Assembly (NCBI GenBank): GCA_964568875.1
Contig: CAZMSH010000012.1
Span: forward strand, 28,228 to 92,227
DNA from: an uncultured Rikenellaceae bacterium
GTDB lineage: Bacteria; Bacteroidota; Bacteroidia; Bacteroidales; VadinHA17
DNA length: 64,000 nucleotides
Reading direction: 5' to 3'
Each line of letters starts with the position of its first letter. Within the stretch, counting starts at the first letter, position 1. The position numbers were made by a program, and so were the translations under genes. Shown piece after piece: positions 1 through 64,000 of this stretch. The notes under the pieces were generated by a model. It had not been told where the DNA came from and did no database searches. It saw only the letters and a program-made list of their open reading frames with translations.

Positions 1-2134
1 CTGCCGACGACCTTATCTCCATCTGCGGTATTGCAAAGGTCCCTTCCCTGATATAGAATTCATTTTCAAGTTTTGAAAACCTGATATTCTCGAGTTCACT
101 GATCTCAATAAACCTCGATAGGTTCATAACAGGCATGAATTTAAGCAGTTCGCCGTTATCAATCGAAAAGGAACCTTCTGACGAGATTGACCACAAATCA
201 GGTTTAAACTTTTCATCAAGATCCATCAGCATATCATATTTTCCTGTAAGTGAGCCCCTCAGGTTCTCAGCTACAATAAAGTCCTGTCCGAAATTATTGA
301 AAGAGACAAATGCATTGTTGATGTCTATAGAATTAAAAGTCAGTCGTGTGTCAATACCGAAACTCCCGTCGCCTTTTCCGGCAAGCAGGGCCGAGCCTTT
401 TACTTCTCCATTCATTGATTTCAGAATGAGGTCATCGACAAGAAGCCTTCCCGCAGAGTAAACAATGCTTCCCGATGCATCATATGCTGAAAAGGCTTTG
501 TGATGAAACTCACCAATTGAGAAACTTACATCTGCCATATACCCCTGCGGTAATCTGAAGGAACCGGTACTGTCATGCCGTTCGCTGTTACCTTTCCGCT
601 TAAGCATCTCTGGTGTCAAAAAGGGCGATTCAATATAACCGTTTATTTCAACCAAAGCCGCGTCTCCTCTTACCCATCGTGCAAAGTTCCGTATTTCGCC
701 GTCAGCCTTGATTTTTTGCCCGTTTACTCCTATCTCCAGGCTGTCGACCCACAGGTTTTCTGAAAGCATCAGGTTCCCGTTAATTTCTGAAAGGGAGTAA
801 TTATTCAGGCTAAGTGATACTGACGAGAGCCAAAGGTTGGCAACAGGATTCATTGCTGCAATGCCCCTGAGTGTGACTTTTCCATCTTCAGGGAGCCTGC
901 TGCTGAACGTAATAGAAGCTCTTACATTCCCTGTTGCATCTGAAGGGAAGGCACCACCTGGTACTTCTGCTATTTCAGCCAGATCGAGTACCGTGTTTAT
1001 GTCTGCTTTCAGATAAGGTCTTGTAAAGTCAGTATATGAAAGAGAGCCTCTTATTGATGAATTACTGGTATTAATATCGACCTTGTCGAACACGAGCTGA
1101 GAGGAGGTTGCATTCAGACTCCCGCCATTTGTATAGAATCCTGATAACGAGCTTTCAATGAACCGTATTCCGGTTCCCGGGACTTCAAACCCCGCTCCAT
1201 TCAAAGAAAATGCCACCTCATACTTCAGCTTTGATTCGGTTGAATGAATTCCTTCTATATGGCAAACAGCGTTTAGCTTGCCTGATGGCCTGTATCGGAG
1301 CCAGCTACTGAGTTTGTCGGGCAGAAAGCCTGACAATGACTTTATATCTGTATTCTCAGAGCTTATGGTAATATCAGTTCTTCCGGTGCCTGTTGCAAAT
1401 AAGCCCTCTATCGAAAAGATCATTTCCTGCAGTTCCATTTTCCCTTTGTTAAGAGTAACTGCAGTGTCAGATTTATGAAGATCGAGAGAGAGTGACCCGT
1501 CGACACTGTTTCTGATGTTAATGCCGTTCATCGAAAGATTGTGAAGCCTGAAAGACCCCTCAGCCCTGAGTCTTATATCGGAGCCCGCGATGGCCCCGTT
1601 AAGACGGGCCATACCGATATTGGTTTCATTATAAACCTCTTTAAGTTCGTTGACAATGTTCACCGTGATGTCATTGATCCTGATATTCTTCAGATTAACC
1701 GACACCATCTGATTATTATCTCCTGGTAAGGTTTCGAATGAAGGGAGATTTGACATCCCGTTTTCTGCTGTAAGTATATTAATATTACCTCCTGCAATAC
1801 CTACCCATTCTATTGTGTAGTTTTTCCTCAGGAGGTTCATTATTCTGAACTCAAGAGATACCATGGATGCGGTTACAATTGTATCGTTCCCGTTTACCGC
1901 TTCAGGACCCCTTACTGTGACATCTTCTAGTACAAACGAAGCCCTTGGGAATCTTTTGAGAAGAGTCAGTTTCGAACCAGATATTGTTGTTTTTAGCTCC
2001 GATCTGTTGTTTATTTCACTGATGAATATCTCAGCAACCCTGTCTTTGTAAACCATTGTAATTACAAGCAGGGTCATTAGTATAAGACCGGCAGCAAATA
2101 ATAACAAACGTACTGGTTTTCGCAGTATTTTCAT
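1..2134 (-). CDS. AsmA/TamB-like envelope biogenesis protein, N-terminal ~710 aa (ORF runs off the window at position 1)
   Basis: The minus-strand frame is open from the ATG at 2134-2132 to position 1. It is missing from the ORF track because it has no stop in the window. I translated both ends by hand and found no stops. The N-terminal membrane anchor is MKILRKPVRLLLFAAGLILMTLLVI, followed by long beta-rich Ser/Asn/Gly sequence. The last readable residues (FYIREGTFAIPQMEIRSSA) resemble AsmA-family C-terminal regions. Confidence 0.5.
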   Translation of the reverse strand, partial: MKILRKPVRLLLFAAGLILMTLLVITMVYKDRVAEIFISEINNRSELKTTISGSKLTLLKRFPRASFVLEDVTVRGPEAVNGNDTIVTASMVSLEFRIMNLLRKNYTIEWVGIAGGNINILTAENGMSNLPSFETLPGDNNQMVSVNLKNIRINDITVNIVNELKEVYNETNIGMARLNGAIAGSDIRLRAEGSFRLHNLSMNGINIRNSVDGSLSLDLHKSDTAVTLNKGKMELQEMIFSIEGLFATGTGRTDITISSENTDIKSLSGFLPDKLSSWLRYRPSGKLNAVCHIEGIHSTESKLKYEVAFSLNGAGFEVPGTGIRFIESSLSGFYTNGGSLNATSSQLVFDKVDINTSNSSIRGSLSYTDFTRPYLKADINTVLDLAEIAEVPGGAFPSDATGNVRASITFSSRLPEDGKVTLRGIAAMNPVANLWLSSVSLSLNNYSLSEINGNLMLSENLWVDSLEIGVNGQKIKADGEIRNFARWVRGDAALVEINGYIESPFLTPEMLKRKGNSERHDSTGSFRLPQGYMADVSFSIGEFHHKAFSAYDASGSIVYSAGRLLVDDLILKSMNGEVKGSALLAGKGDGSFGIDTRLTFNSIDINNAFVSFNNFGQDFIVAENLRGSLTGKYDMLMDLDEKFKPDLWSISSEGSFSIDNGELLKFMPVMNLSRFIEISELENIRFSKLENEFYIREGTFAIPQMEIRSSA

Positions 2135-2169
2135 TCGACATCAGTGAGCGTCAGTGATTCAACTTATAA

Positions 2170-2877
2170 TTATTGAAGCAGGAATGACAGGTTGTCGCTT
2201 ACATCCATTTCTGCCGGGGTGTTGCCACGAAGGAAAATTCTCGCCTTCCTGGGCCCGATAAGCTTCATGCGCTCATTTTCAACCAGCAGCATAGTACCTT
2301 CCCTGAGGCCTACAACATAAATGCCCGGATTGACTTCGATGAACTCCTCTATTCTCTGTTCTCTTGTTTCTCCTGCATGTCCTTCAGGATTGGCATCCAG
2401 ATAATGCGGATTTATCTGGAAAGGTATGAAGCCGAAAGCATTGAATGAATCCGGTTCGGTAATTGCCATATCATTTGTTGTACGGATAGTAGGGCATGCG
2501 AGGTTTGAACCTGCACTCCAGCCAATATAAGGAGTACCTGACAGCACTTTTTTCCTTATAGGTTCCACCAGCCCGTTATCCTGCACCATCTTCAGCAATT
2601 GCCAGGTATTTCCCCCGCCAACTACGATTGCCTCAGCCTCCTCAGCCGCCTTTACCGGGTCTTTGAACCTGTGTATCGATATTACATCATGACCGACTTC
2701 TCTGAACCTGTTCTGGACCTTTTCTTCATAGATGTCAAATGAAAATGTTACTGCCGCATAAGGGATGAACAATGCCTTCACCGGCTTTTCCCCCAGAAAT
2801 TCCCTTATCTTATGCTTCGGATAGTCAAGATACTCTTCGCCTGCATTTGTCGAATTGCTGATAAGTAGTAGTCTCAT
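2170..2877 (-). CDS. pepE: dipeptidase E (peptidase family S51)
   Basis: 235 aa starting MRLLLISNS. It has the GGGNT motif and the nucleophile motif GWSAGSN typical of PepE. Confidence 0.85.
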   Translation of the reverse strand: MRLLLISNSTNAGEEYLDYPKHKIREFLGEKPVKALFIPYAAVTFSFDIYEEKVQNRFREVGHDVISIHRFKDPVKAAEEAEAIVVGGGNTWQLLKMVQDNGLVEPIRKKVLSGTPYIGWSAGSNLACPTIRTTNDMAITEPDSFNAFGFIPFQINPHYLDANPEGHAGETREQRIEEFIEVNPGIYVVGLREGTMLLVENERMKLIGPRKARIFLRGNTPAEMDVSDNLSFLLQ

Positions 2878-2909
2878 AATTATTGTTTTAAGAGTTAATG
2901 ATTCTGAAA

Positions 2910-3650
2910 TTATCTCTGTTGTTCAATGTTACTGCGCCTAATTCGGGTAAGCATATACTGGTGTGTAAGAATATTGAATGTCAGTAGTTTATCTGCCAGT
3001 ACCTCTCCGTAACCTGTTATTATCTTAATTGCCTCAAAGGCCATCATGGCTCCTGTAACTCCCGGAAGCATTCCGAAGAGTCCGGCCTGTGAAGGGTCAG
3101 GATCGCGCATTTTTTCCGGATCTACCGGATTATAGCTTTGATAGGATCCGCTTCCTCTGTAATTGAATACCGAAACTTGTCCTTCATGGCCGAAAATTGC
3201 TCCGTGGATCATTGGCTTGCCGGTTTTGGAACAGACATTATCGATCACATAACGGGTTTCGTAGTTGTCTGTTGCATCAATCACCATATCCCATTTAGAG
3301 ATAATTTTTTCAGCATTGGTGGCTGTGAGCCTGATGTTATATATTTCGGTTTTTGTCAGACTGCTCTGCCTGTTAAGTATATCTCTGGCAATAATAGACT
3401 TTAGTTTACCCAGATCATGGCCTCCGTATAGTATCTGTCTGTGAATATTCGATTCGTTAACCATATCGAATTCTACTATCCCCAGAAAACCAACACCAGC
3501 GGCATTAAGATACTGAAGCACCGGACAACCGAGACCGCCTGCACCGACAATCAGCACCTTTGCCTGCCTGATAGCTTCCTGTCCCTTTTCTCCTATGCCC
3601 GGAAGCATTATTTGTCTTGAAAATCTCCTTTTCTCCCTTTCAGTGAGCAT
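2910..3650 (-). CDS. HesA/MoeB/ThiF-family adenylyltransferase (E1-like)
   Basis: It has the RQIMLPGIG start motif and the Rossmann loop VGAGGLGCP. The MoeB-type CxxC zinc cysteines are absent (the equivalent region reads GSYQSYNPV). Confidence 0.8.
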   Translation of the reverse strand: MLTEREKRRFSRQIMLPGIGEKGQEAIRQAKVLIVGAGGLGCPVLQYLNAAGVGFLGIVEFDMVNESNIHRQILYGGHDLGKLKSIIARDILNRQSSLTKTEIYNIRLTATNAEKIISKWDMVIDATDNYETRYVIDNVCSKTGKPMIHGAIFGHEGQVSVFNYRGSGSYQSYNPVDPEKMRDPDPSQAGLFGMLPGVTGAMMAFEAIKIITGYGEVLADKLLTFNILTHQYMLTRIRRSNIEQQR

Positions 3651-3690
3651 CTCTGTCCCTCCGCTTCAAGTAATTGCGTGTTGAGACAAA

Positions 3691-3730
3691 GATAAATAAA
3701 AAGGCGTAACGGCATGCCAGCCGTTACGCC
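3691..3730 (-). terminator. rho-independent terminator after the beta-barrel gene
   Basis: A perfect 11-bp stem, GGCGTAACGGC (3703-3713) pairing with GCCGTTACGCC (3720-3730), has a 6-nt loop. On the minus strand it is followed by TTTTTATTTATC. It lies 23 nt past the stop at 3753. Confidence 0.75.
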
Positions 3731-3752
3731 CCGTAGTATTCACTAACTGTTT

Positions 3753-4709
3753 TTACCAGATGGTCCAGGAGACACCTATTTCAAAGGGATTTAACACAGG
3801 GCCTTTCCCTTCCCGGAACAATGGTGTCATATAGTATGTTGCATAGAGATTAATGTCGTCGTATCCGGCTCTGGCTGTAAATCCATAGCGCAGCATGTTA
3901 AGACTGAAATCACCCTGTTCCTTTACTTTCTGCTTGCCTTCCCAGTAATAAACGGTCTTGGTGTTTGAACCTATCTTTACTGCTCCGATCGGTCCTGCGG
4001 CAAGATTAACATATCTTGAACCTGCCGGTATCTGCAGCTCCAATAGTAAGGGAACGGAAAGATACCTTGTGGCAAGCTTGCTCTTTTCATAAACAATACC
4101 TTCAGGCGGATACAATGGTTCTATAATGCCGTTTTCCTGCTTTGTGATACTGTTGTTACCCTCAAAGAAATAATTATTCATGTTATAACCTATTCCTGAT
4201 ACCAGACCAATACGCCTGGTAATACCTATGTTAACCTGGGCAAAATTGAGGTTTACATTTATTGACTTGCCAGAGTTCAACGTCATATAGTAATCTTCAT
4301 CAGGCAGGACCATGCTGTAGTCTGAGGTCAGAAAATTATTGAACCCTATTTCTATTCCGCCCCAGCTACCCTTAAAGTAGGTTCTGGGCCTTCTACCCTC
4401 ATCAGATCTCCCGGAATTAAACTCTCTTGAGAAAATTTCTTCCTCAGAATCTTCCTCAAATTTTTTTACCGATACTCTCCGTCCTTCCAGCATCTCGAGG
4501 ATTTCGATTCCGCGGTTACCTATACGCAGTGATTGTGATTCGGGTGTGCCTTTAAATGAAAGCATCTCTTCGCCTAAAGTTATTCTTGTGTCAGTTATAA
4601 CTTTTTCTGACCCGGGCCTTGTCGATGCAACAAGTTTGGTCGAATCATCCTGAGTGATTGCAGGGTAAGCCAGGGTAAATGCTACTGTTAATAAAACAAA
4701 TCTTTTCAT
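3753..4709 (-). CDS. outer-membrane beta-barrel protein
   Basis: Signal peptide MKRFVLLTVAFTLAYPAITQ, alternating-hydrophobic beta strands, and a C-terminal aromatic signature VSWTIW. It is the third gene of the sigma/anti-sigma operon. Confidence 0.6.
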   Translation of the reverse strand: MKRFVLLTVAFTLAYPAITQDDSTKLVASTRPGSEKVITDTRITLGEEMLSFKGTPESQSLRIGNRGIEILEMLEGRRVSVKKFEEDSEEEIFSREFNSGRSDEGRRPRTYFKGSWGGIEIGFNNFLTSDYSMVLPDEDYYMTLNSGKSINVNLNFAQVNIGITRRIGLVSGIGYNMNNYFFEGNNSITKQENGIIEPLYPPEGIVYEKSKLATRYLSVPLLLELQIPAGSRYVNLAAGPIGAVKIGSNTKTVYYWEGKQKVKEQGDFSLNMLRYGFTARAGYDDINLYATYYMTPLFREGKGPVLNPFEIGVSWTIW

Positions 4710-4772
4710 GGTATTATTAAGATTAAAAATTTAACTGGTTTTGATTGTGGGACGAACTATCCCTTGAAAAAG

Positions 4773-5834
4773 TTACTGGTCAGCTGTGATTTTTTTTACC
4801 GGAGCCTGAAATTTGATAAGTCTTGAGCTGAACATTACTGCCTCAGGATCATCCCGGCCCTCTTTTACGAATTCAAGGTTCATATCCCAGCCGAGAAGCT
4901 TGTTGACTCCTGTAATTCCCGCTGATGCTATCTCATAGGCCTTTATGGGTGAGCGATCAGGAATCTCTTCTCCCAGTATTCTTTCACGGAATGCCATTGC
5001 AAGATAATTACGCAGTGTCAGAGGGCCCTGATATTCCACCGGAGCTGTGGTGTAGATGTCTGTAAGACCCGGGGTCTCAAAATTTCCTGCTATCCTTACC
5101 ATAGCAGGTTCACCTGCCAACGGCATGATAATTTTCCTCTCAATAACCTCCGGTTTCTCAACCTCTGCTGCTTCAATCAATGTCTCCGCCACCCTTACAA
5201 TTTCAACCTGGGATTTCTGCGGTTCAACCGGAGAGATTGTTTTGTCTGCCGGAATTTCTTCTTCCTGTTTCTGTTCCTGTTCCTGCACCGTACCGCTGAC
5301 GGAGGCTGTAACTTCGGATGCAGGAATGACTGCCGGATCGGTTGAATTATTGGTCAGGGCTATTACAAGTATTGCCACTGAGGCTGCGGCTGCCATAACC
5401 AGGGTAGCCACTCTGGTCACCCTCACAAACGGGGTAACCCTTTTAAGGCCGTTCTTCAAAGGGTAAGAGATATCTTCTGCCGGGAGACGGAGCCTTTTAT
5501 ATAAATTATATGTTACAGCCCTCTTTTCATCGGCAAGCACAAAAGATTCAAACTCCTCCTGCTGTTCTGCGGTGAGATCGCCTTCTGCCGAGGCGATGCA
5601 CAGGTATTCAAACTGTTCTTCACTAAGGTCGGAGTAGCTTTTCAGCAGCCGGCTCTTGAAAGGGTATTTCTTCTCTGGCTGAGCAGAAATTACAGGTATA
5701 TCGCCCGTCAAGCTGTCGAAGAGACCGGGTTCCTCTTCAAGGAACCGGAAGAGCTCCCTGGTGCCCTCCTCGCTGAGACTGCCTGCCAGGTAGCGTTCCA
5801 TCAATTCTTCGATATGTTGCCTGCTCTTATTCAT
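4773..5834 (-). CDS. putative anti-sigma factor (single-pass membrane protein)
   Basis: It starts 4 nt after the sigma-factor stop. It has an N-terminal helical domain, one TM segment (VATLVMAAAASVAILVIAL) and an acidic/Pro-rich linker. Confidence 0.5.
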   Translation of the reverse strand: MNKSRQHIEELMERYLAGSLSEEGTRELFRFLEEEPGLFDSLTGDIPVISAQPEKKYPFKSRLLKSYSDLSEEQFEYLCIASAEGDLTAEQQEEFESFVLADEKRAVTYNLYKRLRLPAEDISYPLKNGLKRVTPFVRVTRVATLVMAAAASVAILVIALTNNSTDPAVIPASEVTASVSGTVQEQEQKQEEEIPADKTISPVEPQKSQVEIVRVAETLIEAAEVEKPEVIERKIIMPLAGEPAMVRIAGNFETPGLTDIYTTAPVEYQGPLTLRNYLAMAFRERILGEEIPDRSPIKAYEIASAGITGVNKLLGWDMNLEFVKEGRDDPEAVMFSSRLIKFQAPVKKITADQ

Positions 5835-5838
5835 TACT

Positions 5839-6324
5839 TTACACTACTGCCTCTATTGTGCCGATATATCTTTTAAGCTCCATCCGGCCCCTGTATATGC
5901 TTATTTTTACCTGTGCTTCACTCATGCCTGTTATCTCTCCGATCTCCTTGTAACTGTAGCCTTCATAGTCGCGAAGCATTATCACCGATCTTTGCTGCTC
6001 CGGCAGCCTGGCGAGAGCCTGGTTGAGAACCTCGGAAAGGTCTGTATAGGAACCTTCATAATAAAGCTCCCTGTCATTATGTTCTCCGGTCAGCACCATT
6101 TTTGATTCCCGTCTCAGCATATCAATCATCTGGTTGTAAGCCGTTGTGAAAAGCCACGACCTGGCCACCTTGTAATCTATCTCCGCAACATGCATCCACA
6201 GCTTTTCAAAGCTGTCCTGCACCACATCAGACGCACGGTCACCATCCCTGAGGTTTTTGAGGATAAACCTGTATACCCCGTCAGAATACTCTTCAACAGC
6301 TTTATTGTACTCTTTTACTGTCAT
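5839..6324 (-). CDS. ECF-type RNA polymerase sigma-70 family factor
   Basis: 161 aa. Region 2 reads DVVQDSFEKLWMH and region 4 contains an HTH (YSYKEIGEITGMSEAQVKISIYRGR). Confidence 0.85.
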   Translation of the reverse strand: MTVKEYNKAVEEYSDGVYRFILKNLRDGDRASDVVQDSFEKLWMHVAEIDYKVARSWLFTTAYNQMIDMLRRESKMVLTGEHNDRELYYEGSYTDLSEVLNQALARLPEQQRSVIMLRDYEGYSYKEIGEITGMSEAQVKISIYRGRMELKRYIGTIEAVV

Positions 6325-6390
6325 AATCCGGATTACAAAACTGAGACGTATTAAGAGACGGGAAAGTTACAAAAAAGATGCAGCAATATT

Positions 6391-6467
6391 CAGTTATCAG
6401 TTATCAGTTATCAGGTATCAGGTATCAGGTATCAGGTATCAGGTATCAGGTATCAGGTATCAGGTCA
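6391..6467. repeat. tandem heptanucleotide array (CAGTTAT)3(CAGGTAT)7 plus CAGGTCA
   Basis: Counted directly. CAGTTAT starts at 6391, 6398 and 6405. CAGGTAT starts at 6412, 6419, 6426, 6433, 6440, 6447 and 6454. A degenerate unit starts at 6461. Confidence 0.95.
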
Positions 6468-6543
6468 TACTGAATACCGCATACCCCATACCGAAGTCTG
6501 CAAACCTTAAACTTTTAATCGTTAATCGTAAAACTTATATCCC

Positions 6544-8139
6544 CTATAGCATCTTATACACCTTAACCCAGTCGATCTCCATGTTTGCTACTGTACCAAG
6601 CTGGGTGCTGGTGCCGCCTGCGAGAGATATATACATCGGCTCCTGTGGAACATTGCCGGTTTGCCTGAAGACCTCTTCACCGTTCACTTTCCATACAAGC
6701 TTGTCGGGTGTCCACTCAAGGGTATAGATATAGAAACCACCTGAATATTTCCCGGGAAGAGATGATCTGGCGGATGATTTTTCAGAGCGGAAAATATCGA
6801 ACCAAACCTTGCCCTTGCCAGTGCGGCATATGTCAATATGCGGTGTCATAGTGTCTCCAAGAAGCCAGAATGCATTTTTGGCAGATGGATTATCGAGTTT
6901 TATCTTGGCAGAAAAGATTCCGTACTTCTGGCGGAAACTGGCACCTGTATTTATCTGCCCTGACGTATATGCAAATTCCCTTTTTACAAATCCTGATGAA
7001 GGGATCCATACCTTGCCTTCTTTCTTTTCAGGCTTGGTGGTGATTGTCAGTACAGAGCTGCGTACCGAGAAATTGCTCGCCGGAGTATGAATATGCAGAT
7101 CGCCATCAAGGGAATAGTTGTCTTTGAGCAACTTTTCTCCCCAATAGTAGCTTGTGAGCCATTTTTTATCATTAACACCGGTTTCATCAAAGTCGTCGCT
7201 GAAGGTAAGCTCTCTTGTCTTAAGAATATCGAACTTGTTTGAATCCTTTACCTTGAAATACCATACTATGTCATCGCTTTTCTTAAGGGTTTCATATTCC
7301 TGTAACTGGGCGAACATCTCTGTCTTTTCAAATCTCTTCTTGTCGAGAAGGTAGTTCTTTCTTTCAACGAATTCCTGTGATGCAACATAGTCCTTTAGCT
7401 CCTCATACCTGGCAAACATTGCCGACCCGTCTATCTTCTTGAAGTTTGCGTACTCCTTTGATTTCAGGAATGCATAGTACCCTTTTATTTCTGGTGAGGC
7501 TTTCAGACTGTTGTATTCCTGCAGCTTAGCATACTCTTCTGAATCCTTGAAGGTTATGGGTTTCATGTTTTTCTTTGTCAGGAACTCCTGGCTTGTCACA
7601 AATGCTTCGAGTTCCCTGAACCTTTCAAGTCTGGGTGAGCCCTGGTGTTTGTCGGGTTTCTTTACCTCGGGTGATTTCTTCAGTGTCTTGTACTCAAGGA
7701 ATTTTCTGTACTCATCACTCTGTTTGAATGTTATTGGCTTCATCTTCTGCTTCTGCCTGAATGCAGGAGTGGAGATAAATTTCCCGAGTTCTTCAAAATT
7801 TCTGATCTTTTCAGAGCCGTCAAGTTCCTTGAAACTTTTCAATTCAGCACTGTCACGGGTTTTGAGGTATAGTCTTATCTCCTTCGATTTTGAGAGAGAG
7901 TTGTATTCCTTCTCTTTTTGAAATTCAGTCGAACCAGCATATTTCAATGCTTCAATCTGTTTTTTCTCTTGCTGGAATCCTGCAGAATTTACCAGGGAGT
8001 CAAGTTCGTTATAACGTGCCAGTTCATTTGACTCCTTGAATGCCTGCAGCTTATTATACTCCTCAAGCAGAGCCTTTTCCTGTTGTTCGATTTTTGAAGT
8101 GGAAGGGATCATCCCCAGAGAAAACTTAAGACTTGCCAT
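6544..8139 (-). CDS. GH16-like (concanavalin-A-like) domain protein with four N-terminal ~60-70-aa repeats; catalytic motif degenerate
   Basis: The C-terminal ~220 aa has GH16-type blocks (NAFWLLGD, YTLEWTPDKLVWKVNG, EIDWVKVY). The ExDxxE position reads HIDICR (6823-6840). No signal peptide is visible. Confidence 0.6.
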   Translation of the reverse strand: MASLKFSLGMIPSTSKIEQQEKALLEEYNKLQAFKESNELARYNELDSLVNSAGFQQEKKQIEALKYAGSTEFQKEKEYNSLSKSKEIRLYLKTRDSAELKSFKELDGSEKIRNFEELGKFISTPAFRQKQKMKPITFKQSDEYRKFLEYKTLKKSPEVKKPDKHQGSPRLERFRELEAFVTSQEFLTKKNMKPITFKDSEEYAKLQEYNSLKASPEIKGYYAFLKSKEYANFKKIDGSAMFARYEELKDYVASQEFVERKNYLLDKKRFEKTEMFAQLQEYETLKKSDDIVWYFKVKDSNKFDILKTRELTFSDDFDETGVNDKKWLTSYYWGEKLLKDNYSLDGDLHIHTPASNFSVRSSVLTITTKPEKKEGKVWIPSSGFVKREFAYTSGQINTGASFRQKYGIFSAKIKLDNPSAKNAFWLLGDTMTPHIDICRTGKGKVWFDIFRSEKSSARSSLPGKYSGGFYIYTLEWTPDKLVWKVNGEEVFRQTGNVPQEPMYISLAGGTSTQLGTVANMEIDWVKVYKML

Positions 8140-8187
8140 TCTCTTTTTGATTTAGATATAACCTGTTAAAGATAGAAAATCTTTAAT

Positions 8188-8203
8188 TATCTGTTAACAG
8201 ATA
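8188..8203. promoter_or_regulatory. 16-bp perfect palindrome TATCTGTTAACAGATA in a divergent promoter region
   Basis: The palindrome was read directly. A near-copy of one arm plus flank (CTGTTAAAGATAGAA) lies at 8163-8177. It sits between the minus-strand start at 8139 and the plus-strand start at 8293. Confidence 0.4.
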
Positions 8204-8292
8204 GAATTAAAAAGTTCTTCCTCTTCTGTTTTTGGAATATCCCGGCTTTGGCTACTTTTGTTTATGTGGAAACAGAAACAGGATTTATAAAA

Positions 8293-9099
8293 ATGAAAAA
8301 AATGAGAAAAACATCCTTTATATTGTTCATCGCTCTCTTATCAGTAGTGGCGGGTGCTGCATGTAACAGGAGGCAGTCAGAGACCCGGCCGGGCGATCAG
8401 GATCATCTGATAATGTCGGTTCTGTGGTTCCAGAAATCGGCTGAAATGCGTGCCCTTTTCGTGCAGGGTTACAACATTGCATCAGAGAGGCTTACCGAGG
8501 CCGTCGCCAGCAGAAAGGGAGACAAGCCACTCGCCGTCGTTGCCGATCTTGACGAGACAATACTCGATAACAGCAGGTATGAAGTCTGGCAGGTACAAAC
8601 CGGAAACGGATTCTCCGAGGCCAACTGGAAGGAGTGGACTGACAGGGCAGAGGCAGAAGCCCTTCCGGGCGCACTGGAATTTACCAGGCTGGCCGAGAGT
8701 CTTGGTGTTGATGTCTTCTATGTCTCTAACCGTACCGTTGACGATGCATTTAATTCCACTCTCGAAAACCTTAGGAGACTGGGCTTTCCGTTTGCCGATA
8801 CAGCACATCTCCTGCTTAAGACGACAACATCATCAAAAACAGATCGGCGTAATACTATTCTCGAGACTCACGATATCATTCTCCTTCTGGGAGATAACCT
8901 GGCCGATCACAGCAGTATATTTGAAAAGAGGGACAGGAACCTGGGGTTTGACGATGTTGATTCACTTGCTTCGCTTTTTGGCAACAGGTATATTGTATTC
9001 CCCAATCCCATGTACGGCAACTGGGAGCGACCGGCACTCATGCCTGACGAGAACATTCCCGCCAGGCAGCGTTATATAAAGAGCCTTAAAGGCTATTGA
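8293..9099 (+). CDS. class C acid phosphatase / 5'-nucleotidase, lipoprotein e(P4) family (HAD superfamily)
   Basis: Motifs DLDETILDN and GDNLADH are present, with the lipobox VAGAAC. I prefer the ATG at 8293 (MKKMRKTSF) to the TTG at 8248 used by the track. Confidence 0.8.
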   Translation: MKKMRKTSFILFIALLSVVAGAACNRRQSETRPGDQDHLIMSVLWFQKSAEMRALFVQGYNIASERLTEAVASRKGDKPLAVVADLDETILDNSRYEVWQVQTGNGFSEANWKEWTDRAEAEALPGALEFTRLAESLGVDVFYVSNRTVDDAFNSTLENLRRLGFPFADTAHLLLKTTTSSKTDRRNTILETHDIILLLGDNLADHSSIFEKRDRNLGFDDVDSLASLFGNRYIVFPNPMYGNWERPALMPDENIPARQRYIKSLKGY

Positions 9100-9101
9100 C
9101 A

Positions 9102-9779
9102 CTATTTCCTTGCGCCCAAGAAGATCATAACATAGTACAGCAGGGTGGCAAGAGATCCCAAAGCTGCGATGAAGTAGGTATATGCTGCCCACTTCAGGGC
9201 ATCCTCAGCTTTGTCATGCGTACCATACCCTGTTATTCCGGCATTCGACAGCCATGCCAGTGCCCTTTTACTGGCGTTGACCTCAACCGGAAGTGTAATT
9301 ATTGAAAAAAGGGTTGTTAACGCAAAAAGGCCAATGCCAAAGAGCAATAACTCAGGAAACCTCTGCATGGTAAGTATACCTGCAAGCAATATCCATTGTA
9401 CCCATTTCGATGAGAAGCTCACTGCCGGTACCAGCTTTGAACGCATGGTAAGCCATGCATATGCTTTAGCGTGCTGAACCGCATGACCGCACTCGTGAGC
9501 AGCTACAGCGGCAGCAGCAACGCTGTTACCGTAGTATACGTCGCGGCTAAGGTTAATGGTTTTTGTTACCGGATTGTAATGGTCAGAGAGCTGACCCTCA
9601 ACACTGCCGAGCTTAACTCCTGATATTCCGTGGTCGCGAAGCATTTTTTCCGCCACATCCCTGCCTGTGAGTCCACCTGGCAAAGGTATCTTTGAGTACT
9701 TCTTAAACCTTGATGAGAGCTGGTTGCTTACAATCCAGCTCAGAATCATAAATGCACCAAATATTATCCATATAGTCAT
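9102..9779 (-). CDS. YugP-type putative neutral zinc metallopeptidase (membrane)
   Basis: HExxH motif HECGHAVQH, with N- and C-terminal TM segments. I prefer the ATG at 9779 (MTIWIIFGAF); the codon was verified in the sequence. Confidence 0.75.
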   Translation of the reverse strand: MTIWIIFGAFMILSWIVSNQLSSRFKKYSKIPLPGGLTGRDVAEKMLRDHGISGVKLGSVEGQLSDHYNPVTKTINLSRDVYYGNSVAAAAVAAHECGHAVQHAKAYAWLTMRSKLVPAVSFSSKWVQWILLAGILTMQRFPELLLFGIGLFALTTLFSIITLPVEVNASKRALAWLSNAGITGYGTHDKAEDALKWAAYTYFIAALGSLATLLYYVMIFLGARK

Positions 9780-9950
9780 TTCAGTTCCTCCTTTATTGTT
9801 TACGTACCATAGCAAAACCCCTGCCAACAGCTGAGCCGGCCTCAGGTTAGCCATTTTGTCAGATTTCTGCATCACCCTGCAGGGATGAGAATTGCCTTAC
9901 TGTCATACCGGTAATCTCTTTTGCCTGATTTTGACCTATCTTTGCAGCTC

Positions 9951-10259
9951 ATGTCAGGCAGAACAAACATATTATCACTGCTGCTGATGATACCGGTAAA
10001 GCTATATCAGTGGTTTATATCTCCACTGCTTGGGCCTTCATGCCGGCACGTGCCATCATGTTCAGCGTATACCATCGACGCCCTTAAGCATCATGGACCC
10101 TGGAAAGGCTTTCTTCTCGGCACCAACAGAATCCTGCGGTGCAGGCCGGGCGGAACACACGGCTATGATCCTGTTCCTAAAATACTGTTTCGCAGATACA
10201 GACCACCTTCATCTCTGCTTCAGCGCCATAGTAAGTGCAACAGGCTGAAGGATCATTAG
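9951..10259 (+). CDS. yidD: membrane protein insertion efficiency factor YidD
   Basis: [22 protein letters not shown] and [14 protein letters not shown] are YidD signatures. I prefer the ATG at 9951. The C-terminal tail is longer than usual. Confidence 0.85.
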
Positions 10260-11017
10260 AAGCTCAGTTCGTCTTTCAGGAGTTTGTAACCCGATTTGCT
10301 CACAGGCAGTTTCTCTCCGCTTTTCAGAACCGTCACATAGGTTTCCTTTCCATATGGTTCAAGGCGGGCAATAGCGTCTACCCTTACAATATATGAGCGG
10401 TGTATCCTTACAAACTGACCGGGGGGAAGTGTCTCCTCGTAAAACTTCATCCTCTGCTGCTTGAGAGCTTTTCCGCCTGAATAATAAAGCATTACATAAT
10501 CGTCCTGTGCTTCAATGTAGTTTATATTCTCCACAGGCACTATATTAATATTGCTGCCTTTCTTTACCACTACTCTCGACAGTGATGGTGCATCAGAAGG
10601 TCTCTTTTCGATAACATCAGCAGCCCTGGTGATACTTTCTTTGCCTGCAGCCAGTTTCTCGCGGGCTTTGGCAATCGCGTCGTTGAACCTCTCAGCCGAT
10701 ATCGGTTTCATAAGGTAGTCGGTAGCGTTCATCTCAAATGCTTTGAGCGCATACTGGTCATAGGCGGTTGTAAATATAATAAGCGGATTTTCATCCATCA
10801 CCTCAAGCATCTCGAATCCTGTCAGCCTTGGCATCTGAATGTCAAGAAGAACGAGGTCAGGATTTATCTCCCTGATAGCCTTGAGTCCGGCGAAACCGTC
10901 AGGGCACTCTCCTGTCAGCTGCAGGTCGGGATGGTTCTTAAGATAGTGTTTGAGTATCTCCCTTGCAGGAGCTTCATCATCTATTATCAGTACTTTTATC
11001 GGGTTCATCTCTTTCAT
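10256..11017 (-). CDS. LytR/AlgR-family response regulator (receiver + LytTR DNA-binding domain)
   Basis: The receiver reads KVLIIDDE ... LVLLDIQMP ... and is followed by a LytTR-type C-terminal domain. The start is ambiguous (ATG at 11017 or 11008, TTG at 11035). Confidence 0.85.
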
Positions 11018-11035
11018 GGTATTTACCTGTGGCAA

Positions 11036-12088
11036 TTATTTCAATACCGGCATTTTGAGCCTTGCAATAAATTGTCCGTTACTCTTTTCAGTTGTCAGAG
11101 AGGCTTCCTTTCCGTAAGACAGCTCCAGCCTTCTCTGAACATTAACGAGGCCAGTGCCTGTGCCTGAGGGCAGTACCGCTTCAGGATCGTAGTTGTTACT
11201 GATAACTATTTCGAGTATCTGCCGTGTACATCTTATGCTGGTGGTAATGTTCACCACCCCTGTGCTCTCATGTACACCATGCTTAATGGCATTTTCATAG
11301 AGAGGCTGCAGCAGCATGTTCGGAATCCTTGCATCAAGGCATTCTTCAGTAATATCCTCAGCAGTTGTCAGCCTTTCTCCAAACCTTGTCTTTTCAATAT
11401 CAAGGTACAACCGCAGGTTCTCCAGTTCCCTGCCAAGTGTGACAGGTTGTTCATCCTTTCTTGACAGTGCGTACCTCATGAAGTCAGAGAGCTTTATCAC
11501 CATCTCTCTGGCTTTGTCAGGATTGGTTATGGTAAGTGAACTTACCGAATTGAGGCTGTTGAACAGGAAATGGGGATTAATCTGTGACCGCAGCATTTTC
11601 AGCTCGGTTTCTTTCAGCAGGTTCTCGAGCCTCGATTCCTCCAGTTTTTTGTCAGAGAGTCTCTTATAGCTTATTATCAGGTAATAGGTAAGCAGTACAA
11701 GTATACATATCAGCACTCCCAGTCCGGCCCTGTAGATAAATGTGTTGTTCCAATAGTCTGAATAGAGGCCTGGTTCAGGGAATATTGCATTGATTATCAA
11801 ACGGCTCAGCAGCAGCCATATGATAACCAGACCCGCCGACACAGCAATAAGGTTAAATATCAGACCTGAGGTTTTGCTGATCTGCTTATTGAAAAAACTG
11901 ACCGGATACCATGATGCCAGGGCCAGAACCGAGTATATCATCATTGAGACAAATCCGTCGGTGACGGTTAACATGATGTCAGCATCATGTGTATAATAGA
12001 AAAGCAGTGACTGGCCGGCTCCGAGAAGAAGCCATGCCAGCCACCATATCACTGTTTTTGTCCTGCTTTCAAAAACCGGATGTCCCAT
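11036..12088 (-). CDS. LytS/YehU-type sensor histidine kinase (5-6 TM + His_kinase + HATPase)
   Basis: It has the QINPHFLFNSLNSV H-box typical of LytTR-partner kinases. Its stop abuts the response-regulator ORF. Confidence 0.85.
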   Translation of the reverse strand: MGHPVFESRTKTVIWWLAWLLLGAGQSLLFYYTHDADIMLTVTDGFVSMMIYSVLALASWYPVSFFNKQISKTSGLIFNLIAVSAGLVIIWLLLSRLIINAIFPEPGLYSDYWNNTFIYRAGLGVLICILVLLTYYLIISYKRLSDKKLEESRLENLLKETELKMLRSQINPHFLFNSLNSVSSLTITNPDKAREMVIKLSDFMRYALSRKDEQPVTLGRELENLRLYLDIEKTRFGERLTTAEDITEECLDARIPNMLLQPLYENAIKHGVHESTGVVNITTSIRCTRQILEIVISNNYDPEAVLPSGTGTGLVNVQRRLELSYGKEASLTTEKSNGQFIARLKMPVLK

Positions 12089-12109
12089 TTAGTTTACGAT
12101 CGGTAACTA

Positions 12110-12847
12110 TTAGTAACATTTCAGATCTCCGCCTCCGAAGATGACAGTTCCTTTTATGACGAGTTGCCTGCCCGGATCAAAAGTCCTTCCGGGTGAGAAT
12201 TTCCTTTCATCTGAGAATCCACCCAGTATGGGAGTTATCTTCAGCACCACGTTCCAGTCTTCTGGCACAATAATCTCGGTTCCACCAAAAACGCAGGTAA
12301 CCTCGAGTTCAGATACACCGGGAGCAAGCTCAGATTTTGTCAGGTCGATCTTGTTTCCACCGAAAACGCATGTGATCTCGCCGCCGGTGAAGTTGTTGCT
12401 GATTATCTGGCGGTCGCTTCCGCTGAAGACGTTTACTATATCGAGAAAATCATCTGTGCCCGAATCAGACCTGTGAAAAAGCTTTCGCGAAACACGTTGC
12501 CCGCCGAAGATGACTATTATACCGAGTGTAATAAAGACTGCAGGCCAGAACAAACGGTATGCGCCGAAAATGTCTGTAAAGATCTGGGGCAGCAGGAAAA
12601 AGGCGCCAACGGCCATTACTATTATTCCTGGTGTTTTGTCTGAGCTTCCTATGGTGATGACCAGGCCTATGACAATAAGCAGCATCTGCCAGCTGAATAT
12701 TATATTGTCAATGAAGCCCGGGAAGATGTTGGTGTTTCTGAGCAGAAGGAATAATCCTGCCATCAGCAGCACTACTCCTATTATTGCACGGTTTCCGGTG
12801 TGGTGCCTGTGCTTGTCGGGATTGTTGTAAGTTTCCATGTTTGTCAA
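12110..12847 (-). CDS. LiaF-like membrane protein (4 TM + beta-rich DUF2154-like C-terminal domain)
   Basis: N-terminal TM bundle followed by repeated VFGG/IFGG strands (CVFGGNKIDL, CVFGGTEIIV, VIFGGGDLK). Confidence 0.6.
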   Translation of the reverse strand: MTNMETYNNPDKHRHHTGNRAIIGVVLLMAGLFLLLRNTNIFPGFIDNIIFSWQMLLIVIGLVITIGSSDKTPGIIVMAVGAFFLLPQIFTDIFGAYRLFWPAVFITLGIIVIFGGQRVSRKLFHRSDSGTDDFLDIVNVFSGSDRQIISNNFTGGEITCVFGGNKIDLTKSELAPGVSELEVTCVFGGTEIIVPEDWNVVLKITPILGGFSDERKFSPGRTFDPGRQLVIKGTVIFGGGDLKCY

Positions 12848-12864
12848 AATTAATAAGTTATTGT

Positions 12865-13218
12865 TTAGTTGTCTTTTCTGTTACACCATTTTTTTGGTGA
12901 CGGTATCAGGAAGGTGATGCCGGTGAGTACAAGTGCTGCAGGCCAGAAGCCCACCCTTACCAAATCGGGAGTCTCTTCATAGATGTCGGGAAGTAGAAAC
13001 CATGAGCCGGCTGCAAGGAAGATTACTCCGCCTGTCAGGTTTCCGTTCAGGAACATTATCAGACTGATAAAGACAAGGAGCATTTCCCATCTGAAGTATT
13101 CATGAATGCTGCCCCAGCCAAGAAGATCGAGTGTCGCGGCCAGCAGCATCAGTCCCAGGGCTATCAGAAAGAGACCGAAGCCGATGAGAGGATTGCGCTT
13201 TGAATTGAACTGTTTCAT
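12865..13218 (-). CDS. LiaI/LiaF-like transmembrane-domain protein
   Basis: 117 aa with four predicted TM helices. Its TM bundle resembles that of the neighbouring LiaF-like protein. Confidence 0.5.
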   Translation of the reverse strand: MKQFNSKRNPLIGFGLFLIALGLMLLAATLDLLGWGSIHEYFRWEMLLVFISLIMFLNGNLTGGVIFLAAGSWFLLPDIYEETPDLVRVGFWPAALVLTGITFLIPSPKKWCNRKDN

Positions 13219-13381
13219 AATATTTGATTGAGTTGTTATGAATATGCAGCAAAAATAGATGCTAATGCAGGAACCGCGGACCGGTTATTCGGTGAATGGC
13301 CTGAATTACACGGTAAACGAAGGATAGAGAGGGGTCGTGTTACTTTTTTGTTGATAATTTTTTTTATTGCATTAGGATTTA

Positions 13382-13389
13382 TATTTTTG
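13382..13389 (+). promoter_or_regulatory. Bacteroidota-type -7 box TATTTTTG
   Basis: It matches TAnnTTTG and lies 19 nt upstream of the yceD-like ATG at 13408. Confidence 0.4.
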
Positions 13390-13407
13390 CAGACCAAATT
13401 CCGGGGA

Positions 13408-13926
13408 ATGTCACGATTATATTCGATACCACTAAATGGTCTGAAGGACGGTGACTACACATATGATTATGAGGTAGATGCTGATTTCTTCAGGGCATTT
13501 GAGGGGTCTCAGATAGGAGAGTGTAACCTTAAACTAACTGTGGAATTGCAGAAGGTTTCTGGCCAGTATAATCTCTGTTTCCTTCTCAGCGGTCAGGTAC
13601 GGGTAGTCTGTGACAGATGCCTCGGGGAGTTCATGCATGCAGTTGAGAGCGAAAACAGGCTTATCGTTAAGACCGGGGAAAAGTTTGATGACAGTGATCC
13701 CGACCTGCTTATCATTCCGGCAGGAGAGTCAGAGCTTGACCTTAGCCAGTTTATTTATGATTTTTCACATCTTGCCATACCCATAAGGAAGATTCATCCT
13801 GTGGGAGAGGACGGTAAGAGTTTATGTGACCCCGAGATGCTGAAGAGAATATCAAATGTAAAAGGTGACAATGCAGGAAGCAGACCTGAATGGGATAAGC
13901 TTAGAGAGTTGTTACATGATAATTAA
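13408..13926 (+). CDS. YceD/DUF177 family protein
   Basis: It is in the conserved position upstream of rpmF and has a CDRCL motif. I prefer the ATG at 13408 (MSRLYSIPL); the upstream extension is low-complexity. Confidence 0.7.
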   Translation: MSRLYSIPLNGLKDGDYTYDYEVDADFFRAFEGSQIGECNLKLTVELQKVSGQYNLCFLLSGQVRVVCDRCLGEFMHAVESENRLIVKTGEKFDDSDPDLLIIPAGESELDLSQFIYDFSHLAIPIRKIHPVGEDGKSLCDPEMLKRISNVKGDNAGSRPEWDKLRELLHDN

Positions 13927-13943
13927 AATATATTAATTGAGAA

Positions 13944-14129
13944 ATGGCACATCCAAAGAGAAAACACTCAAAGACAAGAAGAGATAAGCGCAGGACGCAC
14001 TATAAGGCTGAAGTTCCGACGCTGGGGAAATGCTCAAACTGTGGTTCGGCTATTCTGTATCACCGCGTCTGCCCTGAATGCGGTCACTACAGGGGAAAAC
14101 TTGCTGTTGAGAAGAACGTAACAGCATAA
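13944..14129 (+). CDS. rpmF: 50S ribosomal protein L32
   Basis: It starts MAHPKRKHSKTRRDKRR and has a zinc ribbon (CSNCG...CPECG). Confidence 0.95.
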   Translation: MAHPKRKHSKTRRDKRRTHYKAEVPTLGKCSNCGSAILYHRVCPECGHYRGKLAVEKNVTA

Positions 14130-14151
14130 TCAGAAACATAACCTTCGCTCC

Positions 14152-15108
14152 ATGAGAATAGGTCTGGATGCAATGGGAGGGGATTATGCTCCCCAGGCTG
14201 CCGTTGAAGGTGCAGCTGATGCTCTGCCAAAGCTTGATGATAAGACAAGAATAGTGCTTATTGGTGACGAACCACAGATAACGGCTATTCTTAATGAGCT
14301 TTCCGTTGAAAAGTCTCATTTCGATGTTATTCATACCAGTGAGGTAATTACCATGGCTGACCACCCCGCCAGAGCTTTTTCCCAAAAACGAAATTCCAGT
14401 ATTGCCGTTGGGTTCGGGATGCTGAAGAAAGGACTGATTGATGGGTTCGCGAGTGCAGGGAATACAGGTGCGATGCTTGTTGGAGCAAGTTATACCGTCA
14501 ATGTTATTCCTGGAATATACAGGCCGGCGCTGGCTGCCCTGGTTCCATCTATATCAGGAAAGTCCTCTGTTTTGCTTGATGTGGGAATCAATCCTGACAC
14601 TAAGCCTGATATCCTGTTACAATACGGTATATTGGGCACAATGTATGTCAGGCACGTGATGGGAGTTGAGAATCCCCGCGTTGCCCTGATAAATATCGGC
14701 GAGGAGGAGACCAAAGGCTCAATGGCAGTACGTTCGGCATATGAGCTGATGAAAGACCACCCTGATATTAATTTTGTGGGCAACATTGAGGGGAGCGCCC
14801 TTTTTAGTGCCGATATGCCTGAAGTTCTGGTATGTGACGGTTTTGTCGGTAATGTTATAATCAAGCAGGCAGAAGCTTTTTTTACTCTTCTCAAATCGAA
14901 GAACATCAATGATCCATTCTTTGACCGTTTCGATTTCGAGAATATTGGGGGAACCCCGGTTATTGGTGTAAACGCCAACATTGTAATCGGTCATGGTATC
15001 TCAAAGCGCAAGGCCATTGCAAACATGCTGCTCGAGACGGTTAATGTTGTGAAAGCAGACCTGGCCGGCCGGATTAAACTTACACTTTCAAATGGAAAAG
15101 AAGATTAG
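14152..15108 (+). CDS. plsX: phosphate acyltransferase PlsX
   Basis: It starts [14 protein letters not shown], a PlsX signature, and sits in rpmF-plsX-fabH synteny. Confidence 0.95.
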
Positions 15109-16084
15109 AGCAGCTATAACAGGACTGCACACATGGGTTCCTGAATACAGGCTTACAAATGATGAGCTTGCGACCATGGTCGACACCTCCGACGAATGGA
15201 TAATGCAGAGGGTGGGGATCAGGGAGAGAAGGATTCTCAAAGGAGAGGGTGCAGGAACTTCAGACCTTGGAGCCAGGGCGGTGAGCGGTCTGCTCGAAAG
15301 CACAGGCACTTCACCTGATGAAATTGAACTGCTGATATGCGCTACTATTACCCCCGACATGCTTTTCCCTGCAACGGCAAATATTATATCCGACAAAGTC
15401 GGTATCAGGAACGGTTTTAGCTTCGATATCGGGGCCGCCTGTTCAGGTTTTATTTTTGCCCTCAAGACTGCTGCAGCCTATATAGAATCGGGAAACGTGA
15501 AGAAGGCAATTGTAGTTGGAGCAGATAAAATGTCGTCAATAACAGACTACACTGACAGAACAACATGTACTCTGTTCGGAGATGGAGCCGGGGCCGTCCT
15601 GCTTGAACCTTCTGTTGATGATAACGGAATAATAGACTATATTTTTCGTGCTGACGGTTCAGGGAGGAAATTCCTCCATATGAAAGCCGGAGGATCGGTT
15701 AGACCGGCATCGCATGAAACCGTCGATGCCCGTGAGCATTACGTATATCAGGAAGGACAGAGTGTATTCAAGTTTGCAGTTTCAAACATGGCCGATGTTG
15801 CAGTTGAAATTATGGAAAGGAATAATCTTAAACCAGAAGATATTGCCTGGCTTGTTCCGCATCAGGCCAATCTGAGAATCATCGATGCAACAGGAAAGAG
15901 AATGGGGCTTCCTCCTGAGAAGGTAATGGTCAATATTGAAAATTACGGAAATACCACCGCTGCAACAATACCGCTATGCCTGAACGATTACAGGCAAAAA
16001 CTTAACAAGGGTGACAAAATAATACTTGCAGCATTCGGAGGCGGCTTTACATGGGGCTCGGTCTATATCAAATGGTCTATCTAG
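15092..16084 (+). CDS. fabH: 3-oxoacyl-ACP synthase III
   Basis: Active-site motif GAACSGF, plus HQAN and GNTTAAT motifs. It overlaps plsX by 17 nt. Confidence 0.95.
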
Positions 16085-16126
16085 TATACTCTGCCCAACT
16101 TTTTCCCTTTCTATCGCAATAGTTTT

Positions 16127-16134
16127 TATATTTG
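16127..16134 (+). promoter_or_regulatory. Bacteroidota-type -7 box TATATTTG
   Basis: It matches TAnnTTTG and lies 44 nt upstream of the bactofilin ATG. It is the likely promoter of the bactofilin-atp transcription unit. Confidence 0.4.
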
Positions 16135-16177
16135 TGAGTTATTTGAACAAGATGATTATTTATTAAACCGGGGAAAA

Positions 16178-16570
16178 ATGGCGAAGATCAACGAAGCAGA
16201 AAGCACAACAGCTATTAACCTTATCAGTAACGGCACGGAAATAACCGGAGATATCAACTCATCGGGTGATATCCGTATTGACGGTTCGCTGGTAGGAAAT
16301 CTGAAGACTAAGGGGAAAGTGGTAATAGGTCCGACAGGCAGGGCAAAAGGCGAATTATATTGTAAGAATGTTGAGGTTTCAGGTACAATAGAAGGTAAGC
16401 TTGCGGTTGAACAGTTATTGAATCTTAAGTCAACTTCAAAGATAATCGGAGAGATTATTACCACCAGGCTTTCAATTGAGCCGGGTGCCAAATTCACGGG
16501 CACCTGCAAAATGAGCGAGGACGTGAATAATGGAGGAAATGCAGCCCCAAAAGGGAAAGAAGGCCAATAA
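16178..16570 (+). CDS. bactofilin-family polymer-forming protein
   Basis: It has the repetitive beta-helix pattern (EITGDINSSGDIRIDGSLVGNLKTKGKVVIGPTGRAKGELYCKNVEVSGTIEG) typical of bactofilins (DUF583). Confidence 0.85.
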   Translation: MAKINEAESTTAINLISNGTEITGDINSSGDIRIDGSLVGNLKTKGKVVIGPTGRAKGELYCKNVEVSGTIEGKLAVEQLLNLKSTSKIIGEIITTRLSIEPGAKFTGTCKMSEDVNNGGNAAPKGKEGQ

Positions 16571-16775
16571 CAAGGAACCCGAATCCCCTGTAAAAACATA
16601 TACAAGGTACAGCGGTATTGCTGTACAGATGATCGTCATCATTCTTGTTTCAGTCTGGGGCGGAAGAAAACTTGACGAACTTGCAGGAACAGAAGTGCCT
16701 GTGTTCACTGCAGTCCTATCGCTGCTGGGTGTCGCTGCAGCAATATATACATCAATAAAGGATCTGATAAGATAA
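16530..16775 (+). CDS. AtpZ/AtpI-family small membrane protein
   Basis: Two TM helices with the GGRKLDE motif. It overlaps the bactofilin 3' end and lies directly upstream of the atp genes. Confidence 0.7.
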   Translation: MEEMQPQKGKKANNKEPESPVKTYTRYSGIAVQMIVIILVSVWGGRKLDELAGTEVPVFTAVLSLLGVAAAIYTSIKDLIR

Positions 16776-16785
16776 TCTGTCTGCC

Positions 16786-17169
16786 TTGAAACGGTATGCA
16801 AGGGATTCGATGGTTATTACTATGCTGGCAGGGCTGCTGTTCGTTATTGTTCTGGTTCTTACCCTTAAGACCCGCTTTTTTGCACCCGCTGCCGGCGCAG
16901 TTGCTCTGGTGCCGGCTTTTCTGGCAATAAATCTGGCCACGCTTGGGCTGAGTCATGCTGGCAGAAACAGGAAGACTGAACAGCAGACACTATTCACACT
17001 GGCTGCAGTAGGATTAAAATTCTTACTGCCGGCTGTACTTGCTGTAGTATGGTTTGCTGTTCTAAAAAAGAGCAGCCGTGCCGATGTAATACTGTTTTTT
17101 GTTGTATATTTAACCATTTCGATAGCGACAGTAGTGCTAATTGTGAAAAACCTTGAAAACCAATCTTAA
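16786..17169 (+). CDS. hypothetical 4-TM membrane protein in the atp leader region
   Basis: The ORF is hydrophobic throughout and occupies the slot between atpZ and atpB. The start is uncertain (TTG at 16786 or ATG at 16810). Confidence 0.5.
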   Translation: MKRYARDSMVITMLAGLLFVIVLVLTLKTRFFAPAAGAVALVPAFLAINLATLGLSHAGRNRKTEQQTLFTLAAVGLKFLLPAVLAVVWFAVLKKSSRADVILFFVVYLTISIATVVLIVKNLENQS

Positions 17170-18247
17170 CTTAACGGCAGTTTTGGCAAAGAGCAGATTG
17201 AAATACCTGACGCTGATAATGCTGTTTTCAACAGTTACACTCTTTGCTCAGCATAACAATGATGATCGCGGTCAAAGTACCCACGATGACGCGGAGTTTA
17301 CAGCTACAGAATTCATTCTCGATCATATTGCCGATTCGCATGAATGGCATATTTTAACCACACCAAAAGGAAAGCATCTGTCGGTTTACCTTCCCGTTAT
17401 CATTTACAGTAAGCACTCCGGCTTTCATCTCTTCTCTTCCCGGTACATTTCTCACGGGCACAGTTACAAAGGGTTTTCAGTACCCACAGAAGGAGACCAG
17501 AAGGGCAGAATAGTTGAGGAGACAGCTGAAAAGGAAGGTGAACTGTTTTATATGCCTCTTGATTTTTCAATAACAAAGAATGTGGCTGCCATGATGGTTG
17601 CAGTTGCCATAGGTCTTTGGCTTTTTGTTTCACTAGCCCGTTCCTACCGGAAGTCAGGTATCTCCGAACCAAGGGGTATTCAGGGTTTGCTGGAACCAAT
17701 AATTCTTTTCGTAAAGGAAGATATCGCAATCCCGAACATGGGGGAGAAGAAACATGAGAAGTTTCTGCCCTATCTGCTCACCGTCTTTTTCTTTATCCTT
17801 ATTAACAACCTGTTAGGCCTGGTCCCCTTTTTTCCGTTTGGTGCCAATGTTACAGGTAATATTGCGGTTACCTTCGTGCTTGCATCATTTACCTTCCTGG
17901 TTACCCAGTTCAGTGGAAACCGTCAGTACTGGAGACACGTCTTTGCAACCCCCGGCGTGCCTTTCTGGCTACTCCCGATAATGATTGTGGTTGAGATGAT
18001 AGGACTGATTGCAAAGCCTTTTGCTCTTATGGTACGTCTTTTTGCCAATATTACGGCAGGCCATATAATTATACTGGGATTAATCAGTATTATATTCCTT
18101 TTCAAGACTCTATGGGTTTTACCAGGCGCAGCTCTGTTCGTGTTGTTTATGGATTGTCTTGAACTGCTGGTTGCATTCCTTCAGGCATATATTTTCACTC
18201 TCCTTTCGGCTCTGTTTATTGGAATAGCAGTCGAGGAGCATCATTAA
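17153..18247 (+). CDS. atpB: F0F1 ATP synthase subunit a
   Basis: It has the subunit-a motif MVRLFANITAGH with the essential Arg, and a long N-terminal signal-like extension. The start is uncertain (TTG at 17153 or ATG at 17219). Confidence 0.9.
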   Translation: MKTNLNLTAVLAKSRLKYLTLIMLFSTVTLFAQHNNDDRGQSTHDDAEFTATEFILDHIADSHEWHILTTPKGKHLSVYLPVIIYSKHSGFHLFSSRYISHGHSYKGFSVPTEGDQKGRIVEETAEKEGELFYMPLDFSITKNVAAMMVAVAIGLWLFVSLARSYRKSGISEPRGIQGLLEPIILFVKEDIAIPNMGEKKHEKFLPYLLTVFFFILINNLLGLVPFFPFGANVTGNIAVTFVLASFTFLVTQFSGNRQYWRHVFATPGVPFWLLPIMIVVEMIGLIAKPFALMVRLFANITAGHIIILGLISIIFLFKTLWVLPGAALFVLFMDCLELLVAFLQAYIFTLLSALFIGIAVEEHH

Positions 18248-18272
18248 TAATGTTTAACTAATATTTGAAGCT

Positions 18273-18476
18273 ATGACTTTATCATTAGCAGCAATCGGAG
18301 CAGGAATAGCCGTATTTGGTGCCGCCCTCGGGATCGGAAAGATAGGAGGGAATGCCATGGAGGCTATCGCACGTCAACCAGAGGCTGCATCCAGGATTCA
18401 GACGGCAATGATCATTTCGGCCGCCTTGATCGAAGGTGCAGCACTGTTTGCAATCGTTGTGGCCCTGCTGGATTAA
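18273..18476 (+). CDS. atpE: F0F1 ATP synthase subunit c
   Basis: 67-aa hairpin protein with ARQPE and the ion-binding Glu in ALIEGAALF. Confidence 0.95.
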   Translation: MTLSLAAIGAGIAVFGAALGIGKIGGNAMEAIARQPEAASRIQTAMIISAALIEGAALFAIVVALLD

Positions 18477-18487
18477 AAACCAATTTC

Positions 18488-18523
18488 GGGAGGTCTCCTG
18501 CAGCGATTGGCTGCTGGCCTCCC
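18488..18523 (+). other. intercistronic stem-loop between atpE and atpF
   Basis: GGGAGG (18488-18493) pairs with CCTCCC (18518-18523). An inner stem pairs GCAGC (18500-18504) with GCTGC (18510-18514). No T-tract follows. Confidence 0.4.
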
Positions 18524-18548
18524 CTTAATTGAAAAAACTTAATTTACC

Positions 18549-19061
18549 ATGATAACCGCCAACAGCTTAGCAACTCCGGCTTTGGGACTAATCGTCTGGA
18601 CGACAATAATATTCCTTATTTTCTTCTTTTTGCTGAGAAAATATGCATGGCCGCCGGTGCTTAATGCAATTCATGCCAGAAATGAAAGAATCAGGAGTTC
18701 TCTGCTTGCAGCTGAAAAAGCACGCGAAGAGATGATAAGACTTCAGGCAGACAATGAAGCCATTCTCCGTGAAGCAAGGGAAGAGCGTGACCAGATTGTA
18801 AGGGAGGCCAGGGAGGCTGCAGAAAAGATAGTAGCCATCTCAAGAGAGAGAGCGTCGCAAGAAGCGAATGCAATAACTGCCAAAGCAAGGCAGGCAATTG
18901 AAAGAGAAAAAGATGCTGCGATGATTGAAATCAGGCAACAGGTCGCTTCAATTTCAATGGACATAGCCTCGCGTGTTCTCCAGGAGAAATTGTCTGTCAC
19001 CGGAGAACAGGAGAAACTTATTGAAAAGTATCTCAGTGAATTTGATAAAGGCAGGAACTAA
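18549..19061 (+). CDS. atpF: F0F1 ATP synthase subunit b
   Basis: One N-terminal TM helix followed by a long charged helix, in operon position. Confidence 0.9.
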   Translation: MITANSLATPALGLIVWTTIIFLIFFFLLRKYAWPPVLNAIHARNERIRSSLLAAEKAREEMIRLQADNEAILREAREERDQIVREAREAAEKIVAISRERASQEANAITAKARQAIEREKDAAMIEIRQQVASISMDIASRVLQEKLSVTGEQEKLIEKYLSEFDKGRN

Positions 19062-19078
19062 ATTGAAACCGATCGGAG

Positions 19079-19612
19079 ATGGATGAGAGCAGAATATCGG
19101 TACGATATGCAAAGGCCCTGTTTGAGACAGCAATTGAGAAAGGATTGCTCGAACAGACAGAACAGGATATGAAGCTGCTGCTGGAGGTTGGTATGCAGCC
19201 TGATTTCCGTTACTTCACAGATGATCCTTCTATCCCTCCCGCAAAGAAAACAGAGTTCTTCATTGAAGTATTCGGCGAACATGTCGGCCAGCTCACTATC
19301 GATATTGCTTCATTGGTTATAAGAAATGGCCGTGAAAGATATCTTGCAGGTATAGCAAGAAATTATATTGCAATGAGCCGAAAACAACAGGGCATAACAA
19401 CGGTTGTACTGACTACAGCTACGGAGCCGGGAGCAAAGACAAAGGAAATGATAAGAGCCGAGATTGAGGAGACACTGAAGTCAGAAATTGATATGAAAGA
19501 AGTTGTCGATCCTGCCATCATTGGAGGTTTTGTTTTACAGATTGGAGACAGGCTCTTTGATGCAAGTGTTAAGGAAAAACTGAAGAAAATCAGAAAAGAG
19601 ATTTCAAATTAA
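19079..19612 (+). CDS. atpH: F0F1 ATP synthase subunit delta
   Basis: It has the OSCP-type start RYAKALFE, and its size and operon position fit. Confidence 0.9.
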
Positions 19613-19616
19613 CGAT

Positions 19617-21200
19617 ATGACTAGTATTAAACCAGCAGAAGTATCAAGAATACTAAAGGAAAAGCTTCAGGGAGTTCACACTGAAACTTCTCTTGATGAG
19701 GTTGGAACCGTAATACAGGTTGGTGACGGTATTGTAAGACTGTACGGCCTTTCAAACGTTCAATCAAACGAGCTTATCGAGTTTGAGAACGGGATTAATG
19801 CCATAGTGCTTAATCTTGAAGAGGACAATGTCGGTGCAGTATTGCTGGGACCGTCAGAGGAGATCAATGAGGGAGATATTGCCAGACGAACAGGTAGGAT
19901 AGCTTCTATAATGGTCGGTGACGGTCTGTTAGGCAGGGTCGTGAATACGCTTGGAAAACCCATTGATGCGAAAGGCCCTGTTACCGGGAAACTATATGAA
20001 ATGCCATTCGAGCGGAAAGCGCCGGGAGTGATATTCCGCCAGCCGGTCAAGCAGCCTCTTCAGACGGGCATAAAGCCAATAGACGCCATGATACCTATCG
20101 GCCGTGGTCAGCGTGAGCTCATAATTGGCGACCGACAGACAGGAAAGACAGCAATTGCCATAGATACAATTATTAACCAAAGAGAGAACTTCAGGAAGGG
20201 AAAGCCGGTATATTGCGTATATGTTGCAATAGGTCAGAAGGGATCAACAGTGGCCAACATAGCGACAACACTCGAGCAACACGGAGCACTGGAATATACG
20301 GTAATTGTTCTTGCTACTGCTGCCGATCCTGCTGCAGCACAATTCTATGCACCTTTTGCCGGGGCCGCAATAGGAGAGTTCTTCAGAGATACAGGCCGTG
20401 ATGCCCTTATTATCTATGATGATCTGTCTAAACAGGCTGTGGCTTACAGGGAAGTGTCCCTGCTGCTTCGCCGCCCTCCAGGGAGGGAAGCATATCCGGG
20501 AGACATCTTCTATCTTCACTCACGGCTGCTTGAGCGTGCCGCGAAGATCATTGAATCAGATAAGGTCGCTGCTGATATGAATGACCTTCCCGATTCCATT
20601 AAACCTTTGGTAAAGGGAGGTGGGTCTCTGACAGCTCTGCCTATCATCGAAACCCAGGCTGGTGATGTCTCTGCCTATATACCTACAAATGTCATATCAA
20701 TAACTGACGGGCAGATTTTTCTTGAATCTTCATATTTCAACGCCGGAATCCGTCCTGCAATAAACGTCGGTATATCGGTATCTCGCGTGGGAGGTAACGC
20801 CCAGATTAAATCGATGAAGAAAATTGCAGGCACACTTAAGGTTGACCAGGCTCAGTATAGGGAACTGGAAGCATTTGCTAAATTCGGTTCAGACCTGGAT
20901 AGCGCTACCCTTTCAATACTCGACAAGGGCGCCAAGAACGTCGAAATACTTAAACAAGGACTGTACAGTCCGGTTCCTGTAGAAAAGCAGGTTGCAGTGA
21001 TATATTGTGGAACGCGCGGGCTTCTCAGGGACCTGGATATAGAAAAAGTAAAGGAGTTTGAGTCTGAATACTTAATGGAGCTTGAGACATCGCATCAGGA
21101 GATTCTCGACAGGGTGAGGGAAGGCCAGATTGATGACGAAATCACTTCTGTTTTCGAGAGAACCGCTACTTTGATTCTGGAAAGAATGAAGCAGAACTGA
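19617..21200 (+). CDS. atpA: F0F1 ATP synthase subunit alpha
   Basis: Walker A motif GDRQTGKT and alpha-subunit blocks throughout. Confidence 0.97.
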
Positions 21201-21201
21201 G

Positions 21202-22086
21202 ATGGCAAATCTAAAGACGATACGGAACAGGATTGTGTCAGTAAGGTCAACAAGGCAGATAACATCGGCAATGAAGATGGTGGCTGCCGCAAAACTCCGT
21301 AAGGCACAGGACAGAATAGTGATGATGCGTCCCTATGCCGACAAGCTGAGAGAGATTTTGTCAGGCCTTGCACACAGTCTGTCTGAAACGGGAGCTGAAT
21401 GCATCTATAGCCGCAAGTCTGATCCCGAAAAGGTCCTTATCGTAGTAATTACTTCCAACAGAGGTCTTTGTGGTGGTTTCAACGCTAATGTGATCAGGGA
21501 AGTAAAGAGGCTGATAAGTGAGGATTATAATGAACAGTACCGAAGGGGAGATCTTTCATTCATTGCCATAGGAAAAAAGGGATATGATTTTCTAAGGAAA
21601 TTAGAAAACTGTGATATTGAAGAGTACAATCACCTCCTGAATAAGTTGGGCTTCGAAAGTGTCTCAAAGCTGGCATCGGCAATAATGACTGATTTTGCCA
21701 ATGCAAGATTTCATAAGGTACTTTTAGTATATAATCAGTTTAAGAATGCAGCCATTCAAAGACTATCCACAGAGGTGTTTCTTCCGGTGGAAATAGCTGA
21801 GCCTGATGACGAATCTCCTATAATCAGTGATTATATTTATGAGCCCGATCAGCAAAAGATAGTGAAGGAGCTGATTCCTAAAACACTTAAGGTGCAGTTT
21901 TACAAGGCACTTCTTGATTCTTCAGCTGCCGAACACGGCGCGAGAATGACCTCAATGCATCTGGCTACAGATAATGCAACCGAACTGATAAGAGGTTTGA
22001 CACTGCAGTACAACAAGGCCAGACAGGCATCAATCACCAGACAGATACTGGAAGTTGTCAGCGGCGCTGAGGCCCTGAAGGGCTAA
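21202..22086 (+). CDS. atpG: F0F1 ATP synthase subunit gamma
   Basis: It starts MANLKTIRNRI..V..T.QIT.AMKMVAAAKLRKAQ and ends in ITRQILEVVSGAEAL. Confidence 0.95.
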   Translation: MANLKTIRNRIVSVRSTRQITSAMKMVAAAKLRKAQDRIVMMRPYADKLREILSGLAHSLSETGAECIYSRKSDPEKVLIVVITSNRGLCGGFNANVIREVKRLISEDYNEQYRRGDLSFIAIGKKGYDFLRKLENCDIEEYNHLLNKLGFESVSKLASAIMTDFANARFHKVLLVYNQFKNAAIQRLSTEVFLPVEIAEPDDESPIISDYIYEPDQQKIVKELIPKTLKVQFYKALLDSSAAEHGARMTSMHLATDNATELIRGLTLQYNKARQASITRQILEVVSGAEALKG

Positions 22087-23786
22087 GTCTTTGCCGGGTG
22101 GAGAATTTCATATATTGATTCCGACACGTTTATGATGTGATCGCCCATTTTCTCAGCTTCACAGTAGATATCATTATAATAAACCCCGGCCAGATATGAG
22201 TATTTCTTCTTTTCAATGTTCTTCAGATGCTCGGTTTTCAACTTATTGCGAAGATCGTTTATCTGTTCTTCCACCTCAAGGGCCTTGTCAAGAACAATGT
22301 GCTTGTATCCCAGTTCAATATTTTCATGCATCACATCAAAAGCCAGCTCAATAAGGTCAAACATCTTATTGATATTATCTCTCTGTTCCTGCGAGAATGC
22401 AGACTTTGACTCAGCCTTGCGGCTTAAAGTCCTCATAATATTGTAACACGAGTCGGCTATGCTCTCAATCTCATCAATTATCTTGTACATCGATCTTATC
22501 CTTCTCGAACTGACATCGGTAATGTCACGGTTTTCAAGAATACGGGTCAGATAAGTTGCAATCTCCATCTCTATATTGTCGCTTATCTTTTCATATTTGG
22601 CAATCTTTTCAACAAACTTCTCCCGCTCCTTATTGCCTGTAGCGTTGAACATTTTCCTGAGAAATCCGAACATCCTTGCTATCCTCCGGGAATAGTGGTT
22701 TATCTCACTCTTGGCCTGCAATATTGACATCTCAGAAGTTGTCAGCAGCCCGAAACTGATGTATTTCAGCCTGAACTCTTCGTCATCCTCTTTTTGGGGA
22801 ACCATCCATATCACAATTCTTTCAATCACTCCAGCCATTCCAATCAGCAAGACAGTGTTGATAATATTGAATGAGGAGTGAAAAATTGACAGGGCAATCG
22901 GAATGCTCGTGAAGGTTTCTTCCGGAGAGCCCATTCCTGAAGAAACCATTATTGAAGAGATTGTCCTCAGGAAAAACGGCATCAACGCCAGAATCCACAA
23001 CACCCCTATCATGTTGAAAATGAAGTGTGCCCTGGCTGCCCTCTTTGACGATACATTGCCTACCAGTGCAGCTATATTGGCAGTTATTGTTGTCCCGATA
23101 TTCTCTCCCAAAACCATTGCTGCTGCAATCTCAAAAGGTATCCATCCATTATTGCACATAACAAGAGTAAGTGCCATTGTTGCTGATGACGACTGTATCA
23201 GAACAGTCAGCACCGTGCCAAGAAGAACGAACAGCAGGGTTGAGACAAATCCCATATTGGTATAGTTCTGAAGGAAGGAAAGGATCTCGGGGTGAGATTT
23301 GATATCCGGAACACTCTCCTTAAGAAATTCAAGACCAAGAAATATAAAGGCAAAGCCGATAATAAACTCACCCCAGTATCTTGTTTTGCTGCTTTTTGTA
23401 AATAGCAGCGGCATACCTATTCCAATAAGAGGTAATGACAGAACGCTGATCTTCATATTGAAACCAAGAATGGAGATAATCCATGCAGTAACAGTCGTGC
23501 CTATATTGGCTCCCATAATCACACCTATAGACTCAATAAGAGACAAGAGACCGGCGTTGACAAAGCTTACTATCATTACCGTCGTAGCCGAAGAAGATTG
23601 TATCAGTGTGGTTATCAGAAAACCGGTCAGGATACCCTTAAACCTGTTTGATGTCATGCTTGCAAGAACCTGCCGCATACGGCTTCCGGCAGCTTTCTGC
23701 AGGGCTTCACTCATTACCTTCATTCCGAAAAGAAAGAGACCGAGTGAACCAATGAGTGTCAGAAAGTCAATAATCCTGTATTCCAT
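22083..23786 (-). CDS. Na/Pi cotransporter family protein with C-terminal PhoU-like domain
   Basis: Duplicated QSSSATT/QSSSATM transporter repeats, followed by a helical PhoU-like tail. It overlaps the atpG 3' end by 4 nt (convergent). Confidence 0.8.
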   Translation of the reverse strand: MEYRIIDFLTLIGSLGLFLFGMKVMSEALQKAAGSRMRQVLASMTSNRFKGILTGFLITTLIQSSSATTVMIVSFVNAGLLSLIESIGVIMGANIGTTVTAWIISILGFNMKISVLSLPLIGIGMPLLFTKSSKTRYWGEFIIGFAFIFLGLEFLKESVPDIKSHPEILSFLQNYTNMGFVSTLLFVLLGTVLTVLIQSSSATMALTLVMCNNGWIPFEIAAAMVLGENIGTTITANIAALVGNVSSKRAARAHFIFNMIGVLWILALMPFFLRTISSIMVSSGMGSPEETFTSIPIALSIFHSSFNIINTVLLIGMAGVIERIVIWMVPQKEDDEEFRLKYISFGLLTTSEMSILQAKSEINHYSRRIARMFGFLRKMFNATGNKEREKFVEKIAKYEKISDNIEMEIATYLTRILENRDITDVSSRRIRSMYKIIDEIESIADSCYNIMRTLSRKAESKSAFSQEQRDNINKMFDLIELAFDVMHENIELGYKHIVLDKALEVEEQINDLRNKLKTEHLKNIEKKKYSYLAGVYYNDIYCEAEKMGDHIINVSESIYEILHPAKT

Positions 23787-23972
23787 TTGATGCGTGTTGG
23801 ACCGGGTTCAAATAAAATAAAATTAGCAGTCATTTTTAATAAGAACAATCATCATTTGAAACAATATTTTGCTAATAATTTACAGAAGTCAATTTAAGTA
23901 TTTGTTTTGGCAAAACAAACCTGTCTGTTCTATTGTTTTTACGATCCTGGTGCCCCGATAAGGATTAATTTT

Positions 23973-23980
23973 TAAATTTG
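23973..23980 (+). promoter_or_regulatory. Bacteroidota-type -7 box TAAATTTG
   Basis: It matches TAnnTTTG and lies 26 nt upstream of the ATG at 24006. A 9+9 palindrome TTTGTTTTG-G-CAAAACAAA lies upstream at 23901-23919. Confidence 0.4.
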
Positions 23981-24005
23981 AACTCTTTGCCTAAATAGTA
24001 CGCTA

Positions 24006-24980
24006 ATGTATACAAAGGAGGAATTAAGCGATATTATTAACAAAGCTATAACCGGTCTTCATTATAATGATGAGGCTGAAAAGCTGATTGAACCGGTGAA
24101 ATATATCCTATCGATGGGAGGCAAGAGACTCAGGCCGCTTCTGACTCTGATGACCTGCAACCTCTACAGCGATAATCCGGTTGAAGCTTTGATGCCTGCA
24201 ATAGGATTGGAAGTGTTTCATAACTTCACCCTGGTGCATGACGATATCATGGACAACGCTTCTGTCAGGAGAAACTTACCGACAGTCCACGAGAAATGGG
24301 GAGTAAATCAGGCAATATTGTCGGGTGACGTAATGGCCTTTATCGCCAACGAATGCATCGGCCAGGCTCCAATGCAGGTCCTTCCGAAAGTGTTTCGACT
24401 CTATAACCAGACAGCTACTGAGGTGTGCATAGGGCAGCAGATGGATATGGATTTCGAACGATTGTCTTTCGTTACCCGTGATCAGTATCTGAGGATGGTT
24501 GAGCTTAAGACTGCTGTCCTGATTGCTGCATGCATGAAAACAGGTGCTATTATCGGGGGGGCTTCAGACAGTGATGGTGATATGCTGTATGAATCGGGGA
24601 GAAACCTTGGTCTTGCTTTCCAGATACAGGATGATATTCTTGATGTCTATTCAGATTCAAAGCGTTTTGGTAAAGCCACAGGCGGCGATATTGTATCAAA
24701 TAAAAAAACCTACCTGCTGGTTAAGTCATTGGAACTGGCAACAGGCAACTTAAAAAAGAGGCTTAATGAATTGCTGGCAATGAAAGAGTTCGATCCGGCT
24801 GAAAAGATAAAAGAGGTTACCGCCATTTATAATTCTTTAGGCGTAAAGGAAATATCCGGGAAGCTTGCTTCCGGCTATATCGAAAAATCCTTCAGATATC
24901 TTGATGGAATATCTGTCAAGCCAGAACGCAGGGAGGTAATAGTTCAGATGTTTACTTCACTTATCGGTCGTGAAAAATAA
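24006..24980 (+). CDS. polyprenyl diphosphate synthase (trans-IPPS, GGPP/longer-chain type)
   Basis: First aspartate-rich motif LVHDDIMD and second motif QIQDDILD. Confidence 0.85.
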   Translation: MYTKEELSDIINKAITGLHYNDEAEKLIEPVKYILSMGGKRLRPLLTLMTCNLYSDNPVEALMPAIGLEVFHNFTLVHDDIMDNASVRRNLPTVHEKWGVNQAILSGDVMAFIANECIGQAPMQVLPKVFRLYNQTATEVCIGQQMDMDFERLSFVTRDQYLRMVELKTAVLIAACMKTGAIIGGASDSDGDMLYESGRNLGLAFQIQDDILDVYSDSKRFGKATGGDIVSNKKTYLLVKSLELATGNLKKRLNELLAMKEFDPAEKIKEVTAIYNSLGVKEISGKLASGYIEKSFRYLDGISVKPERREVIVQMFTSLIGREK

Positions 24981-24983
24981 CTC

Positions 24984-25583
24984 TCAGAATATTTTGGTCT
25001 CGTTCTTCTTCAACCAGTCGAGGTTAAGCAAAACTCCTGCAGTAAGCATGAACTGATCACGCTTGCTAAGTATATATTTCAGTTCCGCAAAAACATCCAG
25101 CTGCTCGGTCATCTTCATGTAAGTCCCGGCACCCAGATTAAGGCCGATTGCTGATTCTGATGATGTTGATGCCTGGTTACCATCCGGAAAACTATCCTTG
25201 AATCTCATTCTCAGTAGTGTAACATTCACTCCGCTTAGTCCGTAAAACTCAAACCTGTCAAGAGAGTTGAACACATAGTGGGCATTTATGTCAAAAAGAA
25301 ATGCTGACAGGGATTGCTTGTAAGAATATTCAATGAAATCTTCCTTAGTGACTCGTGGCATGAAGATGCTTACCGATGGTGAGATATGAAAAGGCAGGGA
25401 TATTTCATATATAGCCTTGAAGTTAATAGCCGGATTACCGGTTTTATGGCTTAAATCAATGCTTTCATCACGGAACCATACACCTGTTCCGTAAGCGAGG
25501 CCTCCGCCGGCTTTTGTCAATTGAGCTTCTGCGACGATAAATGATGCAAAGATTAAAAGGAACAAGAAGAAGACTTTTTTCAT
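24984..25583 (-). CDS. small outer-membrane beta-barrel protein
   Basis: Signal peptide MKKVFFLFLLIFASFIVAEA, amphipathic strands and a C-terminal Phe. Confidence 0.6.
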   Translation of the reverse strand: MKKVFFLFLLIFASFIVAEAQLTKAGGGLAYGTGVWFRDESIDLSHKTGNPAINFKAIYEISLPFHISPSVSIFMPRVTKEDFIEYSYKQSLSAFLFDINAHYVFNSLDRFEFYGLSGVNVTLLRMRFKDSFPDGNQASTSSESAIGLNLGAGTYMKMTEQLDVFAELKYILSKRDQFMLTAGVLLNLDWLKKNETKIF

Positions 25584-25758
25584 GGATTGGGTTTTTTTAA
25601 AAGTTGGAACTCTGTTTTATTCCTTAAATTTATGTCAAAGAATTGTATTTGCAATATTTTTTTGACAAACAACCTTTGAAGGTTGACTTAAACCTCAATA
25701 TCAAATGATAAAATGCTGCATGCAGAAACGATTTTTTGATACGGTTGGCAAAAAAAAT

Positions 25759-25766
25759 TAACTTTG
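25759..25766 (+). promoter_or_regulatory. Bacteroidota-type -7 box TAACTTTG
   Basis: It matches TAnnTTTG and lies 26 nt upstream of the atpD ATG at 25792. Confidence 0.45.
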
Positions 25767-25782
25767 TATAATTCATAATTAA

Positions 25783-27303
<1,521 letters not shown>

Positions 27304-27316
27304 AAACAGGCCTTAG

Positions 27317-27565
27317 GTGAGACTCGAGATCATAACACCAGACTCTGCGGTATATACAGGTAAGATAAGATCTGTAAGGGTCCCGGGAACAAAGGGGTCT
27401 TTTCAGATTCTCAGAGATCACGCCCCGATAATATCAACATTGGAGAACGGAACTGTTACTGTTGTGGATTTTCAGGGCAAACACCTCTTTTTTGAAATCA
27501 GCGGAGGTCTGATCGAGGTAAAGATGAATCGAATAATACTATTGGCAGAATCAGCTCATTTATAA
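27317..27565 (+). CDS. atpC: F0F1 ATP synthase subunit epsilon (short form, beta-sandwich only)
   Basis: GTG start. The 82 aa begin (M)RLEIITPD. The protein ends where the C-terminal helical hairpin of longer epsilon subunits would begin. Confidence 0.85.
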   Translation: MRLEIITPDSAVYTGKIRSVRVPGTKGSFQILRDHAPIISTLENGTVTVVDFQGKHLFFEISGGLIEVKMNRIILLAESAHL

Positions 27566-27569
27566 TATC

Positions 27570-29006
27570 ATGACTACAGAAGAATTCAGGAAATACGCCC
27601 ACGAACTTGTAGAGTGGATGGCCTGGTACATGGATAATGTTGAGACGTTTCCCGTTAAGTCACAGGTTAAACCCGGAGAAATATTTAAGGCTTTACCTGA
27701 TTCCCCGCCTCTGCAGCCTGAGAGTTTCGAGGCCCTGATGAACGATTTCAGGGATATACTGATGCCTGGCATCACTCACTGGCAGAGTCCGGGTTTTTTT
27801 GCCTATTTCCCGGCCAATAGCAGCCCCCCGTCAATACTCGCCGAGATGCTGACAGCAACAATAGGAGCTCAGTGCATGATATGGGAAACATCACCTGCAG
27901 CGGCAGAACTCGAAGAGAGAGTGATGAACTGGTTAAGAGACAGCATGGGGCTTCCGCAATCATTTGAGGGGGTAATACATGATACAGCATCAACGGCAAC
28001 ACTTACCGCAATTATTTCTGCCCGTGAAAAGATTACACGTTACAGTTACAATGAACTGGGTGCTGCAGGCAACGGCACACTCAGAATATATACATCAGCC
28101 CAGGCTCACTCTTCTGTTGAAAAGGGCGTTAAGATAGCAGGACTGGGAAGGAGGAACCTCGTTAAGGTAAGGACCAACGGAGATTATGCCATTGACACGG
28201 TAGACCTTGAGGAGTCTATAGTCAGAGACATTGCAGCCGGGTACAGACCTTGCTGTGTCATTGCAACAATAGGCACAACAGGTACAACAGCCGTTGATCC
28301 GCTGAACGAAATAGGTGAAATATGCAGTAAATATGACCTGTGGCTTCATGTTGATGCAGCCCTGGGAGGTACCGCCATGTTGTTGCCGGAGTTCAGGCAT
28401 CTTTCTGAAGGAGTCAGTCGTGCCGACAGCTTCGTATTCAATCCCCATAAATGGATGTTCACCAATTTTGATTGTTCTGTGTACTTTGTTAAAGACGCCG
28501 CACACCTGATAAATACTTTTGAAATATTGCCCGAATATTTAAAAACACGTACCAGAGGCCAGGTAAATGATTATCGCGACTGGGGTATTCCTCTCGGACG
28601 AAGGTTCAGGGCTCTCAAACTGTGGGCAGTTATCAGGTGTTATGGTCTTGAAGGCCTGAGAACAAAAATAAGAAACCATATAAACCTTGCCGCAGGGCTT
28701 TCACGGCAGATTGCTTCAGATCCATCATTTGAACTTGTTACCCGGCCGGTTTTCAATCTGGTCTGTTTCAGGTTTGCGCCCCAGAGCCTCGATCCGCTGA
28801 GATATAATGAATTGAATGAAAAACTTAACCATACGGTTAACGACACCGGCAAGATATACCTGACTCATACCGTTCTGGATGGAAACTATATACTAAGGAT
28901 GGCTGTATCACAGACTAATGTCGCTGAAAGACACGTGAATGAAGCATGGGACATCATCAGGGAGAAATCTGAGGAAATCCTGATCTCTTTCGATCGCCGA
29001 CGCTGA
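27570..29006 (+). CDS. group II PLP-dependent decarboxylase, aromatic-L-amino-acid decarboxylase-like
   Basis: It has the DDC-type N-terminus (HWQSPGFFAYFPANSS, SPAAAELE) and the PLP-lysine motif NPHKW. It starts 4 nt after the atpC stop. Confidence 0.85.
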   Translation: MTTEEFRKYAHELVEWMAWYMDNVETFPVKSQVKPGEIFKALPDSPPLQPESFEALMNDFRDILMPGITHWQSPGFFAYFPANSSPPSILAEMLTATIGAQCMIWETSPAAAELEERVMNWLRDSMGLPQSFEGVIHDTASTATLTAIISAREKITRYSYNELGAAGNGTLRIYTSAQAHSSVEKGVKIAGLGRRNLVKVRTNGDYAIDTVDLEESIVRDIAAGYRPCCVIATIGTTGTTAVDPLNEIGEICSKYDLWLHVDAALGGTAMLLPEFRHLSEGVSRADSFVFNPHKWMFTNFDCSVYFVKDAAHLINTFEILPEYLKTRTRGQVNDYRDWGIPLGRRFRALKLWAVIRCYGLEGLRTKIRNHINLAAGLSRQIASDPSFELVTRPVFNLVCFRFAPQSLDPLRYNELNEKLNHTVNDTGKIYLTHTVLDGNYILRMAVSQTNVAERHVNEAWDIIREKSEEILISFDRRR

Positions 29007-31890
29007 AACCATATATGTCGACACTGAAGACCCCCTCTATGAATGACCTATTTTCGCCGGGAATGTATCCGCCCCTGGCTCCGGCTGATATACCAAAAGG
29101 GATCCTTAATACATGAAAATCGGCCAGCAGCTCTCCGCCAAATGAAGTAAAAATCTGCTTCTCGCTTACAAATCTGCGATCGTTAATGTAATATGTCCCG
29201 GTACTCTGTGCCATATCACCGAACAATCCTCCACGTATTCTCTTTATGTAAAGCAGACTGCCGACAGAAAAGTCAGGATAGGCTATCGGAAATACATAAT
29301 CGGCATTGATATTCTCTATCTTTTCAGAAATGATGTCCCTATACCCCCTGGGAAAATCAATTCTGTTTCCAAGATAGTAGCGTACCGGTTTCTGCCATTC
29401 AGCCTGGAATCTGAGTCTGAGACCATGATTTTTTATTATTCCCGGCAGATAATATGCAATCCTGATAGTCGTAATCGGACCGTATGTTTCTTCGTCAAAA
29501 GGGGCTTCTGTATGTATTATGTCCAGTACCTGTGCCAGAGGAGGGAAAATATCCCGTCGTGCTGAACGACGGCTGTTTGAAAAGAATATCCTTCCTGTAA
29601 GAAAGGACTGGCCATAGTCAAAATTTGACAGAGAAGGATCGTATATGTAATTGTTTTCATAGGAGTGATCAACCGAAAATCTTAAGAACTGGGAAGATGC
29701 CCCTGTGCTAAACCTCAATGGAAGTGATATTTCTGTTTTGGTCGAAATGGCACGATAAATTGCAGATGGATTTACATCCTGACCTCCTCTGAAAATAGCG
29801 GGTTCTCCCCCATATGACAACCTGAAATCGACAACAGGATACCATCCCTTCCAGGTTATACCTGTATGCAGTTTGTGATCGCCATCAGAATATTCATATC
29901 CAAAACTGCCGATTACAGTGCTTAGGAGGTTCTGAGTCAGAAGGGTTAACCCCGGCCTTATCGATGTGGGATCTGCGGAAACTCTGTCAAGATCAAAATA
30001 GAAGGGCATCCAACTGTGAATATTTAATATATGCTGCCATTTTCTGTAAGGAGATACCTTGTAGTCAGGTATACTATCCCATTCTGAATTATCACCTGTC
30101 AGGAACGGCAGCCCGGGATCAGAATCAGGAAGATCTATCTTGTCCAGCAGAGATGAAGCCGGTTTTTCTGTGTTTTCATAGTCGAACAGGCTTCCTTTAA
30201 TTCCGGTGAATACTATGTTAAAGCCATAATGATTATAATCTGAAAATAATACCCTGTTACCATACAGGCTGAGACCATCCACTCCGAATCGCGATCTGGT
30301 AATAGTATGAATTGTCTTTTCAGGTGTTTTAATGAAAATGTTGTCTGTTCCGCCTGCCGATGAAATAAAAAACAGAGTATCATTCCTCATCTGTGCGGCC
30401 TGAAGATCATGGCGGCCAGGTTCAAGAACCATCATCCATCTATCTTCATTAACATTATAATTATAAACTCCTTCTCCCTTGTCTGTTAACATAATTACAG
30501 TAATCTCTGTGTTATCATCAGACCATTCTGGTCGCTGTGGATAACCATTTGAAGGGGAGGCTACCTCTCTGATTATCTCCCCTGTCAAACCGTCGAGAAA
30601 AACCAGCCTGTTTTCTCCGGCGGGAGTGTTTTCTACTGTGGCAATCATTGATCCGTCTGATGATATTGCCGGTGCAACATATCGTGATCTTTTGGTTAAC
30701 CTTGAAGTAATACCCGATTTCAGATCATGAACTGCTATTACCTGGAAGTTCCGGTTTTCCCATCTGGGATCGTATTGTAACTCCGACCATACAATTTTCC
30801 CGGCACCATGCGAGATGTAGAACGGCCATGACCATCCTGTATATAGGATTCTTTTTTCCTTGGTCCCGTTGTTTGTTAGCAACACTATTGCAGGAGGCTC
30901 TGAAAAAGAAGTTTTAAGACTGATAATTGAGTCAGCGCCAATCTGCACCGGTGACATATAATTAACATAGGAATCACGATTAAAAGGCCTCAGGGAGGTA
31001 TACCCGACAGGGATTTCCTGTACCATTTCAGAATTCCATAATTTACTTAGTTCTGAAAATGTCTCATCATAAAGCTTTTTCTTGGTTAAAGAAGCAGACT
31101 TCCTGAGACTTAAGTTTATGGGATTAATAAGAAATGCTTTCGATCCTGTTGCTTTTACGGCATCTCTCCAGAGCTCTTCACCATATTTTGATCTTGCATA
31201 TTCTGTCATCCTGAAGCCATATCTGTAATGGTCAGGGGTATAATCGCGATACGATCCGAAAAGAATCTTGTTATAGCTGTATCCTCCGGGCTTTTGAAGG
31301 TACAGGGCCTTGAGGTCCTTGTTGAAGGAGGGATTGTCGCCCCGGCCACCAGGTGTAAGAATGCTCTCGTAGAGCACAGCTTCACCTTCGTAAAACCACA
31401 TGGGGAGCAATGCTGCTGTTATTCCACTAAATGACTCTCCGGTCAGTAATGACATAAACCTTGTAAAACCGGTATTCAGAGCCCTTGTTTGCATGATATG
31501 CACAGTCTCGTGATATGTAAGTGAAAGAAGCTGGTCTGTTGGCGTGCTGTTTTGTCCCGGCATAGGATAGAGCTCCATCCGGTCCGGTGCAAGACTTACG
31601 TAGCCGTTTGATTCGGATGAGTAGTTATGCATTATAACATTACTTCTTCCGGACCGAACCGGCTGACGGTAAATATTCTTCATAAGCCCGTAAGCATTCT
31701 CGAGATAAAAGAGTGTTCTGAAGGCTTCATCGCGATATGGTGACGGAAAAACTACCCTGAAATTGTCTCCCTTTATCTGACTCCATTTGATTGACGCCGG
31801 ATCGGTTCCTGTCTCATAAAACTGTGCTGCCGTTCGTGTATGGGCAACCAGTATAATAAGGATTGCTAATAGAGAGGATAATCTGTTCAT
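28957..31890 (-). CDS. large outer-membrane protein: N-terminal MA-like metallopeptidase-like region + beta-propeller repeats + C-terminal beta-barrel-like region
   Basis: I prefer the ATG at 31890 (MNRLSSLLAILIILVAHTRTAAQ signal peptide; codon verified). HExxH motif YHETVHIMQ with a downstream EGEA. The central section resembles PD40/WD40-like repeats. The C-terminal part has alternating strands ending ...VDIYGF. Confidence 0.5.
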   Translation of the reverse strand: MNRLSSLLAILIILVAHTRTAAQFYETGTDPASIKWSQIKGDNFRVVFPSPYRDEAFRTLFYLENAYGLMKNIYRQPVRSGRSNVIMHNYSSESNGYVSLAPDRMELYPMPGQNSTPTDQLLSLTYHETVHIMQTRALNTGFTRFMSLLTGESFSGITAALLPMWFYEGEAVLYESILTPGGRGDNPSFNKDLKALYLQKPGGYSYNKILFGSYRDYTPDHYRYGFRMTEYARSKYGEELWRDAVKATGSKAFLINPINLSLRKSASLTKKKLYDETFSELSKLWNSEMVQEIPVGYTSLRPFNRDSYVNYMSPVQIGADSIISLKTSFSEPPAIVLLTNNGTKEKRILYTGWSWPFYISHGAGKIVWSELQYDPRWENRNFQVIAVHDLKSGITSRLTKRSRYVAPAISSDGSMIATVENTPAGENRLVFLDGLTGEIIREVASPSNGYPQRPEWSDDNTEITVIMLTDKGEGVYNYNVNEDRWMMVLEPGRHDLQAAQMRNDTLFFISSAGGTDNIFIKTPEKTIHTITRSRFGVDGLSLYGNRVLFSDYNHYGFNIVFTGIKGSLFDYENTEKPASSLLDKIDLPDSDPGLPFLTGDNSEWDSIPDYKVSPYRKWQHILNIHSWMPFYFDLDRVSADPTSIRPGLTLLTQNLLSTVIGSFGYEYSDGDHKLHTGITWKGWYPVVDFRLSYGGEPAIFRGGQDVNPSAIYRAISTKTEISLPLRFSTGASSQFLRFSVDHSYENNYIYDPSLSNFDYGQSFLTGRIFFSNSRRSARRDIFPPLAQVLDIIHTEAPFDEETYGPITTIRIAYYLPGIIKNHGLRLRFQAEWQKPVRYYLGNRIDFPRGYRDIISEKIENINADYVFPIAYPDFSVGSLLYIKRIRGGLFGDMAQSTGTYYINDRRFVSEKQIFTSFGGELLADFHVLRIPFGISAGARGGYIPGENRSFIEGVFSVDIYGFSVGDRKRSGFPQISP

Positions 31891-32067
31891 CACCGAAAAG
31901 TAGGCATTAAAATTAACAATTAATACCATAATAAAGTTTACACCCCCACTCGAAGAGGGTTTACTGCCAATAGCATTGCAGTCCGAAATCTTACAGTTTG
32001 TATCAGAATACCATTCAAATTTCATATTTTCGTCCGGCAAACCCCTGGATGCGGAAAGGAGATCTTG

Positions 32068-35000
32068 ATGAAGAATTTCAGATTAGTAAATAATATTACC
32101 GGATGGGCAGTTTTCCTTGTAGCAGCTGTAACATACCTGCTGACAATGGAGTCAACTGCAAGCCTTTGGGATTGTGGTGAATTTATTGCTTCAGCATATA
32201 AGATGGAGGTTGGTCATCCACCGGGGGCTCCTGTATTCATGCTCATGGGCCGGTTCTTTACTCTCTTTGCCGGTAATGATGTCACAAGGGTTGCATTGAT
32301 GGCCAACGCCCTGTCTGCACTTGCAAGTGCATTTACAATACTGTTTCTCTTCTGGTCGGTAACTCATCTTGCAAGGAGAATAATTCTGAAAGAGGCAGAG
32401 CACTTTACAACATCGAATATACTTGCGGTGATGGGAGCAGGCGCCGCTGGCGCACTTGCTTATACATTCTCAGATACTTTCTGGTTCTCGGCTGTTGAAG
32501 GTGAAGTATATGCTACATCCTCGCTTTTTACTGCAGCAGTATTTTGGGCATTACTCCGCTGGGAAGAGAGCTATGGGGAAGAACACGCCGACAAATGGCT
32601 TATCCTGATAGCATATCTTATGGGTCTTTCTCTGGGGGTGCATCTGTTAAACCTTCTTGTAATACCGGCAATAACATTTGTATACTATTTCAGAAAATAT
32701 ACCTTCTCGTGGAAAGGATTCGCAGTTTCACTGGTCGTATCGGTGGCCATACTTGTTCTGATAATGTACGGCATAATACCCGGAGTTCTTAATGTCTCAT
32801 CACAATTTGAACTGTTCCTGATCAATACCATCGGCCTGCCTTTCCATACAGGCGTGCTGGTACATGTAATCCTTCTTGGCCTCTTTGTTATTATGGCTGT
32901 CAGGTTCTCAATGTTAAAGACTGGCAGGTTGAAGCTCACTCTGATCTCCATAGTTGCAGTATTGCTGTCAGGAATGTGGTTGTTATCAGAATCGGTAATT
33001 ATAAACATTATTGCCCTGGGTGTATTGGGCCTTCTGGTATGGCTTGCTGCACAAAAAAGGCGCGATCTGCTCAATACGGCATTTACCTCGTTGTTGGTGA
33101 TACTTATCGGCTATTCCTCTTTTGCGATAATACTAATCAGATCTTCCGCCAATCCTCCGATGGATGAAAACAACCCTGAGCACATCTTTAGTCTGATATA
33201 CTATCTTAACCGTGAGCAGTATGGACAGAGACCCCTGCTTTATGGCCAGTATTACAACGCGCCGGTAACCGACTACAAGACAGAAGGAAAGCCTACATAC
33301 AACAGGATTGGGAAGAGGTATGAAGTTACTCACAGGAGTATCGAAAGAGTCTATGATGATCGGTTTAAAACATTCTTTCCCAGGATGTGGAGTGATTCGC
33401 CCGACCATATTGAGAGGTATAAAGAGTGGGGCAGGGTGGAAGGTGTCCCGGTGCAGGTTACAGACCCTTCCACCGGAGAGCGCCGTGTTGAGCGAAGACC
33501 AAAGTTCAGTGAGAATCTCAGGTTTATGTTTTCATATCAGACAGGATTCATGTATTTCAGGTATTTCATGTGGAACTTTGCAGGCAGACAGAATGATACA
33601 CAGAGTCATGGCGGCACCGTTAACGGAAACTGGATAACAGGTATTGACTTTCTTGATCGTATCAGAGTCGGAACCGTAAAAGGAATGCCTGATGAGATGA
33701 AAAACGACCCGTCACGTAATAAATACTATCTGCTTCCTCTATTACTCGGAATGTTTGGGTTGATATTTCAGTTAAACCGCGATGTGCGTAACTGGTGGAT
33801 AGTTAGCTTGTTATTTATAATGACAGGCATCGCTATAATCATCTACCTGAATCAGTATCCTAACCAACCAAGAGAGAGGGATTATGCCTATGCCGGTTCC
33901 TTCTATGCATTCGCAATATGGATAGGGCTGGGCGTCCTGTTTATTTATGATTTCCTGATGAAGTTTATGAACAGAAGAACCGCCGCAATAATTGCGGTCA
34001 CATTCTCTATGGCCGTACCGGTAATAATGGCAAAGGAGAACTGGGCAGATCATGACCGGTCAGGAAGGTACCTTACAACCGATGTGGCTTCAAATTATCT
34101 GAACAGTTGTGCACCCAACGCCGTAATTTTCACCAATGGTGATAACGACACCTTCCCTCTCTGGTATGTGCAGGAGGTGGAAGGTGTCAGAACTGATGTG
34201 CGGGTATGTAACCTGATGCTGCTCAATACAGACTGGTACATCGATCAGATGAAGATGAAGGTTTACGAATCTGACCCGTTGCCACTGACTCTTCCTGCAG
34301 AAAAGTATTATGAAGGTGTAAATAACCAGGTATATATAGTAGAAAGATACAAGGAACCTGCTGATGCCTCTGCAGTTATCGACTTCGTACGCAGCAATGA
34401 CCCTGCATCGAAGATTAGAATCTCTCCAACTGAGGAGATTGATTATATACCTGCAAGAACGATAAGAATACCCGTTGACAGGGAGAAGGTAGTTGCCAAT
34501 GGTACTGTAAGACCTGAAGATGCAGAGCTTGTAGTCCCTTACATAGAAATAAAGCTTACAGGAAATGCTATATTGAAAAGCCAGCTGATGGTTTTGGATA
34601 TGCTGGCTCATAACGACTGGGAAAGACCGATATATTTTGTTTCAGGATACCATAATGATGCCCTTGGCCTTGAGGAGTATTTTCAGCTTGAAGGGATTGC
34701 TTTCAGACTCGTTCCAATTAAGTCACATAACAGGAACTGGCTCGATTACGGCAGAGTCGATACCGGAATTCTTTATGAAAACATGATGAACAGATTCAGA
34801 TGGAGAGGAGCAAGCGATCCGGATGTATACCTCGATTATTTTCATAAGAGAACCCTCACCGTTATTAAGGCAAGATTGCATTATGCACGGCTTGCAGCAG
34901 AACTTGCTGCCGAAGGCAAAGCCGATAAGGCAGCTGAAGTGATAGACCGTTGTCTTAGTGAGCTTCCTTTCAGCAAATTGCCGTATGATATGTTTACCTC

Positions 35001-35292
35001 TGACCTGGTGGCAGCCTGTTTTGCTTCAGGCATTGATGAAAAGGCGCTCGAGATAGCTAAAGATGGTACAGATTATTTCTTCAGGCGGATAGAATACTAT
35101 CTTGCTCAGTCTCCAGGGTTTATTTACTCTGCCGGGTATGAGATACAGATATCTATGCAGTATGTATCAAAGATTGTTGATGCACTTGTTGCAAACGGCC
35201 ATGAGGAGACAGGAGGTGAAATCAATAAAAAGATGGAGGAGCTTTACGCTTCATTTATGATAATCCGCAGGTCTTACGGTGAGGGAGATTAA
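32068..35292 (+). CDS. DUF2723-family multi-pass membrane protein (GT-C / TMEM260-like putative glycosyltransferase)
   Basis: Characteristic N-terminus SLWDCGEFIASAYKMEVGHPPGAP, about 12 TM helices and a large C-terminal soluble domain. Confidence 0.7.
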   Translation: MKNFRLVNNITGWAVFLVAAVTYLLTMESTASLWDCGEFIASAYKMEVGHPPGAPVFMLMGRFFTLFAGNDVTRVALMANALSALASAFTILFLFWSVTHLARRIILKEAEHFTTSNILAVMGAGAAGALAYTFSDTFWFSAVEGEVYATSSLFTAAVFWALLRWEESYGEEHADKWLILIAYLMGLSLGVHLLNLLVIPAITFVYYFRKYTFSWKGFAVSLVVSVAILVLIMYGIIPGVLNVSSQFELFLINTIGLPFHTGVLVHVILLGLFVIMAVRFSMLKTGRLKLTLISIVAVLLSGMWLLSESVIINIIALGVLGLLVWLAAQKRRDLLNTAFTSLLVILIGYSSFAIILIRSSANPPMDENNPEHIFSLIYYLNREQYGQRPLLYGQYYNAPVTDYKTEGKPTYNRIGKRYEVTHRSIERVYDDRFKTFFPRMWSDSPDHIERYKEWGRVEGVPVQVTDPSTGERRVERRPKFSENLRFMFSYQTGFMYFRYFMWNFAGRQNDTQSHGGTVNGNWITGIDFLDRIRVGTVKGMPDEMKNDPSRNKYYLLPLLLGMFGLIFQLNRDVRNWWIVSLLFIMTGIAIIIYLNQYPNQPRERDYAYAGSFYAFAIWIGLGVLFIYDFLMKFMNRRTAAIIAVTFSMAVPVIMAKENWADHDRSGRYLTTDVASNYLNSCAPNAVIFTNGDNDTFPLWYVQEVEGVRTDVRVCNLMLLNTDWYIDQMKMKVYESDPLPLTLPAEKYYEGVNNQVYIVERYKEPADASAVIDFVRSNDPASKIRISPTEEIDYIPARTIRIPVDREKVVANGTVRPEDAELVVPYIEIKLTGNAILKSQLMVLDMLAHNDWERPIYFVSGYHNDALGLEEYFQLEGIAFRLVPIKSHNRNWLDYGRVDTGILYENMMNRFRWRGASDPDVYLDYFHKRTLTVIKARLHYARLAAELAAEGKADKAAEVIDRCLSELPFSKLPYDMFTSDLVAACFASGIDEKALEIAKDGTDYFFRRIEYYLAQSPGFIYSAGYEIQISMQYVSKIVDALVANGHEETGGEINKKMEELYASFMIIRRSYGEGD

Positions 35293-35307
35293 ATCGAAAA
35301 ATGATTG

Positions 35308-35718
35308 TTATTGTGCGTATTCCTTCCTTACAAGGTATTTTTCAATAAGGTTGAGAAGTCTTTCCGGGAACAATGGCTTCAGGACAAACTCATTGCAGCC
35401 CGCTACAAATGCTTCTCTCCTTATCTGGTCAGAACTGTAGGCTGTAACCATTATTACCGGTGTCTCCTTGTCTCTTTTCCTTAACAGCTTGATACAGTCA
35501 ATACCGTTGATGTACGGAATAAGAAAATCCATGATGATAAAATCAACATTGAGGGCTTCCTGTGAAATCAGCTCATTGAAATCCCTTCCGTTTTTCAATA
35601 TTGTGATCTCAGCTCCGGTACTTTTCAAAAGAGTCTCATAGTACTTTACAGAAGGGACATCATCGTCAATAATAATAATGTTCTTGTTACTGAGGTCCGA
35701 CAGGGAAAAATTCAACAT
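35308..35718 (-). CDS. stand-alone response-regulator receiver protein (CheY-like)
   Basis: Acidic pocket IIIIDDD, phospho-acceptor FIIMDFLIP, and the VTA and KP motifs. There is no output domain. Confidence 0.85.
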   Translation of the reverse strand: MLNFSLSDLSNKNIIIIDDDVPSVKYYETLLKSTGAEITILKNGRDFNELISQEALNVDFIIMDFLIPYINGIDCIKLLRKRDKETPVIMVTAYSSDQIRREAFVAGCNEFVLKPLFPERLLNLIEKYLVRKEYAQ

Positions 35719-35849
35719 TGCTGATTTGCTGAGCTGGTTGTAATATTATGTAAAAATAGTAACTGGAATCGAGGTGAAGGTAGTTCTCGGGCGCAGTTTT
35801 CAACAAGTTATTAACATAAAAAATATTATGATGTATAAGCTCAATTTAC

Positions 35850-35857
35850 TATTTTTG
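35850..35857 (+). promoter_or_regulatory. Bacteroidota-type -7 box TATTTTTG
   Basis: It matches TAnnTTTG and lies 38 nt upstream of the ATG at 35895. Confidence 0.35.
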
Positions 35858-35894
35858 ATATCAGTAGATAGTAAGCCTGTTTAAACCATCTGAA

Positions 35895-37787
35895 ATGAAA
35901 AGAGTTATAAAAAATGCACGATTGACCTTGGTGGCAGTTGCATATCTTTTTGTGACAGTAACATCACTATCACAGGAAGGATTTAATAATTCCACCCGGG
36001 CCCTTTATATATTCGATATGGCCCGTTATATTGAATATGGTGACGGACTGGCAGATAAGGAGTTTTTCAGAATCGGGATTCTTGACAACAATGCAGCCCT
36101 ATTCTGGGAGATGGGAAATCTCGCCCGCACACGTACCAAAATACAGGAGAAGCCGGTTGATATTGTGTATTTCAGGGAAGAGAGCAAGATAATCCCGACA
36201 CAAATACTGTATGTAAATAAGAGTAGCGGGTTTGATCTCAGCAAAGTGAAGGAAATAATAGCGGGAAAACAGACAATGCTGATTACCGAAGGCTATGACT
36301 TCAATGAGTCTATGATCAATTTCATTGTTGTGGAGGGCAAGCCACGTTACCAGGTTCATGAAGACAAGATAATAGAAGCAGGGATGTCTGTAAACTCCAA
36401 TTTCCTCTTCCAGGCAATAAAAACCAAGGAAGATTGGGAGAATCTGTTTGACCAGGCTATGGAAGAGATCGAGCTGCAAAAGCAGCAGATAAGGGAACAA
36501 CAGTTAGTAATAGAATCACAGAAGGCCGAGATAGCAATGCAGAAAGCGCTGCTTGACAGTCTTGACAATGCGATAGAGGAAAAGGAGAGGGAGCTGTTAG
36601 AGAAGCAACAGCAGCTTGACAGGCAGATGGTACAGATCAACAGACAAGGGCGCGAGATAACTGTTCAGAGATCAACGATTGAGAATCAGCAAAAGGAAGT
36701 AGCCGGACAGCAGGAGGTGCTTGCAGCCCAAAGGGAAGAGATTGCCGTACAAATGGCAAAGCTTGACGAACAGATGTTACTTATAAATCAACAGGAGGAG
36801 AAGATAAGGATACAGCTTGCCACTCTTGAAAAGCAGAGGCTGATTCTGTGGTTTGTATCCTTAATGCTTATTCTGTTCATTTTTCTCGCCTATATTATTT
36901 ATCGCAATTACCGTATCAAGAAGGAGGCAAATATTAAGCTTGAGGAGAAGAACCGGACGATCACCGCTCAAAAGAATGAAATTGAGAAGCAACGTGACAT
37001 TGCAGCCATGCAGCGCGACCAGATTGCGTACCAGAAGAAGCATATAACCGACAGTATAGAATACGCGAAAAGAATACAGACAGCACTGCTTCCGTCACTT
37101 GAGCTTTTCAGTGATGATCTCGACCATTTTGTACTCTTCAAGCCTCTGGATATCGTGAGTGGTGATTTCTATTGGGTTAGCCGCCGTAATAATCTTCAGA
37201 TGATAATTGCCGCTGACTGTACCGGTCATGGTGTTCCCGGTGCCTTTATGAGTATGCTGGGTGTCACAATGCTCAATGAAATAGTGCTGGCCAAGAATAT
37301 TGTTATGCCAGACCAGATACTGAATAACCTCAGGGGTGAGATAATAGCTTCTCTTAAGCAATCTGAAGAGGATGACAAGGTGAAGGATGGAATGGATATG
37401 GCAATATGTGTTGTTGATTTCAGTACCTCCAGACTATACTATGCCGGAGCAAACAATCCGCTCTATCTGATACGGGGTAAGGAGCTTATCCACTACAGGC
37501 CCGATAAGATGCCCGTAGCAATACATTACCGTATGGGTGACTTTACTCTTCATACAATTGACTTAAAGAAAGGAGATTGTTTTTACATCTTTTCTGATGG
37601 GTATGCTGATCAGTTTGGAGGACCGGAGCAAAGAAAATTCATGTCAGCCCGTTTGAAAGAAGAACTGGTAAGAATTTCAGATATGCCCATGATTAAACAG
37701 GGAGAGGTGCTGAATAACCTTTTCCTTGAATGGCAGGGTGATAATCCTCAGGTAGATGATGTAACCCTTATAGGTGTGAGATACTGA
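35895..37787 (+). CDS. YfiR-like (DUF4154) periplasmic domain - coiled coil - TM - PP2C/SpoIIE-type serine phosphatase
   Basis: Signal peptide, a YfiR-like N-domain, about 130 aa of Q/E-rich coiled coil, the TM segment ILWFVSLMLILFIFLAYIIY, and SpoIIE motifs SGDFYW and ADCTGHGVPGAF. Confidence 0.75.
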   Translation: MKRVIKNARLTLVAVAYLFVTVTSLSQEGFNNSTRALYIFDMARYIEYGDGLADKEFFRIGILDNNAALFWEMGNLARTRTKIQEKPVDIVYFREESKIIPTQILYVNKSSGFDLSKVKEIIAGKQTMLITEGYDFNESMINFIVVEGKPRYQVHEDKIIEAGMSVNSNFLFQAIKTKEDWENLFDQAMEEIELQKQQIREQQLVIESQKAEIAMQKALLDSLDNAIEEKERELLEKQQQLDRQMVQINRQGREITVQRSTIENQQKEVAGQQEVLAAQREEIAVQMAKLDEQMLLINQQEEKIRIQLATLEKQRLILWFVSLMLILFIFLAYIIYRNYRIKKEANIKLEEKNRTITAQKNEIEKQRDIAAMQRDQIAYQKKHITDSIEYAKRIQTALLPSLELFSDDLDHFVLFKPLDIVSGDFYWVSRRNNLQMIIAADCTGHGVPGAFMSMLGVTMLNEIVLAKNIVMPDQILNNLRGEIIASLKQSEEDDKVKDGMDMAICVVDFSTSRLYYAGANNPLYLIRGKELIHYRPDKMPVAIHYRMGDFTLHTIDLKKGDCFYIFSDGYADQFGGPEQRKFMSARLKEELVRISDMPMIKQGEVLNNLFLEWQGDNPQVDDVTLIGVRY

Positions 37788-38018
37788 TTATCTGCACTCC
37801 CACTGTGTGGTTAGAGAACCTACAACGACAGGTGGCGTTGCCAGAATAATTGTAAGATCAGCTCCGCAATACTCAGTCTCGGATGTTTGATTAATAATAT
37901 CGCCATCGTCGTAGGTAACCTGCTTGCAGAGTTTGCAGTTCTGGAAAAGACTCTCACACGAGGAAAGAGAAATTGCCATCAGAATAAAACCGGCTGCATA
38001 TAGAACGATTCTCTTCAT
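37788..38018 (-). CDS. small Cys-rich lipoprotein, paralog 1 (76 aa)
   Basis: Lipobox LSSC. The mature ~56 aa carries four further Cys (QNCxxCK, YC, WECR). A gapless alignment by eye shows about 50% identity to the next gene. Confidence 0.65.
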   Translation of the reverse strand: MKRIVLYAAGFILMAISLSSCESLFQNCKLCKQVTYDDGDIINQTSETEYCGADLTIILATPPVVVGSLTTQWECR

Positions 38019-38053
38019 AATCAGGTATTGGGTATTTAGTTAAAATAAGGGTG

Positions 38054-38284
38054 TTATCTGCATTCCCATTTTGTTGTCTGCGATCCGTTTATAATCGGCT
38101 GCTTCGCCAGTATTTCGGCCAGTTGTTCATCGCAGTAAACCGACTCCGGATACTCCTGGAAAACCTCATTGTTGTTATAGATGACCATCTTACATGTCAT
38201 GCAGTTTTGCAGCAGCAATTCACAAGAGTTGACTGAGACGGCAACAAGGATGAAAAAGATTGCATATGCCACTTTTCGTTTCAT
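38054..38284 (-). CDS. small Cys-rich lipoprotein, paralog 2 (76 aa)
   Basis: Lipobox VNSC, with the same Cys pattern and the same C-terminal TTxWECR as paralog 1. Confidence 0.65.
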   Translation of the reverse strand: MKRKVAYAIFFILVAVSVNSCELLLQNCMTCKMVIYNNNEVFQEYPESVYCDEQLAEILAKQPIINGSQTTKWECR

Positions 38285-38304
38285 AGTCTGTAACTATTAT
38301 ATAT

Positions 38305-38312
38305 CAAAGATA
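38305..38312 (-). promoter_or_regulatory. Bacteroidota-type -7 box TATCTTTG (minus strand)
   Basis: The plus-strand sequence CAAAGATA reads TATCTTTG on the minus strand. It lies 20 nt upstream of the ATG at 38284 and just downstream of the M14 terminator. Confidence 0.45.
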
Positions 38313-38344
38313 AGAAGCTTTTTCTTTACAAGCATCAGAGCCAT

Positions 38345-38391
38345 AAATATTAATAAAGGAAATCCCTCTTCTTTCCGGGAAGAGGGATTTC
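38345..38391 (-). terminator. rho-independent terminator after the M14 gene pair
   Basis: A perfect 13-bp stem, GAAATCCCTCTTC pairing with GAAGAGGGATTTC (38359-38391), has a 7-nt loop. On the minus strand it is followed by CTTTATTAATATTT. It lies 23 nt past the stop at 38414. Confidence 0.7.
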
Positions 38392-38413
38392 TGCTCTGCA
38401 ATAAGATTGAAAT

Positions 38414-40315
38414 CTATTTTACTTTAATTTCCATTCTTTTGTTATCTGTGCCACCGTTTTTTGACCAGAGATCAAATTCCATCCAGCCCGAATTTCCTGT
38501 CATTGATACAAGATAAGTATAAGAGAGTTTCTCCTGTCCTCTGAGACGGAACTGCAGCTCCTTGCTGCTGGTCATTCGCGCCTGTGAGTCTCCGGTTCCA
38601 CCACGCATTGCTGCTGCCTGCGCACCTCCCCTGGCGCCACCTCGTCCCGAAGTACCAACAGGCATAACCGAGATGTTATTGCTTGTCTTCATCGTAAGCT
38701 TGTCCTGTACTGCCCTGCCAAGCTGAACAGACATGTCGGAGGCGGTAGGATACACCTTATCGTTTGCGACGGTAACGGTTACCTTGTAGACATCGGCATT
38801 GACAGGCTCAACTTCGACATTGTCTATCTTAACCACCGGGAACTGGTTGACACAATAGAGTACGAAAAGGGCATTTTTTTCTGCTTCATGCTCTATATAC
38901 CTTGAAGGGGGTGTGCGTCCGATATGTTTGCGTGCCGTTCCTCCCATCCAGATGGGTCCAAAGTCGGGGTGATCGAACTGGTAGGGAACCAGCCATCCGG
39001 CCTCGGTCAGATCAAGCTCAAGCCATTTCTGGAACTCTTCATCGCTCACTCTGTTGTCATTATTAATGTCGGCAAAAGGTGAAGGTGAACCCCATAACTC
39101 CATCAGGTAACTGTAAGCACCCAGCATGTAATAGGCAGCTGCATGGGCCTGCCCTGACAATCCTCCAATTACCGGATTGTAATTCTTGAGAATATAGGCT
39201 CCTTCCGAAACAATTTTGGTTTGTACATCCATGTCGTGGCGGTACTCGGGTGCCACCTGCCTGGTGTAAAGCTGTGCATACTGATTGGTTCTGCGCATCT
39301 CAGCCAGCCTTGAGGCAACTGTCTCACTGTACTGTGCCTGTGCATCTGCTGACGTGCGGATTGCCGGTGGTGCCTGAAACATTATCAGGCGACCGGTATT
39401 ATGGTAATGAAATGAGGCGAAAATGTTAGGATGCTTCATCTGGAACTCAAAGACATTTCTGGTCTCAGGCTCTGAAAGAGGATAATATTCACCGTCACGC
39501 TGGTTCCAGCCATAGGGGAAGTTACGGTTGGGGTCAGGGCCGCCTAAATCATCTTCATTCAACCTTCCGTCACCATCGTTATCATATCCTTCGGCTCCTA
39601 TGCGGGTGAATCTGAGTCCCACATAGCTGTCATCATCTACCCTGATAAACCTCCTCTTATCTGCCGACAGCCTGAAGTCACCCTTCGGATCTTCACGGTA
39701 CATAACTGTAAGTTCACCATCACCGTCAACATCTTCGGTAAGATCTTCATCGAATAAACCATCTCTGTCATTGTCTTCGGGCCTGTAGGGCTCCCTTGGG
39801 TTGTTCTCTGTATTTGGGAATGCAACGTAACCTTCATTGCCATCAACATTAAGACCGGGCAATATGTAAAATGTATATCTGTTGACTAGGTTATGAATGA
39901 AGGGATCATAATCATATCTTGTGAGCAGGTACCATGCCAGGTAGAGCGAACAGGTAATTCCGTTTACCTCATTTCCATGAATGGCTCCGTCAACCCACAT
40001 GGCTGGTTTGTCGCCGTGCTGTCCGGTTACCTTGCTGGTAATGGTCAGAAGGAACTGGTCACGACCCATCCGGCTTTTGCCTATGCTTTGTATGTCGGTT
40101 AACTGAGGATACTGCTTCTGAAGGTCATGCATTATCTTTGTCCATTCGGCATAGTTGTAATACCTCTTCCATGAAATGGGGAAGTCAAGATCTCCCTTAT
40201 AGCCTCCCATATTCAATTGCAGATTCTTCTGGGCTCTGGCCGGCTGCGGCAGTAGAATAATCAATGCGATCAGTGCTGCTGCAGCGAATGTAAATTGTCT
40301 CTTTAAAGTTTTCAT
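38414..40315 (-). CDS. M14-family zinc carboxypeptidase with acidic DxDxDG insert
   Basis: Signal peptide, zinc motif HGNEVNG, and three DxDxDG-type loops (DNDRDG, DVDGDG, DNDGDG) at residues ~179-258 (39542-39781). Confidence 0.8.
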   Translation of the reverse strand: MKTLKRQFTFAAAALIALIILLPQPARAQKNLQLNMGGYKGDLDFPISWKRYYNYAEWTKIMHDLQKQYPQLTDIQSIGKSRMGRDQFLLTITSKVTGQHGDKPAMWVDGAIHGNEVNGITCSLYLAWYLLTRYDYDPFIHNLVNRYTFYILPGLNVDGNEGYVAFPNTENNPREPYRPEDNDRDGLFDEDLTEDVDGDGELTVMYREDPKGDFRLSADKRRFIRVDDDSYVGLRFTRIGAEGYDNDGDGRLNEDDLGGPDPNRNFPYGWNQRDGEYYPLSEPETRNVFEFQMKHPNIFASFHYHNTGRLIMFQAPPAIRTSADAQAQYSETVASRLAEMRRTNQYAQLYTRQVAPEYRHDMDVQTKIVSEGAYILKNYNPVIGGLSGQAHAAAYYMLGAYSYLMELWGSPSPFADINNDNRVSDEEFQKWLELDLTEAGWLVPYQFDHPDFGPIWMGGTARKHIGRTPPSRYIEHEAEKNALFVLYCVNQFPVVKIDNVEVEPVNADVYKVTVTVANDKVYPTASDMSVQLGRAVQDKLTMKTSNNISVMPVGTSGRGGARGGAQAAAMRGGTGDSQARMTSSKELQFRLRGQEKLSYTYLVSMTGNSGWMEFDLWSKNGGTDNKRMEIKVK

Positions 40316-40327
40316 GTCGGTTCCTCC

Positions 40328-42319
40328 CTAGTTTACTTTTAATTCCCTGACCACCGTTCCGCCTTTCTGGGAAGAGACAACGATCTTCAGTGGTACATCT
40401 CCCTTAACACCAATCAGCCACTTCACTTCACGACTGTTATTTCCTCCACGGATTATTCCGGGCACTGAAGCTGTTCCTCCAAGTACTCCGATATTCTGCC
40501 AGACAGACCCTTCTATGAATTCGACTTTATCACTGTCGGTGATCAGCCAAACCACATCTTCCCTTAGATTTGGCAATGATGTTGCACGGGCAAGTTGTGT
40601 AGGCAGACTGCCTGTATTCTCAATGGTTGCGGTGACTTCAACCAGCCGGTAACGGCCTGAACCCTTACCTTTATTAACGGTAAAGATGTTTCCGTCGGAT
40701 GTTATGGTCGCTTCGGCTGTGTTACCCGAATGAACAACTTTTGCTGAGGCTGCGGCAATTTTTATCTCGGGGAGCAATTCTGCCCTGAACTTCTCAAACT
40801 GCCAGTGCTTTTCACATACATTCAGAAGGGGTTCTCCCGGAAAAGCATTATTGGAGGCATATATGGTTCTCCATCCTCCCATCTCTCCATCACCATGCTC
40901 GGGATGCCTGGCTTTCTTCCAGTTGACAAATAACCTTCCGCTATACTTTTCGTCCTGATATTTCAACAGGGCACGCTGAAGTGCCAACTGTCCGTTGGAC
41001 CCTTCAGGAATCACCAACCCTGGTATGTCCTTTGAGGCATTCCATAGCTCTGTTGTAACCGCATACATACCAAGCTGAGCGTAAAGCCAGTCAGAGTCCA
41101 TACCGTAGCCGTAACGCCTGTCGGCATTCTCATTATAGCTTACGCGCCAGTACCGTGGAAGTTCATAACCACGAAGCTGAGCGTACTTATTGGCGCCCTT
41201 TTCCTTTAGATCTTCACGGAGCTGGTCTATTTTTTCAGGGTGAAGCCACGCTTCCGGAACCTCTTCTCCGAGAATTTCGAGGTATTTTTTGCCCATTATG
41301 AAGTCAAAATAGGCTACATCAGTTTCATTCATGGTTGTATGTGGTGCCGTTCCCATGGCCCGGTATGTAAAACCACCTGATGTGTGAAAAGACTGTGCAT
41401 TAAGAATATTCCTGTGGTTCATGAAAAACTCAACCCTTGCATGTACTTCGGAAGCTGATGTCGGATAAAAACCTGTACCTCCGGGTTTCCCGTCTTCAGT
41501 CCACCAGCCCTCCGGGTAGTTCCTGTTCATATCAATGCCGTCTGATCTCTCCTGTGCTTTCCTGATGTTTCCGGCATCATCAAAATAGGTGGTTACAACC
41601 TTGTAACGTTCTTTTGAAGTCGTTTCATCAGCTCTGAGCCGAACCATAAGACGGGGATCAATGTCATCAATCACATATTCTCCTTCAGGATGCTTGTATC
41701 TGAACTGAGGAATCAGGCCATCCGGCACCGGTTTTCCTTCAAGGTCAGAGGTACGGTACATTGAATTTGCCCGCTGTGGTATGCCCATTTCAACACTATT
41801 GTAGACACCATCAGGATTGTCAATCGGGCAGATGTAGAAGGAAACCCTGTCAACCAGTCTGGTTATTGATGGATCATCTCCGTAACCTGACACAAGCTTG
41901 TCAATTATGTAAAGACATACCTCGGTGCCCGTATATTCATTACCATGCGTGGCCCCGCTCATAAAATGTCCGGGCTTGCCCAGATGCGATTTCATGGTAG
42001 GTACGTTCCGGATATTCTCCTTACGCATGTTTTTAAGGTTAACATGCTTGTCAATGGTGGTGCCGGTTTTCATGTTTGAAATAACCAGTACATAAATAGG
42101 GCGGCCCAGTGCACTGGTTCCGATCTGCATCAGCTCGGTTATGTCGGGGTAAGCCGCCGCCACCTTTTTGAGGTAGTCAACGGTTCCTGTATAACCATGG
42201 TATTTATCGAAGGTAATCGGAACCTTCTGCCTTGCAGATGATTGGAGTGATGGCAGCAGTACCATCATCATCGCCAGGACATTGATCAAAAGTCTCTTTC
42301 TGTAATTCATATCCATCAT
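40328..42319 (-). CDS. M14-family zinc carboxypeptidase (second copy, divergent)
   Basis: Signal peptide, zinc motif ATHGNEYTG and a C-terminal beta-sandwich-like region. Confidence 0.8.
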   Translation of the reverse strand: MMDMNYRKRLLINVLAMMMVLLPSLQSSARQKVPITFDKYHGYTGTVDYLKKVAAAYPDITELMQIGTSALGRPIYVLVISNMKTGTTIDKHVNLKNMRKENIRNVPTMKSHLGKPGHFMSGATHGNEYTGTEVCLYIIDKLVSGYGDDPSITRLVDRVSFYICPIDNPDGVYNSVEMGIPQRANSMYRTSDLEGKPVPDGLIPQFRYKHPEGEYVIDDIDPRLMVRLRADETTSKERYKVVTTYFDDAGNIRKAQERSDGIDMNRNYPEGWWTEDGKPGGTGFYPTSASEVHARVEFFMNHRNILNAQSFHTSGGFTYRAMGTAPHTTMNETDVAYFDFIMGKKYLEILGEEVPEAWLHPEKIDQLREDLKEKGANKYAQLRGYELPRYWRVSYNENADRRYGYGMDSDWLYAQLGMYAVTTELWNASKDIPGLVIPEGSNGQLALQRALLKYQDEKYSGRLFVNWKKARHPEHGDGEMGGWRTIYASNNAFPGEPLLNVCEKHWQFEKFRAELLPEIKIAAASAKVVHSGNTAEATITSDGNIFTVNKGKGSGRYRLVEVTATIENTGSLPTQLARATSLPNLREDVVWLITDSDKVEFIEGSVWQNIGVLGGTASVPGIIRGGNNSREVKWLIGVKGDVPLKIVVSSQKGGTVVRELKVN

Positions 42320-42503
42320 GGTGTAAGGTTTAAAAAACAGCTCATATTAAGAAATTTATAGCAAACTAAGTTGCCACAGGGTATGTTATGCATTGAATTT
42401 AACAATTTTTAGCATAAGCCGGAATGCGATGCAGCAATACCCGGGAGCAGACAGTCTTTGTCATATAGAACTTAAATGTATAACTTGCAAAAAAAATAGT
42501 ACC

Positions 42504-42899
42504 ATGAAAGAAAACCGAATGAAAAAGCATGTAACTGCTGTTGCTGCCATCAGGATAGCACTGCATTCCCTGGGTCTGATAGGAATAATAATTGCCAGCC
42601 TTGCAGTAAGGTTCGCCTTCGATTTTGTTCCTGTTGAGGAGATGCCGGAATTGGTAATGCCATTTGTCCAGGGCCTCGTCTTTTTTATCTTCCTTGTTGT
42701 TGCACTGATCTCAATACTGGGGATTATCGGAGCTGTAGGCCTCCTGGCAAACAAGGGGTGGGCAAGGATACTTTCAATTGTTGTAGCAGCCGTTTGCTGC
42801 CTCAATATCCCGATAGGAACACTGGCCGGCGTTTATACTATATGGGTCCTTTTGCAGGATGAGACCATAGAAATGTTCAAAAAGCAAGCTGAAGTATAG
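42504..42899 (+). CDS. hypothetical 4-TM membrane protein
   Basis: I prefer the ATG at 42504 (MKENRMKKHV). The ORF is hydrophobic, and I did not recognise a family. Confidence 0.45.
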   Translation: MKENRMKKHVTAVAAIRIALHSLGLIGIIIASLAVRFAFDFVPVEEMPELVMPFVQGLVFFIFLVVALISILGIIGAVGLLANKGWARILSIVVAAVCCLNIPIGTLAGVYTIWVLLQDETIEMFKKQAEV

Positions 42900-44208
42900 G
42901 CTCCAGCCTGTCTGATACTTTGTCAGCCTTGCGCACGGACCGTAACTTAATCTCACCAATATAGTCATCATAGATCATCAGCCGGCGTTTTCTGCCGGCC
43001 GGGCCACGCACGTGATTATATACAAACCAGGGCTTTCCTGCGCGCCATACTGGTTTTCCGGTGTCGTCAATATTAATCGTGACCGGCAGAACCATACCCA
43101 GACGATGAGCAGGAGAATACATTGCAGTGGTGAAGTTTCCAAGCGAATAGGCAATCAAAGTTCTGTGAGGCGATGCCTCTGATCCGGATTTATCAGGCCA
43201 GCTCTCCCATATCTCTGCCGGCTGTATAACATGCGGGTGACTTCCGATAATCATATCTGCCCCGGCTTCAGCGAGCTTCCGGGCCAGCCGTACAATGACA
43301 GGGTCGGGGTATAATTCATATTCATAACCCCAGTGCATAAATAGCACCTTAAGGTCAACCGAGTCTGCCTCCATTTTATTCAGTATCGTAACAATTTCTG
43401 TTATGCCGGCATCATTCTCACTGTAAGGAGCTATCCCTGAGATTATATTCATTTTAAGCATCCCCTGCTCAATGAGATCCGGGTTGTTCATACCCCATCC
43501 GGCAGCATAGAATCCAATTCGCAGTCCGTTGCTCTCAGCTATGACATACGACTGCATGGTGTCATTCGGAAGGGATGCTCCGGTCGCATATATGCCTTCA
43601 TTCTGCAGGAACCCATGGGTTCCCGAAAGACCTTCAGCACCCATGTCGAATGCGTGATTGTTGGCAAGTGACAGAGCCGTAAAGATATTGCTGCCGTTGC
43701 TTTTCCTGAACGACCTGATGAGTCCCGGCGCTGAGTTATACCGTACATAGTCAGGCAGAAAAGATGGCACCCCGGAGAGGGTGTCAACAGGTGTTTCGAG
43801 GTTGCCGAAAACCATGTCATATCCAGCCAGTCTGCTTGTCAGTCGACTGTCTGCGAATGAGTTCCATCCGTTACGTATCCACATAATATCTCCTACGAAG
43901 GCAATGGTGGCGACCTCTCTGCCAGTAAGGTCTGAACTGCTATTGCTTTTGAGCAATTCAGACTGACGGGCAAAGTGTGTCTTAAGGCTGTCAGAAGCAC
44001 ACCAGTTGAGGCTGAAGTATTTTCTGAGATATTTGACTGATGACGGAAGGGCTTCTCCGAGACTTAGTCCTTCAGCCCTGAAACTGATGCAACGACCCTT
44101 CTCCTTCGGCATCATCATTGATGCGCAGGATGACACCAGAATTGCTGAAGCAAGAAGTATGGGAAAGACAGTTTTACTTTTCATTACTACGAATGATATT
44201 TTTTTCAT
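42877..44208 (-). CDS. CapA-family (PGA_cap, metallophosphatase-fold) lipoprotein
   Basis: Motifs GDIMW, GNLE, NNHAFD and GSHPH are typical of CapA-type metallophosphoesterases. Lipobox LVSSC. The start is ATG at 44208 or 44184. Confidence 0.75.
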   Translation of the reverse strand: MKKISFVVMKSKTVFPILLASAILVSSCASMMMPKEKGRCISFRAEGLSLGEALPSSVKYLRKYFSLNWCASDSLKTHFARQSELLKSNSSSDLTGREVATIAFVGDIMWIRNGWNSFADSRLTSRLAGYDMVFGNLETPVDTLSGVPSFLPDYVRYNSAPGLIRSFRKSNGSNIFTALSLANNHAFDMGAEGLSGTHGFLQNEGIYATGASLPNDTMQSYVIAESNGLRIGFYAAGWGMNNPDLIEQGMLKMNIISGIAPYSENDAGITEIVTILNKMEADSVDLKVLFMHWGYEYELYPDPVIVRLARKLAEAGADMIIGSHPHVIQPAEIWESWPDKSGSEASPHRTLIAYSLGNFTTAMYSPAHRLGMVLPVTINIDDTGKPVWRAGKPWFVYNHVRGPAGRKRRLMIYDDYIGEIKLRSVRKADKVSDRLEPILQLAF

Positions 44209-44271
44209 ACGGTTTAAAGCAAACAAAAATAATCAAACGCCACTATTTCTCAGCGGCCGTAAAAAATCTGT

Positions 44272-44279
44272 TAAATTTG
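44272..44279 (+). promoter_or_regulatory. Bacteroidota-type -7 box TAAATTTG
   Basis: It matches TAnnTTTG and lies 19 nt upstream of the ettA ATG at 44299. Confidence 0.45.
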
Positions 44280-44298
44280 CTGGCTAATAGTGTTCGTC

Positions 44299-45984
44299 AT
44301 GAGTGAAGACAACAAAATCATCTTTTCGATGTACAGGGTCAGCAAGACCTATCCGCCTCATAAGCAGGTTTTGAAGGATATCTCCCTCTCTTTTTTCCTT
44401 GGTGCCAAGATTGGCATTATCGGACTTAACGGATCGGGGAAGTCAACCCTCCTGAAGATTATTTCAGGAGAGGAGAAGGCCTATCAGGGCGAGGTTGCCT
44501 TTAGCGCAGGCTATACAACCGGGATACTTCACCAGGAGCCGCTTATGGATGAGACCCGTACGGTTCGCGAAGTAGTGGAAGAGGGCGTGCAGGAGATTGC
44601 TTCCGTTATGAAGGAGTACGAGGAGATAAACAACAGGTTCGGCGATCCTGAAGTTTATGAGAATCCTGATAAAATGCAGGAGCTTATGGACAGGCAGGCT
44701 ACGCTGCAGGAGCAGATCGATTTTCACGACGGATGGAATCTCGAGAATAAACTTGAGAGGGCAATGGATGCGTTGAGGTGTCCTGAAGGAGAGACTCCCG
44801 TTAATGTTCTTTCGGGAGGAGAAAAGCGCAGGGTGGCACTGTGCCGTCTTCTGCTGAGGCAGCCTGACGTGTTGCTCCTTGATGAACCTACCAACCATCT
44901 TGACGCCGAGTCGGTGCACTGGCTTGAAACTCATCTGCAGCAGTACAAGGGAACGGTAATATGCGTTACACATGACAGGTATTTTCTTGATAATGTAGCC
45001 GGCTGGATACTTGAACTGGACAGGGGAGAGGGTATTCCATGGAAGGGGAACTACTCATCATGGCTCGAACAGAAAGCCCGCAGACTGGAGATGGAGGAGA
45101 AAGGTAACGTTAAAAGACGCAAGACCCTCGAGCGCGAACTGGAATGGGTGAGGATGGCCCCGAAGGCCAGACATGCCAAGTCGAAAGCCCGCCTCGGCGC
45201 CTATGAGAGCCTTATGAATCAGGATGTCAGGCAGAAGGAGGAGAAGCTTGAACTGGTAATTCCCAACGGCCCGCGCCTGGGAGACAAGGTTATAAAAGCT
45301 GATAAAGTGTCAAAGGCTTTTGGAGAGAAACTGTTGTTTGAAAACCTCTCATTTGAACTCCCTCCGAACGGCATTGTCGGGGTTATCGGCCCGAATGGCG
45401 CCGGAAAGACAACCCTCTTCCGTATGATAATGGGAATGGAGAAATGCGACTCCGGAACGTTCATTCTTGGAGAGACGGTAGTCGCGGGTTATGTCGATCA
45501 GTCACATTCGGCAATTGATCCTGATAAAACAGTTTATCAGGTTATTTCGGGTGGTTACGATGAGGTTGTTCTCGGAAACAGACCGGTGAATGCCAGGGCA
45601 TATGCTGCAAGGTTTAACTTTACAGGCGCTGATCAGGAGAAGAAATGCGCTGTTTTATCAGGTGGTGAACGAAACAGACTTCATTTAGCCCTTACGGTTA
45701 AATCAGGAGCCAATGTTCTTCTTCTTGACGAACCTACCAACGATATCGACGTAAATACACTGCGTGCACTTGAAGAAGGTCTTGAGAATTTTGCCGGATG
45801 TGCTGTAATTATCTCACACGACAGATGGTTCCTTGACAGGGTGGCAACACACATAATGGCATTTGAAGGTGATTCAAAAGTGGTCTGGTTTGAAGGATCT
45901 TATTCTGAATATGAAGATAATTATATGAAAAGGACTAATGCTGAGGGTCCTACACGCATAAAATACAGAAAACTGGTTAAATAG
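44299..45984 (+). CDS. ettA: ABC-F energy-dependent translational throttle protein EttA
   Basis: Two ABC cassettes (GLNGSGKST and GPNGAGKTT, each with an LSGGE signature). It has the EttA-type start IIFSMYRVSK and the end IKYRKL. Confidence 0.9.
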   Translation: MSEDNKIIFSMYRVSKTYPPHKQVLKDISLSFFLGAKIGIIGLNGSGKSTLLKIISGEEKAYQGEVAFSAGYTTGILHQEPLMDETRTVREVVEEGVQEIASVMKEYEEINNRFGDPEVYENPDKMQELMDRQATLQEQIDFHDGWNLENKLERAMDALRCPEGETPVNVLSGGEKRRVALCRLLLRQPDVLLLDEPTNHLDAESVHWLETHLQQYKGTVICVTHDRYFLDNVAGWILELDRGEGIPWKGNYSSWLEQKARRLEMEEKGNVKRRKTLERELEWVRMAPKARHAKSKARLGAYESLMNQDVRQKEEKLELVIPNGPRLGDKVIKADKVSKAFGEKLLFENLSFELPPNGIVGVIGPNGAGKTTLFRMIMGMEKCDSGTFILGETVVAGYVDQSHSAIDPDKTVYQVISGGYDEVVLGNRPVNARAYAARFNFTGADQEKKCAVLSGGERNRLHLALTVKSGANVLLLDEPTNDIDVNTLRALEEGLENFAGCAVIISHDRWFLDRVATHIMAFEGDSKVVWFEGSYSEYEDNYMKRTNAEGPTRIKYRKLVK

Positions 45985-46000
45985 GTAAGTAGAAAGGTAC

Positions 46001-46063
46001 CAGGTGCCAGGTATCAGGTATCAGGTATCAGGTATCAGGTATCAGGTATCAGGTGCCAGGGTT
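46001..46063. repeat. tandem heptanucleotide array CAGGTGC-(CAGGTAT)6-CAGGTGC-CAGGGTT
   Basis: Counted directly. CAGGTAT starts at 46008, 46015, 46022, 46029, 46036 and 46043, flanked by CAGGTGC at 46001 and 46050. Confidence 0.95.
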
Positions 46064-46083
46064 AAAAAAAGGAGTGTTATTTT

Positions 46084-47496
46084 ATGGAAAATTATGACTT
46101 TGATTTTTCAGCAGGCGATCGGCGCAGGGCCTGGAATTATCTTATCGATAAACTTGAACGTCATTACAGTGATCCCTCACAGGTGAGGGTAGCGCCACCC
46201 CTCGACCCAGAGGTTGTCCGCGACTATTGTGCTGTTGATTTTAATACTCCAGTGCCGCCGAACGATGCCATAGACTATGTTACAGCCGGCCTCGATCAGT
46301 TTATTGTTCACACTTCACACCCCGGTTATTATGGCCTTTTCAATCCACGTCCGGCATTTGCCGGAATAATTGCAGATGCCATAACCGCCGTCTATAATCC
46401 TCAGTTGGCAGCCTGGTCGCACTCTCCGTTTGCTGTCGAGGCTGAGAATCATGTTATCAGGGAGTTTGGGCGCAAATTCGGATATAAGCCTGATTCAATT
46501 GACGGCACTTTTACCAATGCCGGTGCCGAGGCAAACCACACTGCTCTTCTGATGGCCCTGACACGATTTGTTCCCGGTTTTGCTGAGGAGGGACTTTCGG
46601 GGTCTGACAGCAGGCCTGTCATCTATGTGTCGCAAGAGAGCCACCACTCTTTTGTAAAGGCAGCAGGACTCTCAGGCATGGGTCGCCGAAGTGTGCGGAA
46701 TATTCCGACGCTGAAATCATATGCAATGGATGTAGCTGCTTTGCGAAAGCAGGTCAAAGACGATATCGCAGCCGGGTTTTTGCCGGTAATGGTTGTCTCG
46801 ACTCTTGGTACAACGGGCATGGGGGCTATAGACCCTGTTAAAGAGATAGATAGTGTGGCCCGTGAATATAATATGTGGCATCATGCTGATGCTGCCTGGG
46901 GCGGTGCAGTTGCTCTCTCTTCCAGATACCGCCATCTTGTCGATGGAATTGACCTTGCCGACTCTATAACATTTGATGCGCATAAATGGATGTCTGTCCC
47001 AATGGCTGCCGGTATGATTATAACACGTCACCCCGGCGCGCTGCTGGAGACATTCAGAATTACGGCTGACTATATGCCCAGAGAGGGTAAAGAGTTTGAG
47101 ATCATCGATCCCTTTACTCACTCCATTCAGTGGTCGAGGCGTTTTACCGGACTGAAACTGTTTATGGCTATGCTCATATATTCCTGGGATGGCTACGAAA
47201 GGGTTATTAACCGTCAGTTTGAAACAGGTGATTTGCTGCGGAATAAACTTAAGGATGAAGGGTGGAATATATACAACAGCACTAAACTGCCGATAGTTAA
47301 CTTCGGACTTTCAGACCTGGAAGACAATCAGGAAAAGATGACACGTTTCTGCCGCAGGGTCACCGACAGCGGGAAAGTGTGGATATCGGTTTACAGTACA
47401 GGAGGCATAAACACCCTGAGAGCCTGTATAACAAACTATAATACAACAGAAAAAGACCTGAATATTCTACTGCAGACACTGAGTAAGGAAAGGTGA
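46084..47496 (+). CDS. group II PLP-dependent decarboxylase (substrate unknown)
   Basis: Motifs HPGYYGLFNP, GTTGMGAIDP and the PLP-lysine motif DAHKW. It is only distantly related to the decarboxylase at 27570. Confidence 0.75.
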   Translation: MENYDFDFSAGDRRRAWNYLIDKLERHYSDPSQVRVAPPLDPEVVRDYCAVDFNTPVPPNDAIDYVTAGLDQFIVHTSHPGYYGLFNPRPAFAGIIADAITAVYNPQLAAWSHSPFAVEAENHVIREFGRKFGYKPDSIDGTFTNAGAEANHTALLMALTRFVPGFAEEGLSGSDSRPVIYVSQESHHSFVKAAGLSGMGRRSVRNIPTLKSYAMDVAALRKQVKDDIAAGFLPVMVVSTLGTTGMGAIDPVKEIDSVAREYNMWHHADAAWGGAVALSSRYRHLVDGIDLADSITFDAHKWMSVPMAAGMIITRHPGALLETFRITADYMPREGKEFEIIDPFTHSIQWSRRFTGLKLFMAMLIYSWDGYERVINRQFETGDLLRNKLKDEGWNIYNSTKLPIVNFGLSDLEDNQEKMTRFCRRVTDSGKVWISVYSTGGINTLRACITNYNTTEKDLNILLQTLSKER

Positions 47497-47498
47497 AG

Positions 47499-47680
47499 CG
47501 GTATCCGGTGAACGGTAGACGGTAAACGATGCCCTGCGAACTGGGCTCCCGACCTTCGGTGCAGGACTCCGCTTCGCTCCGCCTGATCCCTGAGTCCCGC
47601 ACTCATAAAACCTCTCTACAGCAAGGAGTTAGCCTTTGTAAATCTTAAATCGTAAATCTTAAATCGTAAATCTTATATCC
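47499..47680. repeat. decayed heptad-periodic spacer ending in (TAAATCT/TAAATCG) x5
   Basis: A single uninterrupted 7-nt register runs from CGGTATC CGGTGAA CGGTAGA CGGTAAA (47499-47526) to TAAATCT TAAATCG TAAATCT TAAATCG TAAATCT TATATCC (47639-47680). Confidence 0.7.
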
Positions 47681-47688
47681 CTTTAGAG

Positions 47689-49332
47689 TTATTTCCCTGT
47701 CATATTCATTGTTGCCACATACCAGTTGGCATCAGGAACCAGTACAGGATTCACGTTACCTGTGTCCAGGGTAGTCCAGCGCGACGATGGCGTCAGCAGA
47801 TGAGTGGTACCTGATATAGTAACCCTCAGCGGCATATTGAAGCGCGGCACGCAGTTCGTCCAGCGATATGTCAGCTCTTTCCCTTTGACATAATATTCCA
47901 GCACCGGTATTCTGACGTCGCGAAGGTATTGATCGAAAAAAGGCTTTAGGTCGAGTCCGGTTTTTTCGGACATATACTCCTCTATTTGTGCGCCTGACAC
48001 TGTCTGGTGCCAGAAATCCCTGTTCATTGAGCGCAGCAGATCTCTCCACTTTTCATCATCATTAATCCACTGTCTGAGAGTATGAAGCATATTGCCCCCT
48101 TTTGGATACATGTCGCCGGAACCGGCATAATTTACATCATATAAACCTACAATCGGTCTGTCATTCCTGATGCTGCGGCGTGTTCCCAGAACATACTCGC
48201 TTCCGGCCTTTTTGCCGTAGTGGTATTCTACAAAAAGGTTTTCTGAATAGTTAATAAAACTTTCATGTATCCACATATCTGCAATGTCAATGTATGTAAT
48301 ATTGTTTGCAAACCATTCGTGCCCCGATTCGTGGATTATGATGAAATCGAAAAGGTCGCCCCAGCCGGTTCCGCTCTGATCGCGTCCGCCATATCCGTTA
48401 CGGTATCCGTTGCCGTAGGTTACCGAGCTCTGGTGTTCCATGCCGGGGTAGGGTACATCTACCAACTTGTAACTGTCTTCATAAAACGGGTACGGACCGA
48501 ACCAGTGTTCAAAGGCTTCAAGCATCAGGTGGGCCTGTTTGAAATGGACCTTTGCCTTCTCGAGATTGTAGGGCAGGACCCAGTATTCGCAGTCGAGCGA
48601 ACCCAGTTCACCCTGATAGATATCTGAAAAACTTACATAATTACCGATGTTGATATTGACACAGTAGTTGCTGATGGGATTTGAGACAAACCAGTGCCAT
48701 GTCTTGGTGTTGTTGCTTTCCCGATCAACTTTCCTTAGTCGTCCGTTGGAGACGTTGACGAGATTTGCGGGCACATTGACGCTGATAAGCATACTGTCTG
48801 GCTCGTCATACATATGGTCTTTGCACGGCCACCAAAGGCTCGCACCATCACCCTGACAGGTGGAGACTATGAAGTGGTTGCCGTCGTCGTCTTTGTCCCA
48901 TGATATACCTCCTGACCACGGTGGTCGGGGAGCAACCTTTGGTTTACCTCCATAGTGTAGAACAATGTTCTTTATTGCATCCTTGGGTTGTGGATCAGGA
49001 AGTGTAATAAAATGAGCATTGCCATCCTTCTTTATGATCAGGTCTGTGCCATTCTGAACGGCCCTGGTCAGAACCAGAGGCTCCTGAAGATCTATCTGCA
49101 TTACCGCTGCGGGTTGCAATACCTTGTAGTGGACAGTATTGGTTCCTTCGATAGTCTGATTATCAGGATCAACGACTATGTCGAGATGATAGTATGTAAG
49201 ATCCCACCACGCCCTTTCAGGAGTTATAGAACCACGCAGAGTGTCTTGTCTTGTAAAGATGCGCTGCGACTGCGCCTTAACTGCCGGGTATATTGTACAC
49301 AGCAGTGTGAAAAGCAGAATGGTTTTTTTCAT
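47689..49332 (-). CDS. M1-family zinc metallopeptidase (aminopeptidase N-like)
   Basis: Signal peptide and HExxH-18-E (HESGHEWF ... WIHESF). Confidence 0.85.
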   Translation of the reverse strand: MKKTILLFTLLCTIYPAVKAQSQRIFTRQDTLRGSITPERAWWDLTYYHLDIVVDPDNQTIEGTNTVHYKVLQPAAVMQIDLQEPLVLTRAVQNGTDLIIKKDGNAHFITLPDPQPKDAIKNIVLHYGGKPKVAPRPPWSGGISWDKDDDGNHFIVSTCQGDGASLWWPCKDHMYDEPDSMLISVNVPANLVNVSNGRLRKVDRESNNTKTWHWFVSNPISNYCVNINIGNYVSFSDIYQGELGSLDCEYWVLPYNLEKAKVHFKQAHLMLEAFEHWFGPYPFYEDSYKLVDVPYPGMEHQSSVTYGNGYRNGYGGRDQSGTGWGDLFDFIIIHESGHEWFANNITYIDIADMWIHESFINYSENLFVEYHYGKKAGSEYVLGTRRSIRNDRPIVGLYDVNYAGSGDMYPKGGNMLHTLRQWINDDEKWRDLLRSMNRDFWHQTVSGAQIEEYMSEKTGLDLKPFFDQYLRDVRIPVLEYYVKGKELTYRWTNCVPRFNMPLRVTISGTTHLLTPSSRWTTLDTGNVNPVLVPDANWYVATMNMTGK

Positions 49333-49479
49333 GCCTCAGGTAAGTTGCGGAGGGTGAGGTCATTACATATCACCCTTGCCTGTTTATCGCAATAAAAATA
49401 CCAAATAGATCAATTGGGAACCCTATTTTCGTTACAATTCCATCTATTTACTATGACCTGTAGCAGCATCAGAATGCCT

Positions 49480-50931
49480 TCATTTCTGACTTTCAGGGAG
49501 CTCAATTATCAATCTCCTGCTGTAAGGGTCGATGGTGAAGATGAAATTCCGGAAGAAATCCGGACCGATATCACCGGCCGCACCAAGCCCTGTATATTTG
49601 TTGCCAAGTACAAAATTAGGAACATGACCAGATTTGACATCATAAGTTATATCTCCTACCTCAAGAGTGAAGTCAGCCATTGTGACCGGATAATCTGCCC
49701 CTCTCCAGACTACCGAGCCCTGATATGGCTCAACGCCAAGCAGGGGTGCTGATATACTGTTCAGGTTAACGTCACGGGAACCGGTTTCAATCATCATAAG
49801 GACCTCCTGGTTGTTTACCTTGCATGGTACGTAGATCCAGCCGTTTCGCACAATGTAGTCAACGCAGGTGTAAGAATTATTGTTCTTAAGGTATGTATCC
49901 AAAGCAGTGCTGTCACGCAGCCATGCCTTTTTGTTCAGGGGATCAATAGTAATGGCACACGGTCCAAGTGAAAATGGAGAAAAACACCCGTCGGCTTTGC
50001 TGAAGGAACTATCAAAATAGCCTGTAACAACATTATTTATCGACGGATTGCTGAAGTGAACTGTCTTATAGTGAATGTCAGCAGGTTTTTCCATGTAATT
50101 ATACCATATTCCATCAGTTATGGAAAGAAGATCCTGTCCCTCAAGAGAGGCTCCCACTGAATCGTTATGTATAGTGAAGAGATTACTTCCTGAACCGGTA
50201 TCGAGTTCCATTTTTATTCTTTTGCCTGTTTTATCATACATAAAAAACCCCATACCTGGCCCGCAGTCTGCATATTCCAACTCTATCTCACCACTTATAC
50301 CTGATGGCCTGGGAAGTGTAGTAAGCAACTCCAGCAATGGACGGTCTTTTAATTGATAAGATGATATTGCCATTGAATTAAGGGTATCAAGATACGCCAG
50401 ACTCAGGGCTATATCAGTATCCCGGGCATAACCATACAATGCAATCCATGGAAGGGGTTTCACAATAATGTCTTTTGAAAGTTTGCCTGCCTCCCACGCT
50501 CTTCCTTCAATACCATTTCTATCCAGATCAAGCAGCCATTCAAGATATTTCAACTCGCCATTTCCGGGGTATGATGATAATCCATCAGCAAGCATATCAG
50601 ATGCTTCACTTTTGCCTATAAGAATCGCCTCCTTTATTCGTAAAACAGTACACTCCTCTGTAGAGCTCAACTGTTCAAGACTGCTCAAATACTTTTTATA
50701 GGTCTGACTCCCACTTAGCAATAATATCTCAGCCTTAATGTAGGTAGCTTCAACAGAATGAGGTTCTGACAACAGGGCAGTGTCAAGGTGCGACAAGGCA
50801 GCGTTAAGTCTGAAGGCTGCGGCTTCACTGCGGGCTTTTTCCAGGTGACTTCTCTGCGCCAGAATCTTAAAAGAACTGGTAACTAAACTGATAAGGACAA
50901 AAAGAACGATGAATGTTAATTTTTTTTTCAT
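49480..50931 (-). CDS. secreted protein with N-terminal helical repeat region and two retropepsin-like aspartic-protease-like domains
   Basis: Signal peptide. The first lobe has LDTGSGS (D244, 50200-50202) and ends AITIDPLNKKAWL. The second lobe has IETGSRD (E382, 49786-49788) and ends IFTIDPYSRRLII. Confidence 0.55.
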   Translation of the reverse strand: MKKKLTFIVLFVLISLVTSSFKILAQRSHLEKARSEAAAFRLNAALSHLDTALLSEPHSVEATYIKAEILLLSGSQTYKKYLSSLEQLSSTEECTVLRIKEAILIGKSEASDMLADGLSSYPGNGELKYLEWLLDLDRNGIEGRAWEAGKLSKDIIVKPLPWIALYGYARDTDIALSLAYLDTLNSMAISSYQLKDRPLLELLTTLPRPSGISGEIELEYADCGPGMGFFMYDKTGKRIKMELDTGSGSNLFTIHNDSVGASLEGQDLLSITDGIWYNYMEKPADIHYKTVHFSNPSINNVVTGYFDSSFSKADGCFSPFSLGPCAITIDPLNKKAWLRDSTALDTYLKNNNSYTCVDYIVRNGWIYVPCKVNNQEVLMMIETGSRDVNLNSISAPLLGVEPYQGSVVWRGADYPVTMADFTLEVGDITYDVKSGHVPNFVLGNKYTGLGAAGDIGPDFFRNFIFTIDPYSRRLIIELPESQK

Positions 50932-51123
50932 TTCAAGGTGTTTAAGGTTAATAAAAGAATTCGTCGCAAAGACGGAAAAAGACCGGAAATGCTTCAGATT
51001 TTGTGTGAATAACCAAACTTTAACACCATATTAACATAAAATGGACAGACAATTTGGAAAATCTAAATATAAATGTATATATTACACTTCTAAAAATGAT
51101 GATAACCAATAAACAGTTATATT

Positions 51124-53871
51124 ATGAAAATGTCGTTGAATAAGAGGTCTTTATGGATTTTATTTGCAGTGGCACTTTTGATGCCAGGCAATGCTTATAG
51201 TCAGAACAGGTGGCAGGTTCTTGCTGCCGAAGAGGGTACAATTGGTCTTGAGAGTGGTTTTATTGAGACAGAGACGGCCGGTTTCAACCTGAAAATAATA
51301 AGGGAATCGCAGTTGCTTACTGCCTTGCAGCCAAAGGGAGAGGATGGCTTTGATTTTACACCGTCTGACAGGCTTGAATCAAGGAAGAGTAACAGGTTGT
51401 ATCATCTGGGAGACCTTAATCTCAGGGTCAGGGCTGTGGATACCCAGGAGTGGATGCGCTTTTCATCTGCCCTCGATCGGGCTCCTGTGAAGGCCATACC
51501 TTCGGCAGGTGGCAACGTGATAGCGGCGGCTGATATAACATCGACTTTTGCAGATGGAATACCTCTGAAGATTGAGCGCTACTGGGAGAATCAAAACGGT
51601 GATCTGGTTCTCAGGTTCAGAATTATAAACAATTCTTCGTTTCCGGTAGAGATTGGTTCCCTTGGAATGCCTTTAATATTTAATAATATTCTCGATGGGA
51701 AGAATCTTGAACAGGCACATGCCATATGCTCATTTTACGACCCCTATATCGGGCAGGATGCAGGTTACCTGCAGGTGGCAAGGTTGCATGGTCTTGGCCA
51801 GGTTCTTCTGGTTCTGCCTTACGGAGACACTCCGTTTGAAGCATACAATCCGTTGCTTGACGATCGCACACCAAGGGGAATAACATTTGAGGGATTCTAT
51901 GAGTGGATGGCCCACAGCAGGGCTCATGCAGCTGAAGACTGGTCGGTTGCCGAACCATGGAATCATCCTACTATGACCAGACTTAATCCGGGTGAGTCAC
52001 GCGATTATGGTTTGAAGTTCGTCCTTGCACCGTCACTGCGTGATATTGAATCTACTCTGTTGAAACACAGCCGACCGGTTGCGATAGGTGTACCAGGCTA
52101 TGTCGTGCCGATGGACGTTGATGCCAGACTTTTCCTCAAACACGGAAGTGAGATTAAGTCGCTTGATGTGCATCCGGGAGGAGCTCTCGACATCACTGCA
52201 GGTCCGACCACTGCAAACGGATGGAAAACATATATGGTAAACGGCAAAGAGTGGGGCCGTGCAAGGCTCACAGTAACGTATGCCGACGGACTAAGGCAGT
52301 CAATAAATTATAATGTAATCAAGCCGGAGGAGCAGGTTGTGAATGATATGGGCAGGTTCTACACCAACGAACAGTGGTATGAGAATCCTGATGATCCCTT
52401 CAAACGCCATTTGTCAGTAATAAGCTACGACTACGGGCGCATGCAGCAGGTTACTGAAGACAGCAGGGCGTGGGTAGCCGGTTTGAGTGATGAGGGTGGC
52501 GCAGGCTCATGGCTGGGCGCCATGATGAAACAGCTGATTCAGCCTGACGCAGAAGAGATGAAGAAGATGCAGGCCTTTGTACACAACACTCTCTGGGGTG
52601 GTATACAGTACAGTGAAGGTGACAGGAAGTATGGTGTCAGGAAAAGTCTCTTTTATTATGATCCTGATAATATGCCCGAAGGTACATACAGTCCGGATAT
52701 TAACTACGGAGGATGGTCGGCATGGAACAAGAAGGAGGCTGAATCGACAGGCCGTTCCTATAATTATCCGCACGTCGCTGCTGCCTGGTGGGTAATGTAC
52801 CAGCTTGAGCGGAACCACAACGGCTTTGTAACGGGAGCCAGTTGGGAATGGTATCTTGAACAGGCGTTCCATACCTCAGTAGCGATGGTTCAGCAGGCTC
52901 CCTATTACGCGCAGTTCGGTCAGATGGAAGGAACCATTTTCTTCCTTATTCTTCTTGACCTGCAGCGCGAGGGTATGACTGAAATGGCGGTTAAGCTCGA
53001 AGAGGTTATGAAAAAGCGTGCCGATGTATGGTATGCTCTTAAATACCCGTTCGGAAGTGAAATGCCGTGGGATTCAACCGGACAGGAAGAGGTGTACATG
53101 TGGTCGAAGTACTTCGGTTATGATGAAAAGGCTGATGTAACCCTAAACGCGATTCTTGCCTACATGCCTACAGTGCCTCACTGGGGGTACAACGGCAGCG
53201 CACGCAGGTACTGGGATTTCCAGTATGCGGGAAAACTGAGGCGGATAGAGCGTCAGCTGCATCACTATGGCTCAGCCCTGAATTCCATTCCTGTTCTTAC
53301 CGAATTCAGGGACAACCCTGACGATTTCTACCTCCTCAGGGTTGGTCATGCAGGTATGATGGGAGCTCTCTCGAACATAACACCTGAAGGTTTTGGTCCT
53401 TCAGCATTCCATGCATATCCTAATACACTAAGAATAGACCATCTTACAGGTGACTATGGCCCGGGGTTCTTTGGCTATGTTGTCAACTCAGGAACATACC
53501 TGACACAGCACAAAGAGTTTGGCTGGCTTTCATTCGGAGGGAACACGGATATCTCATCAAAACTTATAACGGTCAGACCAACAACAGCGGCCCGCACAAG
53601 GATATATCTTGCACCCATGGGCCTCTGGCTGACGCTCGACGCCGGAAAGTTTGAAAGCGTATCGCTGAACCCAAAAAATGGCCAGGTAATCGTAAGACTT
53701 GATCCGGCGACGGTAAATACTAAACAGGCTCGCATCAGGATTGAACAACCTGCCCGACCATCAGGAGCGGGTGTGTACGGGGCTCCATCAAACCTTGTTG
53801 AGGAGAGAGGCGCCTTTACGCTTAATCTTGGCTCAGGGATAACAGAACTTGTTCTGAAACCAGGGAAGTAA
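51124..53871 (+). CDS. large secreted hypothetical protein (possibly DUF5695-like, glycoside-hydrolase-like)
   Basis: Signal peptide MKMSLNKRSLWILFAVALLMPGNAYSQ and 915 aa rich in aromatic residues. The family assignment is from memory only. Confidence 0.4.
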   Translation: MKMSLNKRSLWILFAVALLMPGNAYSQNRWQVLAAEEGTIGLESGFIETETAGFNLKIIRESQLLTALQPKGEDGFDFTPSDRLESRKSNRLYHLGDLNLRVRAVDTQEWMRFSSALDRAPVKAIPSAGGNVIAAADITSTFADGIPLKIERYWENQNGDLVLRFRIINNSSFPVEIGSLGMPLIFNNILDGKNLEQAHAICSFYDPYIGQDAGYLQVARLHGLGQVLLVLPYGDTPFEAYNPLLDDRTPRGITFEGFYEWMAHSRAHAAEDWSVAEPWNHPTMTRLNPGESRDYGLKFVLAPSLRDIESTLLKHSRPVAIGVPGYVVPMDVDARLFLKHGSEIKSLDVHPGGALDITAGPTTANGWKTYMVNGKEWGRARLTVTYADGLRQSINYNVIKPEEQVVNDMGRFYTNEQWYENPDDPFKRHLSVISYDYGRMQQVTEDSRAWVAGLSDEGGAGSWLGAMMKQLIQPDAEEMKKMQAFVHNTLWGGIQYSEGDRKYGVRKSLFYYDPDNMPEGTYSPDINYGGWSAWNKKEAESTGRSYNYPHVAAAWWVMYQLERNHNGFVTGASWEWYLEQAFHTSVAMVQQAPYYAQFGQMEGTIFFLILLDLQREGMTEMAVKLEEVMKKRADVWYALKYPFGSEMPWDSTGQEEVYMWSKYFGYDEKADVTLNAILAYMPTVPHWGYNGSARRYWDFQYAGKLRRIERQLHHYGSALNSIPVLTEFRDNPDDFYLLRVGHAGMMGALSNITPEGFGPSAFHAYPNTLRIDHLTGDYGPGFFGYVVNSGTYLTQHKEFGWLSFGGNTDISSKLITVRPTTAARTRIYLAPMGLWLTLDAGKFESVSLNPKNGQVIVRLDPATVNTKQARIRIEQPARPSGAGVYGAPSNLVEERGAFTLNLGSGITELVLKPGK

Positions 53872-53942
53872 TAGTGTAATATAGCAGCTCCTGACGATTT
53901 TGCAGGATTCAGACAGGGGTGTAGTATTCAAAAACTAAGTAA

Positions 53943-53994
53943 CGGGAAGCTGACAGGTGTAAGTAATGGCATCTGACAGCTTCCCGTACATTTT
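53943..53994 (+). terminator. putative rho-independent terminator
   Basis: CGGGAAGCTG (53943-53952) pairs with CAGCTTCCCG (53977-53986), followed by TACATTTTCT. The hairpin starts 72 nt after the stop at 53871. Confidence 0.55.
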
Positions 53995-54148
53995 CTGACC
54001 ATAAACGTGATTATAATTATTAACAATCATAAAAGATTATTTGTGTTTTTTTCTGAATAAGTTAGTTTTGCGAATTGCAGTGAGGATGATACCATAACCA
54101 CCCTGCAAAACCTGATATCTGTAAAATTTTAACCTTCTACCAGTAATC

Positions 54149-55291
54149 ATGAGAAAAGAAAAAACTTTAGGAATCCTTAAGCTTGTAACTGCTTTTGCCA
54201 TATTGATACAGGTATCCTCCTGTACCCAGCCACAGCCACCTGTCGTCAAAACCCTTGAGGTGACCAACATAGAAGGCAATCAAGCCCGGAGCGGCGGACA
54301 AATTATTGCCGACGGTGATGCTCAGATAGTTTCAAAGGGGATTTGCTGGGGCACAGATATGTTCGTAGATACCAGTAATTTCAAAACTACTCTCGGCCCC
54401 GGGGCAGAGGATTTCATAGGCATAATGACCAATCTTGAGTATAATACAACATATTTCGTTGCAGCATATGCCATAAATGAGGCTGGAATTTCATACGGAG
54501 AAACACTGCCCTTCCAGTCAGCAGCAATGATACCAACAGTAGTTACTTCGGATTACAGAGAACTCACATCCACTTCAGTATTTGTCTGGGGAGAAATAAC
54601 CGCTGACGGGGGTGTGGATATAACTGAAAGAGGTATTTGCTGGGGTACGTCTCCTGAACCTGATATAAGCGGAAACAAAATATTTGAAACTCTTGGAAAC
54701 CCCCAGTTTGGATTTACAATAACCGGACTACAGCCAGGTACTGATTATTACGTAAGGGCGTATGCCACTAACAGGTCCGGAACAGGCTACGGGGAACAGT
54801 TAAGCTTTCGTACCCCACTGTACAGTATCGGCCAGACATATGGAGGAGGAATTATTTTCTATCTCGATCAAACCGGTGAGCATGGTCTCATTGCGGCTCC
54901 TGCCGACCAAAGTAGCGGTGCCGAATGGGGTTGCGCAGGCACTTCAGTGTCAACATCGGCAGCAGTGGGTACCGGTAACCAAAACACCATCAACATACTC
55001 TCTGCATGCCCGACACCCGGTATAGCGGCACGACTGTGTGATGAACTCGATTTGAATGGTTATCAGGACTGGTATCTGCCTTCGATTGATGAACTGACAT
55101 TGATGTATTCCAATTTGCATAAAAAGGGCATCGGTAATTTCAATGCAGATAAAGAATACTGGAGTTCAACACAGCATCCCACACCAAATCTGGGTTACAT
55201 TTACCATTTTCGGTGGGAGTACGCCGGGGGCATAATTAAGTCAGGAGATTCTATGTCTCTTGTCAATGTAAGAGCCATTAGGGCATTCTGA
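54149..55291 (+). CDS. lipoprotein with two Fn3-like repeats and C-terminal DUF1566 (Lcl C-terminal-like) domain
   Basis: Lipobox VSSC, a duplicated module containing GICWGT, and the C-terminal motif DWYLPSIDELTLMY typical of DUF1566. Confidence 0.6.
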   Translation: MRKEKTLGILKLVTAFAILIQVSSCTQPQPPVVKTLEVTNIEGNQARSGGQIIADGDAQIVSKGICWGTDMFVDTSNFKTTLGPGAEDFIGIMTNLEYNTTYFVAAYAINEAGISYGETLPFQSAAMIPTVVTSDYRELTSTSVFVWGEITADGGVDITERGICWGTSPEPDISGNKIFETLGNPQFGFTITGLQPGTDYYVRAYATNRSGTGYGEQLSFRTPLYSIGQTYGGGIIFYLDQTGEHGLIAAPADQSSGAEWGCAGTSVSTSAAVGTGNQNTINILSACPTPGIAARLCDELDLNGYQDWYLPSIDELTLMYSNLHKKGIGNFNADKEYWSSTQHPTPNLGYIYHFRWEYAGGIIKSGDSMSLVNVRAIRAF

Positions 55292-55325
55292 TCCTTAAAA
55301 AACGGTTATATAAAGCCGGTAGGAT

Positions 55326-56207
55326 TTAAACTGAGACCTTCTGACTTTCGTTAAGATCCGATATGAATCCGGTCAGAATATCAGCCACCTCAGCACTGTG
55401 TGAACGCTTGTTGGTTTCTACATCAAAATAGCTGCTGCCAGGAAGGGCCTGAGCTATGTTTGAGGCCTCATCGTGGCTGTGAAACCTGTCATGAGAGACA
55501 CCGATTACCAATACCGGCACATCAACAGTGCCGAGATCATCCCATATCTCATACGACGATACATCAACAACCGTCCGGGCAAGCTTTTTCGGATCGGCCT
55601 GGTCGAGTATGCGGGCGTTGATCTCATACATCTCGTAGTCTCCCTCCTCATTAATGTGGAACTTTTTCATATACCACTTCAGGAAGGGCTTCAAAACAGG
55701 ATAAAGCGGCACTGCAACCCTGGCAAGTGGTGGAAGCCACCATGGCCAGGGGAATGAGGCGGAAGGCTCAATAAGTACCAGGGCCTCAGGCTTTTTTCTT
55801 AGGTGCCTCAGCGCAGCAACAGCCACTGCTGTCCCGAGTGAATAACCCATAATGATATAACCTCCGGCCTGGAGACCAAGTAATTCCAACGCCTCCGGCA
55901 GATCTGAGGCGATTCCCGGGATGGAAAAGCCCGCCTTGCCATTTATCACCGATGATCCCTTTTCACGTGTCTCCAGAAAGTAAACCCTGTGCCTTTCAGC
56001 CAGGGCCTCTACCGTTTCATGAAAGTTCTCATACACCGACCCCAGTCCCGGCAGCAACAGAATGTCAGACATTCTGTTCTCTTCACCAGGACAGTTGTCA
56101 AATTCCACGACATTAAGGCCTATGCCGGATGACAGCAACAGACGCCGGCTGTACCCTGAATTTGCCGCCACGCGCTTTGACTGGGTTTCTGTTACCGGGA
56201 TTTCCAT
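55326..56207 (-). CDS. alpha/beta-fold hydrolase
   Basis: Nucleophile elbow GYSLG, a C-terminal Asp and a His-containing end. The start is uncertain (ATG at 56207 or TTG at 56243). Confidence 0.7.
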   Translation of the reverse strand: MEIPVTETQSKRVAANSGYSRRLLLSSGIGLNVVEFDNCPGEENRMSDILLLPGLGSVYENFHETVEALAERHRVYFLETREKGSSVINGKAGFSIPGIASDLPEALELLGLQAGGYIIMGYSLGTAVAVAALRHLRKKPEALVLIEPSASFPWPWWLPPLARVAVPLYPVLKPFLKWYMKKFHINEEGDYEMYEINARILDQADPKKLARTVVDVSSYEIWDDLGTVDVPVLVIGVSHDRFHSHDEASNIAQALPGSSYFDVETNKRSHSAEVADILTGFISDLNESQKVSV

Positions 56208-56489
56208 GAATCGAAGTTCATCATAAATGACATAACCCCGCAAAAATAGTATTTATCTGAATTTATTTACCGGCTACCCAGGTCTCATTTACCACCGCCA
56301 TTCATCAGTTCACCTGCCGCCACCTGCCATATTCCCCACAGCAATTCCGCCGTGCCCCGGCAGTTACCTGCTTCATTCACCACCGGCATTCCTCCGTTCA
56401 CCGACCGCAAACCGCCATTGGCCTACTTTGCGGGTTTTATTATCAGCAATATGCTGAATACCATATATATTTGTTCGAAAACAAACCTG

Positions 56490-57986
56490 ATGAACAACCC
56501 GAGGAGCGCAATCATAGCAGGCGCCGGCATCGGCGGCATAACCACCGCTCTATACCTGGCACGCAACGGATACAGTGTGGAAATCTACGAAAAGAACAGC
56601 TTCCCCGGAGGAAGATGCGGCCAGATGACCCGCGATGGCTACAGATTCGACATGGGCGCTACCATGATGCTGATGCCAGAGGTATACCGCGATATCTTCC
56701 GTTCACTCGGTACAGAGCTTGAAGACGAACTCTCCGTCACTAAGATGGAAGATCTTTATACGGTCTGGTTCGACAACGGCAGCAAGCTGGTCTTCACTAC
56801 AGATGAAAAGCGTATGGCAGACCAACTCGAGCAGTTCGAAAAGGGAAGCGCACCCCGCGAACGTGAGTATGTACGAAAAGGCCATGAGCTTTATACACTG
56901 GGTTTCCGTAAACTCCTGGGCCGTAACTTCCTTCGCATAACAGACTTCATCAACCTCCGAAACACACTTCTCCTGGTAAAACTGAAGACCTACATCTCAC
57001 ACAGCCGTTACACGCGCCGATTCTTCCGAAATCCGCACCTTCAGATGGCCTACACTTTTCAGAATATCTACGTCGGCCAGAGTCCTTTCTCCGCGCCAGC
57101 CCTCTTTTCAATGATCCCCGCCGCCGAACTCACCGAAGGCTCACTCTTCCCCCGTGGTGGCATGTTCAGTCTGGTTGAAAAGCTTATGTCCCTATGCGAA
57201 AAAGAGGGGGTGAAATTCCATTACAACAAGAGTGTTCAGCACATTTCTGTTCGGGGGAACCGCGCCCTCGGTTTCGAATTTGCCGACGGAACCGCAGCAA
57301 AAGCCGACGTGATAATAGCCAACGCCGATCTCCCATATGTCTATCGCGAACTCCTGCCTCCATCATTCAAATCGTGGAAGCTCAGGCAGATGAAGTACTC
57401 AGCCTCAGCACTGGTATTCCATTGGGGCGTCGACAAGATATATCCGCAGCTCGGGCATCACAGCATCTTCCTGTCTGATGATTTCCGCGACGGACTCAAT
57501 GCCATATTCAAAAAGCGCTCAATAGGCAAGGATCCGAGTTTTTATGTTCACGCTCCCGTGCGTACCGACCCGACGGCAGCACCTCCGGGGTGTGATGCAC
57601 TCACGGTAGTCATCGGGGCCGGACACTACCGCAGCTCAGACAATCATGACTGGCAGGCGATGCAGGAGAATGCACGTACAGCTGTCATCAATAAGCTTAA
57701 AAGAGCTGGTTTGACCGATATAGAAGAACATATAAGGTTTGAAATACCATGTACTCCCGTAGCCTGGGAGAGCATGCTGAATGTGACCCATGGATCGGTG
57801 TTCGGAAGCCTGGGCCATAATATACTGCAGATGGGGTACTTTCGCCCTCACAATCGCGACAGGAGATACCGTAACCTCTATTTCACCGGAGGCAGTACTC
57901 ACCCCGGAAACGGAATACCCATGATACTGCTGTCAGCAAAACTTGTTACCGAAAGGATTCTGAATGATGACGTAAAAGAAAGATAA
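56490..57986 (+). CDS. crtI: phytoene desaturase family oxidoreductase (CrtI/CrtN type)
   Basis: The FAD dinucleotide fold AIIAGAGIGGITTALYLARNG comes right after the ATG at 56490 (verified). The C-terminal motif is YFTGGSTHPGNGIP. Confidence 0.85.
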   Translation: MNNPRSAIIAGAGIGGITTALYLARNGYSVEIYEKNSFPGGRCGQMTRDGYRFDMGATMMLMPEVYRDIFRSLGTELEDELSVTKMEDLYTVWFDNGSKLVFTTDEKRMADQLEQFEKGSAPREREYVRKGHELYTLGFRKLLGRNFLRITDFINLRNTLLLVKLKTYISHSRYTRRFFRNPHLQMAYTFQNIYVGQSPFSAPALFSMIPAAELTEGSLFPRGGMFSLVEKLMSLCEKEGVKFHYNKSVQHISVRGNRALGFEFADGTAAKADVIIANADLPYVYRELLPPSFKSWKLRQMKYSASALVFHWGVDKIYPQLGHHSIFLSDDFRDGLNAIFKKRSIGKDPSFYVHAPVRTDPTAAPPGCDALTVVIGAGHYRSSDNHDWQAMQENARTAVINKLKRAGLTDIEEHIRFEIPCTPVAWESMLNVTHGSVFGSLGHNILQMGYFRPHNRDRRYRNLYFTGGSTHPGNGIPMILLSAKLVTERILNDDVKER

Positions 57987-58939
57987 TGAAAACAATAACC
58001 CAAAGCCGTCATAAACAGGAGATTATCGGCATTTTTGAATCGATAGATTTCGAAAGGATAATCGACCACCCCAACATACTTATCTCAGCCAATTTCTGGG
58101 AACCAGAGAGATACCATGCTGCCCGGGTCTGCTATCGGATAATGAGATACATCGACGATCTTATTGATAATCATAAGGCCGAACGCGGAGCCATTGCCCC
58201 TCACGAAAGGGAACAGTTTACTGCCGATGTGGAAAAATGGCTGCAGATATTCCTCGATTCCGGCAGGAATGACCCCCTGCAGGCCGGACTGATGGAAACG
58301 ATTGAGCGATTCCGCATTCCCCTCTGGCCCCTTGAAGACTTTGCAAGATCAATGATTTATGACATCAATAACGACGGATTCCAAACGCTGCAGGCATATA
58401 TCGACTATTCCAGGGGTGCTTCGGTTGCTCCTGCAAGCATCTTCGTGCATCTGAGCGGCCTTCGAAGCAATGGCGGCCATTACCTGCTCCCGGAGTTTGA
58501 CGTGCGCGACACCGCAACCCCCTGCGCAATGTTCAGCTACCTTGTGCATATAATTCGAGACTTTCAGAAAGATCACCGTAACAACCTCAACTACTTTGCA
58601 GAAGATATTATGGCGAAGCACGGTCTTACACGGTCAGGACTACGAAGGATGGCATTCGGGGAGAATCTGTCGGAGGGATTCAGGTCAATGATGAGGGAGT
58701 ACATGGCTCTCGCTGACAGGTACAGGATTGAGACACTACAGGTAATGGAACGTGTTTGCCCTATGCTTGGTCCCCGCTATCGCCTCAGCCTCGAGATAAT
58801 ATTCAATCTCTACCTGATGGTATTCGAACGTATCGATCCCGACAACGGAAGCTTTACAACCTCTGAACTGTTACCCACACCGGAAGAGACAAAAACCAGA
58901 GTCTGGCAGGTAATCGAAACTTCAAAATGGGATTTCTAA
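57986..58939 (+). CDS. crtB: squalene/phytoene synthase family protein (CrtB/CrtM-like, divergent)
   Basis: Asp-rich motifs YIDDLID and IRDFQKD. It is translationally coupled to crtI through a TAATG overlap. Confidence 0.7.
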   Translation: MKTITQSRHKQEIIGIFESIDFERIIDHPNILISANFWEPERYHAARVCYRIMRYIDDLIDNHKAERGAIAPHEREQFTADVEKWLQIFLDSGRNDPLQAGLMETIERFRIPLWPLEDFARSMIYDINNDGFQTLQAYIDYSRGASVAPASIFVHLSGLRSNGGHYLLPEFDVRDTATPCAMFSYLVHIIRDFQKDHRNNLNYFAEDIMAKHGLTRSGLRRMAFGENLSEGFRSMMREYMALADRYRIETLQVMERVCPMLGPRYRLSLEIIFNLYLMVFERIDPDNGSFTTSELLPTPEETKTRVWQVIETSKWDF

Positions 58940-58966
58940 TATCTGATATCTGATATCTGATATCTG
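58939..58966. repeat. tandem heptanucleotide array (ATATCTG)4, which reads (CAGATAT)4 on the minus strand
   Basis: Units start at 58939, 58946, 58953 and 58960. The array fills the 33-nt gap between two convergent stop codons. Confidence 0.9.
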
Positions 58967-58972
58967 AAATCA

Positions 58973-60130
58973 TCAGATTCGGCTCTCCAGAACCTTCCTT
59001 ACCACCTCAGGCGTAACAAGTTTCCTGTCGCCGAAGGCTATCCATTTGCGCTCCACAAACCTGTTGACTATTTCGTCAACCGTCTCCTGACCGACACCGT
59101 ACTCACCAAGTCTTGTCTTTACCCCCAGAGACCGGAAGAACTCTTCCGTCCTGGTGATTGCCATTTCGGCACGGTCGGCTTCAGTTCCCTCAGTAATATC
59201 CCATACCCGTTCTCCGTACTGCAGCAGCTTGCCCATCTTCTCCTCCTTCAGCACCATCAGTATGCCCGGCAGCACGATGGCAAGGGTGCAGGCATGGTCT
59301 ATATTGTGAAGGGCGGTGAGTTCATGACCGATAGTATGCACCGACCAGTCACCCGGAACGCCACAGGAGAGGAGGCCGTTGAGAGCCATCGTTGCAGACC
59401 AGAAGAGGTTGGACATGGCCTCATAGTCGGCAGGATTGGCATATACTTTCGGCCCCTCCTCAATAAGGGTTGTCAGAACCGCCTCGGCAAACCTGTCCTG
59501 GATTGGTGCGTTAACAGGGTAGTTAAGATACTGCTCGGTAGTATGGATGAAAGCGTCAATAATACCGTTTGCAACCTGGTGCTTTGGCAGGCTGGCTGCT
59601 GCATCGGGAAGCAGAACCGAGAACTGCGGGAATACCTTCGGAGAGCCGAATGCCCTCTTGTCAGTGGTCGATTTGCGGCTAATAACAGCGTTCTTATTCA
59701 TCTCGGTGCCTGTGGCCGGGAGTGTCAGCACGGCAGCCAGCGGCAGGGCACGCTCAACAGGGGCGGCCTTATCCAGGATATCCCACGGGTCGCCGTTATC
59801 ATACAATGCTGCGGCTGCAATGAACTTTGTTGCATCGATTACCGAACCTCCTCCGGCGGCTAGCAGGAAATCAACCTTTTCGCTCTTTATTTTATCTACG
59901 GCCTGCATGCAGGTTTCATATGACGGATTTGGTTCAATGCCCCCAAACTCAACTATGGTTCGGCCTGACAGTGCCTCCTTTATCCTGACATAAACACCGT
60001 TTCGCTTAATGCTGCCTCCTCCGTAAAGGAGCATTATCTTCTTGCCATTGGGTATCAGCTCGGAAATTTTTAATAGTTGGTCCCTGCCAAACAGAATGTT
60101 GACCGGATTGTAAAATTCAAAATCTTTCAT
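58973..60130 (-). CDS. iron-containing (group III) alcohol dehydrogenase, YqhD/BdhA-like
   Basis: Motifs GGGS(V)ID, LPATGTEMN and the His cluster HTIGHELTALHNIDHA. Confidence 0.85.
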   Translation of the reverse strand: MKDFEFYNPVNILFGRDQLLKISELIPNGKKIMLLYGGGSIKRNGVYVRIKEALSGRTIVEFGGIEPNPSYETCMQAVDKIKSEKVDFLLAAGGGSVIDATKFIAAAALYDNGDPWDILDKAAPVERALPLAAVLTLPATGTEMNKNAVISRKSTTDKRAFGSPKVFPQFSVLLPDAAASLPKHQVANGIIDAFIHTTEQYLNYPVNAPIQDRFAEAVLTTLIEEGPKVYANPADYEAMSNLFWSATMALNGLLSCGVPGDWSVHTIGHELTALHNIDHACTLAIVLPGILMVLKEEKMGKLLQYGERVWDITEGTEADRAEMAITRTEEFFRSLGVKTRLGEYGVGQETVDEIVNRFVERKWIAFGDRKLVTPEVVRKVLESRI

Positions 60131-60137
60131 TTTAGTT

Positions 60138-61259
60138 TTATTCAGTTAGTTTTCTATTCTCTGTCATTGCCAGTCCGGGAAATCTCCTGAGCATTTTTTG
60201 TGCTATCGGAACACTCCGGGTGGTATAACCCGGGGCGGTGGTTTTTATTACACCCTCCTCAAACCATAACGGATCAATTAGGGTTTTTGTTTTGGCCTCG
60301 CCTTTAATGTTGCCGTGGTAGGAAGTCCACATCCTGCCGTCGGGGCCTGTAAACACCTGGTTATGACCTGCGTTGATCAGCGGGGACTGAGGATCCTCGA
60401 TTACCACTCCTTCTCTGACGATGTATGACTTTCCATCCCTTGAATAGGCCCCGAATAGCGGGTTCTTGTCATATTTTTTCCAGGGACCGTAAACATTCGT
60501 TGCCGTTGCGTATCCTACCGCATACCCCATTGTCCATGAAGAGTAGAAGAGGTAGTAGGTTCCTTCATGCTTTATGACGTGTGCCCCTTCAATACCGTTC
60601 GAATCCCATGCGCTGCCGGAACTTTGTGAGAAAAGCTCCACGGGTTCCTCCTTAAGGGTTACCGTTACCGTATCGAGTTCTGCTACGAATATTTTGTGAA
60701 TGTTTGTCCATCCGTTATTGAAGAAGGCGTAAACCCTGTTGTCTTCATCCTCGAAAAGGGAGATATCGTTTGAAGGAAATGATGTTAATGGTTTTTCGTG
60801 TGTTCTGACCGTATAGGGACCTGTTATTTCAGATGCTGTTGCCACACCGCATGCATGAAAGTGCTTCATGTCAGGATCAGCATAACTGCCGCTGTTATTC
60901 TGACAATTGAAGGTGAGATACCAGGTGCTGCCGATCTTCCTCAACTCCGGAGCCCAGAAACGGTCCCGGTACCAGACATTTGAGTCGAGGGCAAAAGCAT
61001 CGATAAGCAGCTTTTCGAATTTCCAGTTCCTCAGATCATCAGACGAGTAAAGCTTTACTCCGGGATTGGGTCCACCCCAGAAGGGTTCACAGGTGCCGAC
61101 TGCATAGAACCTGCCGTCATGCGGAATAATATGGGTATCCCTGAATTCAAGCCCGTTTAAGGGGTTGGTCCAGGTGAATTCCTTCTGAGTGCATCCCTCC
61201 ATGATAAAACTGAGCAATGCTATTGAAGTGATAAAACATAGTCTGGTGGTGGTTTTCAT
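60138..61259 (-). CDS. glycoside hydrolase family 43 protein
   Basis: I prefer the ATG at 61259 (MKTTTRLCFITSIALLSF signal; verified). GH43 blocks FWAPEL and EGAHV are present. Confidence 0.8.
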   Translation of the reverse strand: MKTTTRLCFITSIALLSFIMEGCTQKEFTWTNPLNGLEFRDTHIIPHDGRFYAVGTCEPFWGGPNPGVKLYSSDDLRNWKFEKLLIDAFALDSNVWYRDRFWAPELRKIGSTWYLTFNCQNNSGSYADPDMKHFHACGVATASEITGPYTVRTHEKPLTSFPSNDISLFEDEDNRVYAFFNNGWTNIHKIFVAELDTVTVTLKEEPVELFSQSSGSAWDSNGIEGAHVIKHEGTYYLFYSSWTMGYAVGYATATNVYGPWKKYDKNPLFGAYSRDGKSYIVREGVVIEDPQSPLINAGHNQVFTGPDGRMWTSYHGNIKGEAKTKTLIDPLWFEEGVIKTTAPGYTTRSVPIAQKMLRRFPGLAMTENRKLTE

Positions 61260-61263
61260 AATA

Positions 61264-61328
61264 AACAGGTTTTGTTGGCAGGGATCATATGAACAGGTTA
61301 TGTTGGCAGAGATCATATGAACAGAGTC
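61264..61328. repeat. 28-bp tandem direct repeat, 2.3 copies
   Basis: AACAGGTTTTGTTGGCAGGGATCATATG (61264-61291) is followed by AACAGGTTATGTTGGCAGAGATCATATG (61292-61319) and AACAGAGTC. The two full units match at 26 of 28 positions. Confidence 0.9.
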
Positions 61329-61569
61329 AAAGATAATAAATGTATTATTAACACGTAAATTTATGCCTCGGGATTTAGAATGTCATTCACCTGTAAGTGA
61401 TGATATTTTTATGGGTGGGGCAGGAAGCGTCACTCTGGAATAGATAATACAAGGGTCCCTTCTTCTTGTGGAGGAAATCAATGAAGAGCAGATGTCCCTG
61501 ATTGCTTTTGAGGAAGTTGTTTCGTACATTTGTTTTTGATCAGACAAATACAAACCCGAAACGAAGAAC

Positions 61570-62718
61570 ATGAAAAGGATCTTTCGCTTTGCACTGCTGA
61601 TATCCGCAATTCTGGCGGCAATTATATCATGTGAAAAGGGCCCGCCGGAAAAGGGAGGCCCGAAGAACCCCAAACCAAACGACCTCTCATATATCCACCT
61701 GGTAGTCCAGAACTATTGCGGAGGCGAACTGGTTTCGGACCTGCTGGCCGGCAAGAATACAAAAGTAGGTTTGGTGCGGGTGACCACAGATGGTGAATAC
61801 CTGACGGTGAAATATGAGATTGAAGGGAATGACTGGGTCATTTCAGAGACGCACCTGTCGGTTACGGCATCACTCTCTGATATTCCGGCAACAATGAACC
61901 TCAATCCGAAAATAGGTTTGTTCAAATACAAAAATGAACACTACCCCCAGGTAAGTTCATACACTTACAGTGGCATTCCGGTTGATGGTAATGGTAGCCT
62001 CTATATAATGGCACATGCAGTTGTGGAGCGCGTTACCGGCTGGAAAACTGATATCCCGGCAATCTCTGTACAGCTGCCTGAATATGTAACAATATCGGTT
62101 GATTACCCACAGGCCGGTTCCGGATCATATTTTACCACCACGGTAACCAACGGAGGCATCCTTGATGGCTCGTATGCCGGATGGTGTGTTGATGTAGGTA
62201 ATGCCATCTACTCCGGAACAGAATATCTGGCTAAGGTTATCTCAGGTTACGATGCTGACCTTTCAGGCGTAGTTGACAAGCCTGAAAATCTTGAAAAGGT
62301 TAACTGGATAATTAACCGGAATTTCGTTGGACAGACTGCTTCTGATGGTACCGTTTACACCTTCGGCGATGTGCAGCGGGCAATCTGGGAACTGGTTGAC
62401 AATGATGTCTCAGAGAGCGGACTGGGTGATTGGAGCCAGACCCGGGTTGATGAAATACTGATGCTCGCTGAAAATGCGCCGCCCGGGTATGTGCCTGAAT
62501 GCGGCCATGAGGTTGTTATAATGCTGGTGCCAGTCAGCGGAGAAGGAGGAGAGCCGATTCCCGTACAGAAGACCATTACCCAGGTTGCAGTGATTACTTT
62601 CCCCGGGGTATGTGTTCCGGTAACTAAAGGCAGTGAGACAGCCTGGGCTGCAGGTTATGACTTCGGTGGACCGAATTGGGCAAAGTACTTCATTTATTGC
62701 ACAAATCCTGTAAGATAA
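61570..62718 (+). CDS. hypothetical lipoprotein with an inserted domain carrying thioester-domain-like Cys and Gln motifs
   Basis: Lipobox AIISC. Motifs W-C206-V-D, V-Q269-R-A-I-W and T-Q337-V-A-V. The terminal motif is ETAWAAGYDFGGPNWAKYFIY. Confidence 0.5.
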   Translation: MKRIFRFALLISAILAAIISCEKGPPEKGGPKNPKPNDLSYIHLVVQNYCGGELVSDLLAGKNTKVGLVRVTTDGEYLTVKYEIEGNDWVISETHLSVTASLSDIPATMNLNPKIGLFKYKNEHYPQVSSYTYSGIPVDGNGSLYIMAHAVVERVTGWKTDIPAISVQLPEYVTISVDYPQAGSGSYFTTTVTNGGILDGSYAGWCVDVGNAIYSGTEYLAKVISGYDADLSGVVDKPENLEKVNWIINRNFVGQTASDGTVYTFGDVQRAIWELVDNDVSESGLGDWSQTRVDEILMLAENAPPGYVPECGHEVVIMLVPVSGEGGEPIPVQKTITQVAVITFPGVCVPVTKGSETAWAAGYDFGGPNWAKYFIYCTNPVR

Positions 62719-62830
62719 AACAGTTATTGGATCTTAATGTGTTAAAATTGAAAACCCGGCTGATCAACTACTATGATCTGTATATGTTACTTAACCCGGA
62801 TTTATATTACTAATCAAAACCTTAACTCTT

Positions 62831-63277
62831 ATGGAAGATCTCAATGAAACACAAAACGCCACGGCAGGTATGGAATTTTCAGAAAGGAGTGTAACCTATT
62901 TGAATGAGACCCGACGATGGACACTTTTCCTGTCAATTATCGGATTTATCGGAATCGGGTTTATGCTGATTGCTGCCATTTTTATGTTAACGGCATCTTC
63001 GCTGATCCCTGATATGCCTTTCTTCGGCGGCGCTGCTGCAACAATATTTTTCCTGCTGTTTGCACTTCTATACTTCTTTCCTATCTACTATCTGCTGAAA
63101 TTCTCAACACTTTCAAAGCTGGCAATAGACGGAAATGACAGTAGACTGCTTGAAGAGGCAATGAGATACCTAAAGATGATGTTCAAGTTCATGGGTATTC
63201 TTGTCATCGTAGTGCTGGCAATCTATTTACTCATAATTATTATAGCCCTCTTTGGTGCGGCTTTTGCACTCAGATAA
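62831..63277 (+). CDS. small 3-4-TM membrane protein (paralog A)
   Basis: It has an LNETRRW motif followed by TM helices, and is similar in layout to the ORF at 63492. Confidence 0.5.
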   Translation: MEDLNETQNATAGMEFSERSVTYLNETRRWTLFLSIIGFIGIGFMLIAAIFMLTASSLIPDMPFFGGAAATIFFLLFALLYFFPIYYLLKFSTLSKLAIDGNDSRLLEEAMRYLKMMFKFMGILVIVVLAIYLLIIIIALFGAAFALR

Positions 63278-63300
63278 CGACCCGGAAAAAGATTTTTGAT

Positions 63301-63331
63301 GGCCGGTCACTCAGGTGGCTGGCCTTTTTTT
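63301..63331 (+). terminator. putative rho-independent terminator
   Basis: GGCCGGTCA (63301-63309) pairs with TGGCTGGCC (63316-63324), including 2 G-U pairs, and is followed by TTTTTTT. The hairpin starts 24 nt after the stop. Confidence 0.6.
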
Positions 63332-63491
63332 ATTGTAACCCTGCGAAAGTTAAGAGGATCGTGAGTAAAAATTGTACCATGAATAGGTGTTGTATTCAAT
63401 TTTTTTTAATTTTACTATGTTTCGCTGCAGAAGACTGCAGATTAATAATTTTGTAATTAAGTCTGTATTGTTAACCTAAAACTATCTGAAA

Positions 63492-63923
63492 ATGGAAAAG
63501 ATTGTTAATCCCGTCCTCAATAAGACAGGTCTTGATCTCAATCAGGGTTCTCTGGTACACCTGAACGAAATCAGAAAACTGGCTCTGTTTATAGGAATTG
63601 TAATGCTTGTTATGTTTGTAATGATCTGCATAGGCATGCTGTCAATCATCATAATCGGGCTGATTCAAAATGAGCTTTTTATAGGCACAACTACGCTTGT
63701 TGCAGGTGTTTCGCTAATGGCAGTCTCAGTGGTTTACCTCCTTGCATTCATTTATCTCAACAGGTTCTCCGGCAGAATCAGTGATGCCTTTGCCGGCTCT
63801 GACTCCGGTAAAATCGAAATGGCATTTCTGAATATGAAATACTTCTTCAGGCTTATAGCGATAGTATTGATACTATATATAGTTGGCTTTTTAGTACTTG
63901 TGAGCACAAAAGTTCTGTTTTAA
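63492..63923 (+). CDS. small 3-4-TM membrane protein (paralog B)
   Basis: It has an LNEIRKL motif followed by TM helices, with the same architecture and size as paralog A. Confidence 0.5.
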   Translation: MEKIVNPVLNKTGLDLNQGSLVHLNEIRKLALFIGIVMLVMFVMICIGMLSIIIIGLIQNELFIGTTTLVAGVSLMAVSVVYLLAFIYLNRFSGRISDAFAGSDSGKIEMAFLNMKYFFRLIAIVLILYIVGFLVLVSTKVLF

Positions 63924-64000
63924 TGAGAAGATAAAGACCGATCGGCTCTTGTCATATAGAAAAAATAAAACAAAAACATAAAAAGCATTTATAAAATATA

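Follow-up and report, generated by a model that had tools for sequence, protein, structure and literature searches.

We found that the spacer upstream of an ECF sigma factor gene in an uncultured Rikenellaceae bacterium contains a tandem heptanucleotide array that differs in unit number between samples of the same species and has turned over between related species. The array ends beside a short, repeat-free block that is conserved next to the start codon of the sigma gene, and period 7 recurs genome-wide. The tract is a further case of the known heptanucleotide microsatellites, including the TAACTGA type that has been published from Bacteroidetes. We think it fairly probable that it is a near-neutral slippage microsatellite in unconstrained spacer DNA, outside a self-contained conserved promoter. 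It is probably without sequence-specific function.

The heptad tract and its variation

The two genes that flank the sigma spacer are both on the minus strand (Table 1). Pfam matches confirmed that the downstream gene encodes an ECF-type sigma factor, as the earlier note had proposed. The putative anti-sigma protein encoded by the next gene had no Pfam hit. The nearest named homologues are from Bacteroidales and Rikenellaceae MAGs. Below, the window is the whole 64-kb stretch of DNA that we analyzed.

On the plus strand, CAGTTAT starts at 6391, 6398 and 6405, seven copies of CAGGTAT start from 6412 to 6454, and CAGGTCA starts at 6461. A 3-nt slip and ten 7-mers (6471-6540) follow. These coordinates, all given in the earlier note, were exact on direct reading. 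Read in the direction of the genes, the minus strand of 6390-6466 is GACCTGA(TACCTGA)7(TAACTGA)3. The order in this direction is the stop codon of the GH16 gene, GGGATATAAGTTTTACGATTAACGATT..., four GTATGNN units, GACCTGA, (TACCTGA)7, (TAACTGA)3, 66 nt and the sigma ATG.

The in-phase heptad array was borne out by Tandem Repeats Finder (TRF), which reported 6390-6465 with period 7, 10.9 copies, 98% matches and a score of 131. Period 7 in the sigma spacer as a whole (6325-6543) had z = 13.2 relative to shuffles. A decayed 7-mer register had also been proposed to continue to the neighboring gene, and it does: in 6468-6543 the lag-7 self-match was 0.62, versus 0.14-0.35 at other lags (z = 6.8; none of 2000 shuffles was as high). 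The claim that the whole spacer is built from heptads held for 153 of its 219 nt. It did not hold for the 66 nt adjoining the sigma ATG (6325-6390), which had no period-7 signal (z = 0.1).

Neither strand of the sigma spacer was predicted to fold better than shuffles (z = -1.2 and -1.5; -1.2 for the gene strand). A search of the spacer against Rfam returned no family; its sole hit was a sub-threshold plant miRNA, a chance match. The whole window had no Rfam hit at gathering score and no tRNAs.

Table 1. Positions of features in the window
Feature	Coordinates	Strand	Basis or remark
Third operon gene, 318 aa	3753..4709	-	Orthologues with Pfam OMP_b-brl_2 hit
Second ECF-type motif, GTAACTTTTTCAAGGGATAGTTCGTC	4751..4776	-	Short spacer before third operon gene
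Putative anti-sigma factor, 353 aa	4773..5834	-	Position; one membrane-spanning segment read from sequence
ECF sigma factor gene, 161 aa	5839..6324	-	Pfam Sigma70_r2, Sigma70_r4_2, Sigma70_ECF
Promoter block (predicted), non-periodic (TGCATC...ATG)	6325..6382	-	Ungapped in 8 species
Predicted -10 element CGTC	6345-6348	-	TGTAAC-N17-CGTC motif
Predicted -35 element TGTAAC	6366-6371	-	TGTAAC-N17-CGTC motif
(TAACTGA)3, units proximal to predicted promoter	6390..6410	-	CAGTTAT x3 on + strand; identical to published TAACTGA heptamer
(TACCTGA)7, perfect, polymorphic portion	6411..6459	-	Direct read and TRF
GACCTGA, degenerate boundary unit	6460..6466	-	Direct read
Decayed older heptads	6467..6543	-	Period-7 self-match; TRF rows
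GTATGNN-type decayed units	6466-6493	-	Inside decayed tract
ATTAACG-type decayed units	6515-6529	-	Inside decayed tract
20-mer GGGATATAAGTTTTACGATT	6524-6543	-	Abuts GH16 stop codon; second copy at 47662-47681
Upstream gene with GH16 domain	6544..8139	-	Stop codon abuts heptad tract
Sister array (CAGGTAT)6 with flanking CAGGTGC units	45995..46054	+	Between two + strand genes
CGGTNNN heptads	47497..47528	+	Directly after decarboxylase stop codon, convergent spacer
(GATTTAC/GATTTAA)n	47638..47679	-	Directly after M1 peptidase stop codon
(TATCTGA)5.9	58931..58971	+	Fills 33-nt convergent spacer; z = 7.3

The number of units varies within the species. Five assemblies from other samples (L001-L004 and L006) have eight TACCTGA units, compared to seven in the window. 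Four of these (L001-L004) span the whole spacer, which is 226 nt; with one unit deleted, its sequence is identical to the 219 nt of the window. Contigs L005 and L007-L010 break inside or at the array.

We compared the orthologous locus from seven related species, whose sigma factors are 96, 94, 91, 89, 83, 79 and 78% identical to that of the window. In the 96% species, CCCTGAA is repeated five times in one of two samples and twice in the other (L153 and L154). The 94% species (L163) has (CAGGGTA)n, ended by the end of the contig. In the 91% species (L155-L158) there are 35- and 42-nt higher-order repeats of GACCTGA, GCCCTGA and GTCCTGC heptads, with a scaffold gap within. The 89% species (L159-L162; Rikenellaceae MAG GCA_964446435.1) has GGCACGG/GGCGCGG or GGTACGG units. 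Its four samples have 9, 5, 4 and 3 units in spacers of 217, 189, 182 and 175 nt, with identical flanks. The array abuts the conserved block beside the sigma ATG in all five closest species, and its unit sequence differs. Copy number varies within two sister species, making the tract hypervariable in three related species, counting that of the window. The unit-number polymorphism that the earlier note had envisaged is therefore present (7 versus 8 units in the species; 2 versus 5 and 3, 4, 5 or 9 in sister species), and these changes in whole units are the signature of slippage.

The 83, 79 and 78% species have no array. Their spacers are 130, 110 and 168 nt, and each is identical in four samples. 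A single GCCCTGAACCC or GACCTGT is found in the 83% and 79% species at the usual place of the arrays. L155 and the array-less L168 each have one copy of GACCTGA or GACCTGT at the corresponding place, and on this basis the GACCTGA boundary unit is a candidate proto-unit. Units of the form GGTATGC/GGTATGA, at the position of the decayed tract, are common to the window, L153 and L159-L162. One array-less relative (L172) has a hairpin terminator after the GH16 gene. Given the single proto-units in two array-less relatives and the differing arrays of the sister species, a proto-heptamer probably gave rise to the tract in one subclade, and the tract was then repeatedly mutated and re-homogenized.

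A conserved block and predicted promoter beside the sigma gene

Approximately 58 nt before the sigma ATG align without gaps in all eight species (the window and the seven relatives). The consensus of this block is TGCATC..TTTTTGTAACTTTnnCGTCTnT.....CGTC......TGTAnT.......ATG. The arrays halt at its edge, and upstream of it we found no conservation between species when the spacers of the eight were compared.

Promoters used by ECF sigma factors have a -35 element like GAAC or GTAAC and a -10 element like CGTC, 16-17 nt apart, and are found before the sigma gene and a gene of its regulon. The block contains TGTAAC-N17-CGTC (also written TGTAACTTT-N14-CGTC), and the same motif precedes the third gene of the operon. 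The 64 kb contain two matches to GTAAC-N16-18-CGTC, both of them in this operon (1.3 expected by chance). GTAAC-N17-CGTC is present at both operon sites in 8/8 species: GTAACTTT and CGTC are kept, and the 17 nt between them are constant in length and free in sequence. This pattern looks like the footprint expected of a cognate, autoregulated ECF promoter. Because all eight species have the motif both before the sigma gene and before the third gene, the predicted promoter of the sigma operon would be downstream of the array, whose edge is separated from the predicted -35 element by 19 nt.

The earlier note had placed the promoter inside or beyond the array; the conserved 58-nt block with TGTAAC-N17-CGTC, and the repetition of the motif before the third gene in 8/8 species, argue against that placement. 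It had also suggested that gain or loss of units would shift the phase of upstream elements. Such a rotation needs a conserved upstream element, yet there is none among the species compared, and the relatives that lack an array have just 50-110 unrelated nt upstream of the block. The phasing idea is thus unsupported.

We considered a Bacteroidetes sigma-A promoter (TTTG ... TAnnTTTG) in the same DNA and rejected it. TTTG and CAGTTTTG are present, 26 nt apart, which is ~6 nt too many; the ECF motif is the better fit and is conserved at two sites. A scan of 6200-6700 for the sigma-70 consensus and for intrinsic terminators gave 0 and 0; such a scan is uninformative for promoters of Bacteroidota or of the ECF type.

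Heptad arrays at other loci and in other phyla

Period 7 stands out across the window. Among tandem periods from 4 to 15, just 7 (and its multiple, 14) yields arrays. Four of the 34 spacers had a period-7 z > 6 (6325-6543, 45985-46083, 47497-47688 and 58940-58972). A residual lag-7 excess was found in intergenic DNA of the window after the arrays were removed, and the coding DNA of the window had no lag-7 excess. That is, the period-7 excess anticipated for intergenic DNA was found in these 64 kb, and coding DNA was without it. All four array-bearing spacers contain the 3' end of a gene, and arrays are absent from all 13 divergent spacers; these numbers are no more than suggestive of a preference in placement. 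At 45995, TACCTGA is antisense to both genes; at the sigma locus it is on the gene strand. We saw no change in unit number at the three other arrays in the few contigs that span them. The array at 58931..58971 was invariant in four such contigs.

The decarboxylase gene (46084-47496) lies between two spacers that we compared across species in the same way. In one species with an 87% identical decarboxylase, the upstream spacer has (CCAGGTA)2, a shorter related array, at the position of the array at 45995. This species also has (CGGTATC)n right after the stop codon; this array is polymorphic among samples, and several contigs end there. A relative with a 77% identical decarboxylase had heptads at neither flanking spacer. 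One of the two spacers is convergent and promoter-free. Two unrelated spacers thus behave like the sigma spacer, and the behavior of the heptads is not peculiar to that locus.

The same unit is widespread. TACCTGA arrays of four or more units were found in at least 116 stretches in a species-representative genome collection. The matches listed are from Bacteroidota, Balneolia, Gemmatimonadota, Acidobacteriota, Planctomycetota, Chloroflexota, Myxococcota, Desulfobacterota, Pseudomonadota, Verrucomicrobiota, Patescibacteria and Cyanobacteria. As placed by crude ORF calls, ~5 of 120 listed arrays were inside ORFs and 32 were at contig ends. We found no bias in the orientation of TACCTGA among the matches listed (27 forward versus 23 reverse in co-directional spacers). 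More of the listed arrays were in convergent than in divergent spacers (21 versus 12), a trend that is not significant. The 790 kb around the listed loci had 87 further period-7 arrays, versus at most 6 for any other period.

In IMG/VR, three-unit arrays of TAACTGA, TAGCTGA, TACCTGA and TATCTGA were found in 107, 45, 17 and 15 stretches, respectively, compared to 9, 4, 3 and 0 for four permutations of TACCTGA with the same composition. These numbers, from four control permutations and viral contigs only, hint at a preference for TANCTGA beyond what slippage of 7-nt units explains.

Heptamer repeats of this kind have been described before. TAACTGA direct repeats were reported in intergenic regions of Beggiatoaceae, Cyanobacteria and five Bacteroidetes, with up to 43 copies (MacGregor 2015, PMC4679880). 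The earlier note knew of no description in Bacteroidota; that report provides one, and (CAGTTAT)3 in the sigma spacer reads (TAACTGA)3 in gene direction, more than the two tandem intergenic units that define the family. The likeness extends to the setting. Other heptamer direct repeats share spacers with TAACTGA, in larger assemblages in Gramella, Aequorivita and Elizabethkingia, and the sigma-spacer tract resembles the looser pattern of Gramella and Aequorivita. In both cases, close relatives of array-bearing species have shorter, repeat-free spacers (PMC4679880). There are also differences. The dominant unit here is TACCTGA, which in PMC4679880 is just a non-repeated single-base variant in BOGUAY. 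The BOGUAY and F. litoralis repeats are forward and within a few to ~43 nt of the start codon; ours are also forward but stop 66 nt short of the ATG, before the predicted promoter is reached. The phylogenetic spread of TAACTGA was narrow as of that report, in contrast to the many phyla with (TACCTGA)4 or longer.

Among the long simple sequence repeats of prokaryotes, heptanucleotides are the commonest class, and polymerase slippage was proposed as their cause (Mrazek et al. 2007, as summarized in PMC4679880). As far as that summary goes, such repeats are head-to-tail 7-nt units beyond chance, attributed to slippage, and confined to non-coding DNA, as 7 is not divisible by 3. The tract has the same properties: tandem units by TRF and by comparison with shuffles, confinement to non-coding DNA with an excess of the same period both in the window and at the 116 loci elsewhere, and 7 as the sole tandem period. 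On the summarized description there is no essential difference; the lineage and the unit are new.

The tract also resembles the GGGNATC and GGGGA(C/T)T heptamers of Xanthomonas and Nostoc, which are genome-wide and variable in unit number, prefer spacers between aligned ORFs and the vicinity of stop codons, and are rarer than expected where ORFs diverge (Rehm et al. 2015, PMC4692102). The placement of arrays in the window is similar. Unlike those repeats, the units in the window have no G-tracts (one G on one strand, GG on the other), so they cannot form G-quadruplexes. At this locus, units with a run of three or four Gs, repeated at least four times and thus capable of forming a quadruplex, were found only as (GGGGCAC)n in L159-L162.

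Like the STRR elements of heterocystous cyanobacteria, the arrays are dispersed tandem heptamers in non-coding DNA, but the phylum and the units differ. STRR units are CCCCAGT, TTGGTCA and CAACAGT. TRF found no array of any of these in the window; the units here are TACCTGA, TAACTGA, TATCTGA, GATTTAC and CGGTATC.

Origin and possible roles of the tract

In the reading we favor, the tract began from a single pre-existing CCTGA-type heptamer. Replication slippage would then have caused growth, shrinkage and re-homogenization in 7-bp steps, with older heptads decaying behind GACCTGA(TACCTGA)7-8(TAACTGA)3. The tract would occupy unconstrained DNA between the stop codon of the GH16 gene and the conserved ECF-type promoter, which is predicted to drive the sigma / anti-sigma / outer-membrane-protein operon. 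At most, the tract may alter the distance and insulation between the GH16 gene and the promoter. The sigma spacer would be one instance of a lineage-wide, even multi-phylum, build-up of period-7 arrays wherever non-coding DNA tolerates them, mainly near the 3' ends of genes.

Three observations are points against neutrality. The tract abuts the promoter block in the five closest species, which could reflect common descent or selection for a variable tract. Another is the preference for TANCTGA in IMG/VR. In addition, we found no intrinsic terminator after the GH16 gene in this species (L172 has one), so transcription could read through from GH16 into the sigma operon across the array, and the length of the array could matter.

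The main alternative is that slippage in the tract tunes expression of the sigma operon, as at contingency (rheostat) loci. This could occur through altered upstream geometry of the DNA, or altered contacts, immediately past the -35 element, or through a change in how much GH16 read-through reaches the operon. The outcome would be heritable, reversible expression variants in the population. There are precedents. In Neisseria meningitidis, a TAAA tract upstream of the nadA promoter is one. Another is the 7-bp ATCTTTC repeat of Haemophilus influenzae hmw1A, for which expression is inverse to repeat number (PMC12721329); as at our locus, the repeat unit before hmw1A and hmw2A is 7 bp long and changes in number by slippage (PMC12721329, PMC2424069). 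The hypervariability of the tract in three related species (its natural unit-number variants are found between samples or strains), its persistence against the promoter block in the five closest species even though the unit has been wholly replaced, and the absence of an intrinsic terminator between GH16 and the promoter in our scan are all consistent with a tuning role. Other evidence argues against it. The hmw repeats are transcribed within the 5' UTR and act through an RNA hairpin that is cut by RNase III (PMC12721329); in contrast, the sigma tract lies upstream of the predicted -35 element, outside both the -35/-10 spacer and the predicted 5' UTR, and neither strand folds beyond shuffles. 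There is no conserved upstream site to be re-phased, equally variable arrays occur at promoter-less 3' ends of genes in the same lineage, and relatives live without any array. In addition, ECF promoters are typically autonomous and autoregulated. We consider tuning of the operon by tract length unlikely, though the least unlikely of the alternatives. A broader version is still more doubtful: that the tract is kept at an ECF promoter because its length matters, as a contingency locus in environmental, non-pathogenic Bacteroidales, with the TANCTGA family perhaps propagated or recognized by a shared factor and not by slippage alone.

Three further possibilities involve the repeats themselves. 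The tract could be an element of the 3' end of GH16, a terminator or insulator (e.g., a site for Rho loading, unstructured and richer in C than in G) that replaces the hairpin of the relative. All four arrays in the window adjoin the 3' end of a gene, the intrinsic terminator present at this place in L172 is absent here, and RNA from the gene strand is unstructured (z = -1.2) and has a unit in which C outnumbers G. It is quite improbable that this is its role: the arrays are not consistently oriented to the upstream gene, whether in the window or across phyla, the sense-strand units of L159-L162 are rich in G, and the unit sequence is not conserved. It is at least as improbable that TAACTGA and TACCTGA are sites for a nucleic-acid-binding protein in post-transcriptional regulation, as hypothesized for Beggiatoaceae (PMC4679880). 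TANCTGA exceeds its permuted controls in IMG/VR, as binding sites might. However, the repeats stop 66 nt short of the ATG without reaching the predicted promoter, and so would be absent from the sigma mRNA barring read-through. Sister species carry unrelated heptads instead (e.g., GGCACGG), TACCTGA is randomly oriented in the 50 co-directional spacers among the matches listed, and it is antisense at the second array of the window. Finally, many contigs end in heptad arrays, indicating that assemblers struggle with them, and the array might be an artefact of assembly or a chance pattern. We find this scarcely credible. The same array with identical flanks is present in at least five independent assemblies, so it is not an assembly artefact, and at 77 nt it is below typical read length. 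The TRF score of 131 and the whole-spacer z of 13 relative to shuffles argue against chance.

Read as a near-neutral microsatellite, the reading we favor, the tract is a clean natural example of the birth, turnover and death of a bacterial microsatellite. The stages can be seen side by side: a proto-heptamer in distant relatives, differing homogenized units in the five closest species, and changes of whole units within species. Intergenic heptamer arrays of the TAACTGA and TACCTGA type are far wider across phyla than the 2015 description suggested, and their spread over many phyla favors independent origin over horizontal transfer. In practice, such arrays also fragment metagenome assemblies and lead to spurious ORF calls on the antisense strand. 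If it is true that the length of the tract tunes the sigma operon, then simple-sequence contingency regulation would reach free-living Bacteroidales, beyond host-adapted pathogens.

Possible heptamer preference and the spacer in sister species

Among stretches of viral contigs from IMG/VR, three-unit arrays of TAACTGA occurred in 107 stretches, those of TAGCTGA in 45, TACCTGA in 17 and TATCTGA in 15. In contrast, arrays of four permutations of the same composition occurred in 9, 4, 3 and 0 stretches. This difference suggests that heptamers of the TANCTGA type are favoured, and that slippage of length 7 alone is insufficient to account for the preference.

In a sister species whose sigma factor is 96% identical (L153, 1016-1397), the spacer has also gained tandem repeats with longer units (21 nt x 5.9 and 93 nt x 3.0). 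They take up ~380 nt, with heptad arrays on either side, and this segment is annotated as a 141-aa ORF. In a sister species with an 89% identical sigma factor (L159-L162), the spacer before the sigma gene contains (GGGGCAC/GGGGCGC/GGGGTAC)n on the gene strand. There were two allele families of this array, with two lengths in each. The array, immediately upstream of the predicted ECF promoter, follows the canonical G4N3 pattern for quadruplex formation.

Reading frames across the arrays

The gene strand of the TACCTGA/TAACTGA arrays has a TGA every 21 nt in each of the three frames, and on the antisense strand every frame is free of stop codons. The absence of antisense stops explains a spurious 156-aa ORF in the window, as well as the short antisense genes called at such arrays in public assemblies (L006, from the window's own species, and L156-L158, from a sister species).

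Features of the window discussed here
Feature	Window positions	Strand	Location
20-mer, copy 1	6524-6543	minus	GH16 3' end
20-mer, copy 2	47662-47681	minus	M1 peptidase 3' end
Second ECF-type promoter motif, GTAACTTTTTCAAGGGATAGTTCGTC	4751-4776	minus	between putative anti-sigma gene and 318-aa outer-membrane-like gene
(CAGGTAT)6 array	45995-46054		upstream of PLP-decarboxylase gene
Spurious 156-aa ORF	6257-6727	plus	across array

Elements elsewhere in the window

The 20-mer GGGATATAAG[A/T]TTTACGATT is present twice in the window (0.02 copies expected). Each copy is at, or no more than 10 nt from, the stop codon of one of two mutually unrelated minus-strand genes, and each is followed by GATTTAC/GATTAAC heptads. 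The 20-mer could represent either a seed common to the arrays or a small dispersed element of gene 3' ends. Separately, in the convergent spacer, the two heptad blocks flank a non-periodic, G+C-rich segment (ATGCCCTGCGAACTGGGCTCCCGACCTTCGGTGCAGGACTCCGC...; 47529-47637) that had no Rfam match.

Two other kinds of sequence were seen. The gene at 60138-61316 (minus strand) has a 28-nt tandem repeat at its 5' end (61256-61324; 2.4 copies, 90% matches), which extends into the neighbouring spacer. On a crude ORF map, 27304-28094, 28449-28956 and 37788-38413 are unusually long (508-791 nt) for regions with no ORF of at least 90 aa; none had a tRNA or Rfam match, and 28449-28956 had a weak period-7 signal (z = 2.1).

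Promoters at the decarboxylase and sigma loci

Only 30 nt separate the end of the (CAGGTAT)6 array from the PLP-decarboxylase ATG, leaving hardly any room for a promoter. The argument of the earlier note, that the sigma promoter must lie inside or beyond its array unless the operon is transcribed by read-through, would fit the decarboxylase locus better than the sigma locus. Within the sigma operon, the second ECF-type motif was kept before the third gene in all eight species compared at the locus. Based on this conservation, the third gene seems to have its own predicted sigma-dependent promoter.
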